Shown here piece by piece: positions 1 to 57,941 of a DNA stretch of 57,941 nt. Each line of letters begins with the position of its first letter. Within the stretch, counting starts at the first letter, position 1. Position numbers and translations under genes: made by a program. This DNA comes from Chthoniobacterales bacterium (GTDB lineage: Bacteria; Verrucomicrobiota; Verrucomicrobiia; Chthoniobacterales; UBA10450). The stretch spans positions 1 to 57,941 of the forward strand of contig DAIOVO010000003.1 of the NCBI GenBank assembly GCA_036758965.1. The letters are read 5' to 3'. The notes beneath the pieces are model-generated. The model was given only the letters and a program-made list of their open reading frames with translations, did no database searches and was not told the DNA's origin.

Positions 1-1562
1 AACACGACGCCAGCCGCTTGCACTACGATTTTCGATTGGAGGCGGAAGGGGTGCTGAAATCATGGGCGGTGCCGAAAGGTTTGCCGTGGGCGCAGGCGGA
101 GAAACACCTCGCGGTGGAAGTCGAGGACCACCCGATGGATTATGCCGACTTCGAAGGCATCATTCCCAAAGGGCAATACGGTGGCGGGACGGTGATGGTT
201 TGGGACCGCGGCACGTACGAGGTGACCCATGCGGACAATCCGGCGGCGGGCATTCGCTCGGGGAAGTTTCACGTTATTCTGCACGGGAAAAAGGTGGATG
301 GCGAATGGGCGCTTTTTCGGATTCGTTCGGATGAAAAAAATCAGTGGTTGCTGATGAAAACCGGCGGCGGAATGAGACCGCTCTCGGAAAAGTTGGACGA
401 TGAATCGGCGAAAACCGGGCGCACGATGAAGCAAATCGCGGCGGCGGCGGATGCAGAATGGGAATCCAACCGCGCCGGAGAAAAAGATTCGTTTAAGTCG
501 CGCATTGCGAAGGCTGCGGCCAATAAAGTTGCGCATAAAAAAAAAGAGTCGCGCGAAAATGAAACAGCTCCGTCGTTAGCGAGATTACCGAGGGCAAAAG
601 CGCGTTTCATTGAGCCGATGAAACCGCGTTTGCTGGAGCAGCCGCCGAGCGGGGACGATTGGCTTTACGAGCTGAAGTTCGATGGCATTCGCGCGCTTGC
701 GATCAAAAACCGGAGCGAGCTGCGTCTGATTTCGCGCAACCAAAATGATTTGAATAAGCGCTTTCGGGAAATCGTGGAGGCTGGCCAAGAAATTTCCGGC
801 GACGAGTTTGTGATCGACGGCGAAGTGGTGGCGCTGGATGAGGAGGGACGATCGTCGTTTCAACTTTTGCAGCGCGGCGAGCTCGACGGCAAAGATGCGC
901 CGCAGGCGTTTTACGTTTTTGATTTATTACAGCTCGATGGGCACAGCCTGGTTTCGTTGCCGTTGCAGGAGCGCAAAGATTTGCTTTCACAACTGTTGCC
1001 CAAATCGTCGGCGATTGTTCGCTTCTCCGGCGAGTTGGCGGGTGATCCGAAAACCCTGTTGGCAGAGGTGAGACGTCGCGGGCTTGAAGGAATCATCGGC
1101 AAACAGCGCGCTTCGGTTTACGAGCCGGGCCGGCGCGGTGGCGCGTGGATCAAGATCAAATGCTTGAACGAGCAGGAATTTGTGATTGGCGGTTTTACTC
1201 CGCCGGCCGGAGCGCGCAAACATTTTGGGGCGCTCCTCGTCGGCTACCACGAAGGGAAGCGATTTCTTTTTGCGGGCAAGGTTGGCACGGGCTTCGACAC
1301 GAAAATGCTGGCAATGTTGCACCCGAAAATGCGCAGGGAAGAACGAGCGAGTTGTCCTTTTTCCGATTTGCCGTCGAAACAAAATGGGCAGTGGGTGCAG
1401 GGAATCACGCCTGGCCAAATGCGTAAATGCACGTGGGTAAATCCGAAGTTTGTCGCCCAGATCAAGTTTGCCGAATGGACGCGCGACCTAAAATTGCGCC
1501 AGCCGGTTTTCCTCGGTTTGCGAGAAGACAAAAACGCGCGCGAAGTCGGGCGCGAAGGCTGA
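1..1562 (+). CDS. ligD: ATP-dependent DNA ligase LigD (3'-phosphoesterase domain + ligase domain), 5' end cut by window edge
   Basis: The frame is open from base 3 (HDASRLHYDFRLE..., the LigD phosphoesterase signature), so the TTG at 18 is not the true start. The ligase adenylation motif I is ELKFDGIR. Stop is TGA at 1560-1562. Confidence 0.85.
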   Translation, partial: HDASRLHYDFRLEAEGVLKSWAVPKGLPWAQAEKHLAVEVEDHPMDYADFEGIIPKGQYGGGTVMVWDRGTYEVTHADNPAAGIRSGKFHVILHGKKVDGEWALFRIRSDEKNQWLLMKTGGGMRPLSEKLDDESAKTGRTMKQIAAAADAEWESNRAGEKDSFKSRIAKAAANKVAHKKKESRENETAPSLARLPRAKARFIEPMKPRLLEQPPSGDDWLYELKFDGIRALAIKNRSELRLISRNQNDLNKRFREIVEAGQEISGDEFVIDGEVVALDEEGRSSFQLLQRGELDGKDAPQAFYVFDLLQLDGHSLVSLPLQERKDLLSQLLPKSSAIVRFSGELAGDPKTLLAEVRRRGLEGIIGKQRASVYEPGRRGGAWIKIKCLNEQEFVIGGFTPPAGARKHFGALLVGYHEGKRFLFAGKVGTGFDTKMLAMLHPKMRREERASCPFSDLPSKQNGQWVQGITPGQMRKCTWVNPKFVAQIKFAEWTRDLKLRQPVFLGLREDKNAREVGREG

Positions 1563-1566
1563 GCGC

Positions 1567-2271
1567 CTACGGTCCGCGCGTGGTGACGATGATTCGGTCG
1601 TCCTGCACCGAAGCCGTCTTCACGTGCGAGAGCCAGGCATCATGCTCGCCATGGCGCTCGCGAAGATCCTGGTTGAGGCGACTGTTGAACGCGCTTTGCA
1701 CCTGCGGATTTAACCATTTGTCGGAAATCTGGTGGCCGTTGGCTTCGCCCGATTTCACATCAACGGAAAGATTTTCGTCAGCATAGTTAAACCCAAACAT
1801 GAGCCGGCCATTGAACCAGCGGCCGCGGAACATCTTCAGTTTGAGGGAATCGAGCGGCGCGCTTAGTTGCAGGGTCACCAGCGAATTGGCGATGCTGACC
1901 AGGCTATGATTCCGTACTGCGTGAAAATCCCGGTCTGTGGCGATAAGCGCGTTCAGGTCCGCGGCGGTGAATTCAACCGTAGTTGCCTGGTTGTTATGAA
2001 CGGCGTCAAGGAAAGTTCGCTTTTTGGCTTCCGCGGTCTGGATTTCGGCCGGGCTCGACTGTTGCACCGCAATCATTTCCGGCTCGGTGGAAGTGAACAC
2101 GCGCGCGGCACGATGAAAAACAAACCAGAATCCGCCAACGCAAACGATGGCCAGGAGAAAGAAGGCGATAACGAGCGTGAGACATCCCTTTGCAAAACAG
2201 CCCATGCCCGAGCGGGGCGGCAGTTGCGCTTGCATAGCAGGCGGGATGGGCGGCGGCGGTGTTGTTTCCAT
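1567..2271 (-). CDS. hypothetical membrane-anchored protein
   Basis: ORF 1567..2475 trimmed to the ATG at 2271 (METTPPPP...). It has one clear TM helix (CLTLVIAFFLLAIVCVGGFWFVF). The longer start would run into purS. Confidence 0.55.
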   Translation of the reverse strand: METTPPPPIPPAMQAQLPPRSGMGCFAKGCLTLVIAFFLLAIVCVGGFWFVFHRAARVFTSTEPEMIAVQQSSPAEIQTAEAKKRTFLDAVHNNQATTVEFTAADLNALIATDRDFHAVRNHSLVSIANSLVTLQLSAPLDSLKLKMFRGRWFNGRLMFGFNYADENLSVDVKSGEANGHQISDKWLNPQVQSAFNSRLNQDLRERHGEHDAWLSHVKTASVQDDRIIVTTRGP

Positions 2272-2362
2272 AGCTCGCGAGAAGTAACGCGCGCGTCCCG
2301 CTTTGGGAAGGATTTTTTCGAAGGGCGTTGTCTGGTGCGTGCGACGCGCTAGATTGCGCGGC

Positions 2363-2599
2363 ATGAGAGCAAAAGTAATCGTCACTCCCAAGGCGGCAGT
2401 GCTCGATCCGCAAGGCGCAGCGGTGCGCGAAGCGATGCAGCATCTCGGCATGCCGGAAGTAAAGAATGTGCGCATTGGAAAATATCTCGAGATCGATCTT
2501 GACGGTCAGGGCGCGGAAGTGGAGGAGCGGTTACGAAAACTTTGCCGCGATTTGCTCTCGAACCCGGTGATTGAAGACTATGAATTGTTAGCAAAATGA
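2363..2599 (+). CDS. purS: phosphoribosylformylglycinamidine synthase subunit PurS
   Basis: MRAKVIVTPKAAVLDPQGAAV...NPVIEDYEL is a typical ~80 aa PurS. ATG at 2363. Confidence 0.9.
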   Translation: MRAKVIVTPKAAVLDPQGAAVREAMQHLGMPEVKNVRIGKYLEIDLDGQGAEVEERLRKLCRDLLSNPVIEDYELLAK

Positions 2600-2778
2600 A
2601 AGCGCTCCGTTATTTTTTCTGTGTCGTGTTTCCGCCGCTGGCGGTGTTGATGACTGGACGAATCGCCAGTTTTTTCCTTAGCATCCTTTTGACTTTGCTG
2701 GGCTGGATTCCCGGCGTGATCCACGCCTGCCTGGTGGTGAACGATTATCACGCGGAAAAACGCGCGCATGGCGGCTAG
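2596..2778 (+). CDS. YqaE/Pmp3 (UPF0057) family small membrane protein
   Basis: 60 aa with two TM helices and the family core LLTLLGWIPGVIHA. Its ATG overlaps the purS stop (ATGA at 2596-2599). Its stop lies 3 nt before the purQ ATG. Confidence 0.75.
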   Translation: MKALRYFFCVVFPPLAVLMTGRIASFFLSILLTLLGWIPGVIHACLVVNDYHAEKRAHGG

Positions 2779-2781
2779 GGA

Positions 2782-3495
2782 ATGAAGTTCGCCGTCATTC
2801 AATTTCCCGGTTCCAATTGCGACCAGGATTGCCTGCGCGCGATCAACAGCCTCGATGGATTGGAGGCGCGCTATGTCTGGCACAAGGAAAATTCGCTCGC
2901 GGGGTTCGACGCGATCGTTTTGCCGGGTGGCTTTGCTTATGGCGATTATCTGCGCTGCGGCGCAATCGCGCGTTTTTCACCGATCATGGCCGAAGTCGCG
3001 CGCACGGCCAAAACGGGCCAGCTTGTTTTGGGAACGTGTAATGGTTTCCAGGTCTTGTGCGAGGCGGGATTGCTGCCAGGCGCGCTGGTGCGGAATCGCG
3101 GCCTGCGTTTTGTTTGCCAGATGGCCAGCTTGCGGGTGGAGAAAAATATTTCGCCTTTTACTGTCGGCTGCGCCGAAGGAAGTCTGCTGCGAATGCCGGT
3201 GGCGCACGGCGAAGGCTGTTTCTATGCCGACGCAGACACGCTGGGGGAATTGAATGCGAACGGGCAGGTGGTGCTGCGCTATTGCAATCAACGAGGCGAG
3301 CCTACAGCGCAATCCAATCCCAATGGTTCGATCGAGAACATCGCTGGTATTTGCAATCGCGCGGGAAATGTTTTTGGGCTAATGCCGCATCCCGATCGAG
3401 CGTGCGATGCGCGGCTCGGCAGCGTGGATGGTGCTCAAATTTTTCGTGCCATGGCGGAGAGGACTGCGCGCTCTCGCAGTCGAGTGGCGGCGTAA
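2782..3495 (+). CDS. purQ: phosphoribosylformylglycinamidine synthase subunit PurQ (glutaminase)
   Basis: [16 protein letters not shown]..., nucleophile context GTCNGFQ, C-terminal MPHPDR motif; 237 aa. Confidence 0.93.
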
Positions 3496-3686
3496 ATTTG
3501 TGGCTTACGGTCGACCGGACGCGCACAAACGATTGTGATAATGAAGAATTGTTGGTCGGCTTTTGCGCGCAAGACGCTAAAATTCGGCGTCTGATCGCAG
3601 GAATGTCATGTTCGATAAATTGACACTTTTGTCCCTATCCTGACACGATTTCCGAATTCCCGGCGCGCGCTCCCTCGTGTAAATGG

Positions 3687-4199
3687 TTGGCATCCGCAGT
3701 GCTAAGAGGGTTGTTGGAAATTATGCTACTGGAAAAAACGCTTCATATGGGCCGCTCGGCGTCGGAATGTAAATCCCGTTTGGCGAGCATTCACTCATAT
3801 CGACGACAATTTCTGATGGTGACGAAGGCGACCGTGACCTCATCAAAGACGGTCGATTTTAGTTTCCGTGGCCCGCTTGGGTTTGAAGCGCACACCGTTT
3901 TGCTTTCAGTCGATAACGATTCCGAGAACGAGGTGGTGTTTGAGTCGGTCGGTGGAAATATCGACGTCACTGGCATTGTTAATTTTTCGGAAGTGCGGGC
4001 TGCCTGCACCGAGATAACGCTGGCGGTGCACTACCGTATTAAAAATAAATTTTTCGCCTGGCTGGATCGCCGAGTGCATTTCGTGAACGCATTTTTGAAT
4101 TCTGAGCTGCGTAGTGTCCGCTCGCACTTCGAGGGGATCGCAGCGCCGTATGTGGAGCGCGTGCCCGTGCTACCGCTCTTCGAAACGGCAACAGCGTAG
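3687..4199 (+). CDS. hypothetical protein, possibly SRPBCC (cyclase/dehydrase-like) fold
   Basis: 170 aa ORF with no strong motif. The fold guess rests on length and composition only. Start is ambiguous (3687, 3747 or 3816). Confidence 0.4.
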   Translation: MASAVLRGLLEIMLLEKTLHMGRSASECKSRLASIHSYRRQFLMVTKATVTSSKTVDFSFRGPLGFEAHTVLLSVDNDSENEVVFESVGGNIDVTGIVNFSEVRAACTEITLAVHYRIKNKFFAWLDRRVHFVNAFLNSELRSVRSHFEGIAAPYVERVPVLPLFETATA

Positions 4200-4270
4200 G
4201 TAGGGGGGTAAAGGGCGCGACTCGGGACAGTCGCGCCCTTTCTTTGTACCTGAGGCGCGCGTGCGGAATT

Positions 4271-5620
4271 TTAGTTCGCCGGATTAACCGGCTTGCGCAC
4301 CTCCACCTTCCAGCTTGGAGGATTAGTCGGCGCGACGAAGATTGCTCCCGGCGGCAACTGCTCGTACTCTTTCGCTCGCTCGGCGAAATTGTAATCGATA
4401 AAAGGCGGCAGAATGTAATCCCGGCGCGCACCTTCGAGCGCGATTAAACCCAAGGACGCGACGCCGAGCCAGCGCCACCATCGATTTTGTCCACGTCCTG
4501 TTAGGGCCGCCAACCCGAAAAGCAGCACCGCCATCATCGGGAAATAATAACGCTGGCCGCAGCCGGGCGCATTCCAAAGGGCGACCCAGTGGGGGCGATC
4601 GAACCCGGCCAGCGGCGTGCTCAGCGCCATCGCCAGCAGACCGAGGCCGATGAACAACAGCGATCGAACTTCTCGTCCGCCGGTGCAAAGAATTATCGCC
4701 ACCAGGAGGACGAAAACAATCAAGCCACTCCACGCTACGATTTCGAACCAGGGTTGATTCAAGACCGATGCATACTTTTTTTCGCCGAGAAAAAATGAAG
4801 TTGTGAACTGACCGCCGATGATTCGAACGAAGTTCGCGAGCGAAATACCCATCTGCCCGACGATTCGTCGCGGGCCGGTGGTCAGAAGCGCGAACGACCC
4901 AAAGGGTAACACCGCGCAGAGCGCGATCAGGTTATACTTCAACGTCGCGGAGCGCTCTTTCCAACAGCGCCAGAGAGCCACCGGCACGAGCACGAAAATA
5001 AACGGCCCGGACAATCCACTTACCACTAGGACGACGAGATCGAAGATCCTGCCGCCGATCCTTTTTGCCGGCTGGCTAACAATAATTAAGCTAGCCAGCA
5101 CCGCCAGGTGCACCCGCGAATGCAGCGCAATCGCGTTTACTTCGAAGCTGTTCGGCATCGCGCAATAGACGATCGCCGTCACCAGGCGAATGGGAAATGA
5201 ACCCAGCCATGTTTTGGTGCGCCTGGAGATAAGAAAGGCCGGCACCGCCGCCTGAATCATGATCGCCACCACCGCCAGGACTCGCGGAGCCTGCGCCAGC
5301 GGAAAAAGCGCCGCCAACTGATGCATCAGCCGCAGGAGTAAATCGAAGTAGCCAAAGTTGTAGGCGATCAGATTTTCCCAAAGCGGTCGTTGCATTGCGT
5401 CCGGATAAAAAGTTGCGCCGTCCTCCGCCCAAAACTGAGAGTGAGTAAGACAATCCGGTCGGCGCAGGACAATGAGCGCGGGGAAAACCAGGTAGAAGAC
5501 AAAGTCAGTTAGAAAGTGGAAAAAAGAAACCGGAGCCGGCTTCTGGTGGCAAGCTTCCACCGCTGGCATGTTCGCTCCGAGTCTGCCAATGTCGCGTCTC
5601 TGCCCGAGGTTAGGCCCCAT
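4271..5620 (-). CDS. polytopic integral membrane protein of unknown function
   Basis: 449 aa with roughly 10 or more hydrophobic helices. Its ATG overlaps the tyrS stop by 1 nt (TAATG on the minus strand at 5618-5622). Confidence 0.6.
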   Translation of the reverse strand: MGPNLGQRRDIGRLGANMPAVEACHQKPAPVSFFHFLTDFVFYLVFPALIVLRRPDCLTHSQFWAEDGATFYPDAMQRPLWENLIAYNFGYFDLLLRLMHQLAALFPLAQAPRVLAVVAIMIQAAVPAFLISRRTKTWLGSFPIRLVTAIVYCAMPNSFEVNAIALHSRVHLAVLASLIIVSQPAKRIGGRIFDLVVLVVSGLSGPFIFVLVPVALWRCWKERSATLKYNLIALCAVLPFGSFALLTTGPRRIVGQMGISLANFVRIIGGQFTTSFFLGEKKYASVLNQPWFEIVAWSGLIVFVLLVAIILCTGGREVRSLLFIGLGLLAMALSTPLAGFDRPHWVALWNAPGCGQRYYFPMMAVLLFGLAALTGRGQNRWWRWLGVASLGLIALEGARRDYILPPFIDYNFAERAKEYEQLPPGAIFVAPTNPPSWKVEVRKPVNPAN

Positions 5621-6795
5621 TACTCGATCCGAAGCGCGTGTGTTTTATCGAGCCGAAGAATTTGCCCGCTAGCTAACGAGACCTGGGCGGTAGGTTGAAG
5701 AAGCTTCCCACCGTCCAGTTGGACGCTGCCTTGTTTGATTAGCCGGCTGGCTTCGGCGCGGGACTTGGATTTTCCGAAAACGGCAAAAGCTTTAACTATC
5801 ACACTAACTAATTCCCCCACCTGGGCCGGCAAGGCAGGCAGTTCCGCATCGCCTAACTTCTTTTCACTAAAACGAGTCGTCCAATCGCTTTGCGCTTTCT
5901 CCGCCGCGGCCGCGGAATGATAGGTGGCAATGATTTCCGCCGCCAGTTGCTTTTTCGCTTCCAAGGGATGGAGTTGCACGGCTACTTCGCGCGCCAGGAG
6001 AAGCTGGTAGTAGCGAGCCATTAATTCATCCGAGATACTCATCAGTTTGCCAAACATTTCCACCGGCGAATCGTTGAGCGCGACGTAGTTGTTCAGGCTT
6101 TTGCTCATCTTTTGCACGCCATCAAGTCCTTCCAGGATCGGCATCAGCAATACCACCTGGGATGGCTGCCCATTTTCCTTCTGTAGCTCGCGCCCGAGCA
6201 AAATGTTGAAAAGCTGGTCGGTGCCGCCCAGTTCCACATCGGCTTGTACCATTACCGAATCCCACCCCTGCATAATGGGATACTGAATTTCATGCGCGTG
6301 AATCGGCTGCTCGCTTTTAAGGCGCGCGCGAAAATCTTCTCGTTGCAAGAGCTGTTGCAGAGTGACGCGGCTGTTGAGGCGAATCACATCTTCGAAGGAA
6401 AGTTTTCCCAGCCAGGTGCTGTTATAAACGACTTCGGTCTGCGCCGGATCGAGAATCTTGAATGCTTGTTGCCGATAGGTTTCAGCGTTGGCTTCGACTT
6501 TCGTGCGCGAGATTTGCGGCCGGGTAATGGAACGCCCGCTCGGATCGCCGATGAGGGCGGTAAAATCCCCGATGATCAAAACGGCCTGATGCCCGGCTTC
6601 CTGAAAGTCGCGGAGTTTCCGCAGCAACAACGTATGGCCGAGGTGGAGATCGGGGCTGGTGGGATCGACGCCGAGCTTGATTCGCAAGGGCTGATGAGCG
6701 CGCAATTTTTCCGCCAGCTCCGCCTCGCTGATGATCTGGGCGGCGCCGCGAAGCAAAGGCGCGAGCTGAGCGTGCGCTGACATTTTCACGCGCAC
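5620..6795 (-). CDS. tyrS: tyrosine--tRNA ligase
   Basis: HIGH motif (DLHLGH), KMSKS motif, C-terminal S4-like domain; 391 aa. Confidence 0.93.
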   Translation of the reverse strand: MRVKMSAHAQLAPLLRGAAQIISEAELAEKLRAHQPLRIKLGVDPTSPDLHLGHTLLLRKLRDFQEAGHQAVLIIGDFTALIGDPSGRSITRPQISRTKVEANAETYRQQAFKILDPAQTEVVYNSTWLGKLSFEDVIRLNSRVTLQQLLQREDFRARLKSEQPIHAHEIQYPIMQGWDSVMVQADVELGGTDQLFNILLGRELQKENGQPSQVVLLMPILEGLDGVQKMSKSLNNYVALNDSPVEMFGKLMSISDELMARYYQLLLAREVAVQLHPLEAKKQLAAEIIATYHSAAAAEKAQSDWTTRFSEKKLGDAELPALPAQVGELVSVIVKAFAVFGKSKSRAEASRLIKQGSVQLDGGKLLQPTAQVSLASGQILRLDKTHALRIE

Positions 6796-6826
6796 TTTAG
6801 AAGCGGCGAGCGCGCGGAGCCAAATA

Positions 6827-7318
6827 TTATTTGTTCTTGTTCAGCAATTCGCGCACTTCCTCGATCGAGAGAGGGTGACGCTGGGCATCGAGAGATTTTT
6901 GGCTCTTGCCGTGGACGAGAAACGGGCGATTGCCGGCGAAATCGCCCGACCGATAGGACTTGGAAGTATTTGAGGCAGCTGAAATATCCGACACGCCGCG
7001 CGTCGGATAAGTTTTGAGCGGTCGCGCTTTGGGAATCGCGGCATCTTTGGTCGGAAACTTACCGGTTGCGAAAGAAGTGGTAGCGACGTGGCGATCGGCC
7101 GAGAAATTTTTGGCCAGCCGATTTTCCTGCACATAAAACGAGCGCGTGTTAACGGAGCGGCCGGAGGTGACGGCGGACGCGGTGAATTTCTTGTTCTGTT
7201 CCGGGTTGGCGAGAGCAGCGTCGGGTTTTAGCAGGCGATCGACCAGCTTGCGCTCCTGTTCCTGGCCGCGAGCGGCGGCGGCGAGGAAGCAGAAAAGAAT
7301 AATGAGGGCACGCCGCAC
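6827..7318 (-). CDS. secreted hypothetical protein
   Basis: N-terminal signal peptide MRRALIILFCFLAAAARGQ. Same strand as tyrS and 31 nt downstream of it. Confidence 0.55.
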   Translation of the reverse strand: MRRALIILFCFLAAAARGQEQERKLVDRLLKPDAALANPEQNKKFTASAVTSGRSVNTRSFYVQENRLAKNFSADRHVATTSFATGKFPTKDAAIPKARPLKTYPTRGVSDISAASNTSKSYRSGDFAGNRPFLVHGKSQKSLDAQRHPLSIEEVRELLNKNK

Positions 7319-7380
7319 GCGAGCGAGGTTGAGAGCAGCCGCGCAAATTGTAAAGCAAAACGGCAGCGATATGGTGCAGC

Positions 7381-7857
7381 GTGGACATCCTTTTCCGCGA
7401 CGACCAAACGCTCATGCGAGAGGCGCTGCGTTTGGCGGGGAAAGCGGCGGCGGAAGAAGAAGTGCCGATTGGAGCAGTGGTGGCTAGAAACGGCCGCATT
7501 CTTGGTCGCGGATACAATCAGGTGGAGACATTGAAAGACCCGACTGCGCACGCGGAAATCCTTGCGATCACACAAGCGGCGGCGGCGGTTGGTGATTGGC
7601 GGCTGAATGATTGCGAGTTATTCGTCACCAAAGAACCATGTCCGATGTGCGCAGGCGCGAGCGTGCACGCGCGGCTCAGGCGCGTCATTTTCGGTTGTGC
7701 GGATGCACGGGGTGGCGCGGCGGGAAGCGCGATGAATCTATTGCAATCGACCGCGCTCAATCACCGGTGCGAAATCAGCAGCGGCGTTCTGGACAAGGAG
7801 TGCGGCGCGCTTTTGAAGGAATTTTTTCGCGCGAAACGCACGCAAAACGGCGAGTAA
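7381..7857 (+). CDS. tadA: tRNA adenosine(34) deaminase TadA
   Basis: CDA zinc motifs HAE and PCPMCAGA; 158 aa; GTG start. Confidence 0.9.
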   Translation: MDILFRDDQTLMREALRLAGKAAAEEEVPIGAVVARNGRILGRGYNQVETLKDPTAHAEILAITQAAAAVGDWRLNDCELFVTKEPCPMCAGASVHARLRRVIFGCADARGGAAGSAMNLLQSTALNHRCEISSGVLDKECGALLKEFFRAKRTQNGE

Positions 7858-7870
7858 AACCGCGACGGAC

Positions 7871-7944
7871 TGGCTGCCTCGCTAGGATTCGAACCTAGAC
7901 AAAGAGATCCAGAATCTCTCGTGCTACCGTTACACCACGAGGCA
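7871..7944 (-). tRNA. tRNA-Gln (anticodon CUG), CCA encoded
   Basis: Hand-folded cloverleaf. Acceptor TGCCTCG/CGAGGCA, anticodon stem AGAGA/TCTCT with loop TTCTGGA, T-arm CTAGG-TTCGAAT-CCTAG. Confidence 0.85.
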
Positions 7945-8024
7945 ATTTGGGGCAGGGAAGTAACTCGTAAAATGCTTCGTTTTCAAGTTGTGCAAGCTGC
8001 GCGCGCGGACGCTACGGAGCCGTT

Positions 8025-8948
8025 TTAGCGCAAAATTAATTCCGCACCTTCCTGCGCACCTTCCACCGTAAAGGCACGGCCACTCTGCGCGATCTGCATC
8101 CGGGCCTTGTCCACGATTTTATCCACCATCGCATCGTCATGATTGGGATCATGATGAAAAAGCACCAGCCGTTTCACCCCCGCATCTGCCGCCAGGGAAA
8201 CAACGCTGCTGACCGAACCATGCCCCCAGCCGATTTTCGCCTGGTATTCTTCGTCGGTGTATTGGGAATCGACCACCAAAATATCTGTGTCGCGCAGAAA
8301 CTCGACCAGATCGGCCCGCTCCTTCGCGGGTGATTTGTATTGGTGGCCGGTATTTTCGTCCCCGCGATTGCGAAGCTGGAGGTCGAGCTGCTCGAACGGT
8401 TCGTTATCGGGCAAATAGGCAACCGAACCGTTGCTGGTGTAGATACGGTAACCGGCGCACACGCCCGGGTGGTTCAAGAATTTCGAGCACACCCGCACTT
8501 TGCCGATTTGAAAATCCGTTTCTTTGAGTTCTTCAATTTGAATTTTTCCGGGCAATTCTTTCATGCTCACAGGGAAGAACGGCGTTTCCATTTGCCCGGC
8601 TAAAATTTCGCGCAGGCGCGAGCGAGTGCCGTCGTAGCCCAGAACGCGAATTTGGTTTTTTGGGCTGTAGGCGGGCAGGAAAAAAGGCAGGCCCTGGATG
8701 TGGTCCCAGTGGGTATGCGAGATGAGAAGCGCGACGTTGAGCGGCTCTGAACCAAATTCGCGCTGGAGCGATTGACCGAGCAGACGAATGCCGGAGCCCG
8801 CATCGAGGACGATGATTTCGCCATCGGCGCGCACTTCCACGCAACTGGTATTGCCGCCGTAGCGAACTGTGCTTACGCCGGGCGTGGGAATGGAACCGCG
8901 TACGCCCCAGAATTTAACGCGGGTGCCGGAGGTAGCGGACGCGCTCAT
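8025..8948 (-). CDS. MBL-fold metallo-hydrolase
   Basis: HTHWDH metal-binding motif and downstream conserved H/D residues; 307 aa. Confidence 0.8.
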   Translation of the reverse strand: MSASATSGTRVKFWGVRGSIPTPGVSTVRYGGNTSCVEVRADGEIIVLDAGSGIRLLGQSLQREFGSEPLNVALLISHTHWDHIQGLPFFLPAYSPKNQIRVLGYDGTRSRLREILAGQMETPFFPVSMKELPGKIQIEELKETDFQIGKVRVCSKFLNHPGVCAGYRIYTSNGSVAYLPDNEPFEQLDLQLRNRGDENTGHQYKSPAKERADLVEFLRDTDILVVDSQYTDEEYQAKIGWGHGSVSSVVSLAADAGVKRLVLFHHDPNHDDAMVDKIVDKARMQIAQSGRAFTVEGAQEGAELILR

Positions 8949-8991
8949 TAAGAAACGGGCGTGGTCTTCGGTTGCGGGAAGTTCCCGCCGC

Positions 8992-9573
8992 TCAATGCTG
9001 TTTCGATCGCGCGAGCGAACGAGCGACGCCGAAGGCAGCGAACGAGCAAATTCCCAGCACGGGGATGAGCGTCGAAACTTCCGGCACGGGAACGACGACG
9101 TTGCCGATGTTATCTACCTTCGTTCCGTTGGGATCGCCAACCGCCCTCGTCGCCTCGGCGGTAAATTCGCCGATATGCGCGAGATCGGTATTGGCGATGG
9201 CGGAGAAAACGCCGAGCGCCTGCGGGCCGTCCAAGGTAGTGGTGCCGGTGTAAGTCCAGGTAAGATTAAACAAAGTCGGGTCGTCCATCGGGCTCACTCT
9301 TGACGGCGTAACCCCGATAAGCGCGGCGCTAAAAGTCCAGCCGGCTGGCTGAGTGTTGCCGCCCGCGACGTAGCCGGAGAAATCGTAAATGGTAAAATAG
9401 TCGCCGGTCTGGACGCGCTCGTCCTGGGTGACGGTCGAACTATAGTTCCAACTAAAATTTCCGCCGCCGACGGGGGTCACGTCGGCAGGCGTAGTCAGGG
9501 AGGGAATGATGTCGGCGCGCGCGCTAAACGCACCCATGCAAAGCAGCGCCGCCAAAAATATTTTTCGCATCAT
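8992..9573 (-). CDS. PEP-CTERM sorting-domain secreted protein
   Basis: Signal peptide MMRKIFLAALLCMGAFSARA. The C-terminus has VPEVST followed by a TM helix and a basic tail (ARSLARSKQH). Confidence 0.7.
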   Translation of the reverse strand: MMRKIFLAALLCMGAFSARADIIPSLTTPADVTPVGGGNFSWNYSSTVTQDERVQTGDYFTIYDFSGYVAGGNTQPAGWTFSAALIGVTPSRVSPMDDPTLFNLTWTYTGTTTLDGPQALGVFSAIANTDLAHIGEFTAEATRAVGDPNGTKVDNIGNVVVPVPEVSTLIPVLGICSFAAFGVARSLARSKQH

Positions 9574-9672
9574 ATGGGGTTGAGGCCTGTAGAGCGCGCA
9601 TTTTGCCCAGATCTTCGGGCCGCGGTCAAACAAAAAAATCGGGCCCTGACAACAAGGTGAGCGGCTTCAAAA

Positions 9673-11367
9673 ATGTGTTCCAGTATCCTTGTCGTGAAAT
9701 CCAGGCGTGCAGGTGGCGGGACAATCCTTCGGCGGCGCCGATTTTTTTTGTTTGGCGAGCTGCTGGTTCTCCTGCTCTTCGGAGCAATGGCGGCGCGTCC
9801 AATTTATCATCGGATAAAAGCGAAAAGGTCGGAGCAGCTTGCGGCGGCAGGGGAAGCATTCGTAGCGCAGGGAAATTTCTCCGGCGCCGCGCTGAAATAT
9901 CGCGCCGCGCTGCAACTGGACCCACTCGGTTATCGCGCCTTGCGCGGGGCGGGGGCGCTGGCCTTGCGTTTGCATCACTCCGAAGCGCTCGGCATTTGGG
10001 AGCAGGTAATCAAATTGCCGCAGGCGACAAATAGTGATCGCGAAGAAGAAGCGGCCGCGCTTTTGCAGGCAAACCAGCTGGGCGCGGCGGCGAAAGCGAT
10101 CGATCAATTGCTCAAACGCCTGCCGTCCACGCGCGCTCTGCTGCTGGCTTCGCGCTATTCCGAGCAGGTGGGCGACCTGGACAAAGCTCAGGAATACGCG
10201 CGCCTGGCCGCCGCCCGCGCGCCAGACGATGAGACCGCAAAAACGCGCCTCGCGGAGGTGCTGGCGCTTTCATCCGCGGCCAACGAGCGGGCGCAGGCGC
10301 GGAAATTACTCTGGGAAATCGCGGAGAAAAATAGCGCCGCGAAAAAATCTGCACTCGAGGCGCTGGCGCGCGCGCCGGACCTCGACTTAACGGAGCTAAC
10401 AAGGATTAAGACGGCGCTGACCCCGTTTGCCGCTGCGGACTTGGTCGATGCGCTTTTGCTGGCGGATTTGCAGTTGCGTTACAACGCCAGCCCGGCGGAG
10501 ACAATTTACGATGAGGTGGAACAGCGCTGGGGGGCGCGCGCGGAAGTTGCCCAATGGTTGAATGCGCATCAGCAATTCGAGCGCGTGCTGCGTCTGACCG
10601 GAGCAAATGGAACAGCCTCGGACGAGCTGCGGTTGGCGCGGCTCGATGCTCTGGCGGGTGAACGGCGCTGGGATGAGATCGACGCGCTGCTGGCGCGAAA
10701 AGATTTGCGTTTCGATCCGGTCGTGACGGAATCATTCCGGGCGCGGGTGGCGCAGGAAAAACAGTCAACGCTGGAAGCAGAACTGCATTGGAGCAAGGCG
10801 ATTTCCCTCGCGGGCAGCGATTCATCTAAACTGCGTTTTGTGGCGGCGTTTGCCGAGCAGAGCGGCGCGAACGATGCGGCCCTGCGCGCGTTCGATCAAT
10901 TGGCGCGCGCGCCCCAGCAGGCGGCATTTGCTCTCGCAGGCCAGGAACGCCTCGCCCTGAAACAGCATGACATCGCTTCCGCCCGCGCCGTGGCAGAAAA
11001 AACTCTCGCCCTTCGCCAGGAAGACCCGAACGCCCGCAACCGCGCCGCTTACTTTAATTTGTTGCTCGGCAAAAATGTGCCGGCGAACGCGGCGACGGCC
11101 AGGGAATTAGTCGCCCAGTTTCCCGATCGGCTTGAATTCCGCGTCACGGCTGCCCTCGGATGTTTGCGTTTGCACGATGCGAACGCGGCGCTGGCGCAGT
11201 TTAAGGGGCCGCCGATCGATTGGGGAAAAACGCAACCATCCTGGCGCGCGATTTACGCGGCGGCGTTGCTCGCGAACGAAGATGTGGCCCGGGCGCGCGA
11301 GATCATTCAATCGATTCCGCCGGAGCAACTCTCCGCCGAAGAGCGGACGCTGATTCAGCTGAAATAA
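9673..11367 (+). CDS. TPR-repeat protein with N-terminal membrane anchor
   Basis: Ala/Leu-rich helical repeats throughout and an N-terminal hydrophobic segment (FFLFGELLVLLLFGAMAA). Start uncertain. Confidence 0.6.
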   Translation: MCSSILVVKSRRAGGGTILRRRRFFLFGELLVLLLFGAMAARPIYHRIKAKRSEQLAAAGEAFVAQGNFSGAALKYRAALQLDPLGYRALRGAGALALRLHHSEALGIWEQVIKLPQATNSDREEEAAALLQANQLGAAAKAIDQLLKRLPSTRALLLASRYSEQVGDLDKAQEYARLAAARAPDDETAKTRLAEVLALSSAANERAQARKLLWEIAEKNSAAKKSALEALARAPDLDLTELTRIKTALTPFAAADLVDALLLADLQLRYNASPAETIYDEVEQRWGARAEVAQWLNAHQQFERVLRLTGANGTASDELRLARLDALAGERRWDEIDALLARKDLRFDPVVTESFRARVAQEKQSTLEAELHWSKAISLAGSDSSKLRFVAAFAEQSGANDAALRAFDQLARAPQQAAFALAGQERLALKQHDIASARAVAEKTLALRQEDPNARNRAAYFNLLLGKNVPANAATARELVAQFPDRLEFRVTAALGCLRLHDANAALAQFKGPPIDWGKTQPSWRAIYAAALLANEDVARAREIIQSIPPEQLSAEERTLIQLK

Positions 11368-11372
11368 AAACG

Positions 11373-11771
11373 TTAGAGCAAGCTGGAGCCAAACGCGCCC
11401 GGCTTCCCTTTTTTCCAGCGCAGCTCGGGGTCTAAATTTATCTCGTGCGCCGGCACGTCGAAGCCAACCGAGCGAAGCAAATAAGAAACGCCCTCGCGGC
11501 TTTCCATCGTCTCCTTCAAACTGCGGGCGAAGAGCTCGATATATTCCTTGTAGGAATCGAGCGCGAGTTTGCCCTCGGCAAAATGTTCGGCCAGCGCTTC
11601 GTCGTGGTAATCGATCAAATCGACCAGCGCCCGACGCAAATCCATCCGCACCTTGGGATCAATGACGACCTTGAATGGGTTCGCACCCGCATCCGGTTTC
11701 GCCAGCGCTTTTTGCAAGGCGGGCGTGTGAGTGGAAGAGACAATCTGGTAATCGCGCGAATCGTTGGCCAT
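11373..11771 (-). CDS. hypothetical protein
   Basis: 132 aa ORF, same strand as hppA and 31 nt downstream of it. No recognisable motif. Confidence 0.45.
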   Translation of the reverse strand: MANDSRDYQIVSSTHTPALQKALAKPDAGANPFKVVIDPKVRMDLRRALVDLIDYHDEALAEHFAEGKLALDSYKEYIELFARSLKETMESREGVSYLLRSVGFDVPAHEINLDPELRWKKGKPGAFGSSLL

Positions 11772-11802
11772 CGAACCGAACTTACGCCGCCAAACGCGGC
11801 TG

Positions 11803-13881
11803 TTAAAAGAAAATCGGAATGATCAGAATGGCGACGATGTTCACCACCTTGATCATTGGATTGATCGCCGGGCCGGCGGTGTCCTTGTAGGGATCGCCCA
11901 CCGTGTCGCCGGTGACGGCGGCTGCGTGCGCTGAGGAACCTTTGCCGCCGAAGTGGCCTTCCTCGATGAATTTTTTCGCGTTGTCCCACGCGCCGCCGCT
12001 GCTGGTCATGGCGATGGCCACAAACAAACCAGTAACAATCGTTCCCACCAAGACGCCGCCAAGCACGACCGGGCCGAGCTGCGGAATGATCGCGACCAAA
12101 ATAACGACAAGCACCGGCAGCAATGCAGGAATAATCATTTCGCGCAGGGCAGCCTTGGTAACGATATCGACGCAGGTGCCGTAATCTGGTTTGTCTTCGC
12201 CGCGCAAAATTCCTGGTTTGGCGGTGAGCTGGCGCCGCACTTCGCGCACAACCGCACCGGCCGCCTTGCCTACCGCGTCCATGCTAAAAGCGGTAAAGAT
12301 GTAGGGAAGCAAGCCGCCGATAAACAAGCCGATAACGACCTTCGGCTCGGTTAACGAGAAGTGGAAATCGAACGGCTTCCCATTTCTCGTTAGGTGAGCG
12401 CGCAATTCTTCGACGTAGGAACCGAAGAGCACGAGCGCAGCCAGGCCAGCCGAAGCGATGGCATAGCCTTTTGTGACCGCTTTCATGGTGTTGCCCACGG
12501 CGTCGAGCTCATCGGTTACGCCGCGCACTTCTTTCGGCAGGTTGCTCATGACTGCGATCCCGCCGGCATTGTCGGTAATAGGACCGAAGGCATCGAGCGA
12601 AATAATAATTCCCGCCATCGACAACATCGCCATCACCGCCACCGCGATTCCGTAGAGGCCGGCAAAATGGAAGCTAAACAGGATCGCGATTCCAATAAAC
12701 CCAACCGGCAGCGCGGTGGCATGCTGGCCAATGGCGAGGCCGGCGATGATGTTGGTGGCGTGCCCGGTCTCGGAGGCGCGCGCAATTTTTTGCACCGGCC
12801 GGTAGCGGGTCGAAGTGTAGTAGTTGGTTATCAGGACCACGATCCCAGTCATGAACAGCCCGACGAGCGAGGCGTAATAGAGATCGTTCGCGGAACGCAG
12901 CCGCCCGGCGACTTCCAAACCGTTGGGAAATAATTGATGCGTCGCCGGCCAGAACAAAATAGCCGAAACGAGCGCGCTCATCCCGACCGCACCCATGAGC
13001 ACGCCGGCTGGTTTGCCCCCACTAATATTGACGAACAAAATTCCGCAGATCGCACCGAGCACAGAAATGCCCCCGAGTAAAAACGGGTAAATGATCGCCG
13101 CGGGCGAATTCGAGACCGTCAGCGCGCCCACTAAAATCGCGCCGATCAAGCTCACGGCGTAGGTTTCGAAAACGTCCGCGGCCATGCCGGCGCAGTCGCC
13201 CACATTATCGCCCACGTTATCGGCGATGGTGGCGGGATTGCGCGGATCGTCCTCCTCCAGGCCGCTCTCGATTTTGCCGACCAAATCCGCGCCCACGTCT
13301 GCGGCCTTGGTATAAATACCGCCGCCCAAACGAGCGAAGACGCTAATTAAACTCGCACCCAGCGCCAGACCTACTAGGCTGCGAACCGCTAGGTCGTGCC
13401 CGACCATTTTGCCAGCTATGGTATAAAAAATTCCTACCGCCAGCAGCGCGAGGCCGACCACCAGAAGGCCGGTGACCGCTCCGCCATTGAAGGCGACGCG
13501 CAACGCCGCGCTACGCGAACGCGTCGCCGCTTCGGTCGTGCGGGTGTTGGCCAGGACCGCGATTCGCATCCCAATAAAACCGGCCGCAAGCGAGCAGAAT
13601 GCCCCGATGAGGAAACCAATCGCAGTTGGATGATCTTTAAATTTGAAGAGCAACCCGAAAATGATGACCGCAATAATGCTAATGGTGACGACCTGCCGGT
13701 TCAGATACGCTTTGGCGCCTTCCTGCACCGCATTTGAAATCTCGCGCATCCGCTCATTGCCTGGCGAAAGACGCAGGATAAAAGCGATGAGAAGAAAGGC
13801 GACGACCAGGCCGACGATTGCGCAGGCGAGGGAAAGGCGAATGCCCGATTGCAGAAGATTAAAGGCAAGAAAAAAACTCAT
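11803..13881 (-). CDS. hppA: membrane-bound proton-translocating pyrophosphatase, probably K+-independent type
   Basis: Signature [18 protein letters not shown]; 692 aa with ~16 TM helices. GNTMKA carries Lys where K+-dependent enzymes have Ala. Confidence 0.93.
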
Positions 13882-14064
13882 ACCCGGTTGAAGCGGGGGA
13901 CACTAAACGGGTTTCGCGGAGTCGCAACTGAGGAAATTGGCGCAACATTTTATGGAAATTACGGCCAGCAACGCGGGTAGAAACGAAGCTTCGTCGCGGG
14001 TGTTCTATTTGGACGGTCGAGCTGAGGCGCGGGAATAAACCTAAGACGGGATGAGGAGATATTT

Positions 14065-16347
14065 ATGCGCTTAACTTTCATGCAGCAAAGCTGGCTTTTG
14101 GCGTTTACTCTCGGTCTCTCAGGAATGAGCGGCGCCCCCCGTGTGTTGGCGACCCAGGCGGATAACACTGCCATCAATTTCGTGAGCGACACGGCCGGTC
14201 CGACTTCATTTATACACCAGCTCAATTACACTGTGAATCCGGTCGCTAATCTAACGAGCGTGCGGTTCACGATCGCTCCCCGTGCCGGATCGGTCACCCG
14301 CGCCCTCTCGGCTAATTATCCGAGCGCCTACCTCACGAGCCGCGGTTTTTTGAGCAGCAATAGTCTCACTGTTCCCGTATTTGGACTCTACGACAGTTCG
14401 ACTAACTCCGTCACTGTCAGCTTCACCTTTACCGATAACTCCTCCAAATCAGAGATGCGCTCTGTCACCACCGCCGCTTACAGCGATCCCTGCGGTTACA
14501 AGAATCCAATTATCGTCCAAAGTAGAACAACTTCCACCAGTGTGAGCTATGACTACATGCTTCTTAAAGACGCCTGTAGCGCGGACTCGCCCGCGGTCAT
14601 GGATAGTGATGGAGCGCTTCGCTGGGTTGGAGACGCCGGGGTGGCTAGCTTTAGCGACGCCTTCTACGATAATGCCTTCTATGTCGGTAATGATACCCAA
14701 TTGCTACGCATTGAGCTGGACGGCGCCGTTTCGGTCGAAAATGATTATAGCGACATAGGTGTAACTGGTTTTCACCATAATATCGATCCCGGTAAATACG
14801 GTCTTCTCCTTTGCGTTGATACTCAGACGGATACCGAATCAGTTATTCTTGAGGTCGATAAGACAGGCAGTCTTATAAAGGAATTTAACATGGCAGATAT
14901 TATTTCCGCCGCCATGACCGCTGGCGGAGACGATCCCAGCACTTTCGTCGTTCGAAGCCAGGATTGGTTTCACAACAATGCCAATACTTACCGAAGAAGC
15001 GACGATACACTAATCGTCTCCAGCCGTGAAAACTTCGTTATCGCCGTAGATTATCAAACTAGTAAGATCAAGTGGATTCTCGGAGATCCCACCAAGGCCT
15101 GGTATCAATATCCCAGCTTGCGCGCCTTCGCTCTTTCAGTGCCGGCTCCGGGTGTTACTCCGATCGGAGAGCATTCAGTTTCCATCACTGCCGATGACAA
15201 GCTTCTCCTTTTCGACAACGGAAGGAATAGTCTGCATCATACCCCGGCAGGAGCAAATCGAACCTACGCGCTGCCGCGAAAGTATGCCCTCAACCTGACG
15301 AACGGGACCGCAACGGAGGTTTTCCAGTACGACCAGCATATCATAAGCGATGTCTGTTCCAGTGTTTACGAGGATGCACCCAATAACTACCTTATAGACT
15401 ATGCCGTTTCCGGTGGCCTAGGCACTGCCAATCCGAATGCCGAATTAGTCGGGCTTCAATCCGATGGCAGTAAAGTCTTCGATTACAAGTACCCCACCCA
15501 CATTTGCGACGAAGTTTTCAACGCTATTCCGCTGCACTTCGAAAGCCTGAGTCTCGCGCCGGAAATGGCGACCTTTCCAGGCACCCTGCGCAATGTCTCG
15601 GCGCGCGGGACAGTCGGGACAGGTGAAAATGTGATGATTGCCGGATTTATTGTTACCGGGAGCGCAAATAAGGAAGTAATTGTCCGCGGACTGGGACCCA
15701 GTCTGGCGCAGTTTGGATTGAACCCGGTAATAGCCGATCCAATCATCTCTCTCTTCCAAGGCAATCAATTCTTAATGACCAACGACGACTACGTCGCGGA
15801 CGCGGAGCTAGCCAGGACCGGCCTCACACCCACGAATCCGAAAGAGAGCGCGATTGTGACTACGTTAAATCCCGGAGTTTACAGCGTCATCCTCGGCAAC
15901 CAGGCTGGTGCGATCGGCGTGGGATTAGTCGAGGTCTATGAGATTACCACCAATGGTTCCCAGCTGGTGAATGTTTCGGCGCGTGGAAAAGTGGAGTCGG
16001 GAAATAATGTTCTCATCGGCGGTTTTATTGTTGGCAATGGTAGCATCGAAGTCGCGGCGCGCGCGATTGGGCCCAGCCTGAGCAACCAGGGAGTGATGAA
16101 CCCGTTGGCCGATCCCGCCCTGGGACTTTATAACGCAAACGGAGCCCTGATCGCATCGAATCGAAACTGGAAAGACTCGCAGCAAACAGAACTTACTAGT
16201 ATTGGGCTCACACCTTCCGACGATAAAGAAGCGGCGCTTTTAACTATTTTGGATGCCGGCGCTTACTCGGTGATTGTGACCAACGACAGTGGAACGAGTA
16301 ATGGAGAAGGAATTGCCTTACTCGAAATTTTTAACGTCGGACAATAG
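14065..16347 (+). CDS. secreted arylsulfotransferase-like (ASST) beta-propeller protein with two C-terminal ~120 aa repeat modules
   Basis: Signal peptide. ASST-like motifs GFHHNIDP and DWFHNNANTY...SSRENFVIAVDYQTSKIKWILG. Tandem modules lie at 15586-15945 and 15964-16338. Confidence 0.6.
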   Translation: MRLTFMQQSWLLAFTLGLSGMSGAPRVLATQADNTAINFVSDTAGPTSFIHQLNYTVNPVANLTSVRFTIAPRAGSVTRALSANYPSAYLTSRGFLSSNSLTVPVFGLYDSSTNSVTVSFTFTDNSSKSEMRSVTTAAYSDPCGYKNPIIVQSRTTSTSVSYDYMLLKDACSADSPAVMDSDGALRWVGDAGVASFSDAFYDNAFYVGNDTQLLRIELDGAVSVENDYSDIGVTGFHHNIDPGKYGLLLCVDTQTDTESVILEVDKTGSLIKEFNMADIISAAMTAGGDDPSTFVVRSQDWFHNNANTYRRSDDTLIVSSRENFVIAVDYQTSKIKWILGDPTKAWYQYPSLRAFALSVPAPGVTPIGEHSVSITADDKLLLFDNGRNSLHHTPAGANRTYALPRKYALNLTNGTATEVFQYDQHIISDVCSSVYEDAPNNYLIDYAVSGGLGTANPNAELVGLQSDGSKVFDYKYPTHICDEVFNAIPLHFESLSLAPEMATFPGTLRNVSARGTVGTGENVMIAGFIVTGSANKEVIVRGLGPSLAQFGLNPVIADPIISLFQGNQFLMTNDDYVADAELARTGLTPTNPKESAIVTTLNPGVYSVILGNQAGAIGVGLVEVYEITTNGSQLVNVSARGKVESGNNVLIGGFIVGNGSIEVAARAIGPSLSNQGVMNPLADPALGLYNANGALIASNRNWKDSQQTELTSIGLTPSDDKEAALLTILDAGAYSVIVTNDSGTSNGEGIALLEIFNVGQ

Positions 16348-16441
16348 CGTTTATTAGCTGAGACGCAGTTGAGAAAAACTCCGGCGACAATGTTTCGTTG
16401 CTGGAAGTATTAAGTATGCGGTAGTAACCACAAAAGCGGAA

Positions 16442-17925
16442 CTACAGCTCGAAGAAGGCGCGCAATCGACCGAGAAAACTGGCGCTATATTCCTGTTGCT
16501 TGGTCGCGATAGTCTGGCTGGCCGCGGCGTCTTTAAGAATATCCTCGTTCTCCAGTTTTCGGCTGGCGAGTAGTTCGCTCAGTTGGTTAAGGCAATCGGG
16601 CGATTGTCGAATGATCTCGCCCATCACCGGCTTGCTGATCTCCATAACATAGCAATCACCTTCTGCGCGCACAGTGGCCGCGCGCCGCTCGCCGGTTAGC
16701 AGCGACATTTCGCCGAAGCAGTCGCCCGAGTTCAAGGTCCCGACGCGAATTACCGAACCGTTCTTGGCCACCGATACATTAGCTGTGCCGCGCAGAAGCA
16801 CGAACATCGAGCTGCCCTCCGCACCTTCTTCAATCAATCGTTCGCCGCGTCCGAAATGGTTTAGCTGAGACCGGTCGAGTAACCCGTCCACCTGTGTATC
16901 GCTCAAACATTTGAAAAGCGGTTCGCCCCGCAGAATCGCTCGCGCTTCTGCGTGCCCCTCCGCGACTGGCTTCGCTCGCCGCCGGTCCAGTTTGAGGGTG
17001 CGAATCGGGAAAGGAATGGTGATCTTTTCACGTTTGAGTTCATACCAAATATTCGTGCGAATCGCGTCGGCGGCGTCGTTCATTACCGCGTGATTATTTA
17101 AGTAATACTTAATTTCGTAGGTGATGGCAGATTCGCCAAAGTCCATTAGAAAAATTTTCGGGCGCGGCTCTTTCACCACGTGATCGGCGCCGCAAACAGC
17201 ACGGTAGAGTGCGTCTTTTACCCGGTTAGGTGGAAGGGTGTAGTCAATTCCTACCCGCAGCCGCAGCGCGTGCAGGCCACTTGGATAATGAAGATTGACG
17301 ATGGTTTGTTTAACGATCTCGTTATTGGGGACTTCAATGTAGATGTTGTCATTAGTGCGCAGCCGGGTGGCGCGCCAGTTGATCTCCATTACTTCGCCGT
17401 AGTTCTCTCCTAGCTTTAACCAATCCCCCACTCGATAAGGCCGGCTAATCTGTAAAGTGACGCCGGCAAGCAGGCCGCCGAGAATGTTTTGGCCGGCAAA
17501 CCCGAGGATCACAGCTGCTACTCCGGAGCCGGCCAATAAGGTCTGGAGCTCGCGCTCGGCATGGTAGCCCGAGCTAAGAACAAACAACAGGGCGATGAGA
17601 AAGATCACCAGTGCCGCCAACTCGCGCAGTAGCTTCGGAACGGGCGTCTGCCGCCGTTTCTCAAAATATAAATCCCAGACGTAACGATCGATTAAACCGA
17701 CCACCACCGCGGTGCTGAGCAAAATGAGAGCCGCCCCAATGTGGTTGCGCCAGGAGGCGCGCAAACCATAGATGCTGATGGCGACGTAGAAGGCGAGCGT
17801 GAGACAAAAGAATTGATAAACCAGACCGAACGGAATCTTCCGATGGCCAGAGCGACAAAGTAAGTGACAAAGAATGCGATCACGGTCGAGGCCGTGCGCT
17901 GGGTTTCGATGAAGGTGTGCATCAT
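16442..17925 (-). CDS. MscS-family mechanosensitive channel with C-terminal cyclic-nucleotide-binding domain (bCNG-type); N-terminus ambiguous or frameshifted
   Basis: MscS core GDWLKLGENYGEVMEINWRATRLRTNDN and cNMP motif FGEMSLLTGERRAATVRA. The longest start (GTG at 18127) overlaps the DUF423 gene. The first in-frame canonical start after it is TTG at 17764. An ATGATG at 17925 opens a TM-like ORF in another frame. Confidence 0.8.
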
Positions 17926-17969
17926 CGCTGGTTGATTCTAGACAGAAAAATGAAGAGCAACAAGCGCGC

Positions 17970-18311
17970 TTAACGTGGGGAAAAGAAAAGCCAGGCCCAA
18001 CCCGCCAAAAAACAAATTCCGCCGGCCGGTGTAATCGCCCCAAACCAGCGCATCCCAGAAAGCGAAAGCGCGTAAAGACTGCCGCTAAACAAAATGATGC
18101 CGATGAGAAACAGATAACAAGCCACACGGTTCGCCTGATGAAATCCCAACACCACCAGCGCCAGCCCCTGCAAAAAGTGGTAGAGAACGGCGGTGTTCCA
18201 AGTATCGCGGCTGTGGTGCGCCCTCAGCGTCGAGTCCAGCGCATGCGCCCCAAAAGCGCCCAGCACCACTGCAAAAAAACAAACCAGCGCGCCGATTCGC
18301 ACCCAAAGCAT
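17970..18311 (-). CDS. DUF423 (YgdD/TMEM256-like) membrane protein
   Basis: 113 aa with four TM helices and the typical GAFGAH motif near the N-terminus. Confidence 0.75.
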   Translation of the reverse strand: MLWVRIGALVCFFAVVLGAFGAHALDSTLRAHHSRDTWNTAVLYHFLQGLALVVLGFHQANRVACYLFLIGIILFSGSLYALSLSGMRWFGAITPAGGICFLAGWAWLFFSPR

Positions 18312-18409
18312 GAGGAAAGCCTACTTGAAGCGTTTGATCGAGTCGAGCACGTCTGTTTGAGATGACGTTTGCTCTTCCCAATTTCGTCGGCGCCGCGTTA
18401 CCCTGCGTC

Positions 18410-20200
18410 ATGCGAACGTATTTTCTCCGCGCGATGTCTCTGATCGCTCTGGCCGCCATTTTCCCTCTCGCCGTCGCTGCCAGCTCGCCACTGCAGGAGC
18501 GAGCCGACCGCTTCCTTTCTCTCGCTAATGCGGGCTACCAGGCACTCTACAAGGTAAACAGCGAAGCGCAGTGGCTGGCGGTGACCGACGTTACGCCTGA
18601 GCACGACGCCGCGGCGGAAGTGGCGGGGAAACCAGCAGCGGCGTTTAATGGCAATCCGGCTTTGATCAGCGAAGCGCGCGAGCTGCTGACTCATCAATCC
18701 GAGTTAAACGAGCTAACGATTCGTGAGCTAAAGCAGTTACTGCTGAATGCGGCCGAAGAGCCGATGATCAATCCCGATCTGGTGGCGCGGCGCGTTGCCG
18801 CCGAAACAAAACAGGCGTCTATTCTCAATAGCTTCGAATTTAAGCTCAACGGCGCTGCCATCACCGCCAATCAAATTGACGACAAGCTGGAACACAGCAG
18901 CGATTTGAATGAACGCAAGGCGGTCTGGGAATCTTCCAAGTTGAGTGGACCTGCCTTGAAGCCAAATCTGGTTACGCTGCGCGAGTTACGCAACGGCGTC
19001 GCGCACGAAATGAAGTATCCAGACTATTTCTCCCTCGAAGTAGCTAGCTATGGAATGACGGCGGAGGAGATGCTGAAGTTACAAGAAAGCTGGATGACTA
19101 CCTTGCGTCCTCTTTATCTTCAGCTTCACACCTGGGCGAAGTATAAATTGGCGGAGAAGTTTCACCAGCCGGTGCCGAAAAAGATTCCGGCACATTGGAT
19201 CAATAATCGCTGGAGCCAGGAGTGGACTGGTTTGGTTGAGGCCGCCAATATCGATCGATATTTCCAAGGCAAAGACGCGCAGTGGATCATCAAACAGGCA
19301 GAACAATTCTACACCGGGCTGGGTTTCGCGCCGTTGCCGGCCAGCTTTTGGGAGCGGTCTGATCTTTACCCGCTGGCGCCCGGGTCGAAGCGAAAGAAAA
19401 ATACCCATGCTTCCTGCTGGCACATCGACCTGTAGGATGACATTCGTTCTCTCCAGAGTATCGAGCCAAATTCGCAATGGTTTTTCACTGCTCACCACGA
19501 ACTAGGCCACGGCTACTACTTCAAAGCTTATTCGCGCCCGCAAGTCCCTTATCTCTTGCGCACCGGAGCCGCGCCGGGATTCCATGAGGGAATAGGTGAA
19601 CTGATCGCACTTGCTTCCAGGCAGGTTCCCTATTTGCAGGCGCGCCATGTTTTGCCGGAAGATTTCCACGCCGACAAGACGGCCTTTCTCCTCGATGATG
19701 CTCTGGCACGCTCAATTCCATTTATCTTCTTTGCCAGTGGCACGATGACTCACTGGGAAGCGGATATCTATGCGCATAATCTTCCGGCCGATCAGTGGAA
19801 CGCGCGCTGGTGGAAGTATGTAGGAGAGATTCAGGGCATCGAGCCGCCGTCAGCGCGCGGCGAAGAATTTTGCGATGCCGCGACCAAGACTCATATCAAT
19901 GATAACCCAGCTTACTATTACAACTACGCTTTCGCGACTGTCTTTAAATTCCAGCTTCACGACTACATTGCGCGCAAGATTCTGCACCAGCCACCGCAAT
20001 CATGTAATTACGCCGATAACAAAGAAGTAGGAGAATGGTTGAATAACATCCTGAAGAAAGGCAGCGCGGAAGATTGGCGCAAGGTCCTAAAGGATGCGAC
20101 CGGGGAAGACATTTCTACGCGGGCAATGGCAGATTACTTTAAACCACTCGAAAGCTGGCTGGAGGAACAAAACAAGGGAAGACAGATAGGGTGGGAGTGA
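18410..20200 (+). pseudogene. M2 family (angiotensin-converting-enzyme-like) peptidyl-dipeptidase interrupted by one in-frame TAG
   Basis: ORFs 18362..19435 and 19556..20200 share a frame. Reading through the TAG at 19433-19435 gives HASCWHIDL*DDIRSL...FFTAHHELGHGYY...GAAPGFHEGIGE, i.e. the HEXXH and downstream E of M2. Signal peptide starts at the ATG at 18410. Confidence 0.8.
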
Positions 20201-20405
20201 TGGCAGAGATTCGAGATTCGTTGAAAAGTTGAGCGGGTTATACGCTCTCTTGCCGCGCGCTCCCTCGTTTTCCCGAGATCGCCTCCAAACCCTGGGGGTC
20301 GCGCGGATCGGCTGGCGGGCGACCTAAGCCTGAACTGAGCTAAGCCGAGATGAGAGGGATGCCGTTGGGCAGGAAAGGAATAAGGCAGAAGTTAAAAGTC
20401 GGAAG

Positions 20406-20552
20406 TCAATTCATGGTCTGCTCGTCGGCGCGGATGATGCTGCCGCCGCACTGAGGACACTCCCAGTCTCTCTGCTTAAAGGAGGCGCGCGAGCCAGCGA
20501 TCTCTTCACCGCAATTTTGGCACGTTATGGTGATGTCATCGTCTTCGGACAT
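20406..20552 (-). CDS. small zinc-ribbon protein
   Basis: 48 aa from MSEDDD, with CQNC ... CPQC pairs. Confidence 0.45.
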   Translation of the reverse strand: MSEDDDITITCQNCGEEIAGSRASFKQRDWECPQCGGSIIRADEQTMN

Positions 20553-20695
20553 GTAGCAGCTTAACAGATCTTGCCCCGAACGCAGGCACAAAGAAAAGGC
20601 TGATCCGCCTGGGCGTAAGTTTGGGGCGCGACAAGGGAGGCCAGAGGGAGCGATTGGTTTGACAGGAATCAGCGAGGCTGATAGGAAGGAGAACT

Positions 20696-20923
20696 ATGGC
20701 CAAAAAAAGTGGAGATTTTGATTCCGTCTATCGGGTAACAGAAGTAATCGGCACGAGCACAGATTCGTGGGAGGAGGCGGCGAAAAATGCCGTCAAGACC
20801 GCCGCCGCGACGCTGCGCGATCTGCGCATTGCCGAGATTGTGAAGCTGGATATGAAGGTCGAGGGCGGTAAGGTGCGGGCGTTTCGCGCGCGCGTGCTGG
20901 TATCTTTCAAATACGAAAGCTGA
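20696..20923 (+). CDS. dodecin-family (flavin-binding) protein
   Basis: 75 aa. VYRVTEVIGTSTDSWEEAAKNAV...LRDLRIAEIV...RARVLVSFKYE matches the dodecin pattern. GGAAGGAG Shine-Dalgarno lies upstream. Confidence 0.8.
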   Translation: MAKKSGDFDSVYRVTEVIGTSTDSWEEAAKNAVKTAAATLRDLRIAEIVKLDMKVEGGKVRAFRARVLVSFKYES

Positions 20924-20949
20924 AAGTCGCCTCCGTTATTGCACCTAAC

Positions 20950-21591
20950 TTAGTCGCGCTGCTTGATTGAGCCGGCGCCGGTTATTTCGCGCTCTATTTT
21001 CGCGGGGTGGCCGCCGTATTCCACCTTACCTGCGCCGGTGATAGAAACCTTTAACTGATCACTTACGGTTACTCCTGCTTTTCCGGCGCCGGTGACAGAA
21101 ACTTCCGCGCGCTTCGTTTGCAAACCAGCCGCATCCAGGCGGCTGGCGCCAGTCATATTAGCGATCATATCTTCCACCGACCCATCGATCGTCACTCTGG
21201 TGGCGCCGCTGCTTTCGAGATAGAACTTCGAGCTGGTAAGGCGATGGACGATCAGATGCGAAGCGCCGTTCAAGTCCGCCGCCTCCAAAGATGGACTGGT
21301 GAGTGTGACCTTTAGTGAGTGCGATGGCCGGAGTTCTCGGGTAGTCCGTAAGTGCAGGACATTTTCGCTTACCTTAACTTCGACATATTGTTGCAGGTTA
21401 TCGTCCACTGTCACCTCGGCGGAGGGCGGGCCGCTATTCCATTCCATCCGGAATGCGCCGCCGGTTTCGATATTTACAAAAGGCGCGACCTGGCGCTGCT
21501 CACTGACAATTTTCCCACTGCCACGCAGGCCGGTAATATCACAACCACCCAGGACAAGAACAATTAACGGAATCAATAATATCTTAGCCAT
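20950..21591 (-). CDS. DUF2807 (GIN-domain) lipoprotein
   Basis: Lipobox LVLGGC, then repetitive beta-strand GSG/GAG pattern typical of DUF2807. Confidence 0.65.
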   Translation of the reverse strand: MAKILLIPLIVLVLGGCDITGLRGSGKIVSEQRQVAPFVNIETGGAFRMEWNSGPPSAEVTVDDNLQQYVEVKVSENVLHLRTTRELRPSHSLKVTLTSPSLEAADLNGASHLIVHRLTSSKFYLESSGATRVTIDGSVEDMIANMTGASRLDAAGLQTKRAEVSVTGAGKAGVTVSDQLKVSITGAGKVEYGGHPAKIEREITGAGSIKQRD

Positions 21592-21609
21592 TTGTTTAAT
21601 TAGACGCGG

Positions 21610-22653
21610 TCACGGCAAGCTTGGATTCAAGAAATTTGGCGTTGGTTCCATTCGCGGCGAGGCCCGGCCGATAATGAGATGAGCTGTTTCCATTAAAGTT
21701 GGGCCGAGGTAAAACTCAACCCGATACCGCCCCATCGCCCAGCCGTCTGCCGGGCGCGCGAGAGTAAACCGGCCATAAGCCTCCGGGCTGGTGACGATAG
21801 CGGTCGCTTCATCTACCACGTAATCGGTCGGTGCGGTGTCGCCGGTGTTTTCCGCGATCCAAACCGCGCGCAGCTTCGTTCCTCGTCCCAAACCATGGCC
21901 GTGCCAGCGCGCGACGATTTGCAGCGCATCCGCGGAAATTGTGCTTAATGGATCGCCGTCGCTGCTGGTGGAAACGGAAACTTCGAGCGGCTTCTTCACC
22001 GCTGTCGGCGAGGTGCGAAGCGGCGCGGCCGGGCGATCGAGTAGTTCGATGGTGTTGCGAAGAAGCAGCTCGCCGCTCGGCGCGCGTTGCGTCACGATTT
22101 CTTTTGCCCAGCCCAAATCGCGCACGAACCAGCGCTCGGCCGTTGTCTTGTAACTACCGCTTTGTTCGCCGTGGAGATGAGTTGCCCGGAACTTGCCCGC
22201 CGGCACCGTAATTTCTTCTTCACCGAGGATGTGAAAATCCAACTCGCACTCCAAACCGGCGACATCGCCCGTGAAATTCCACGTCTCGTTAGCTTCGTCG
22301 CCGGCCGGGAGGACCGTGACTGGCGGCTCAAAGCCGACAATACTTCCGTCGCTTCGGCGTCTGCCCACCGCAAAAATGGCATTGCCGATATTTTTCAAAA
22401 ATGCGGTCGCGCGCGAGCGGCCACCGATTTTCGTCTCGAGACGCATCGTTTGCCCGAGCTTGGGGAGTTCCGCTGGCGAAATTTCGCGCGTTAAGACCGC
22501 AGTGGTGTTCTCCGGTTCAGCGGTCAATCGATAACGCCAGGTAGTGCCTTCGTTGGTGGGCAAGGGCCAATTCGCACGCGCCGTCCATCCCAGCCCAAGA
22601 ATCAGCAGCGTGATTACTAGACGCATCCTGGAATCTATCTGATTCGAGCTCAA
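21610..22653 (-). CDS. secreted hypothetical protein with conserved C-terminal VWIAE domain
   Basis: Signal peptide (RLVITLLILGLGWTARA). The C-terminal ~75 aa are paralogous to the C-terminus of 22704..23180. Confidence 0.6.
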   Translation of the reverse strand: MSSNQIDSRMRLVITLLILGLGWTARANWPLPTNEGTTWRYRLTAEPENTTAVLTREISPAELPKLGQTMRLETKIGGRSRATAFLKNIGNAIFAVGRRRSDGSIVGFEPPVTVLPAGDEANETWNFTGDVAGLECELDFHILGEEEITVPAGKFRATHLHGEQSGSYKTTAERWFVRDLGWAKEIVTQRAPSGELLLRNTIELLDRPAAPLRTSPTAVKKPLEVSVSTSSDGDPLSTISADALQIVARWHGHGLGRGTKLRAVWIAENTGDTAPTDYVVDEATAIVTSPEAYGRFTLARPADGWAMGRYRVEFYLGPTLMETAHLIIGRASPRMEPTPNFLNPSLP

Positions 22654-22703
22654 ATCGCGACCGCGGAATTTGACCTCACACTTGCTTCGCCCATCGTCGA
22701 TGC

Positions 22704-23180
22704 ATGCGATTTTTTCTCTTGTGGTTGTTGCTCATGGCCGGTGGTGCGGAGGTTGCGCGGGCACAGGAACCATCGTCATCACCGACGGCGTCGCCAACAG
22801 GTTCCCCTTTACCCACGGCTTCGTCGACGCCAGCGAAAACCATTGCCGCAACTTTGAGCCGCGAAATAGCGGGTGAATCGACGACGATCTTCGCCACCGA
22901 TACGCCGGGAATCCTTATGCGCTGGCAAAGCGAGAGCGTGGTGGAGGGCGACCGTGTGCGCTGTGTCTGGATCGCGGAAGACGTCGGCCAGGCCGCGCCG
23001 CGCGATTATCACGTGGATGAGACGGTGACGACGGCAAAGGAAACGCCGGCCTTTGGCAGCTTTAGTTTGTCGCGGCCAAAGAAAGGCTGGCCACCGGGGA
23101 AATATCGCGCCGAGCTATATCTCAACAGCGATTTAGTTACTACTTTGCCTTTCATCATCGAAGCGCCGCGCGGCGACTAG
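22704..23180 (+). CDS. secreted hypothetical protein with conserved C-terminal VWIAE domain
   Basis: Signal peptide MRFFLLWLLLMAGGAEVARA, a Pro/Ser/Thr linker, then a C-terminal domain similar to that of 21610..22653. Confidence 0.6.
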   Translation: MRFFLLWLLLMAGGAEVARAQEPSSSPTASPTGSPLPTASSTPAKTIAATLSREIAGESTTIFATDTPGILMRWQSESVVEGDRVRCVWIAEDVGQAAPRDYHVDETVTTAKETPAFGSFSLSRPKKGWPPGKYRAELYLNSDLVTTLPFIIEAPRGD

Positions 23181-23235
23181 TGGGCCGTTATTAGTTAGTT
23201 ACTCGCATAGGGCCAGACGAAGGAGAAATCCTTCC

Positions 23236-23253
23236 GGGTAGCGCGCGCTACCC
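23236..23253. terminator. perfect 18 nt palindrome between convergent genes (possible bidirectional terminator)
   Basis: GGGTAGCGCGCGCTACCC read directly. No strong T-tract on either side. Confidence 0.4.
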
Positions 23254-23320
23254 AGAAATCGCGACCAGAGTGTCGCTCGGTATTTAAATCTCGTTAACTA
23301 GTCCACGCCGCTAAGATGAA

Positions 23321-23932
23321 CTATGTCTTCATTCGATGCCCTAGCATCTCGGCCGCGCGGGTGCGGGCGTCGATGCGCTTCAATCCGCGAGCCTGCGCGG
23401 ACGTGAGCAACGAAGTGTGCGAGATATCGCAGAGATACTCGGGCACAAACCAAATGTCGTGTTCGGAGGTCATCCAATGTTGCTGGTCGAAGCGCGAAAG
23501 ATCGACTGGCCGCGAGTAGCGCCGCAGAGTGCGTTCGCCCCGGAGGTTGAAGTAGATATTGAAGTAGCTCAACGCCAGCTCTCGCAGAGTGCGATAGACT
23601 GGCTCGCGATAGCGGCAGCCGGTGAAGTTTGAGGTAGCAACCGCGCCCCAGCAGCCCCGCACTTTGAACAAGGCGAGTACGTGATCGGTATCGTGATCGG
23701 CTTCCAGGTCCCAGAGAAACGGGGGAAAGCCGAGCGCGCGTAGAGCAGCGGCGGCGAAGATTGCGCCTTCGAGACAGTGCGCGGTGCGTCCTTGCAAAAC
23801 TCTGCGCGGCGACCACGCGGTATCGGTCAGATGGTACGGAAGCGAGTCGAGAAAGAGTTGAATGCCGTGCGGAGTTTTAAAAGCGCGCAGTTGCCGTAGT
23901 TCGGCCGGAGTAAATTCGCGGAGCGGCGACAT
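23321..23932 (-). CDS. hypothetical protein, possibly transglutaminase/papain-like Cys-His fold
   Basis: 203 aa. Candidate catalytic Cys context RTAHCLEGAIFAAAAL and His context DHDTDHVLALF. Lies 2 nt downstream of the ABC permease gene. Confidence 0.45.
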   Translation of the reverse strand: MSPLREFTPAELRQLRAFKTPHGIQLFLDSLPYHLTDTAWSPRRVLQGRTAHCLEGAIFAAAALRALGFPPFLWDLEADHDTDHVLALFKVRGCWGAVATSNFTGCRYREPVYRTLRELALSYFNIYFNLRGERTLRRYSRPVDLSRFDQQHWMTSEHDIWFVPEYLCDISHTSLLTSAQARGLKRIDARTRAAEMLGHRMKT

Positions 23933-23934
23933 TC

Positions 23935-25626
23935 CTATTCTACGTCCGCGGTAAGGACTTCGAGAATTTTGGTCTCACGTTGTTGAAGTTGTTGTCCGAG
24001 CGAAGGAAGGAACCAGCGATAGCAGGCGAAGGCCGCGAATGCGACCAGCATGGAAACAATCAGGTTAACCGGCAGCGCGGTTACTGGTGTGCTCAGGTTT
24101 AAAAGAAGTTCCGCGGCCGGCCCAATGAAAACTGGAATAAGCAGGAAGGGAGAGAGCAACTGGCAAAACACCACCAGCAGACCGCGCGCGCCCGAAATTT
24201 TGGTCGGTTTGAGAGAAGCGGCGCGGATCCGATACGGCAGATAAATGGAAAGGATGTTGCCGAAAAAGATGGCGATGAAAAAAGTGCTGACGATTTGAAA
24301 AAATGCCGCCAAGGCGGTGGAGAAGGTCAGGCCAACAATGGTGCAGGTAAGGATGAGCCAGAGTAGACCAGCACAAAAAATCACCGGTGAGGCGGCGAGA
24401 TTTTTCCCGAGGAGGATGGCGCTGCGCCGCGCGGGTGAGAGGACAAATGTCTGGAATCCGTCGCGATCGAAGCCGAACTGATTCGAGAGGAACTGTACTA
24501 AAGTCAAAAGACAAAAGGCAATGACCACTGGAATCACGAATGGTTTCAGGCTTGCGGGAAAGCTGAAGTGCGCCCGGAAAATAATGGTGGCGGCGACAAT
24601 TAACGGAACAAAGATCGACATCGCCCACGCCATCTTGATCTCTGGCGCGCGCAACATCGCGCGAAAGGAGGCGAGCGCCACCGCGGTCGCTTCTTCGGAG
24701 AGGCCCGGAATTTTCTGATCGAGAAAAGTGGAAGTAGAGGTGGAAAGGTGAGCGACGGCTGGCGGCGGAGTAGGGTGGGCCGAGCGGCCGCTGGCCGGCG
24801 CGCCCTGGTAAAATTTTACGGTGCCGCGATAGGCGCGTGCCAGGCCCAACGCTCCCAGGCCAAGCAGGCCTAGCGTGCCCAGCACCGCCGGCGTGGGCGC
24901 GCCGTTCGCCAGATTCTTCGCGCCTAGCGAGACCCAGAATGGCGGCAAATACTTTTGCGCCGCCAGAATTCGACTAAAGGGCAGGTGGCTTCGGCGACTG
25001 GTCGAACGCGCAAACACATTCATGTAAAGGTTGGGCAGTTGCGCCAAGAGCACGAGCGCGAAAGTTAAACCGGCCACGACGGTGCGGCGGCGGCGGGGAT
25101 TAGTCATGAGTTTCGCCAGCCAGCCGCGCAAACAGTAGGTCCAGGCGGTGATCAGGAAGATCATGCTCAAGGCCAGCGGCAGCATCAGCAGCAGGAGCGG
25201 TCCGCGAGCTAAAGCCAGCCCGATACTTAGCCCGAAGATCGCCGGCACCGCCACGATGATGCTTAGGGAAAAGTGGGAGGCGAGGTAGTTAATAGCGAAA
25301 ATCTGGCCGAGCCTGACCGGCAGGTGCATTAAGCGCTGTAAATCGATCGCTTCCGAGCGCTGCAATTCCGAGAGTAACCCAATCGTCCAAAACATCAGGA
25401 ATACGCCCACCAGAACGAACCAGGTCATCATCACAATATTGCTCGTGGCCTCGCGCAGACCGAGGTCAGCGCCGATTAATCCCGCGAAAAAGCAAAACAC
25501 TCCCAGCAAACAACCAGCGAAGAAGAGGATGATCGCAACCGCGCCGCGCGCACCGTGTTTGCCCCATTGATTTCTCGTTAGCCGCCAGCGCAACCACAAG
25601 ATGGCTTTGAATTGTTCCCAGTTCAC
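23935..25626 (-). CDS. large polytopic ABC-exporter permease-like membrane protein
   Basis: 563 aa with roughly 12 TM helices. Overlaps the upstream ABC ATPase gene by 4 nt. Confidence 0.65.
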   Translation of the reverse strand: MNWEQFKAILWLRWRLTRNQWGKHGARGAVAIILFFAGCLLGVFCFFAGLIGADLGLREATSNIVMMTWFVLVGVFLMFWTIGLLSELQRSEAIDLQRLMHLPVRLGQIFAINYLASHFSLSIIVAVPAIFGLSIGLALARGPLLLLMLPLALSMIFLITAWTYCLRGWLAKLMTNPRRRRTVVAGLTFALVLLAQLPNLYMNVFARSTSRRSHLPFSRILAAQKYLPPFWVSLGAKNLANGAPTPAVLGTLGLLGLGALGLARAYRGTVKFYQGAPASGRSAHPTPPPAVAHLSTSTSTFLDQKIPGLSEEATAVALASFRAMLRAPEIKMAWAMSIFVPLIVAATIIFRAHFSFPASLKPFVIPVVIAFCLLTLVQFLSNQFGFDRDGFQTFVLSPARRSAILLGKNLAASPVIFCAGLLWLILTCTIVGLTFSTALAAFFQIVSTFFIAIFFGNILSIYLPYRIRAASLKPTKISGARGLLVVFCQLLSPFLLIPVFIGPAAELLLNLSTPVTALPVNLIVSMLVAFAAFACYRWFLPSLGQQLQQRETKILEVLTADVE

Positions 25627-26378
25627 TCCAGCCAGCTGAGCTTCTGCGCTTCGTGCTCGCGACCCACGACCGCGATAAATTTATCCTCCAGCGAACCGGT
25701 TGCGCGCACCTCCTCCATCTTACCCTGATAGACCAGCCGTCCGTGCGCGATGATGCCGAGATCGGTGCAGAGTTTTTCCACGATCTCGAGCACGTGCGAG
25801 GTAAGAAAGACGGTGCCGCCGCGTTTAACAAATTGCCGCAGAGTGTCGCGCAAGGTTCGGGAAGCAACGGCGTCTACGCCTTCGAACGGCTCGTCCAGAA
25901 AAAGTAAATCAGGGTTCGGGATGAGGGCAGCGGCGAGCGCGAGTTTCTTCTTCATCCCATGCGAAAATTCAAGGGTGAGTTTTTTCTCCTCGCGGTCCAG
26001 TTCCATGATCGCGAGAAGCTGCGCGCAGCGCTCGCGGGTAGTCTCGGCCGGGAGCAGATACATTCGCGCTACAAACGTAAGATACTCGCGCGCGGTCAGA
26101 TTATCGAAGAGCGCGAGGTTTTCCAAAACTGCCCCGGTGCGCCGTTTCACCGCCAGCGATTTCTGCGGATCACTGATTTCTTCGCCGAGGACGCGAATGT
26201 CGCCGGCGTTCGGCGCCAATAAACCAGTTAGCATTTTGATGGTGGTGGATTTCCCAGCGCCATTGGGCCCTAGAAATCCGTAAAAACAGCCAGCTTCCAC
26301 CCGCAAACTCAACTGATCGACCGCGCGAAAAGTTCCAAAATCGCGGGTCAAACCGGAAGTTTCAATTGCCGCGCTCAC
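25623..26378 (-). CDS. ABC transporter ATP-binding protein
   Basis: Walker A GPNGAGKST, signature-region sequence FSHGMKKKLALA, Walker B LLFLDEPFEGVD. Confidence 0.9.
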   Translation of the reverse strand: MSAAIETSGLTRDFGTFRAVDQLSLRVEAGCFYGFLGPNGAGKSTTIKMLTGLLAPNAGDIRVLGEEISDPQKSLAVKRRTGAVLENLALFDNLTAREYLTFVARMYLLPAETTRERCAQLLAIMELDREEKKLTLEFSHGMKKKLALAAALIPNPDLLFLDEPFEGVDAVASRTLRDTLRQFVKRGGTVFLTSHVLEIVEKLCTDLGIIAHGRLVYQGKMEEVRATGSLEDKFIAVVGREHEAQKLSWLE

Positions 26379-26591
26379 GAATCGTTATGCTACAAAGCAG
26401 TAGTTGTGGGAGCAACCGAAAGGCGCGTATCTCTTCGCGCTGGGGAAACGCGGGCGCTCGCGTGCAGTCTTCGGCGCATTCGCCAGGACGGACTTTAGTT
26501 TGTGTCCGGCCCGTCGCACGGGCACCTTTCGCTCGTACGTTTCCTGGCGAACGTCCGAGGGCGTTGCCTGGCTGCGGCCGACGCTGTTCCC

Positions 26592-27378
26592 TTAGAATTT
26601 ATAAATCAGCGCTGCTGTTGCGTGATGCTCAGTCAAGCTTACTTCGTGATGGCCGCGGAATGTCGGATCGGTTGTAAGGGTGCTGTCGAAGCTGGCGCTT
26701 CCGAGGTCCACATATTGATATTGGAGGCGCGCGCTCCAATGATCGCTGATCGCGTATTGCATTCCGCCGCCGACCATCCAGCCGACGTTGGTTGAGCCGC
26801 GGGCATTACCCAGGTGTGTGGCCGGGTCGGCCAGGTCGTGAAGCGTTTGCGAGAAATCGACGTCGCCGATTGCAAGACCGCCGATGACGTAAAGGCATGA
26901 ACCGCCCGCAGGCGAAGCCAAGTCGCGGTGCTACGGTGGTGAGGTAATGCGTTTTAAATGAAGTGCGGACAGACAACGGCGGCGCGCCTTGGCCAAGGAT
27001 GAATGCTCCGGTATCAGTGGACTCTCGCGCCCATTGGTAACTAGTGGCACTCTCCAGACCGACCATCAATTTTCCCAGTTGATAGTTGTAGCCGATGAGT
27101 CCGCCGGCTTCGCCCCCGTCGTAATTGAAATCTTCCGAGCCGCGCGACTCCAGCGCGTTCTTGAGCGGTCCAATCTGATTAAATGATCCTCCTAAAGTGA
27201 GATCCGGTTCGACGTGGCCGTGGTTGTAGCCACCAAAAACTCCAACGTAAAAGCCGGTCCAATTCATCGCTGCCGGCGCGGGTGGCGGTGCGTCCTTGGA
27301 ATAAGAAGGTTCCGGCCCGCCGTAGATTGAGCCGCAGAAAGCTAATAACGCTACCAAACTTACAGGGATGCTCTTCAT
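26592..27378 (-). pseudogene. outer-membrane beta-barrel (OMP_b-brl/OmpA-like porin family) protein with frameshift near 26895
   Basis: The N-terminal part (signal peptide MKSIPVSLVALLAFCGSIYG ... APRLGFA) is in one frame. The C-terminal part (LYVIGGLAIGDVDF ... ending in aromatic YKF) is in another. They join at atgcctttac. Confidence 0.7.
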
Positions 27379-27557
27379 GATATGTATCGCCGAGCGAGCT
27401 ATATCCGTGCCGTCGAGATAACGCGCTCCGACGGGAACGGGGTTTTTATCCATTTTTTGTTAGCCTTGTGACGCACCGCGTCCACTACGTGACGGGCTGG
27501 ATCAGGCGACAGTCAGGGCCGGCGAGGCGGTTAAAAAAAAAGCTTGCCACTGAAATT

Positions 27558-27579
27558 GTGTTGTAGTTATGTATAACAC
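27558..27579. promoter_or_regulatory. candidate GntR/YtrA operator (nested inverted repeat) in an AT-rich divergent promoter region
   Basis: GTGTTgtaGTTATgtATAACAC lies ~130 nt upstream of the GntR start. A TTGCCA -35-like hexamer is at 27545-27550. Confidence 0.35.
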
Positions 27580-27709
27580 TATATGAGAAGCACGGGTCAA
27601 CCAAAGTGGAGTGCGGCGGCGGCCCTTTTCGCACGTCTTCGATCTGAGCTTCGGAAGATTCATTGCGACAGGAGCCCGTGGCCACACTCAAGCGCCGGTG
27701 GAATACAGG

Positions 27710-28135
27710 ATGGAAAGTGAATGGAACGATGGTCAGCCGATTTATCGACAGCTGCGGGACCGGGTTGTCGCCATGATTCTCGATGGCGTGCTCAACGAAG
27801 GCGATCCATTGCCATCCGTGCGCAGTGTCGCGGCCGAATTTCGGGTCAATCCGCTCACGGTGCTAAAGGCCTACCAGCAACTGACCGGCGAGCAACTGGT
27901 CGAAACCAGGCGCGGCCTCGGCATATTCGTCAACAGCGGTGCGCGCGAGCTGCTGCTCAAAGGCGAACGCCAGAAGTTTCTCGCGGAGCAATGGCCCAGG
28001 GTCGCCGCGACCATTCAGCGCCTTGGCATTACCCCCAAAGAATTGATGCGCGCGGCGAAGCGCGGATCTGCCGCCAGAGACGGTGGCAGCTACAATGCTG
28101 GTGCGAAGCCGAAAACAAAAAAGGAGGGGCGCTAA
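27710..28135 (+). CDS. GntR family transcriptional regulator, YtrA subfamily
   Basis: Winged-HTH PIYRQLRDRVV...LPSVRSVAAEFRVNPLTVLKAYQQL...RRGLGIFV with a short C-terminal region. Confidence 0.85.
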   Translation: MESEWNDGQPIYRQLRDRVVAMILDGVLNEGDPLPSVRSVAAEFRVNPLTVLKAYQQLTGEQLVETRRGLGIFVNSGARELLLKGERQKFLAEQWPRVAATIQRLGITPKELMRAAKRGSAARDGGSYNAGAKPKTKKEGR

Positions 28136-28139
28136 AGTC

Positions 28140-28994
28140 GTGGCAACCATAGAAGCACGCAGTCTCCGCAAAGTTTTCGGAACTACCGTCGCCTTGGATG
28201 GGATCGATTTGCGGGTCGAAGAAGGGCGCATCCTCGGAATCATCGGTCCCAATGGCGCGGGCAAGACGACCGCGTTGAACGCGATTCTCGGCCTCACCTC
28301 CTATGAGGGAGAATTGAAGGTGCTTGGTCGAGATCCATGGAGTTCGCGCGAAGAGCTCATGCGCGATGTCTCTTTCATTGCCGATGTCGCGGTGCTGCCG
28401 CGCTGGGTGCGCGTTTCACAGATGCTCGAGTACGTCGCCGGGGTGCATCCGCGATTCGATCGCGCGAAAGCGGAAGGTTTCCTGGCAAAGACCACCATCA
28501 AACGCGCTAGCAAAGTAAGACAATTGTCGAAGGGCATGGTGGCCCAGTTACATCTTGCTCTAGTGATGGCGATCGACGCGAAATTGCTGGTCCTGGACGA
28601 GCCGACCCTTGGGCTCGATATCCTGTATCGCAAGCAGTTCTACGATTCGCTTCTGAACGACTACTTCGATCGCACCCGCACTATTGTGGTGACGACGCAT
28701 CAAGTGGAAGAGATCCAGGATGTTCTAACCGATCTCATGTTTATCGATCGCGGTCGCATCGTGCTCGAGTGCAGCATGGAGGAATTCGAGTCGCGCTATC
28801 TGGAAGTGATGGTGCATCCCGAGCAGCTTGAGGCCGCGCGGGCGCTGAAACCGATCTATGAGCGCCCTGTCTTTGGCCGCAGCGTTCTCTTGTTCGACCA
28901 CGTTGATCGCGACCACCTCGCAGCGCTGGGAGAGGTTCGCCGGCCGGGCATCGCTGACGTGTTCGTGGCGGGAAAAGGGGAAAGCAATAAGTAA
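28140..28994 (+). CDS. ABC transporter ATP-binding protein
   Basis: Walker A GPNGAGKTT, LSKGMVAQL signature, Walker B LLVLDEPTLGLD. GTG at 28140 is preceded by AAGGAGG. Confidence 0.88.
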   Translation: MATIEARSLRKVFGTTVALDGIDLRVEEGRILGIIGPNGAGKTTALNAILGLTSYEGELKVLGRDPWSSREELMRDVSFIADVAVLPRWVRVSQMLEYVAGVHPRFDRAKAEGFLAKTTIKRASKVRQLSKGMVAQLHLALVMAIDAKLLVLDEPTLGLDILYRKQFYDSLLNDYFDRTRTIVVTTHQVEEIQDVLTDLMFIDRGRIVLECSMEEFESRYLEVMVHPEQLEAARALKPIYERPVFGRSVLLFDHVDRDHLAALGEVRRPGIADVFVAGKGESNK

Positions 28995-29012
28995 TAGTAG
29001 AAACAAAGCAGA

Positions 29013-29948
29013 ATGAATAGTTCATCGAACGTCGTTTCCGCGTTGCCCGGCGATACGGGTACAATTGCGCCTGTGGCTATCGCGGCGACCCGGCCATTCT
29101 ACTGGTCGGTGCGGCGCGAGTTATGGGAGAACCGTTCCATTTACATCGCGCCGCTGATCGTTGCTGCGGTCCAGATTTTCGGCTTTGCCATTAGTACCAT
29201 AGGTCTGGCGGAGCGGAGGCGCGCGGTCTTGTTGCTCGATCCGGCGCGGCAACGAGCCGCAATCGAGGTGCCTTACGACGTGGTGGCGATGATGATGATC
29301 TTCGTCGTCTTCATCGTGGGCGTGTTCTACTGCCTCGACGCGCTGCATGGGGAACGGCGTGATCGCAGCATCCTCTTCTGGAAGTCGCTTCCGGTTTCGG
29401 ATCTCACCACCGTGCTATCGAAGATAACCATCCCGCTGGTGATTCTACCGGTCATCGCCTTTGCGCTCGTTGTTTGCGTTCAGGTGATCATGCTGCTGAT
29501 GAGCAGCGTAAATCTGCTAGTGCACGGAATGAGTCCGGCGACGACGTTTGCCCACTTCCCGGTATTTCAGAACTGGATCGTGCTGTTCTACGGTCTGGTC
29601 GTGCTCGCGCTCTGGCACGCGCCGATCTACGGCTGGTTGATGCTGGTCTCCGGTTGGGCGCGGCGCGCGACATTTCTCTGGGCCGTGTTGCCGCTACTCG
29701 CGATCGGGATCCTGGAGAAGATTGCGTTCAACAGTTCACACTTCGCCGATCTGCTAAAAAACCGTTTACTGAACTGGGCCGCGGAAGCCTTCGCGTTCAA
29801 CCCGCACGGAGGAATCGCGACCGGCTCATTATCTCAACTCACTCCCGGACGATTTCTGAGCACGCCAGAACTTTGGATCGGGCTCGTATTCGCGGCCGCA
29901 TTCCTTCTCGCAGCAGTCCGGCTGCGCCGCGCGCGGGGCCCTATTTGA
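29013..29948 (+). CDS. ABC-2-type permease-like membrane protein
   Basis: 311 aa with ~6 TM helices and an ERRDRSILFWKSLPVS motif resembling ABC-2/GldF-like permeases. Directly follows the ATPase gene. Confidence 0.6.
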   Translation: MNSSSNVVSALPGDTGTIAPVAIAATRPFYWSVRRELWENRSIYIAPLIVAAVQIFGFAISTIGLAERRRAVLLLDPARQRAAIEVPYDVVAMMMIFVVFIVGVFYCLDALHGERRDRSILFWKSLPVSDLTTVLSKITIPLVILPVIAFALVVCVQVIMLLMSSVNLLVHGMSPATTFAHFPVFQNWIVLFYGLVVLALWHAPIYGWLMLVSGWARRATFLWAVLPLLAIGILEKIAFNSSHFADLLKNRLLNWAAEAFAFNPHGGIATGSLSQLTPGRFLSTPELWIGLVFAAAFLLAAVRLRRARGPI

Positions 29949-30087
29949 TCGCATGCACTTAACTCAATCACTCAGATAAATAGGAACTACAAATGATGAC
30001 ATGTCCACAGCCGCACTAGCCATTCGATGGCATGTCGCTCTTACGTGCCGAGTAGCCCAATCATCGACACAAGGAAAATTTTTCAAA

Positions 30088-30475
30088 ATGACCCAACGAA
30101 TTGCGGAAACGTCGCCACTCTTTCAGGCGAGAATAGGCGGTCTCTGTTGGTTGATGACTTTCATCACGAGTGCCTTCGCCATGTCGATCGGCGCCAGACT
30201 TATCGTGGCTCGCGATCCTCTTTCTCGGGATGGGCTCGACCGTGTTCAGCTACTTGTGGCTGAAGTCGCGCTATATTCCGCGGGCGCTCGCCATCTTGGG
30301 CATCTTCTCCTCGCTGCTCCTGGGAATCATGAGTTTAGTCACGATGGTTTTTCCGACCGTGTGGGACCGTGTGGGCATGCTCTACATGATGCCGATGGGT
30401 CTCTACGAAGTCGGCCTTGGCCTTTGGCTGCTCGTCAAAGGACTAAAAGCGCCTCTTTCGAGACTAGCTCAGTAA
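30088..30475 (+). pseudogene. DUF4386-family membrane protein remnant (internal deletion plus frame change)
   Basis: The N-terminal piece (MTQRIAETSPLFQARIGGLCWLMTFITSAF) is in frame 1. The C-terminal piece (LAILFLGMGSTVFSYLWLKSRYIPRALAILG...LWLLVKGLK) is in frame 2. The central region expected for this ~230 aa family is absent. Confidence 0.5.
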
Positions 30476-30497
30476 AGTCACACTAGAAGGAAATAGT

Positions 30498-32090
30498 ATG
30501 CCTGCAAATGTCACACTCGAACCGACTGCATCAACCTCGCCGCGCCACAAGGGTAGGATTCGCCTTCTCCCGAAACGCGTTTTCTATCTGATCCTCATTC
30601 TGATCGGGGGCTTCGCCACCCACGGCTGGGCCGCGGGGCGGCAAGAACCTGTCGAGACAGGAGAGCCGCATATGAAAGCTATCGTCTATACCGACTATGG
30701 GTCACCGGCCGTCCTCAAGCTCAGGGACGTCAAAAGGCCTGTACCTAACGACAATCAGATCTTGATCAAAGTTCTCGCGGCTTCCCTCAATCCACTCGAC
30801 TGGCACTTTACGGAAGGAACGCCCTACATTATGCGCGCGCTGGGGGTTGGCCTGCTCAAACCAAAGGATCCGCAGTTGGGTGTCGATTACGCTGGAACAG
30901 TGGAAACCGTTGGCAAAAACGTAACCAAATTCAAAATCGGTGATGAGGTATTTGGCGGGAAAACCGGCGCCTTCGCCGAGTATGTGTGTGTGCTCGCCGA
31001 TCGAGCCGTAGTGCTAAAACCGACGAACGTTAGCTTTGAGCAGGCGGCGGCTGTGCCGATCGCGGGAATCACTGCCTTGCAGGGCTTGCGTGACCAGGGA
31101 AAGGTGCAACCGGGGCAAAAGGTGCTGATTAACGGTGCCTCGGGCGGCGTTGGCACTTTCGCGGTCCAGATCGCCAGGTCATTCGGCGCCGAGGTCACCG
31201 GTGTGTGCAGCACAAGAAATGTGGACATGGTTCGATCACTCGGCGCAGATCAGGTGATTGATTACACCAAGGAGGACTTCACCAGGAGCGGGCGACATTA
31301 CGATCTAATCCTCGACAACGTTCCGAACCATTCGCTATCCGAAATCAGGCGCGTCCTAAGTCCCAAAGGAAAATACGTCATGATCGGAGGCGGAGGAGTA
31401 AGCGATGATCGGTGGATCGGACCTTTCGGCCGGGTGATAAGCACGCTCTTGTTCTCACCATTCGTGAGTCAGGACATGGACATGATGTTGGCGGAGTTGA
31501 ACCAAAAGGACCTCACTGTCCTGGGCGACCTGATGCAAGCTGGAAAGGTAAAGCCGGTTATCGACCGGCGTTACAAGTTAAGTCAGTTGCCAGAAGCCAT
31601 GCGTTATCTCGAAGCGGGCCACGCTCGAGGGAAAGTAGTAATTACTATTGGAGATAACAACGAAACCTCTCTCACCGATGCTAAAGGCGCCGTTGGTTCT
31701 GTCAGCACGCTTGGGCCCGTTCCCGTTGCGCTTACACTCATCGTCGTTCCTCTCGCCTTGCTAATTGCGCCGATCGTCATTGCGTTTGTTCTTAATCGTC
31801 GCTTTCAGCGGCGCAACCCGGGAAAACGATCCTACCGATGGGGCTACTATTTTAGTATCGTGTCGCTTATCGGCGGCATAAGTCTAGGCCTACTCCTCGA
31901 ATTTGGCCTTGGCGCCGTGATCATCTGCGGTTTCATCTACGCCATTCTGGCCTGGTTCTTCGCCCGGCGTCAGCCGTGGGCCTGGATCGCGCTGACGCTT
32001 TTCAGCTTCAACCCCATCGCCTGGGTCATCAATTTTTTCTATCTCCGAAAGCGCTGGGCGGAGGACTCTCTCGCCACCACAGGCACTTGA
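30498..32090 (+). CDS. zinc-type/MDR NAD(P)H quinone oxidoreductase fused to a C-terminal multi-TM domain
   Basis: The MDR core runs from [17 protein letters not shown] (alternative start 30672) to [10 protein letters not shown], with Rossmann motif INGASGGVG. About 140 further aa contain ~4 TM helices. The longer start at 30498 adds one more TM-like segment. Confidence 0.75.
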
Positions 32091-32122
32091 AGGGTAGCGA
32101 AAAAGGATTCGGAAGGAAAAAC

Positions 32123-32196
32123 CGGAGTCTACGGGGCTCGAACCCGCAACCTCCGCCGTGACAGGGCGGCGCTCTAACCAATTGAGCTAAGACTCC
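32123..32196 (-). tRNA. tRNA-Asp (anticodon GUC), CCA not encoded
   Basis: Hand-folded. Acceptor GGAGTCT/AGACTCC, anticodon stem CCGCC/GGCGG with loop CTGTCAC, T-arm GCGGG-TTCGAGC-CCCGT. Confidence 0.85.
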
Positions 32197-32388
32197 TCGC
32201 GTAAAAGCGAAGCCACGATAGGGTCGAAGAGCAGAGCCTTCAACCGCTTTCCGCGTCGTGTGAATCTCCCGATCCGCCATCCTCACTTTGGAGAAGCAGG
32301 TTGTTGAGCGAGGGTGGGTGCCGTGCGCGGCCGGCACGAACAGCTTGCAGCCGCGAAAAACGCGCGGGTAAATCTAACGAGATACAGA

Positions 32389-33120
32389 ATGAAGAGGCGG
32401 CCGAAAAAACTGGAGTGCGCGATTCTGTTTCTTCATTTTCAGGATGACGCCGTTACCCGGCATCATTTGCGGCTGTTGCGCAAAATGAATCCGTTTCTAG
32501 TGATCCCAATTGTGCGCGGCAACCTGGGAGTGAAAGATGCAATCGATGTGCAGACGCCGGAGACGCAGGATTTTCGGGGTTGGCGTCATCCCGATATTCA
32601 CATCTACAATTGGTTTAAGCGCCGCGAGATTTCCGCCGAACGTTATGTTTGTCTGGAGTGGGATGTGTTTGCCAGTCAGCCCTTGAAGGAATTTTATGGT
32701 GCTCGCTGGGACGCGCCGGTGGTGGGAATGAACCTGCACAAGGTGGAATCGAGCGATTGGATGTGGTTTCGCGAAGCGCCGGAGTTGCCGCCAGAGCTTC
32801 GGCCTTTCGCGATGGGCATCGAGCCGCTTTCGCTGGTGTTGTTGCGTCACGAAGTGCTGGAGGCAATTTGTTCGCGGCCGATTCCGCCGGACATCTTTTG
32901 CGAGCTGCGGCTTGGCACGCTGGTGCGCGCGGCCGGATTTGCGGCGGTCGATTTTCCGGAGGCGCGCGAAACGGTGCGGTTCGGGCCAATGCGCAATATC
33001 ATTGATGCGGCTCCCGCAACCCCGGGAGTTTTTCACCCAGTGAAAGACCTGCTGCTGGCTCCGCCGCGCCGAGAAAAATTTTCGTTTCTCCGGCGAAACG
33101 GAGTCGCGGCCAGGAGCTGA
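32389..33120 (+). CDS. hypothetical protein
   Basis: 243 aa from MKRRPKK. No motif recognised. Confidence 0.5.
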   Translation: MKRRPKKLECAILFLHFQDDAVTRHHLRLLRKMNPFLVIPIVRGNLGVKDAIDVQTPETQDFRGWRHPDIHIYNWFKRREISAERYVCLEWDVFASQPLKEFYGARWDAPVVGMNLHKVESSDWMWFREAPELPPELRPFAMGIEPLSLVLLRHEVLEAICSRPIPPDIFCELRLGTLVRAAGFAAVDFPEARETVRFGPMRNIIDAAPATPGVFHPVKDLLLAPPRREKFSFLRRNGVAARS

Positions 33121-33169
33121 GGTTCCCGCTGTTCAACGATGTGCGATTGCGTCTAGAATCCGCTTCGGG

Positions 33170-34627
33170 ATGGAGAACGAAAGCGAACTGCTGGCTTTGC
33201 GCAGAGAAAAATTGGCCGCGTTGCAGGCACGAGGGGTCTCGCCTTTCGGCGCGGCCTATGAAACCAGTGGCGACATCGCATCCGTGGGTGAAAAATTCGC
33301 CGAGGGCGAGACGTTTCGCATTGCCGGCCGCATCACGGCCCACCGCGACATGGGGAAAAGTCATTTTCTCGATCTGCGCGATGCCAGCGGGCGCCTGCAA
33401 ATTTATGTGCAGGCAAAAGAGCTTGGCGCTGAAGCGATGGAAATTTTCCAATTGCTCGATCTGGGCGATTTCATTGGCGTAGAAGGAGCCTGTTTCACTA
33501 CCAAGACCGGCGAGCCGACGCTGAAGGTTCGCCACTTCGAACTGCTGGCGAAATCGCTGCGGCCGCTGCCGGAAAAATGGCACGGACTCCAGGATGTGGA
33601 AACGCGCTACCGGCAGCGCTATCTCGATCTGGCGACGAACGAACAAGCGCGCGCGGTCTTCGCGAAACGCTTCGTTATCCTGCGCGAGATTCGGCGTTTC
33701 CTTGAGGCGCGCGGTTTTGTGGAAGTGGAAACACCGATGCTACAGGCGGTCGCCGGCGGCGCGGCGGCGGAACCTTTCCGCACCAAGCACAAGGCGCTCG
33801 GGCTCGATCTTTATTTACGGATCGCGCCCGAGCTTTATCTCAAGCGGCTGCTGGTCGGTGGCTTCAACAAAGTCTTCGAGCTAAACCGGAACTTTCGCAA
33901 CGAAGGCATCTCCCGCCGCCACAATCCCGAGTTCACCATGCTGGAGGCTTACTGGGCTTATGCGGACTACGACAAAATCGCGAACATGGTCGAAGAGATG
34001 ATCTGTCACCTCGCGGAGCAGGTCGCGGGTGGACTACAAGTCGAGCATCGCGATGCGGAAGGAAACGTGACGCGCACTCTCAACCTCACGCAACCGTGGC
34101 GTCGAGCGCGTTATCGTGACCTGGTGCGCGAAGTTGCGGGCGCGGATTGGTTCGAACTATCGAGTGAACAACGGCGCGAGCGTGCCAGGTCGCTTGCGGT
34201 AGAGATGGGTCCACACCTGGCAGACTTCGAAGTGACCCAGCATGTGTTCGAGAAATTAGTGGAGGAAAAAACTTTCGATCCACTCTTTGTCACTCATTGT
34301 CCGAAGGAACTGGTGCCGCTCGCGAAACAAAACGTGGACGAACCCGACCTGGTGGATGTTTATGAGCTGATCATTAACGGGGTCGAGATTTCGCCCGGCT
34401 ACACGGAATTGAACGACCCGGTCGTGCAGCGCCAGCGGTTGCTCGCGCAAGCCGGCGAGGAAACACAGAAGATCGATGAAGATTTTCTGCTCGCTCTCGA
34501 ACACGGGATGCCCCCGGCCGGTGGCTTCGGTCTGGGCATCGACCGGCTCACGATGTTGTTGACTGGTGCGGAATCCATTCGTGATGTAATACTATTCCCG
34601 CTCTTAAAACCCAGACGAGTAACCTAA
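33170..34627 (+). CDS. lysS: lysine--tRNA ligase (class II)
   Basis: N-terminal OB anticodon-binding region and class II motifs (FRNEGIS..HNPEFT, GGFGLGIDRL); 485 aa. Confidence 0.93.
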   Translation: MENESELLALRREKLAALQARGVSPFGAAYETSGDIASVGEKFAEGETFRIAGRITAHRDMGKSHFLDLRDASGRLQIYVQAKELGAEAMEIFQLLDLGDFIGVEGACFTTKTGEPTLKVRHFELLAKSLRPLPEKWHGLQDVETRYRQRYLDLATNEQARAVFAKRFVILREIRRFLEARGFVEVETPMLQAVAGGAAAEPFRTKHKALGLDLYLRIAPELYLKRLLVGGFNKVFELNRNFRNEGISRRHNPEFTMLEAYWAYADYDKIANMVEEMICHLAEQVAGGLQVEHRDAEGNVTRTLNLTQPWRRARYRDLVREVAGADWFELSSEQRRERARSLAVEMGPHLADFEVTQHVFEKLVEEKTFDPLFVTHCPKELVPLAKQNVDEPDLVDVYELIINGVEISPGYTELNDPVVQRQRLLAQAGEETQKIDEDFLLALEHGMPPAGGFGLGIDRLTMLLTGAESIRDVILFPLLKPRRVT

Positions 34628-34635
34628 ATCTCGTT

Positions 34636-35508
34636 ATGTCCACCAAGTCTCCATCGCTGGCGCCAACGCAAAGCTCGGACGGGTTGCCCGGGCGTTTGCG
34701 CAGCGTGCCCCTTTTTGCCGCGCTCGACGATGCGGCCGTAGAAGAACTTTGCGGCCTGCTGCGTCTGGAGGAGCTCGAGCAAGGCACGCAACTCTTCCAC
34801 GTAGGCGATGCCGGGGACGCGATGTATTTCATCGAAGGCGGCGGCGTGCGCATTTGCGTGACTGATGCGGACGGGCGCGAGGTCACCCTGGCGGAACTGG
34901 GTGCGGGCGATTTTTTTGGCGAAATGGCAATGCTCGATGGCCACGGCCGCTCGGCCGACGCGGTGGTAACAGAGGACGCGCGCCTGGCCGTACTCACGCG
35001 CGAAAATTTTCTCTCCTTTGTCTCGAGCGACGCCCGGGTGGTGCTGGAGATGCTGGCCGCGATCACTCATCGCTTGCGGCGCACCGACGAGCTGCTGCGC
35101 CATCGAGTTTCGCGCAATGCCAATGAAGAAGATGCCGCCAATATCACCATTGCTGATCGGGCAGCGGATACGATCGCGCAGTTTGGGGGCAGTTGGAAAT
35201 TCATCGGCGTAAATGTCCTCTTTTTCTTTATCTGGATTGCGATCAATTCCTGGATGCTGCAGTCGAAAACGTTCGATCCCTTTCCTTATGTCCTGCTCAA
35301 TCTCGCCCTGGGCATGCTCACAGGCTTACAAGCCCCGATCATCCTGATGTCGCAAAACCGCGAAGCCCGGAAAGATCGTCTGCGTGCGGATCTTGATTAC
35401 CAGGTGAATTTAAAAAATGAGATGCTGCTGGGTGAGATCCTGCGTCGCCTCGAAACCCGGCATCTTCCCTCGCCGGGCGATAGGAGAGGCGAGGAGCATT
35501 TTCGCTAG
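34636..35508 (+). CDS. cyclic-nucleotide-binding domain protein fused to DUF1003 membrane domain
   Basis: cNMP motif FFGEMAMLDGHGRSADA. The DUF1003 region is FGGSWKFIG...FDPFPYVLLNLALGMLTGLQAPIILMSQNR. Confidence 0.8.
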   Translation: MSTKSPSLAPTQSSDGLPGRLRSVPLFAALDDAAVEELCGLLRLEELEQGTQLFHVGDAGDAMYFIEGGGVRICVTDADGREVTLAELGAGDFFGEMAMLDGHGRSADAVVTEDARLAVLTRENFLSFVSSDARVVLEMLAAITHRLRRTDELLRHRVSRNANEEDAANITIADRAADTIAQFGGSWKFIGVNVLFFFIWIAINSWMLQSKTFDPFPYVLLNLALGMLTGLQAPIILMSQNREARKDRLRADLDYQVNLKNEMLLGEILRRLETRHLPSPGDRRGEEHFR

Positions 35509-35711
35509 GGCAAAGTATAGCTGAACAGCAAGCGCCTTTGCGCACGACATGTAGCACTAGCGTCATGGAATACGTCAATACTCGTGGCGTATGACACAAC
35601 CGAAGCGCGAATAGAGTGCATATTGTTGGGTAACAGGGAGCAACGAACGGTCTAAATCTAATTCCGCGTTGGCGGCTCGAAGAAGGCATCGTTCCTGCTC
35701 GAAAAACCGGT

Positions 35712-36023
35712 ATGTTCACGATGCATTCGGCGCGGAAAGAGCAGCGCGAATTGGTGCGGCAGTTGGTCTATACCGTTATCACGCGCGACATGTCCACTTT
35801 TAATCCCGACCGGTTCAAGAGTTGGATCAAAGAGACCGATGCCAGGTTTCGCAAGGTGAGTTTAATGTTGCGCTTCGAGATACGTGATCGGGTAGTCTAT
35901 TTTCGGGTGAAAGAAATTCGCTCGGGCCGCGTCGTTTACGAGTTCGAAACGTCCACTCGGGTGCCATTTGATGATCGGGATGTGATCATGTCAGTGGAGG
36001 AAGGAACGCCAAGCTTGCGATAA
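35712..36023 (+). CDS. hypothetical protein
   Basis: 103 aa ORF, no motif recognised. Confidence 0.4.
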   Translation: MFTMHSARKEQRELVRQLVYTVITRDMSTFNPDRFKSWIKETDARFRKVSLMLRFEIRDRVVYFRVKEIRSGRVVYEFETSTRVPFDDRDVIMSVEEGTPSLR

Positions 36024-36109
36024 CGTGCAAGTTTGAGCTCGACGAATCCGCGACGCATTTCGCTGCGCTTTTGATTCGCCTCCGCCCGCGGTTTTGCTAA
36101 AGAAGATGG

Positions 36110-36586
36110 ATGAACGAACTCCTGGTTCCCACGGGCAGGAAAAACGATGAGCGCTGGCGGTTCTGGCGCGATGTGATGGTCTTCGAGCTCAAGATGTTCA
36201 TTGGCAACATGCGCGACTTTGCCCTCATTCCGATCTCGCTCGGCGCAGCCTTAATCGACCTGGTGTCCAAAGGCAAACGCGAAAGCTCGCTCTTCTATCG
36301 CGTTCTAAGATGGGGCGCACATAGCGAAGAAATACTCGACGCTTATAGTCCGATCAAGACGGAGCATGCCAGTATCAATCCCGACTACACGGTAGATGCA
36401 GTTATTGCGCGAATCGAAAATGTGCTGGTACGCGAATGTGAGAAAGGCGGAACGGCCGCCAGCATCAAAGCTGCCGTCGATCGCGCGATCGATCAGGTGC
36501 AGCAAGGCACTGGAACCCATCGGGAACGAGCGCGTGATGCCATTGACAAAGTAACTGAGAAACTCAGGTGGAAAGGTGGCGAGTAA
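36110..36586 (+). CDS. hypothetical protein (one TM-like segment)
   Basis: 158 aa ORF whose stop overlaps the start of the following GNAT gene. Confidence 0.45.
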   Translation: MNELLVPTGRKNDERWRFWRDVMVFELKMFIGNMRDFALIPISLGAALIDLVSKGKRESSLFYRVLRWGAHSEEILDAYSPIKTEHASINPDYTVDAVIARIENVLVRECEKGGTAASIKAAVDRAIDQVQQGTGTHRERARDAIDKVTEKLRWKGGE

Positions 36587-37043
36587 CCTTAAACCATCCA
36601 TGCCCGCGAGACGGAAAGAAGCGAGCACCCGGCGAGCTACCAAAGATGATGCGGCGGCCATCGCAGCCCTGGCAGAAGAGCTAGGTTACTCAAGCTCGGC
36701 TAGAGAGATCAACTCGCGTTTAAGAAAGCTAACCGATTCTGATCTGATCCTGGTGGCGGTCGATGACGACAACCGACTCCTGGGCTTTATCCAGGGCCAT
36801 ACCCTCTGCGTTATCGAAGCCGGATTCCGGGTGGAAATTCTTGGCCTGGTGGTTTCGTCGCGCGCGCGCCGCGCCGGCCTTGGAAAAAGATTAGTCGCAG
36901 AAGTAGAAGACTGGGCCAGAACAAGCGGGGCCGAAGCGGTATTAGTGCGAAGTAATACCAAACGAGTCGAGAGCCATCTTTTTTACCCGGCGCTCGGCTA
37001 CCAGACAATCAAAACACAGTCCGTTTACAAGAAAGCCTTGTAA
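36576..37043 (+). CDS. GNAT family N-acetyltransferase
   Basis: Acetyl-CoA binding motif VVSSRARRAGLGKRLV. GTG at 36576, or ATG at 36600. Confidence 0.8.
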   Translation: MASNLKPSMPARRKEASTRRATKDDAAAIAALAEELGYSSSAREINSRLRKLTDSDLILVAVDDDNRLLGFIQGHTLCVIEAGFRVEILGLVVSSRARRAGLGKRLVAEVEDWARTSGAEAVLVRSNTKRVESHLFYPALGYQTIKTQSVYKKAL

Positions 37044-37061
37044 GGACTGGGCACCAGGCAG

Positions 37062-37586
37062 CTAGGTCCGGCGCCCGGCCAAATGAGAAAGTGCCATCCC
37101 CATTGCTGCTACGCCGAGCGTCTTAATCAGCATTGGATGTTGCGCATAAATCTGACTTACTCGATCAACAATCGACGGATCATGTTTCTCTACCTGAGCG
37201 GCCGCTTGTTGCACCACTTCGGGTGGAACTTGCGCCGCTGCTTCCGGCGTGATCGCTCCGCTACTCATCCCAGGGATGTTAATTCCGGAGGATTGCGCGA
37301 GCTTGGCTACAATGCCGGCGGTCGCAGGGTTACTCAGCAAAGCGTTAAGTAGATCGGCGCGCTGGCTGCCACTCGAACTGCCGAAGAGCTGGCCTACCAT
37401 CTGGCCAAACGGAGGCGTTTGCTCGGAACGAAACATGCCGCCCAACGCAGAAGCGAGGGCGTTGGGCGGAGCAGCCTGCGCCGCCTGCTCAAAGTGAGAG
37501 TGCACTTCCTCCGGCGGCGCGGTTTGGCCGGGTTGCGAATAATTTTTGAGAACGCTAGCAATCGAATCCATCCAGCTCATGCCCAA
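37062..37586 (-). CDS. hypothetical protein
   Basis: 174 aa Ala/Gln/Gly-rich ORF, no motif recognised. Confidence 0.45.
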   Translation of the reverse strand: MGMSWMDSIASVLKNYSQPGQTAPPEEVHSHFEQAAQAAPPNALASALGGMFRSEQTPPFGQMVGQLFGSSSGSQRADLLNALLSNPATAGIVAKLAQSSGINIPGMSSGAITPEAAAQVPPEVVQQAAAQVEKHDPSIVDRVSQIYAQHPMLIKTLGVAAMGMALSHLAGRRT

Positions 37587-37768
37587 AGAATAGGTGGAAT
37601 CCCGGCAAAGGGAAGCGGGAATTTACCGGCAAAATGAGCGATTGGAACGAATGATTAATTCAGAAGTTCATCGAAATAAGGAATTTGTTGACGAACCGGG
37701 CGGCGCTTCTCAATCTCGGTGCCGCCGGCTTAACCATTACGCCGGCACAAACAACCAATACAAACCAA

Positions 37769-38212
37769 ATGAAAAAATCAATTCTATTACTAGCCAGCGT
37801 CGCCATTTCCGGCGTGTTTGCTGGACTTAGCTCAGCTCAAAGTGAAGCGCCTTATACCGAAGGCACCGTCTGGAATATTACCATGGTGAAAACCAAACCT
37901 GGCATGTCCGATGACTACCTTAAAGGTCTGACCAAGACCTTCAAAGGAACTTTGGATGAAGCCAAGAAGCAGAGCCTCGTCATGAACTACAAGGTTCTTT
38001 TGGGCGACTCGGCCACTCCGGGAGACTTCGATGTTCTGCTCATGGTGGAATACAAAAACATGGCCGCGTTCGATAATTTGCGTGAGAAAACCGATCCTAT
38101 CTTCAATAAGTTGATGGGGTCCGAGGATCAGCAACGCCAGACCGCGGTGAAGCGAATGGAGATTCGCGATATTCTGGGCGACAAGGTCATGCGCGAGATT
38201 ACGCTTAAGTAG
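37769..38212 (+). CDS. secreted hypothetical protein
   Basis: Signal peptide MKKSILLLASVAISGVFAGLSSAQ; 147 aa. Confidence 0.55.
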   Translation: MKKSILLLASVAISGVFAGLSSAQSEAPYTEGTVWNITMVKTKPGMSDDYLKGLTKTFKGTLDEAKKQSLVMNYKVLLGDSATPGDFDVLLMVEYKNMAAFDNLREKTDPIFNKLMGSEDQQRQTAVKRMEIRDILGDKVMREITLK

Positions 38213-38361
38213 GCAGCTAATTGGTGATGGCCGCCGGTGATCGGGCCGGATTGCCGGCGGCAAATCTTTTGGCTCCCCAGCTCGCCGTGCCGTTTTTGGG
38301 GCCGAGAAAAAATGATGGCCAAGCGGCCAGTTTCTGATTCAATAAGCTTGGGCGCGATTTT

Positions 38362-38952
38362 ATGGAAGGAAGCCGAATCACCAGCGAGGGAAAATCGACC
38401 CTCAGCACGTACATTGGTCTCGTCGTCGCGACCGTCCTCGTCGCCTGGGCGATTTACTTTTTCTTTTTGGCGCGAAAAGAAACCAAGGAGAGCACGGGCT
38501 TCGACCCCAATCGGCCGGTGCCGAGCGACGCCACCTTGAAAAGGCGATTAAAATCGGAGGAATATTTTGTCGTGCGCGAAGGCGGCAGCGAAATGCCTTT
38601 TCAAAACGATTTCTGGAACAACGAGCGCACCGGTATCTACGCCGATGTGATTACCGGTGAGCCACTCTTCGCTTCGCTGGATAAATACAATGACGGCACT
38701 GGCATGCTCGCATTTGCCAAACCGATTTCGAAAGACCTTCTATCCGAGAAACAGGATTCTTCGCACGACATGCAGCGCACCGAAGTGAGCGCCAAGCGCA
38801 GCAATGCTCACCTCGGTTACTTGTTCCCCGACCCGGCGTCTCCCACCGGCCAGCGCTACGCCGTCAGTTCTCCCGCCTTCCACTTTATCCCGGTGGAAGA
38901 AATGAAAATGCGCGGCTACGAGGCATTCCTTTCGCTGGTGGAAAAGAAATAG
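38362..38952 (+). CDS. membrane-anchored MsrB (SelR)-like protein lacking all catalytic and zinc cysteines
   Basis: N-terminal TM helix. The SelR fold is alignable by eye to E. coli MsrB, but RYCVNS is RYAVSS, GCGWPSF is GTGMLAF, HLGHVF is HLGYLF, and both CxxC pairs are lost. Confidence 0.7.
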   Translation: MEGSRITSEGKSTLSTYIGLVVATVLVAWAIYFFFLARKETKESTGFDPNRPVPSDATLKRRLKSEEYFVVREGGSEMPFQNDFWNNERTGIYADVITGEPLFASLDKYNDGTGMLAFAKPISKDLLSEKQDSSHDMQRTEVSAKRSNAHLGYLFPDPASPTGQRYAVSSPAFHFIPVEEMKMRGYEAFLSLVEKK

Positions 38953-39043
38953 AGTTGGCTCGAGCGATCGCCGGCTTAATCGAAAATAATTTTCGTAATC
39001 CGAAAACCGGCGATCGCGTTAAGGCTTTCACCTTTTCAGGTTT

Positions 39044-39646
39044 TCAGGCAGGCCGGATCATCTCGAAGCGGTCGCGCGTGCGGCAGTACCAATTCGGACT
39101 GGCCATGCGTCCGATAACCTGGAAATCCTCGGTCCGAATCCGCAATCTCTCGGGATCGATCAACGCGTCGCGTACGTGCACCCGCCGAACCAGCCCGATG
39201 ACGACCCGGTTGCCGCCGATCTGGAGTGTGCCCCATTCCTTGCATTCGAGGCTGGCTGGCGCTTCGCCGATTCGCGGCGGTGTGACCACGGACGAGGCGA
39301 CCGCAGTTAGTCCAGCGCTTTCGAGTTCGCTCATCCCGTACGGAAGCGACGCCGAAGTATGGTTCATCGCTTCCGCCGTTGCTTCATCGACAAGGTTTAC
39401 CACGAACTCGTGGCTTCGACGGATGTTGCGCGCCGTGTCCTTCGGCGAACCATCGTCGCGATCGCCCGGCGCGAAGCCGATAATGGGAGGATCGGCCCCG
39501 AGCGCGTTAAAAAAACTGAATGGGGCGGCGTTGATTCCGCCGTTTTCGTCCAGCGTTGTCACCCAGGCGATGGGACGCGGTGTAATAAGTGAGACCAGCA
39601 TCGCATAAGCGCGGCTGGCATGTTTGCCTTCCAGGTCGAGTTCCAT
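39044..39646 (-). CDS. flavin reductase family protein (FMN-binding split barrel)
   Basis: LITPRPIAWVTT...INAAPFSFFN pattern typical of the flavin reductase-like domain; 200 aa. Confidence 0.8.
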   Translation of the reverse strand: MELDLEGKHASRAYAMLVSLITPRPIAWVTTLDENGGINAAPFSFFNALGADPPIIGFAPGDRDDGSPKDTARNIRRSHEFVVNLVDEATAEAMNHTSASLPYGMSELESAGLTAVASSVVTPPRIGEAPASLECKEWGTLQIGGNRVVIGLVRRVHVRDALIDPERLRIRTEDFQVIGRMASPNWYCRTRDRFEMIRPA

Positions 39647-39793
39647 CCGAATAAGTCGTTCGGAGATTTATCCTTTCAAGTCGCTGGATTGGAATCCGTC
39701 CAAGTCGGCGATTAGCCTGAATTAGAATAGTTGAAAAGAAAAGCCGCCGAGCTTGCGCCCGGCGGCTTCTTGTTTGCGTTAATGTTGTGGTTC

Positions 39794-40759
39794 TTAGCCC
39801 AAATCGAGCGAGTCGAGCGTTGGCTCGTCTATCGCGGCAGTGGTGTAGAGGCCGTGATCGGATTGGTAGGCAGTGAGCGCCTCGCGCGTTATTGGTCCGA
39901 GTAAGCCGTCCACTTCACCACGATAGTAACCCTGCTCCTGAAGCGAGGCTTGCACATCGGCAATGACCCGATCGGGTGGTTCGGCGCGGGAACCGACATA
40001 GATCGGTCCATCATAAGCGTAGTATTCGGCAGAAGGGCTATAACCCCAGGCTGGATACCAGTAGCCTGCATTCCAGAAGTAGTAGCCGCCGCCAATGAGC
40101 TCGACGCGGTTGTAGCGGGAACGATACCATCCCTGGTCGTGGCGTTCCGGATGGTAGGAGCGAAACACCGTGTATTTCTCACCCTGCCAGCGGTCGGCTC
40201 CATTGATCCGGTAACTCTCATTAAATGTCACCGACGGAACTTTCTCTGGCTTTGGCTGCGCGCGAAAGTTCGCGTGCTCGGTTTTGATTTTCTGGACTTG
40301 TTGTTTATCGAGCTTCTTTCCGCGGTTGGGATTGTTTGCCTGAGCAGCACCGGCCGCCGTAGGTGCGGCGGTCGCAACCGGCGTGGCGGTTGCGTTTACC
40401 GCAGCCGACGACTGAGCGCTTGTTGCGGCAGAAGTCGGGGTCGCCTGCTTGTCCGGACCGTGACGGTTCGCCCGCTCCTTACGGTTTGCATGTTCGCCTT
40501 TATCGCCCTTAGGGGCGCCTGGGGTCGCTGCCTCCATCTGGCTGGCGGGCTGTTTGGACAATCCCTTCGGCGCGCCCCTGGTCTCCGCGTGCCTTTGCGG
40601 AATAGACTCGACAGTTGGGGTCGATTTCACCTCCTTGGGATGTCCTTTTTCCCCCTGTTTTTTCTCTGTTGGCGTTGGTTGCTCCTCGGTCTGCTGGGCG
40701 ATGGCGCTGGCGGCCAGAGCGAGGGAGCAGCTAATCAATAATGTTAGGAATTTTTTCAT
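39794..40759 (-). CDS. secreted protein with C-terminal peptidoglycan-binding (PG_binding_1) domain
   Basis: Signal peptide, a low-complexity Ala/Thr/Lys linker, a Tyr/Trp-rich region, and LQEQGYYRGEVDGLLGPITREALTAYQ. Confidence 0.7.
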   Translation of the reverse strand: MKKFLTLLISCSLALAASAIAQQTEEQPTPTEKKQGEKGHPKEVKSTPTVESIPQRHAETRGAPKGLSKQPASQMEAATPGAPKGDKGEHANRKERANRHGPDKQATPTSAATSAQSSAAVNATATPVATAAPTAAGAAQANNPNRGKKLDKQQVQKIKTEHANFRAQPKPEKVPSVTFNESYRINGADRWQGEKYTVFRSYHPERHDQGWYRSRYNRVELIGGGYYFWNAGYWYPAWGYSPSAEYYAYDGPIYVGSRAEPPDRVIADVQASLQEQGYYRGEVDGLLGPITREALTAYQSDHGLYTTAAIDEPTLDSLDLG

Positions 40760-41247
40760 CGTAATGTTTGTCGGATTTTTGGTGATAACTATTCAACTGG
40801 TGAACTCTGCTGAAAAGCTTCAATACTAATCCGCCCCGCGCGCTGGTTCCCCGGGCGAGCCATGTCACTTCTAACTTTTGGCCGAACTGAATCTGATAGC
40901 GACCGAATCGCGTTTCAGAAATTCATGGAGCGACTTTGGAACTTCGGAGGTGGCGTCGCTTTCGCTTGGCGCGATAGCTGAGGAACGGCCGCCTTTCAGG
41001 TCCTTCTTGGGCTCAAGGTCAACGACCTTGCGCGGCGAACCAGATTTCTTTTTTGTAATGTGTGGCACTCGTGGGATAACGCTGTGTCGGGAGGGCCAAC
41101 ATACATTGCCTCTTCACGTTATCCCTGCGCTTCCATTCGCGCTCTAAGCGCCGGTGAAGGACGTGGCAGTTCCAGCTCCAACCTACAGCCTTGCAATCGT
41201 TCCTGAACGCTAGTCCGGTCGTAGTGAACGTCAAATGATTTTAACAA

Positions 41248-41913
41248 CTATTTTTTGCGCGCGAGATGAAGGCCATCTGCCACCGGAATGAGAACCGACT
41301 CCACTCGATCGTCGGTCGCCAATTTGCGATTGAGCCGGTCCAGCGCGACGCCATCCGGCTCTGTCAAAGGCTGCTCGATGATTCGTCCATCCCAAATCAT
41401 ATTGTCAAAAATGAAAAGCCCGTTCGGCTTCATCTTCGGCAGAAGAAGCTCGAAGTAGGTATCGTAGCCGGTCTTATTGGCGTCGATGAAAGCGAGATCA
41501 ACTGGCGCCACGGGCTGCCATTTGGGTAACTCAGCCGCAGCATCACCCAGGTGCAGTTCGATGCGATCGGCCACTCCTTCCTTCTGCCAGTAGCGCTTTG
41601 CCATCGAGGCCCACTCCGCGCTGCTATCGAAACAACTCAGCCTGCCGTTGGCGGCGAGCCCGCGCGCGAGGCAAATGGAGCTATAACCGGTAAAGGTGCC
41701 GACTTCGACGGCGCAGCGCACCTCCAACAATTTCGTCAGGATGGTGAGGAAGTCGCCTTGTTCGCGGCTAATGAGCATGCGAGCGATGTCGCCGAGCGCT
41801 TCTGTCTCAGCTCGCAGCTCGTCCAGCAGAGGATCAACCGAGCGGGAACGATGGCGAAGGATGTAGTGGTAAAGCTCGTCATTCAGACGAACATACTTGG
41901 GCGTCGGTGCCAT
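41248..41913 (-). CDS. class I SAM-dependent O-methyltransferase (caffeoyl-CoA OMT-like)
   Basis: VEVGTFTGYSS SAM motif, AFIDANK and LLPKMKPNGLFIFDN typical of Methyltransf_3. Confidence 0.85.
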   Translation of the reverse strand: MAPTPKYVRLNDELYHYILRHRSRSVDPLLDELRAETEALGDIARMLISREQGDFLTILTKLLEVRCAVEVGTFTGYSSICLARGLAANGRLSCFDSSAEWASMAKRYWQKEGVADRIELHLGDAAAELPKWQPVAPVDLAFIDANKTGYDTYFELLLPKMKPNGLFIFDNMIWDGRIIEQPLTEPDGVALDRLNRKLATDDRVESVLIPVADGLHLARKK

Positions 41914-41930
41914 CGGTTAGCTAACAATTC

Positions 41931-44900
41931 CTAGTTGCTTTTCTCCGGATTGCGATCCGGGTAAGGCGGCACGGGTGGCAGCTCGTAATGCTTGCTCTTG
42001 AGCTCCCCGGTTATTTCCTGGATGGCGCGATCGAGCTGCTGGTCTTCGCCGTGAAATTCCTTTGCCGGATCGTTATCGACCACAATGTCGGGATCGACTC
42101 CGTGACTTTCGATTACCCATTCCTTGCCCTCTTTCGAATAAGGGGCGAACTCCGGCTTGAAGAATTGGCCGCCATCGATCAACGGCAGCGAATTGCGAAT
42201 CCCGATCACACCGCCCCAGGTTCGTTTTCCGATTAGCTTGCCGAGCCCGAGACTTTTGAAGCGATAGGGAAAGATGTCGCCGTCGGAAGCGGAGAATTCG
42301 TCGCATAAAGCGACCATCGGCCCGATAAAAGTCTGCGGCGGGTTAGTTTGCGGAGTGCCGTTGCGCGCGATCTCCACCATCACCAATGCGCGGCGCAAAC
42401 GCTCGATGACCAAAGGCGAAACGAAGCCCCCACCATTGCCACGCACATCGACGATCAAGGCCTTCTTTTTGATTTGCGGGAAGTAGAGCTTGGTAAACTC
42501 GTTGAGTCCCGGGCGTCCCATATCGGGAATGTGGAGGTAACCTGCTTCGCCATTGGTTTTCTTGTTTACGTAATCGATGTTCTTCTGCACCCAAGCCAGG
42601 TAGTAGAGCGGCGCTTCATTGGCGGTAGGGACAACAGTTACATCGCGCGCGCCCTCTTCCGCCGGCTTGGAATTGATGCGAAGGATAACTTGTTTATCGG
42701 CCGTGCCGATGAGCCCGTCGTAGAGATTGGGCAAGGTAGAGACAGGAACGCCGTTTACTGCCAGAATGTAGTCGCCGGGTTTGATGTTCAGGCCAATCGC
42801 AGTCAAAGGCGAACGCGTCTCCTTATCCCAATTTTCCCCCGGCAAAATGCGATCAATTCGATAGGCCTTACTGGCTGGATCGCGGGAGAACTCGGCGCCG
42901 AGAAGCCCGAGTTTGATTCGCGGTGTGTCCGGGCGCTCGCCGCCGGCGACATAAGTATGCCCGTTGTTCAGCTCGCCGATGAGTTCGCCGAGGAGATAGG
43001 TCAGATCATTCCGGTTATTTACGAACGGCAGCAATGCCGCATACTTGTCGCGCATCGCGTTCCAATCAACGCCGTTCATGTTCGGCGCGTAGAAGAAGTC
43101 GCGCATCTGCCGCCAGCACTCGAAGTAGATTTGGTTCCACTCCGCATGATGATCGAGCTGCATGTCGAGTCCGGCCAGCTTTAGCTCATGATCTTTTGTT
43201 TCCAGCTTGTCCTTGGGAAGATCGATGATGGCGTAGTCCTTTTTAATTTTGACCAGCATCTTCTTGCCGTCATCGGATATTTGATAAGCGTTCACTTCGC
43301 CGAGCACAGTCTCCTTGCGATCTTCCAGGCTATAAACGCAGAGATGCGCCTTGCGCGCGCCGGGGCCGCCATCGTCATCATCATCGCCATTGCGGTCTGC
43401 CACCGTCCGGCGAAGATAGAAGATGCGATCGCCCACCATACGAATATCGCTGTAATTGCCCGGTTCAATTTCCAGGCCGGAAATGCGATCGTCAATGCCA
43501 TCCAGATCAACCTTTACCACCACTGGCTTCTTCGTTTTTACTTCGCCGGGCGTGGACTTTTGATTAGGCGTCGGTGATTTCTTCTCATCGGCCTTGTTGC
43601 CTGCTTCTTCCTTATCGGGAGTTGCTTTCGACTCGGGCTTGCCCACCTCATCGCTGCGCGGAGCAAGCGGCGCTTCAGTGTCTTTCGACAAACTAATGAG
43701 GTAGATGCGCTCCATGTCGAGATAGACGTTCGCAAACTCTTCGTCACCGAAAGTAGGCGAGAAATTACGGGCGGAGGCAAGAAGCAGGTATTTGCCGTCA
43801 TCGCTAAACTTTACGTTGCCCGAACCATACCATTCGTCGGTCACTGCCGTCTGTTTCTTGTTAGCGACAGAATAGAGATAGACCTTTGGCATCCCATTTT
43901 CTTCCGGCCGCGACCAGGCGACCCACTGGCTGTCGGGCGACCAATCGTAGGATTCGATTTCGCCTTCCTTATCCTGATCGACCGTTGTTACGGCCTTGCT
44001 TGTGACATCGACGTAACGCAGCCGTTGTAGCCGATCCGGCCAAAGGAGCTTCCTACTATCGGGCGACCAGATCGGTTGGTAGTAATAAGTATCGGCGCCG
44101 CTGGTGATCTGGGTTGGCTGGCCGCGGCCATCCTGGGAACGGACGTAAAGCTCGTTTTCGCCCGTCGCATCCGAGTTATAGGCGATCCATTTGCCGTCGG
44201 GCGACCAAACCGCGTCGCGCTCGTGCGCATTCGAGGTCTTGGCCAGGTTGCGGGCATTCCCTTCCTTCCTCGGCACGGAAAATAATTCCCCGCGCGCTAC
44301 TACGATCGTCCGTTCGCCATCCGGCGCGAGATTAACTGACTCGACATGTTTGGAAGCATCAACAAAAGCGGAACGCCCCGAAGCGAAATCTTCCTTAATC
44401 TCAATTGGCACCGGCGTCGCCTGTCCACTGGCCAAATCGTACCGCCAGATGTAGCCCGCTTGCTCGAAAACAATCGAGTCCTTGCCCATGGACGGGAACT
44501 TCACGTCATAGTCTTTGAAGTGCGTGAGCTGTTTTGTTTCCTTCGTGGCAAGGTCGATCGAGAACAGGTTCATGCGCACATCACGATCGGAAGCGAAGTA
44601 GATATGGTTGTCTGCGCCCCACATCGGACAAATATCCTGGGCCGGATTGTTGGTGAGATTTTCGCTGGTGCCATTTTTGAAGTCGTAAATCCAAATATCG
44701 TCGGCCATTCCGCCGCGATAATGTTTCCAGGTGCGGAACTCACGAAAGACGCGGTTGAAAGCCATCTTCGAATCATCGGGCGAGAAGGAAACAAAACCGC
44801 CGCGCGGCACGGGAAGTTGCTGTGGTAGTTCCGCATCCAACCCCACCGCGTAGAGTTGGCCGATGAAGTCGTTGAACGATCGCATCCGCGACCGGTAAAC

Positions 44901-45314
44901 AACCAGCGGCTTGGTGTTCTCCCACGCCATCACCAGATTGTTCGGTCCCATGCGATCGGAGATATCGTCGCGACCGAGGGTGGCGGAAGTAGTCAGCCGT
45001 TTCGGTGCGCCGCCGGCTGCGGGCATAACATAGACTTCGGTGTTGCCATCGTATTGCGAGGTGAAAGCGAGCTGCGAGCCATCGGCCGAGAAGCGCGGAA
45101 ACGAGGTGTAACCGACGCCGCTGGTGAGTCGCCGCGCGGTGCCGCCTTCCTTTGGCACGGTGTAAAGTTCGCCCGCGTAGCAGAAGACGATGTCTTTGCC
45201 GTTGGTAGTCGGGAAACGCAGGAGGCGGGTGGTATTCGGAAGATTTTGTGCCGCCGCGTTAAAGACGAACGCGAGGCAGCCAGTGAAAAGAAGAGACCGC
45301 AGAAGAGTGCGCAT
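41931..45314 (-). CDS. tricorn protease homolog (beta-propellers + PDZ + S41 peptidase)
   Basis: Starts at MRTLLRSLLFTGCLAFVFNAAAQ (signal peptide). N-terminus RFPTTNGKDIVFCYAGELYTVPKEGG, PDZ region and S41 core DVRGNGGG. The ORF extension up to 45665 is Arg/Pro-rich noise. Confidence 0.9.
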   Translation of the reverse strand: MRTLLRSLLFTGCLAFVFNAAAQNLPNTTRLLRFPTTNGKDIVFCYAGELYTVPKEGGTARRLTSGVGYTSFPRFSADGSQLAFTSQYDGNTEVYVMPAAGGAPKRLTTSATLGRDDISDRMGPNNLVMAWENTKPLVVYRSRMRSFNDFIGQLYAVGLDAELPQQLPVPRGGFVSFSPDDSKMAFNRVFREFRTWKHYRGGMADDIWIYDFKNGTSENLTNNPAQDICPMWGADNHIYFASDRDVRMNLFSIDLATKETKQLTHFKDYDVKFPSMGKDSIVFEQAGYIWRYDLASGQATPVPIEIKEDFASGRSAFVDASKHVESVNLAPDGERTIVVARGELFSVPRKEGNARNLAKTSNAHERDAVWSPDGKWIAYNSDATGENELYVRSQDGRGQPTQITSGADTYYYQPIWSPDSRKLLWPDRLQRLRYVDVTSKAVTTVDQDKEGEIESYDWSPDSQWVAWSRPEENGMPKVYLYSVANKKQTAVTDEWYGSGNVKFSDDGKYLLLASARNFSPTFGDEEFANVYLDMERIYLISLSKDTEAPLAPRSDEVGKPESKATPDKEEAGNKADEKKSPTPNQKSTPGEVKTKKPVVVKVDLDGIDDRISGLEIEPGNYSDIRMVGDRIFYLRRTVADRNGDDDDDGGPGARKAHLCVYSLEDRKETVLGEVNAYQISDDGKKMLVKIKKDYAIIDLPKDKLETKDHELKLAGLDMQLDHHAEWNQIYFECWRQMRDFFYAPNMNGVDWNAMRDKYAALLPFVNNRNDLTYLLGELIGELNNGHTYVAGGERPDTPRIKLGLLGAEFSRDPASKAYRIDRILPGENWDKETRSPLTAIGLNIKPGDYILAVNGVPVSTLPNLYDGLIGTADKQVILRINSKPAEEGARDVTVVPTANEAPLYYLAWVQKNIDYVNKKTNGEAGYLHIPDMGRPGLNEFTKLYFPQIKKKALIVDVRGNGGGFVSPLVIERLRRALVMVEIARNGTPQTNPPQTFIGPMVALCDEFSASDGDIFPYRFKSLGLGKLIGKRTWGGVIGIRNSLPLIDGGQFFKPEFAPYSKEGKEWVIESHGVDPDIVVDNDPAKEFHGEDQQLDRAIQEITGELKSKHYELPPVPPYPDRNPEKSN

Positions 45315-45736
45315 AAGTGGCCGAAGTTCCAATCTTCCGTGCCGCAATGCAATCGCCTTTTGCACAAAACCTCCAGGCAGAGGAACGTGATCGCGCGTTC
45401 TGGAGGGACAACCGCACAGCACGCGGGTGTCTCGGGGAATCAGGGTTGGGAGTCCGTCGGTGTGGTCCCCGGATCGCGGACGGGGCGGCGCCGTCCCCCA
45501 GTGTTCGTATAGTGTAGGCGTGCGAATTAGGACGCCTGGGTAGCGCGCTCGTCTCGCGTGTTGGCGAACGGCGTCTCGCCTTCGCGGACTTCCTCCCGGC
45601 AGAGCGATGGAAAAAGTTCGTTTCCGCGGAACGCAGACGCGCGGCGGCGAGGCCGGGCTTTCCAACCAGCAGGCTAAACGCCCGCGCTACTCAGCGCAAT
45701 CCCGCAACGTCGCTATACCTGTCACGGATACGGGAA

Positions 45737-48700
45737 CTAGTTTGAATCGAGGTTAAAAACTTCGACCAAGGCGATGCCGGTCGTATTGTTTTTGCCTCTT
45801 ACAATCGCGGAATACTCTCCAGGGTTCAGCGTCGCGACAATGGCTGATTCGCCGTCTTGAGTCGGCGGCAGCCCGGTCGTCTGTATCGCTGACTGCTGGT
45901 CCGACTTCCAATTATCATTCTGATAAATGACCGCGCCATTACCATCATGTAGTTCAAGCGTCGGGTCGGCCAAACTATTACTAACTCCGAGACCAGCCAG
46001 ACTCGGTCCCAGCGCGCGCACAACTACCCTCGTAGGTTGCCCGCCTCCGATAATGAACCCACCAATCATCACATTGTCTCCCGTCCCGACATTTCCCCGG
46101 GTCGAAATATTCGCCAGCTTCGAGTTCTGTGGATCGATGTCGAACACTTCAACTAGAGCCACGCCAGTGGTGTTGTTGAGCCCGCGCAAGACGGCCGAGT
46201 AACCACCGGGCTTAAGCGTCGCGAGGATCGCAGACTCATGTTCGTCAGTTGGCGCGAGGCCTGTGTCAAGAATATCTATTCGATGTAAGTTCCAATTATC
46301 ATTAGCCGCAATGATAGCACCAGTGGAGTCGTGCAATTCCAGCATTGGATCCTGCATGGCACCTGGTACGCCTAACTGAGCCAAGGACGGCGCAACAGCC
46401 CGTAAACAGACTGTCTTCGGACTTGCGCCGGAGATGATAAAGCCGCCGATCTCCACTTGATCAAGATTTCCAACCATAACGCGCGTCGAAACGTTGGCCA
46501 AACCTGAGGTGGGAACCGCAGGTCGACCGAATAATTGATACACGAACAATTGTGGCGAACTTGCGGATAGTGTTAGGAGGCAAAGGTAATTATTGCCTGA
46601 ATCAATCGTCATAGCGGTTACTTCTCCTGACCCGCTCGGCAGTGTTATCGAACGCTTTTCTTGGTTGCTCGAATCGTAAATTCCAACCCATCCCGAAGCC
46701 AACCTCACATCCTCGCCCCCGAGGAAAAGGTACGAATCGTTCGAAGCGAACGCGGCCGTAACTGGTCTTTCTTGCGTATAGAACCACGTTGGGCCGGCGG
46801 CCAGATTAGCCGTCGAATACTTTGAGATCCGAATTGGGAAAGGGTCGGCAATGTTGGCAAGAACGAGGTGACTATTATCGTGCTGAACGGCAAACCAGGT
46901 CGCATTTCCGACTGGCGTAATACTGTGCGTCGGAATTGGCGTGGGCCCAGAGACATCAAAAGTTGTCAGCAATGAAGATACGCTATTATAAGTGGACAGC
47001 GCGTACAAAGTCTTCCTGTCGGCGCTAATGTGGAGTTTGGGCACACCTTCTAATGTGATCGTTTGCGTCACTGTGTTAGTTGCTAGATCCGCTTGAAGAA
47101 CTCCTCCAACAGTTGCGAGATATAATCGTCCATTCAAACCGTCTCGAATTTGGTAGCCATTCACCGAGTAGATCGAAAATGGCAAATCTGTAACTACTAG
47201 GGTATTGAGATCGATGCGGCGGATCGGTGGCCCATCGCCCACTAGGCACCAAAGGGTCGTCTTATCCGCGCTTATGTAAGCATCGGTAATGCTTGTAGAA
47301 ATTATCGGAGCCGGAGATAGGGTAAGCGTCGTCGTATCGAAGACGTACAATCCTCTATCGGTCGCGATGAAAACATGTGGCCGAAGGGGATCGGCTATTA
47401 CCCCTTGCGCAAATTGGTAACCAACGCCGACTTGTTTTACGAGTTTGTCGAGATTGCTGGGCACGGAGCCTGACGGCGAAATTACGAAATAAATTACTCT
47501 AGTCGCGTCGCCCCAGACCGTGTGAGCGGTGACGATAACCGAGTAGTTCCCGCTCAAAGTCGCGACTCCAGTGATCGCTCCGGTCGCCGAGTTTAAACTA
47601 AGGCCCGCTGGCAAGGTAGAACTTTCATAGTTTGTGATACTCCCTTGCGCTTGGATTTGGTAGTTGATTGAGTCACCTGAGTTAGCGCTGACCGTTCCCG
47701 AACTCGTAATCTGTGGAGGGCTGACGTCCAGAGGAAAGTCGGCCGCTGCGTCTCCGAAAGAAGTGTGCGCTACCACGTGAACTGTATAGTTTCCAGTTGC
47801 AGTCAGAATACCGCTGATGATGCCTGTAGCCTTATTTACCGAAAGTCCTGGAGGTAAACCGGTGGCATCGAAGCTGAACGGGTTATTCGTGGCAAGGATC
47901 TGGTAAGTGTACCTTGAGCCTATCGTCGAGAAGGGAGGAGGAAAACTAGTGATTTGCGGTCCGATGACAGTAACCGACAAAACTGCAGTTGCCGTTCCTC
48001 TTGCGCCTGTCGCGCTCAAAGTAATGTTATAAGTTCCAACGACCGTCGAGCGGCCGCTGATAAGACCAGTTGAACCGTTCACAGCGAGCCCGGGGGGAAG
48101 GCCAACTGCTCCAAAACTGGTAGGCGCGTTGTTACCAGTAATTTGAAAGGTGAAATCGTCGTTTATTGCGAAGGAAAAAGACGCCAGCGGACAGGTGATG
48201 CGCGGATCATATAGCCAGTGTGCACCTTGGATATCGTCATCGGCCAGATGATCCAGATTGCTCGTGATTGAGTTCATGATGGCGACGACGCTTTGGCCCG
48301 CTTCATCCGGGTGCCCCAAGCCGAGGGTGTGACCGAACTCATGTAGAGCAACACGATGAAAATCGAACGTATACTTTTTCTTTTTGGAATTGTACTGAAG
48401 TGGCCCGCGGTAGGAATTCCACAAGACGGCGTTATTGAAGAGGGTATCGGTTTCGATGAAGTGGTTATTGATATCGTTGAAATGAGTAGTTACCGCCAGC
48501 ACATTGGGCCCGAATGCCTGCCCATAAATAGTGCTGGAGAAGAAAGCTGAGTTCTGCCCGTCGTGTTGCTGCGGCGGAATAGTTGAGTTCGCGACCCAGG
48601 CGAAGTTCACCAGTTGAACTTGTTGATTCCAAAGCGAGAGCGCGTCCGCGGCCGAGGCATCCCAGCTTGCGAAACCATCCTGGAGAGTAGTTCCCTTCAA

Positions 48701-48844
48701 TAGCGGCCCAAGAGACAACTGCTCGGTTATGGTGCTATTAGGTGGCCAAGTAAAACCGTTTGGGACGTATCCGTGCGACGGCCGGATGGCGGCGCTGACG
48801 AAAAGGGCGATGGCGAATGACAGCCGGAAAAACCGGGAGGGCAT
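45737..48844 (-). CDS. secreted multidomain protein: M10 matrixin-like zinc metalloprotease + 3 Ig-like repeats + beta-propeller-like region + two C-terminal ~120 aa modules
   Basis: Signal peptide. HEFGHTLGLGHPDE zinc motif with a Met-turn candidate (AIMNS). Three GLPPGL..N..TG.I.G repeats. C-terminal tandem modules at about 46136-46501 and 45746-46117. Confidence 0.8.
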   Translation of the reverse strand: MPSRFFRLSFAIALFVSAAIRPSHGYVPNGFTWPPNSTITEQLSLGPLLKGTTLQDGFASWDASAADALSLWNQQVQLVNFAWVANSTIPPQQHDGQNSAFFSSTIYGQAFGPNVLAVTTHFNDINNHFIETDTLFNNAVLWNSYRGPLQYNSKKKKYTFDFHRVALHEFGHTLGLGHPDEAGQSVVAIMNSITSNLDHLADDDIQGAHWLYDPRITCPLASFSFAINDDFTFQITGNNAPTSFGAVGLPPGLAVNGSTGLISGRSTVVGTYNITLSATGARGTATAVLSVTVIGPQITSFPPPFSTIGSRYTYQILATNNPFSFDATGLPPGLSVNKATGIISGILTATGNYTVHVVAHTSFGDAAADFPLDVSPPQITSSGTVSANSGDSINYQIQAQGSITNYESSTLPAGLSLNSATGAITGVATLSGNYSVIVTAHTVWGDATRVIYFVISPSGSVPSNLDKLVKQVGVGYQFAQGVIADPLRPHVFIATDRGLYVFDTTTLTLSPAPIISTSITDAYISADKTTLWCLVGDGPPIRRIDLNTLVVTDLPFSIYSVNGYQIRDGLNGRLYLATVGGVLQADLATNTVTQTITLEGVPKLHISADRKTLYALSTYNSVSSLLTTFDVSGPTPIPTHSITPVGNATWFAVQHDNSHLVLANIADPFPIRISKYSTANLAAGPTWFYTQERPVTAAFASNDSYLFLGGEDVRLASGWVGIYDSSNQEKRSITLPSGSGEVTAMTIDSGNNYLCLLTLSASSPQLFVYQLFGRPAVPTSGLANVSTRVMVGNLDQVEIGGFIISGASPKTVCLRAVAPSLAQLGVPGAMQDPMLELHDSTGAIIAANDNWNLHRIDILDTGLAPTDEHESAILATLKPGGYSAVLRGLNNTTGVALVEVFDIDPQNSKLANISTRGNVGTGDNVMIGGFIIGGGQPTRVVVRALGPSLAGLGVSNSLADPTLELHDGNGAVIYQNDNWKSDQQSAIQTTGLPPTQDGESAIVATLNPGEYSAIVRGKNNTTGIALVEVFNLDSN

Positions 48845-48877
48845 AGGAACGGAAATATTCGTCTCTACTTACTAGAA

Positions 48878-48903
48878 TTGCGAGACAAATTTTTGTCTCG
48901 CAA
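48878..48903 (-). terminator. strong hairpin downstream of the aminotransferase gene (probable intrinsic terminator)
   Basis: TTGCGAGACAAAtTTTTGTCTCGCAA has perfect 12 nt arms and starts 18 nt past the stop at 48921. It also lies ~35 nt upstream of the start of 45737..48844. Confidence 0.5.
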
Positions 48904-48920
48904 GCGCTTTGCTTACTCGC

Positions 48921-50339
48921 TCAGGCCGAGGCAATTGGCGCTTGGGCGGACGAGCGGCGCGAGCTTATCGCGGCGCGGACAAAGTTGTTGCCCAACTCCC
49001 ACATCGGGCCGGGGAATTTACGGCAATCGGTCAGGACGTTGTCGAGGGCGGTGACGAAGAGATCGATTTCTTTTTCGCCGATAATGAGTGGCGGAAGAAT
49101 CTTGAGCACGTCCATGGCGTGGCCGGCTACTTGCGTCAGGATGCGATGTTTACTTAGCATCTGAGTAACTACCATTTGCGCAAATAAGACCTTATCTACT
49201 TTGTGAAGGAGCTTCCACGCCATCTTAAGCTTGAACTCGGTCGGTTCCTTGAATTCAATCGCAATGATTAGTCCTTTGCCGCGCACTTCTTTAATAAAAG
49301 AATGCTTCGCGCGCAGACTATCGATGCGTTGCATGAGTAGCTCGCCCATTTTTTCGGCGCGTTCCACCAGCTTCTCGTCGTCGATGACTTCCAGCGCGGC
49401 CAGGCCGCACGCCATGGCGAGGTTGTTGCGACCGAAAGTGGTCGAATGAACTACACAGCGGTCCATCCGGCTAAAGGTCTTCTGGTAGATGTCTCGCCGG
49501 GCGACAATCGCGCCACAGGGGACGTAGCCGCCGCTCAGGGTCTTGGCCAAAGTAACAATGTCAGGTTCGAGATCCCAATGTTGAAACCCAAACATCTTGC
49601 CGGTGCGGCCGAAGCCAGTTTGAACTTCGTCACTTACTAAAAGTGTTCCGTGCTTGCGGCAGAGTTCCTGGGCCCGCGGGAAGAAGTCGGTCGCGGGCGA
49701 CTTGCAACCTTTACCTTGCACCGGCTCGATAACAAAGGCAGCGACGTCGCCTTTCTTTAACTCGCGTTCAAGACTCGTCAGATCGCCGAGTGCGATGCGA
49801 GTGTCCCATTCATCCATCAGTGGACCGAAACCTTCAGTGAAGCTTTCGCAACCCATCAGCGACAAGGAACCGATGCTAAGTCCATGAAAGGCGCTCTCGA
49901 GCGAGATAACGCGCTTCTTGCCGGTAGCAGCTCGCGCGAACTTCAATGCGCCTTCCATCGCTTCGGTGCCGGAGTTACAAAAAAAGACAGCGTCGAGATG
50001 CGGCGGGGTGCGTTTGACCAGCGCTTCGCCCAGCAGGCCGCTCAGGAGCGAGCAATCCATTTGCACCATGTTCGGCAGGTCGAGGTCCAGCACGTCCTGT
50101 ATCGCTTTCTTAACTACCGGATGGTTGCGACCGATGTTGAAAACGGAGTAGCCGCTCAGGAAATCGAGGTAGGCGTTATTATCCATGTCATAGAGATAAG
50201 CGCCTTCCGCCCGCGCATAGACTTTGTCGAAACCGATCACCCGCTGCGCCGCCACCAAAGTGCGATTGATGTGGCGATGGTGCAGGTCGTAGTTCTCGCC
50301 CAGACGTGCGGCGACGATTTCCTTCAAGTCAAAGGTCAT
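48921..50339 (-). CDS. class III pyridoxal-phosphate-dependent aminotransferase
   Basis: From MTFDLKEIVAA. Contains SGTEAMEGALKFAR, DEVQTGFGRTG and TLAKTLSGG (PLP-Lys context); 472 aa. Confidence 0.85.
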   Translation of the reverse strand: MTFDLKEIVAARLGENYDLHHRHINRTLVAAQRVIGFDKVYARAEGAYLYDMDNNAYLDFLSGYSVFNIGRNHPVVKKAIQDVLDLDLPNMVQMDCSLLSGLLGEALVKRTPPHLDAVFFCNSGTEAMEGALKFARAATGKKRVISLESAFHGLSIGSLSLMGCESFTEGFGPLMDEWDTRIALGDLTSLERELKKGDVAAFVIEPVQGKGCKSPATDFFPRAQELCRKHGTLLVSDEVQTGFGRTGKMFGFQHWDLEPDIVTLAKTLSGGYVPCGAIVARRDIYQKTFSRMDRCVVHSTTFGRNNLAMACGLAALEVIDDEKLVERAEKMGELLMQRIDSLRAKHSFIKEVRGKGLIIAIEFKEPTEFKLKMAWKLLHKVDKVLFAQMVVTQMLSKHRILTQVAGHAMDVLKILPPLIIGEKEIDLFVTALDNVLTDCRKFPGPMWELGNNFVRAAISSRRSSAQAPIASA

Positions 50340-50438
50340 CAGTAAAGTTCTGCGATTAGACGCGAAAAGCAAATGTGTCCGCGCCTCTCCGCCGCAGGTC
50401 GCTCGACAAGCGAATGATTTGTGCCAGTCTGCTCGCAC

Positions 50439-51596
50439 ATGAACAGTGCGTTGAATCGACTCCTTGCGCTCGGTTTCGTTTTCGCGGTCGGGGTGCTGGC
50501 AGGTTGTGGACGCAAACCGCCGCCCGCGCCGCCCCCTCCGGAAGTTCTGGTCACGGCAGTGCAACAGAAAGATGTGCCGATCTATGATGAATTTGTCAGC
50601 ACACTCGATGGATCGGTCAACGCCAGCATTCAGGCGCGGGTGCAAGGTTATCTCACCTCGCAGAATTACAACGAAGGGAAAGCGGTAAAAAAAGACGATC
50701 TGCTGTTCCAGATCGATTCCCGTCCTTTTGTCGCCGCCCTGGCGCAGGCGGAAGCGGCCGAGGCGCAGGCGATGGCAGCGCAGACCCAGGCGGATTTGGT
50801 CGCGGCGCGCAATGCCGAACTATACAAGACCAAGGCGATCAGTGCGCAGGACCGTGACAATTCGGTGCAAGCGGCAGCGGCCGCGAAGGCGCAAACCGAA
50901 GCGCAGCAGGCGCTCGTCCAGCAGGCACAGTTAAACCTCGATTACACCGCCATTCGGTCACCGGTGGATGGCGTAGCCGGTCTGGCAAAGGCGCAGGTAG
51001 GCGACCTGGTAGGGCCGAGCACGGGAGAATTAACTACCGTGTCGAAGGTCGATCCGATCAAGGCTTACTTCACTGTCAGCGACCAGCGTTATACCGCCTA
51101 TAGCCAAAAGTATGCAGACCCGACCAAACGAGCCGCTCATGAAAAGGAACTGGAATTCGAACTCATCCTTTCCGATGGCTCGCATTACCCCCACAAAGGT
51201 GAACTTTTTGCCGCGCAGAACCAGGTCGATGTGCGCACCGGCAGCGTGCGGATCGCAGCCATTTTTCCTAACCCGGGAAATATTTTGCGCCCCGGGCAGT
51301 TCGCACGCATCAGCGTTCGGACGGATGTGAAGATGGGCGCGCTTCTTGTTCCGCAACGAGCGGTCACCGAACTACAGGGAAGCTATCAGGTAGCGGTAGT
51401 TACACCCGACCATAAGGCACACATCCAGGCGGTGAAAGTAGGGAGACGGATTGATTCGATGTGGATTATCAGCGATGGACTTAAACCGGGCGAAAGCGTG
51501 GTAGTAGAAGGCACTCAGAAAGTACGCGAAGGTGGCGCGGTTTCGCCGAAACCGTGGACTCCGCCGGCGGAAGCGAGCGCGACGCCCTCGACCTAG
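50439..51596 (+). CDS. RND efflux periplasmic adaptor (membrane fusion protein) lipoprotein
   Basis: Lipobox VLAGCG, a coiled-coil Ala/Gln-rich hairpin, and the beta-barrel motif LDYTAIRSPVDGV. Confidence 0.88.
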   Translation: MNSALNRLLALGFVFAVGVLAGCGRKPPPAPPPPEVLVTAVQQKDVPIYDEFVSTLDGSVNASIQARVQGYLTSQNYNEGKAVKKDDLLFQIDSRPFVAALAQAEAAEAQAMAAQTQADLVAARNAELYKTKAISAQDRDNSVQAAAAAKAQTEAQQALVQQAQLNLDYTAIRSPVDGVAGLAKAQVGDLVGPSTGELTTVSKVDPIKAYFTVSDQRYTAYSQKYADPTKRAAHEKELEFELILSDGSHYPHKGELFAAQNQVDVRTGSVRIAAIFPNPGNILRPGQFARISVRTDVKMGALLVPQRAVTELQGSYQVAVVTPDHKAHIQAVKVGRRIDSMWIISDGLKPGESVVVEGTQKVREGGAVSPKPWTPPAEASATPST

Positions 51597-51603
51597 CCAG
51601 GTC

Positions 51604-54600
51604 ATGTCGAAATTTTTCATCAATCGCCCAATTGTTGCGATCGTCATCGCGCTCCTGATGACGATCGTGGGCGTAGTTTCGCTTATTCAGCTCCCGATTG
51701 CGCAATACCCGAATATTGTTCCGCCCGAAATCCAGGTGCGAGCAAATTATACTGGAGCAGACGCCCAGACGATTGAGCAATCGGTCGCTACTCCGATCGA
51801 GCAGCAGATGAGTGGCGTCGATCGGAGTAACTACATCCAATCAGTCAATGCCAATGGTTCGATTCGGGTGACGATCAACTTCGAGGTAGGGACCGATCCA
51901 AATACCGATCAGATACTTGCACAGCTTCGCGTCTCGCAAGCTACTTCGCAGCTTCCGGCTGATGTCGTCAACGCGGGTGTGACGGTGCAGAAATCGACCA
52001 CGGCGCCGCTCATGTTAGTGGCGTTGAGTTCGCCCAAAGGCACCTATGACAATGTCTTTCTGGCTAACTATGCCAATATTAACCTGATCGATCAACTAAC
52101 GCGCATTCCTGGTATTTCCAATGTGCAGGTGTTCGGCGCCGGCCAGTATGCGATGCGGCTTTGGGTGAGGCCGGATCAACTGGCGAAGCTCAACGTTACA
52201 GTGACAGATGTGATTAATGCCTTGCGCGCGCAGAACGCGGTCAACCCCGCTGGGCAGATTGGCGGTGAACCAGCGCCGCCGGGGCAGGAGTTTACCTACA
52301 CCGTGCGGTCGCAGGGAAGATTGGAAACGCCGGAACAATTCGGCGACATTATCGTGCGGGCGAATCCTGACGGCTCGCTTCTGAGGTTACGCGATGTCGC
52401 GCGCATCGAACTAGGCGCGCAGACTTACAACCTGGCTGGGCGCCTGGATGGAAAACCTTCCGCTATTCTCGCACTCTACCAGTTACCTGGAACTAATGCA
52501 CTCAATGCCGCGCGTGGAGTAAAAGCGCTCATGCAGCGTGTCTCCGGGCAGTTTCCACCCGATATCTCCTATGCTATTTCACTTGATACTACCCGCGCGG
52601 TGACGGCGGGAATGAAAGAGATCATCTACACGCTATTGGAGGCGCTGGCGCTGGTGATCGTAGTGGTGTTTGTCTTTCTGCAAGGCTGGCGCGCGACACT
52701 CATCCCACTTTGCGCGGTGCCGGTGTCACTGATCGGAACATTCATGCTCTTCCCGCTCTTTGGTTTTACGATTAATACTCTGGCTCTCTTCGGGCTGGTA
52801 TTGGCGATAGGACTGGTAGTTGACGACGCCATTGTTGTAGTGGAAGCGGTGGAGCATCATATCGAAGAAGGAATGTCGCCACGCGACGCGACCTTGCGCG
52901 CGATGGAAGAAGTTTCCGGTCCGGTAATTGGGATTGCGCTGGTGCTTTCGTCTGTCTTTTTGCCGACGGCATTTATTCCAGGAATTACGGGAAGGCTTTA
53001 TCAGCAGTTCGCTCTTACCATCGCTATTTCGGTCATCTTCTCCGCTTTCAACGCTCTTTCACTTAGTCCGGCGCTGGCGGCGATGTTGTTGCGGCCACGA
53101 GAGAAAACGCGCGGTCCGGTTGGTTGGTTCTTCAATAAGTTTAATTCGATTTTTGCTCGCTCGCGCGAGGGCTATCTCAGGACTTCCCGGCTGGCGATTC
53201 GCAAAGGCGGCTTAAGTATGTTGCTTCTGCTCGTCTTCGCCATCGGCGCGGGCTTTTTCGGCTCGCGACTTTCTTCCGGGTTCCTTCCGGAAGAAGACCA
53301 GGGTTACGTTTTTGCTTCTCTTTCGCTGCCCTATGCTGCTTCTTTGCAGCGCACCGGGGAGGCGGCGAAGAAAGTAGAAGACGTCCTGCTCAAGACGCCG
53401 GGAATCGAGCACGTCACCAGTGTCCTGGGATTCAGTTTGCTGAGTACGGTGCAGAGCACCTTTAGCGCGTTCTTCTTCATTACTTTAAAGCCATGGGACG
53501 AACGCACTAAACCGGAAGAACAATATGCAGCGTTGAAGCAGCACATTAGCAAAGAACTGGCGGCGATTCCGGATGGGATTGGTTTTTCCTTCCCGCCACC
53601 GGTGATTCCCGGCATCGGCACCTCCGGCGGAGTCACCTTCATGCTGGAAGATCGGTCCGGAAAGGATGTCAAATTTCTCGGTGACAACCTGAATAAATTT
53701 CTAGCCGCGGTTAAGAAGCGGCCTGAGATTGCGACCGCCACCACGACCTTTCTTCCGGCTGTGCCGCAGATCTATATCGATGTCGATCGAGATAAGGTAT
53801 TAAAACAGGGCGTCGATCTAACCCAGGTAACTCAAACCCTCCAGACTTTCATGGGTGGTTACTTTGTGAACTACTTCAATCGTTTCGGCCGGCAGTGGCA
53901 AGTCTTCGTTCAGGCGGAAGGCGAGTATAGGACGCGGGCCGAAAACGTGGGACTATTCTTTGTCCGCAATTCCAACAACGATACCGTCCCGCTAAGCTCA
54001 GTCACAAAGATCGAGGAACGCGAAGGGCCCGAGTTTACGATGCGGTTCAATCTCTATCGGGCGGCGCAAATCAATGCCAGCGCCGCGCCCGGCTACAGCG
54101 CGCGCGATGCGATGAATGCGCTCGAGGAAACTTTCCGCCAGACCATGCCGGCCGGGATGGGCTACGATTACGCGGCGATTTCCTACCAGGAAAAGAAGGC
54201 GGCGGAAGGCGTCTCGCCCATGGTGGTTTTCGGCATGTCGCTTCTTTTCGTCTTTCTCATTCTAGCGGCACTCTACGAGAGCTGGTCTTTGCCATTTAGT
54301 GTCTTACTTGGGACGCCCATCGCGGTCTTCGGCGCCCTGGGTGCGCTCTGGCTGCGCGGGATGGAAAACAATGTCTATGCCCAAATCGGATTGGTGATGC
54401 TGATTGGCCTGGCGGCGAAAAATGCCATCCTGATCGTCGAATTTGCCAAGGTAGAGTACGAAAAGGGAAAGCCTTTAATCGATGCCGCTCTCGCCGGAGC
54501 GCAACTGCGCCTGCGACCGATTATCATGACTTCGTTCGCTTTTATTCTGGGATGCATTCCGCTCTGGCTCGCTTCTGGTTCCGGCGCAGTAGGCCGCCGC

Positions 54601-54741
54601 ATCATGGGCACGACCGTGATAGGTGGAATGCTGGCTGCGACCTTGATCGCGATCTTTATTATTCCGGTGACCTTCTACCTGGTGGAGCGGCTGGCGCAGC
54701 GAAGGTCAGGTAAAAATGAAAGTAGCGAGGTAAAGCAATGA
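51604..54741 (+). CDS. RND (HAE1/AcrB-like) multidrug efflux permease
   Basis: MSKFFINRPIVAIVIALLMTIVG N-terminus, ~1045 aa, 12 TM helices, and conserved GLVVDDAIVVVE. Confidence 0.93.
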   Translation: MSKFFINRPIVAIVIALLMTIVGVVSLIQLPIAQYPNIVPPEIQVRANYTGADAQTIEQSVATPIEQQMSGVDRSNYIQSVNANGSIRVTINFEVGTDPNTDQILAQLRVSQATSQLPADVVNAGVTVQKSTTAPLMLVALSSPKGTYDNVFLANYANINLIDQLTRIPGISNVQVFGAGQYAMRLWVRPDQLAKLNVTVTDVINALRAQNAVNPAGQIGGEPAPPGQEFTYTVRSQGRLETPEQFGDIIVRANPDGSLLRLRDVARIELGAQTYNLAGRLDGKPSAILALYQLPGTNALNAARGVKALMQRVSGQFPPDISYAISLDTTRAVTAGMKEIIYTLLEALALVIVVVFVFLQGWRATLIPLCAVPVSLIGTFMLFPLFGFTINTLALFGLVLAIGLVVDDAIVVVEAVEHHIEEGMSPRDATLRAMEEVSGPVIGIALVLSSVFLPTAFIPGITGRLYQQFALTIAISVIFSAFNALSLSPALAAMLLRPREKTRGPVGWFFNKFNSIFARSREGYLRTSRLAIRKGGLSMLLLLVFAIGAGFFGSRLSSGFLPEEDQGYVFASLSLPYAASLQRTGEAAKKVEDVLLKTPGIEHVTSVLGFSLLSTVQSTFSAFFFITLKPWDERTKPEEQYAALKQHISKELAAIPDGIGFSFPPPVIPGIGTSGGVTFMLEDRSGKDVKFLGDNLNKFLAAVKKRPEIATATTTFLPAVPQIYIDVDRDKVLKQGVDLTQVTQTLQTFMGGYFVNYFNRFGRQWQVFVQAEGEYRTRAENVGLFFVRNSNNDTVPLSSVTKIEEREGPEFTMRFNLYRAAQINASAAPGYSARDAMNALEETFRQTMPAGMGYDYAAISYQEKKAAEGVSPMVVFGMSLLFVFLILAALYESWSLPFSVLLGTPIAVFGALGALWLRGMENNVYAQIGLVMLIGLAAKNAILIVEFAKVEYEKGKPLIDAALAGAQLRLRPIIMTSFAFILGCIPLWLASGSGAVGRRIMGTTVIGGMLAATLIAIFIIPVTFYLVERLAQRRSGKNESSEVKQ

Positions 54742-54874
54742 GTTTCGGAATGAACTACGACTGAGTGAAGAAATAATGGCTTCCAAATTGCGCGTCGTGC
54801 GCGTCGGGATCCTTCCCGCCTTCGAGAGGCTACGGCGGCAAGCGGCTTCGCTGCGCTCCCGCTCGGGTGACGGG

Positions 54875-55381
54875 CTAGGGCTTCCAATCGCGGTAAACGG
54901 TTTGTGCGCCGGCGTTCAGACTGGTTTTGCTAGGGCTATTTCGTTCCAGTTGTTCCGCCAGCCACTGGAACCATTCCCAGCTTTTTTGCGTGCCGGCGCG
55001 CTCGCGTTCCATTTCCACAAATGGCCGAAAGTTTCGCCAGGCGATTCTGGCCGTTCCACCGATGAGATCGGCTGCGACCGAAAGGGGAACGATGCGCGCG
55101 AAAACGGAATAGCCAATTCCCTCCATGATGGTTGCGATTTTGAGGCAGGCCTCGAGCATGCGCGGGTTGCTCTCGATTTCCGCCGCGGTAATGCCAATAG
55201 GAATGGCGTGCACGATCATCGAGGAGCTCATCCACTCGGGCGTCATCAGCGCCTGCACGGCGGCGAAGGCGGCGCGCTCTTCGCGGTCGCGACGGGCCCG
55301 ACGCATTTCGATTAAACCGAAGGCGACACCTGTGAGCACGGTTAACGCCGTGGCGACGTTGGCGAGGGTGGAGAGATCCAC
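54875..55381 (-). CDS. hypothetical protein with N-terminal TM anchor
   Basis: 168 aa, TM segment [19 protein letters not shown], no motif recognised. Confidence 0.45.
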
Positions 55382-55416
55382 GCTGTGAGTTTAACAACAA
55401 TCGCCTCCGCTGCCAC

Positions 55417-55444
55417 GTCATCCCTCGACCTCGCTCGGGATGAC
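55417..55444. repeat. REP-like 28 nt palindromic element, copy 1
   Basis: GTCATCCCtcgacctcgctcGGGATGAC. Its reverse complement (GTCATCCCGAGCGAGGTCGAGGGATGAC) matches the partial copy at 57920..57941. Confidence 0.6.
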
Positions 55445-55486
55445 GGAAATTGTGCAATGAGATCGGGTCGGCTAACATGCGCTCCC

Positions 55487-57916
55487 ATGCCCAATGCGAC
55501 CGAATCAATCGTCACTCCGGAAATCGTGGCCAAACACGGACTAACGCCGGAGGAATTCGCGCGCATTAAAAAAATACTCGGGCGCGAGCCGAACTTCACT
55601 GAGCTAGGAGTTTTTTCGGTGATGTGGAGCGAGCATTGTTCCTACAAGAATTCGCGAAAGGAGCTGCGGAAATTTCCGACGAGCGGCCCGAATATCTTGG
55701 TGAAAGCAGGCGAGGAGAACGCGGGCGTGGTCGATATTGGCGATGGCTGGGCGATCGCATTCAAGATCGAATCGCACAATCATCCGAGCGCGATCGAGCC
55801 GTTCCAGGGAGCGGCCACCGGAGTTGGCGGAATCATTCGCGACATTTTCACGATGGGCGCGCGGCCGGAGTTTTGTCTGAACTCGCTCCGCTTCGGGCCG
55901 ATCGTAGGAAATGCGGAACGCGGAATGCGGAATGCGGAATGCGAGAAAGGCACGGTTGGTGGCGTCAATCAATCCGCAATCCGCACTCCGCACTCCGCAC
56001 TGCAGAACAATCGAAGATTATTCACAGGTGTCGTTAGCGGAATCGCGCATTACGGCAATTGCATCGGCGTGCCGACCATTGGCGGTGAAATTTATTTTGA
56101 TGAAAGTTTTGAGGGCAATCCGCTGGTGAATGTGTTTTGCCTCGGCTCTCTGCGACACGAGCAACTGGCGCGGGGCGCGGCCACCGGAACTGGCAATCCG
56201 GTTTTTTATGTAGGCGCGGAGACGGGCCGCGACGGTTTGGCGGGAGCCACGTTTGCGTCGCGCGAGCTAACCGAGGAATCGCGCGAGGACCGGCCGGCGG
56301 TGCAAGTGGGCGATCCGTTTATGGAAAAGCTTTTGCTGGAAGCTTGCCTCGAACTTTTGGCGACGGACGCGGTTGCGGGAATCCAGGACATGGGCGCGGC
56401 GGGTTTGACGTGTTCGACTTGTGAGACCGCCAGCCGCGGCGGCAGCGGCGTGGAAATTGATCTGGCGAAAGTGCCGAAACGTGAGGCAGGAATGACGCCG
56501 TATGAAATTCTTTTGAGCGAATCGCAGGAGCGGATGTTGATCATCGGCAAACGCGGGAAAGAAAATGTCGTGCGCGAAATTTTCGAAAAGTGGGACGTGC
56601 CCTGCGCAGAAATCGGCGTGGTGACGGACGATGGCATGATGCGGGTTCGCAACAACGGCAGTGTGGCCGCGGAAATTCCGGCGAAACCGCTGGCGGACGA
56701 AGCGCCGCTCTATTCGCGGGAGGCGAAGAAATTAACCACGGAGAGCGCGGAGGACGCTGAGTTTTTCAAGAATTCCTCCGCGGTCTCCGTGCCCTCGGCG
56801 TTGGAATCCCTTCGGAAATTGCTGGCCGATCCGACGATTGCCTCCAAGAACTGGGTTTATCGTCAATATGATCACACCGTGCGCACTGGCACGGTGGTGA
56901 AGCCCGGCTCGGACGCCGCCGTCTTCTATATTAGAGAGGCGAATAAATTCATCGCGGCCACGACGGATTGTAACTCACTCTATTGCGCGCTCGATCCGCG
57001 CGAGGGCGGGCGAATCGCGGTGGCGGAAGCGGCGCGCAATCTCACCTGCTCGGGCGCGCGCCCGTTGGCGGTGACGGACAATTTGAATTTCGGGAATCCT
57101 TACAAACCGGAAAATTTCTGGCAACTGCGCGAAGCGGTCGAAGGCGTAGCGGAAGGGTGTCGCGCGTTCGGAACGCCGGTGATTGGCGGCAATGTTTCTC
57201 TTTACAACGAGAGCCCGGCCGGTGTGGTCGATCCCACGCCGACGGTGGCGATGGTGGGATTAATTGACGAGGAGAAGCACATCACCACCCAGTGGTTTAA
57301 GAGTGCGGGTGACGCGATCATTCTGGTCGGCGCTGGAGGGACGCGCGCTGTCGCGTCCGGGGACGACACAGCGGTCGTCCCTCCAAAGCTGGGTGGGTCG
57401 CGCTTGCTGAAAGTCGTTTACGGAAAGAAAATCGGGCCGATTCCCAGGCTCGATCTCGATCTGGAAACCGCGGTGCAAAATGCCGTGCGCGACTTGATCC
57501 GCTCAGGTCTTGTTAGAAGCGCGCACGATTGCAGTGAAGGCGGCCTGGCGGTGGCGCTGGCGGAATGTTGTTTTCATCCGGAAGGTTTGCTCGGCGCGGA
57601 GATCGATCTCTGTAGCCACGGCTCTGCGAGCCGTGCCGGCGACGCGTCCCATGGAGACGTAGTTGCAGAGCTATTCCACGAAGCGCAATCGCGGATTATT
57701 ATTTCCTGCGCACCGGGAGATGCGGAGAAGATTCTGGCGGAATTAAGTCCGAAGAGTGTGCCGTGCTCGAAGATCGGTTCGGTCGTCACAGACGAGCTGC
57801 GCATTTCAATTAACGGCGAAAATCTCCGCTGGCCGGTCGCAGAACTGCACGATCTTTGGTGGAACGCCATCCGCCGCGCAGTCGAGAGCGATTCCGAACC
57901 GCTGCCGAGTTTGTAA
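55487..57916 (+). CDS. purL: phosphoribosylformylglycinamidine synthase subunit PurL, with three extra in-frame segments
   Basis: [60 protein letters not shown] and [11 protein letters not shown] motifs. ATG at 55487. Confidence 0.93.
55907..56005. repeat. heptamer-built hairpin element inside the purL CDS
   Basis: Left arm is GCGGAAC then GCGGAAT x3. A ~30 nt spacer follows. Right arm is AATCCGC x2 then ACTCCGC x2, the near-complement of the left arm. Confidence 0.75.
57335..57384. repeat. 50 nt imperfect palindrome inside the purL CDS
   Basis: Outer arms are GGAGGGACG...CGTCCCTCC. Inner hairpins are GGACGCG-cgctgt-CGCGTCC and GGGACGAC-acagcg-GTCGTCCC. Confidence 0.65.
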
Positions 57917-57919
57917 GTC

Positions 57920-57941
57920 GTCATCCCGAGCGACAGTCGAG
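57920..57941. repeat. REP-like palindromic element, copy 2 (cut by window end)
   Basis: GTCATCCCGAGCGACAGTCGAG starts 4 nt after the purL stop. It is in opposite orientation to copy 1. Confidence 0.5.

Follow-up and report, generated by a model that had tools for sequence, protein, structure and literature searches.

The purL gene carried by the 57.9-kb stretch of DNA analyzed here (the window) contains a hairpin of about 100 nt in its reading frame, and the two arms of this hairpin are inverted tandem arrays of 7-nt units. On balance, we favor the reading that this palindromic repeat is translated but most likely has no function, and that it lies in a tolerant loop remodelled by slippage and recombination. 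The site that it occupies is hypervariable across relatives. The element represents a distinct type, which we call the heptad-armed hairpin: a 5′ arm of tandem G[CG][CG]GANT units, a 3′ arm of their complements and an arbitrary loop. Hairpins of this type follow a polarity rule and show a sequence preference, and slippage alone explains neither.

Anatomy of the hairpin and its position in purL

The gene lies on the plus strand at 55487..57916 and encodes phosphoribosylformylglycinamidine synthase subunit II, as identified from the list of open reading frames, from PDB and Pfam matches (PF18072, PF00586 and PF02769) and from a database protein, P0001. The longest open reading frame spans 55385-57916 on the plus strand. 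The database protein, which is 809 aa long and 100% identical to the window PurL, starts at M35 of this frame, implying a start at 55487. Among known structures, the protein matched the PurL of Thermus (PDB 3viu, E = 8e-192) and that of Thermotoga (1vk3). The named PurL proteins most similar to it belong to metagenome-assembled genomes of Verrucomicrobia and Chthoniobacterales, with identities of 77-82%. Going by the names of these closest proteins, the host is a soil Verrucomicrobium that resembles Chthoniobacterales.

The element lies in the loop of PurL between SLRFGP and NRRLF, where it is read in the purL frame and is free of stop codons. In an alignment with Thermus PurL, residues 173-208 of the window protein lie opposite residues 129-133 of the 3viu chain, and in Thermotoga PurL (1vk3) the alignment blocks that flank the insert abut. 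The stretch from SLRFG to GVV measures 129 nt in the window versus 51 nt in "empty" relatives, a gain of 78 nt or 26 aa. The initial annotation had proposed an in-frame insert that adds length to PurL, and the short junction in both the Thermus and the Thermotoga protein, together with the stop-free frame, bears this out. The insert is probably translated as part of PurL, and the tolerance of its position for insertions and deletions suggests a surface loop. An AlphaFold2 model of PurL built with 50 close homologues had a mean pLDDT of 48.9 and a pTM of 0.49, too poor for placing the insert.

The 5′ arm (55910..55943, plus strand; predicted translation 11 aa) is the array (AATGCGG)x4.9, or one GCGGAAC and three GCGGAAT units. 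Tandem Repeats Finder reported it with period 7, 4.9 copies of AATGCGG and 92% matches, and it was also recovered by pattern search and as an inverted repeat. The 3′ arm (55973..56001, plus strand; predicted translation 10 aa) is the array (TCCGCAC/A)x4.1, made of two AATCCGC and two ACTCCGC units. This arm was reported by the same program with period 7, 4.1 copies of TCCGCAC and 95% matches, and was likewise found as an inverted repeat. Between them lies a loop of unique sequence (55944..55972, plus strand; predicted translation 10 aa), which measures about 28-31 nt according to the RNA and DNA folds. Taken as inverted repeats, the arms span 55912-55941 and 55970-55999, are 30 nt each and 83% complementary, and have 28 nt between them. 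In the minimum free energy structure of the plus-strand RNA, the whole predicted stem-loop covers about 100 nt (55904..56003) and includes an outer closing helix, in which GTAG (55904-55907) pairs with CTGC (56000-56003).

The plus-strand RNA folds with a predicted energy of -51.3 kcal/mol (z = -5.8 versus shuffles) and the DNA with -30.6 kcal/mol (z = -5.2 versus shuffles). The minus-strand RNA reaches -56.0 kcal/mol (z = -7.5), with a stem that runs continuously across the ACTCCGC units by means of G-U pairs. These results confirm the imperfect hairpin of tandem heptamer arms with a spacer of about 30 nt described initially, and also the G-U pairing that had been claimed for the minus-strand ACTCCGC units. 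The plus-strand stem contains one mismatch per heptad. The two arms of the window element have no unit variant in common, which accounts for this regular mismatch and means that each arm must have been homogenized separately.

When up to two mismatches were allowed, GCGGAATGCGGAAT matched six times in the 57.9-kb window, always at the purL element, compared to an expectation of 1.35, and none of 100 shuffles reached six. Neither Tandem Repeats Finder nor the pattern search detected a second array of the heptad unit elsewhere in the window, and the loop of the hairpin had no further copy in about 1.5 Mb of retrieved loci. A search of Rfam returned no family match to the hairpin. Its sub-threshold hits were microRNA-precursor look-alikes, which we dismissed as generic hairpin matches. 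A Chi-like or terminator role for the arrays was also considered and rejected; the stem has no 3′ U-tract.

A hypervariable site in purL

We compared the position of the insert, hereafter site A, across 80 purL loci from metagenomes and across the 120 closest PurL proteins. In those of the 120 proteins that contain both flanking motifs, the SLRFG-GVV stretch ranges from 17 to 52 aa and falls into many unrelated types. At the DNA level, site A of the 80 related loci holds a 51-nt baseline, a plain heptamer array or a hairpin, and the hairpins comprise at least 12 unrelated kinds. The reading frame is kept without stops in all 80, and 81 alleles in all are in frame. Fifteen loci have the baseline (PITGxSPNVAxNRRLF): 12 of the 80, listed as empty, and three found later. 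The initial annotation contrasted the window PurL with proteins in which this position is short; the baseline relatives are of this kind, and in many others the site is occupied by other hairpins or arrays.

Plain arrays differ widely in length. About ten loci measure 72 nt, the baseline plus 21, and carry three to four heptamers, for example (AAATCGA) or (GAAATTC). The number of heptamer units at site A ranges among relatives from 2 to about 19, the latter in a locus (L056) with AATCCGC units and a length of 177 nt, the baseline plus 126. In two loci (L063 and L043), the array (CCAATCG)n is continuous with the native AAT-CGC-CGN codons that specify N-R-R. Heptad hairpins that share the reading register of the window element are present in three others (L009, L011 and L066), and the remaining loci contain at least ten other hairpins, many of which start with GTAG. 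These GTAG-led hairpins match GTAG-tagged REPs (as defined in PMC3733652), and several have copies elsewhere in the retrieved loci. Predicted fold stability at site A spans -4 to -89 kcal/mol across loci, and some of the arrays cannot fold.

Different cassettes are found between closely similar flanks. Over 510 nt of flanking sequence, L016 is 96.9% identical to L025/L028, and L008 is 93.9% identical to L017, yet the cassettes differ in both comparisons. In L016 the neighbouring codons differ too, so that replacement of a segment looks likelier than simple insertion. Similarly, comparison of filled alleles with their nearest empty alleles revealed that the whole loop had been replaced rather than simply interrupted. 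Period 7 is the dominant period of tandem arrays in 596 kb of DNA from relatives (42 of 69 arrays). Arrays of two or more GCGGANT units were found only at purL site A in 654 kb of clade DNA. Alleles with such arrays are scattered: their mutual flank identity is 69-83%, and the nearest neighbours of each carry something else. Confinement to site A in scattered lineages is less in keeping with random transposition than with local generation, cassette exchange or strong targeting.

Three other palindromes lie in frame in the same gene. The second, at site B (56737..56791, plus strand; predicted translation 18 aa), is a hairpin with 18-nt arms that are 94% complementary and built of 9-nt units. 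In an alignment with six relatives (seven lineages, the window included), pairing is preserved although six of the 18 pairs have changed on both sides, and the changes are repeated in each unit, which points to concerted evolution of the two arms. A third palindrome, at site C (57334..57385, plus strand; predicted translation 17 aa), is missing in our alignments from Thermus PurL and from the majority of relatives, and one of its arms is copied at 25 of 25 nt in another locus (L039:9724-9748). The fourth, at site D (57612..57635, plus strand), is a REP-like palindrome with the GTAG tag (as defined in PMC3733652), GTAGC CACGGCTC TGC GAGCCGTG (protein CSHGSASRA), and lies at another indel hotspot. 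An alignment of 53 full-length sequences revealed at least five indel hotspots in PurL, and the purL site at which a given hairpin family is found varies between lineages. Perfect-stem hairpins are no denser overall in purL (0.257 per kb) than in flanking DNA (0.23 per kb). We therefore rejected the idea of purL as a general hairpin magnet; the special feature is the site and not the gene.

Distribution, polarity and origin of heptad-armed hairpins

Tandem arrays of three GCGGA[A/G/T]T units were found in species-representative genomes of many phyla, in at least 120 stretches; the phyla include, among the matches listed, Acidobacteriota, Verrucomicrobiota, Planctomycetota, Chloroflexota, Gemmatimonadota, Bacteroidota and Nitrospirota. 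Viral contigs contain at least 120 further stretches, and some of these contigs carry several arrays. The initial annotation had regarded a complete lack of related copies as evidence against its reading, and such copies exist in both collections. Its remark that it knew of no description of such an insertion for this heptamer family or lineage agrees with the literature searched, in which no paper contained these repeat or peptide strings.

In the listed cellular loci we identified 32 hairpin pairs with loops of 14-148 nt that are unrelated between genomes, except that one locus (L116) has two copies with homologous interiors. Some genomes have several copies per contig. Roughly half of the arrays outside purL lie inside long open reading frames, and copies are also present in intergenic DNA. 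Heptad hairpins lie in frame in Pfam-confirmed genes of other phyla, namely those for UvrA, a class-III aminotransferase and a Ser/Thr kinase, in the last case after DFG. The two heptad arms in a PSD1 protein flank a conserved segment of the host protein and not element DNA. The arms of one hairpin tend to have unit variants in common (0.716 versus 0.506 when permuted; 0 of 2,000 permutations as high), a pattern to which the window element is an exception. We also considered whether an autonomous element might be delimited by inverted arrays that are separated by 0.4-7 kb in cellular or viral loci. Such arrays enclose ordinary genes, such as that for a small membrane protein in L119, and this candidate was rejected; at the kilobase scale, inverted arrays have no polarity (22 "+-" versus 17 "-+").

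At the scale of a hairpin, polarity is strict. Across the cellular and viral loci listed, the G-rich arm is the 5′ arm in 131 hairpins and the 3′ arm in 2. The corresponding counts are 51 versus 1 in the listed cellular loci, 13 versus 0 for viral GCGGANN arrays and 67 versus 1 for viral GGCGANN arrays. We know of no earlier description of strict polarity in inverted heptamer pairs. Stem stability was rejected as its cause by reasoning rather than computation: the nearest-neighbour stacks of the duplex are the same whichever arm is 5′. In viral contigs, three-unit arrays of GCGGADT were found in at least 120 stretches and those of GGCGADT in 84, compared to 12 for the permuted heptad GCGAGDT, indicating that the sequence of the heptad matters and not its length alone. 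A polarity that extends across phyla and viruses is not predicted by simple slippage and suggests a specific enzyme or common descent.

In the account that we favor, heptamer arrays would arise and change their unit number by replication slippage, in a clade in which period 7 dominates, and the inverted partner arm would be kept similar by copying or selection. Recombination across flanks that are highly conserved would exchange or replace whole site-A cassettes between lineages. As the cell needs purL, an allele would survive only with a net length that is a multiple of three and with no stops. In all frames, GCGGAAT, GCGGATT and GCGGAGT are free of stop codons, as are their complements, so this DNA can be read as a low-complexity loop, which would aid its survival in purL, and the insert is probably neutral. 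The account draws support from the plain heptamer arrays, the different cassettes in near-identical flanks and the confinement of GCGGANT to site A. It is also supported by the same hairpin type lying in frame in genes of other phyla, by the sharing of unit variants between arms and by the concerted changes at site B. We count against it the polarity of 131 to 2, the sequence preference and the mismatch in each heptad of the window arms.

Because slippage leaves the polarity and the sequence preference unexplained, we retain a mobile element or a dedicated enzyme as minority readings. The first of these, which we consider possible but doubtful, is a non-autonomous element similar to RPEs, MITEs or REPINs, with the heptad arrays as terminal inverted repeats that provide multiple binding sites. 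A transposase or HUH enzyme would have inserted it into purL, where it survived as a stop-free multiple of three. The fixed polarity of the arms is as expected of defined ends, and their consensus is the same across many phyla and viral contigs. Heptad hairpins inserted in unrelated genes, the genomes with several copies per contig, the L116 pair with its homologous interiors and the bona fide dispersed GTAG REPs at the same purL site in relatives all argue in the same direction. However, loops are otherwise non-homologous between genomes, that of the window is unique, and no other copy was found in the 58-kb window or, outside site A, in 596 kb of relatives. All-against-all clustering of the open reading frames in 868 kb around the 120 listed cellular copies yielded no recurrent transposase; the clusters represented abundant families only (ABC ATPases, kinases and PSD1). 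No target-site duplication was apparent by eye at the hairpin ends examined, and the PSD1 arms bracket host sequence. The initial annotation had likened the element to RPEs. The likeness stands for an in-frame palindrome with copies in frame in real genes. It is not supported for a single RPE-like element transposed into purL, in view of the hypervariable site with its 12 or more unrelated cassettes, the unique loop and the lack of a linked transposase in the loci clustered. The evidence does not show transposition of the RPE kind.

The second minority reading, which we put forward tentatively and judge unlikely, is that heptad-armed hairpins are a distinct palindromic class across phyla and phages, and that a dedicated enzyme makes or moves them, with hairpins or heptads already in place as its target sites. 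If so, the SLRFGP-NRRLF loop of PurL would be a recurrent landing pad, and selfish hairpins would have a general route, beyond Rickettsia, for remodelling loops in essential proteins.

A role for the nucleic acid itself seems improbable. The stem-loop could modulate purL expression through translation pausing or mRNA stability, or the arrays could form a contingency locus that switches purL by 7-nt frameshifts. Consistent with such a role, the structure is strong and significant on both strands, most relatives have some hairpin at site A, pairing at site B has been preserved through changes on both sides, and heptamer arrays are slippage-prone, with a unit length that is not a multiple of three. 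However, the 15 baseline loci have nothing at the site beyond 51 nt, arrays in other loci are unable to fold, and sequence, length and stability vary, the last by the full range given above. In addition, every heptad of the window stem contains a mismatch, Rfam holds no matching family, and 81 of 81 alleles are in frame. An adaptive insertion, in which the added loop provides PurL with a new interaction or regulatory surface, is less probable still. The frame is kept and most relatives have some long loop; however, it is the DNA repeat that determines the peptide, which takes the form of cyclic strings of the AECGMRN or SAIRNPQ type, and the same peptides occur in unrelated proteins and spurious open reading frames. 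The existence of empty alleles and the unrelated cassettes of close relatives make both a regulatory or phase-variation role and an adaptive loop unlikely. Finally, although library preparation can create inverted duplications, an assembly or chimera artefact of the metagenome-assembled genome is scarcely credible, as the arms match imperfectly (83%) and the reading frame is intact, NCBI records an identical protein, and analogous structures are present in dozens of independent assemblies, at site A and elsewhere.

Significance and comparison with known systems

Here, four in-frame palindromes lie in an essential gene from abundant soil Verrucomicrobia, and in close relatives a single codon-level site has taken up a dozen unrelated hairpins or 7-nt arrays. 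This is a natural experiment in how much arbitrary sequence an enzyme loop can absorb, in how repeat DNA creates variation in protein length and in how bacterial heptamer repeats originate, and the polarity of 131 to 2 provides a concrete, testable clue to mechanism. Such inserts mislead annotation, because low-complexity peptides and spurious open reading frames result, and may break short-read assemblies.

Protein-coding palindromes were described as a peculiarity of Rickettsia. RPEs (Ogata et al. 2000, 2002), as summarized in PMC10969869, are palindromes of about 100-150 nt that lie in frame in Rickettsia housekeeping genes and are translated. The window element resembles them as a palindrome of about 100 nt that lies in frame in a housekeeping gene, would be read as an extra peptide and is apparently tolerated at a permissive place. 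Unlike RPE families, which have a conserved full-length sequence and peptide and many copies per Rickettsia genome, heptad hairpins share their arms only and have arbitrary loops, and the window element has no second copy in 58 kb and belongs to a lineage of Verrucomicrobiota. REPs are short imperfect palindromes with a GTAG or CGTC tag that are linked to RAYTs and are also found inside genes (Di Nocera et al., PMC3733652). Like heptad hairpins, REPs and REPINs are short and imperfectly palindromic, and some pair up to form larger hairpins; GTAG REPs are present at site A of relatives and at site D of the window. In contrast, heptad arms are tandem repeats and not a single palindrome of 20-40 nt. 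In the window, GTAG lies 5 nt upstream, yet no GTAG or CGTC tag was seen by eye at the ends of other heptad hairpins, and no association with RAYTs was seen.

Heptameric repeats are over-represented in intergenic regions, including those of Xanthomonas and Nostoc, and known examples are the GGGAATC arrays of Xanthomonas, which include inverted pairs, and the STRR heptamers of cyanobacteria (PMC4692102). The window element agrees with them in its tandem 7-nt units (4.9 and 4.1 copies), in a copy number that varies among relatives and in inverted pairs able to fold. It differs in that those repeats were described as intergenic, whereas the window copy is part of the reading frame of an essential gene, and strict polarity is a feature of inverted heptad pairs. 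MITEs such as Correia/NEMIS, ERIC and Nezha have terminal inverted repeats and a short non-coding interior, with occasional in-frame intragenic copies. Heptad hairpins resemble MITEs in their terminal inverted repeats (30-nt arms, 83% complementary, in the window) and differ in having no shared interior, the L116 pair excepted, and no parent insertion sequence among the loci retrieved. No target-site duplication was visible by eye at the hairpin ends examined. In-frame palindromes, in the form of RPEs and of REPs in genes, the over-representation of heptamers and inverted heptamer arrays were known already, and the interest of the present element lies mainly in the site-A hotspot and the polarity rule.

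In-frame palindromes at sites B, C and D and the purL start

The longest purL open reading frame begins at a GTG codon 34 codons upstream of M35 (55487), adding a stretch at window 55385-55486. The database protein is 809 aa long, which implies a start at M35; the N-terminal extra stretch lacks a counterpart in relatives.

The second in-frame hairpin of purL, site B (window 56737-56791, + strand), has arms made of three 9-nt units and is also present at the homologous place in six relatives (purL loci L005, L012, L013, L016, L019 and L036). Pairing was maintained in the seven lineages despite a change from GGAT/ATCC to GGAG/CTCC in all units of both arms, and 6 of 18 pairs showed two-sided changes across the window and these relatives. 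Two-sided changes with retained pairing give the site B arms the appearance of concerted, compensatory evolution, as judged from the aligned sequences.

Site C (window 57334-57385, + strand) is an in-frame palindrome encoding a 17-residue peptide that is missing from Thermus PurL and from most relatives. One of its arms has an exact 25-nt match in a different contig (L039, positions 9724-9748), indicating that site C belongs to a dispersed repeat family. A fourth indel hotspot, site D (window 57612-57635, + strand), holds an in-frame, GTAG-tagged REP-like palindrome. Other GTAG REPs occupy site D in relatives, and some of their families are those found at site A, the loop bearing the window's heptad hairpin, in other lineages.

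Probable exchange of cassettes at site A

The flanks of site A are 96.9% identical over 510 nt between L016 and two other relatives, L025 and L028, whereas its content differs: 105 nt of heptamer arrays in L016 versus the 51-nt cassette-free baseline in L025 and L028. The adjoining N-R-R codons are also unlike. The cassette thus appears to have been recently replaced through recombination. Three related proteins (P0058, P0089 and P0104) carry site A peptides of the type DAGCWILDAGS...SSSIQ. These peptides suggest a second family of heptad hairpins, with GGATGCT/AGCATCC units, at this site.

Heptad hairpins and heptamer arrays beyond purL

Among the matches listed for genome and viral loci (L081-L404), 131 heptad hairpins had the G-rich arm on the 5' side and its complement on the 3' side, versus 2 reversed, and this strict polarity was alike in cellular and viral loci. 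No polarity was found for arrays at kilobase distances in these loci. Two Blastocatellia MAGs (L138, 5256-5419; L156, 3269-3400) encode a PSD1 (DUF1553) protein in which the two inverted heptad arms enclose a conserved host segment, HDWDVKHVIRLIVTSxTYRQS. The arms need not come in as a single unit.

Numerous heptamer arrays, built from several types of unit and frequently on one strand, are found in some viral contigs of 40 kb. Array-rich examples are IMGVR_UViG_3300032160_000019 (L322, L331, L347, L392, L399 and L400, the last with three arrays at 33-nt spacing) and IMGVR_UViG_3300050015_000263 (L219, L229 and L242).

Period 7 accounted for 42 of the 69 tandem arrays (at least three copies) in 596 kb around relatives' purL (L001-L080), and these period-7 arrays were built from many different units. 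The dominance of period 7 among tandem repeats places Verrucomicrobia among the heptamer-rich genomes, like cyanobacteria and Xanthomonas.
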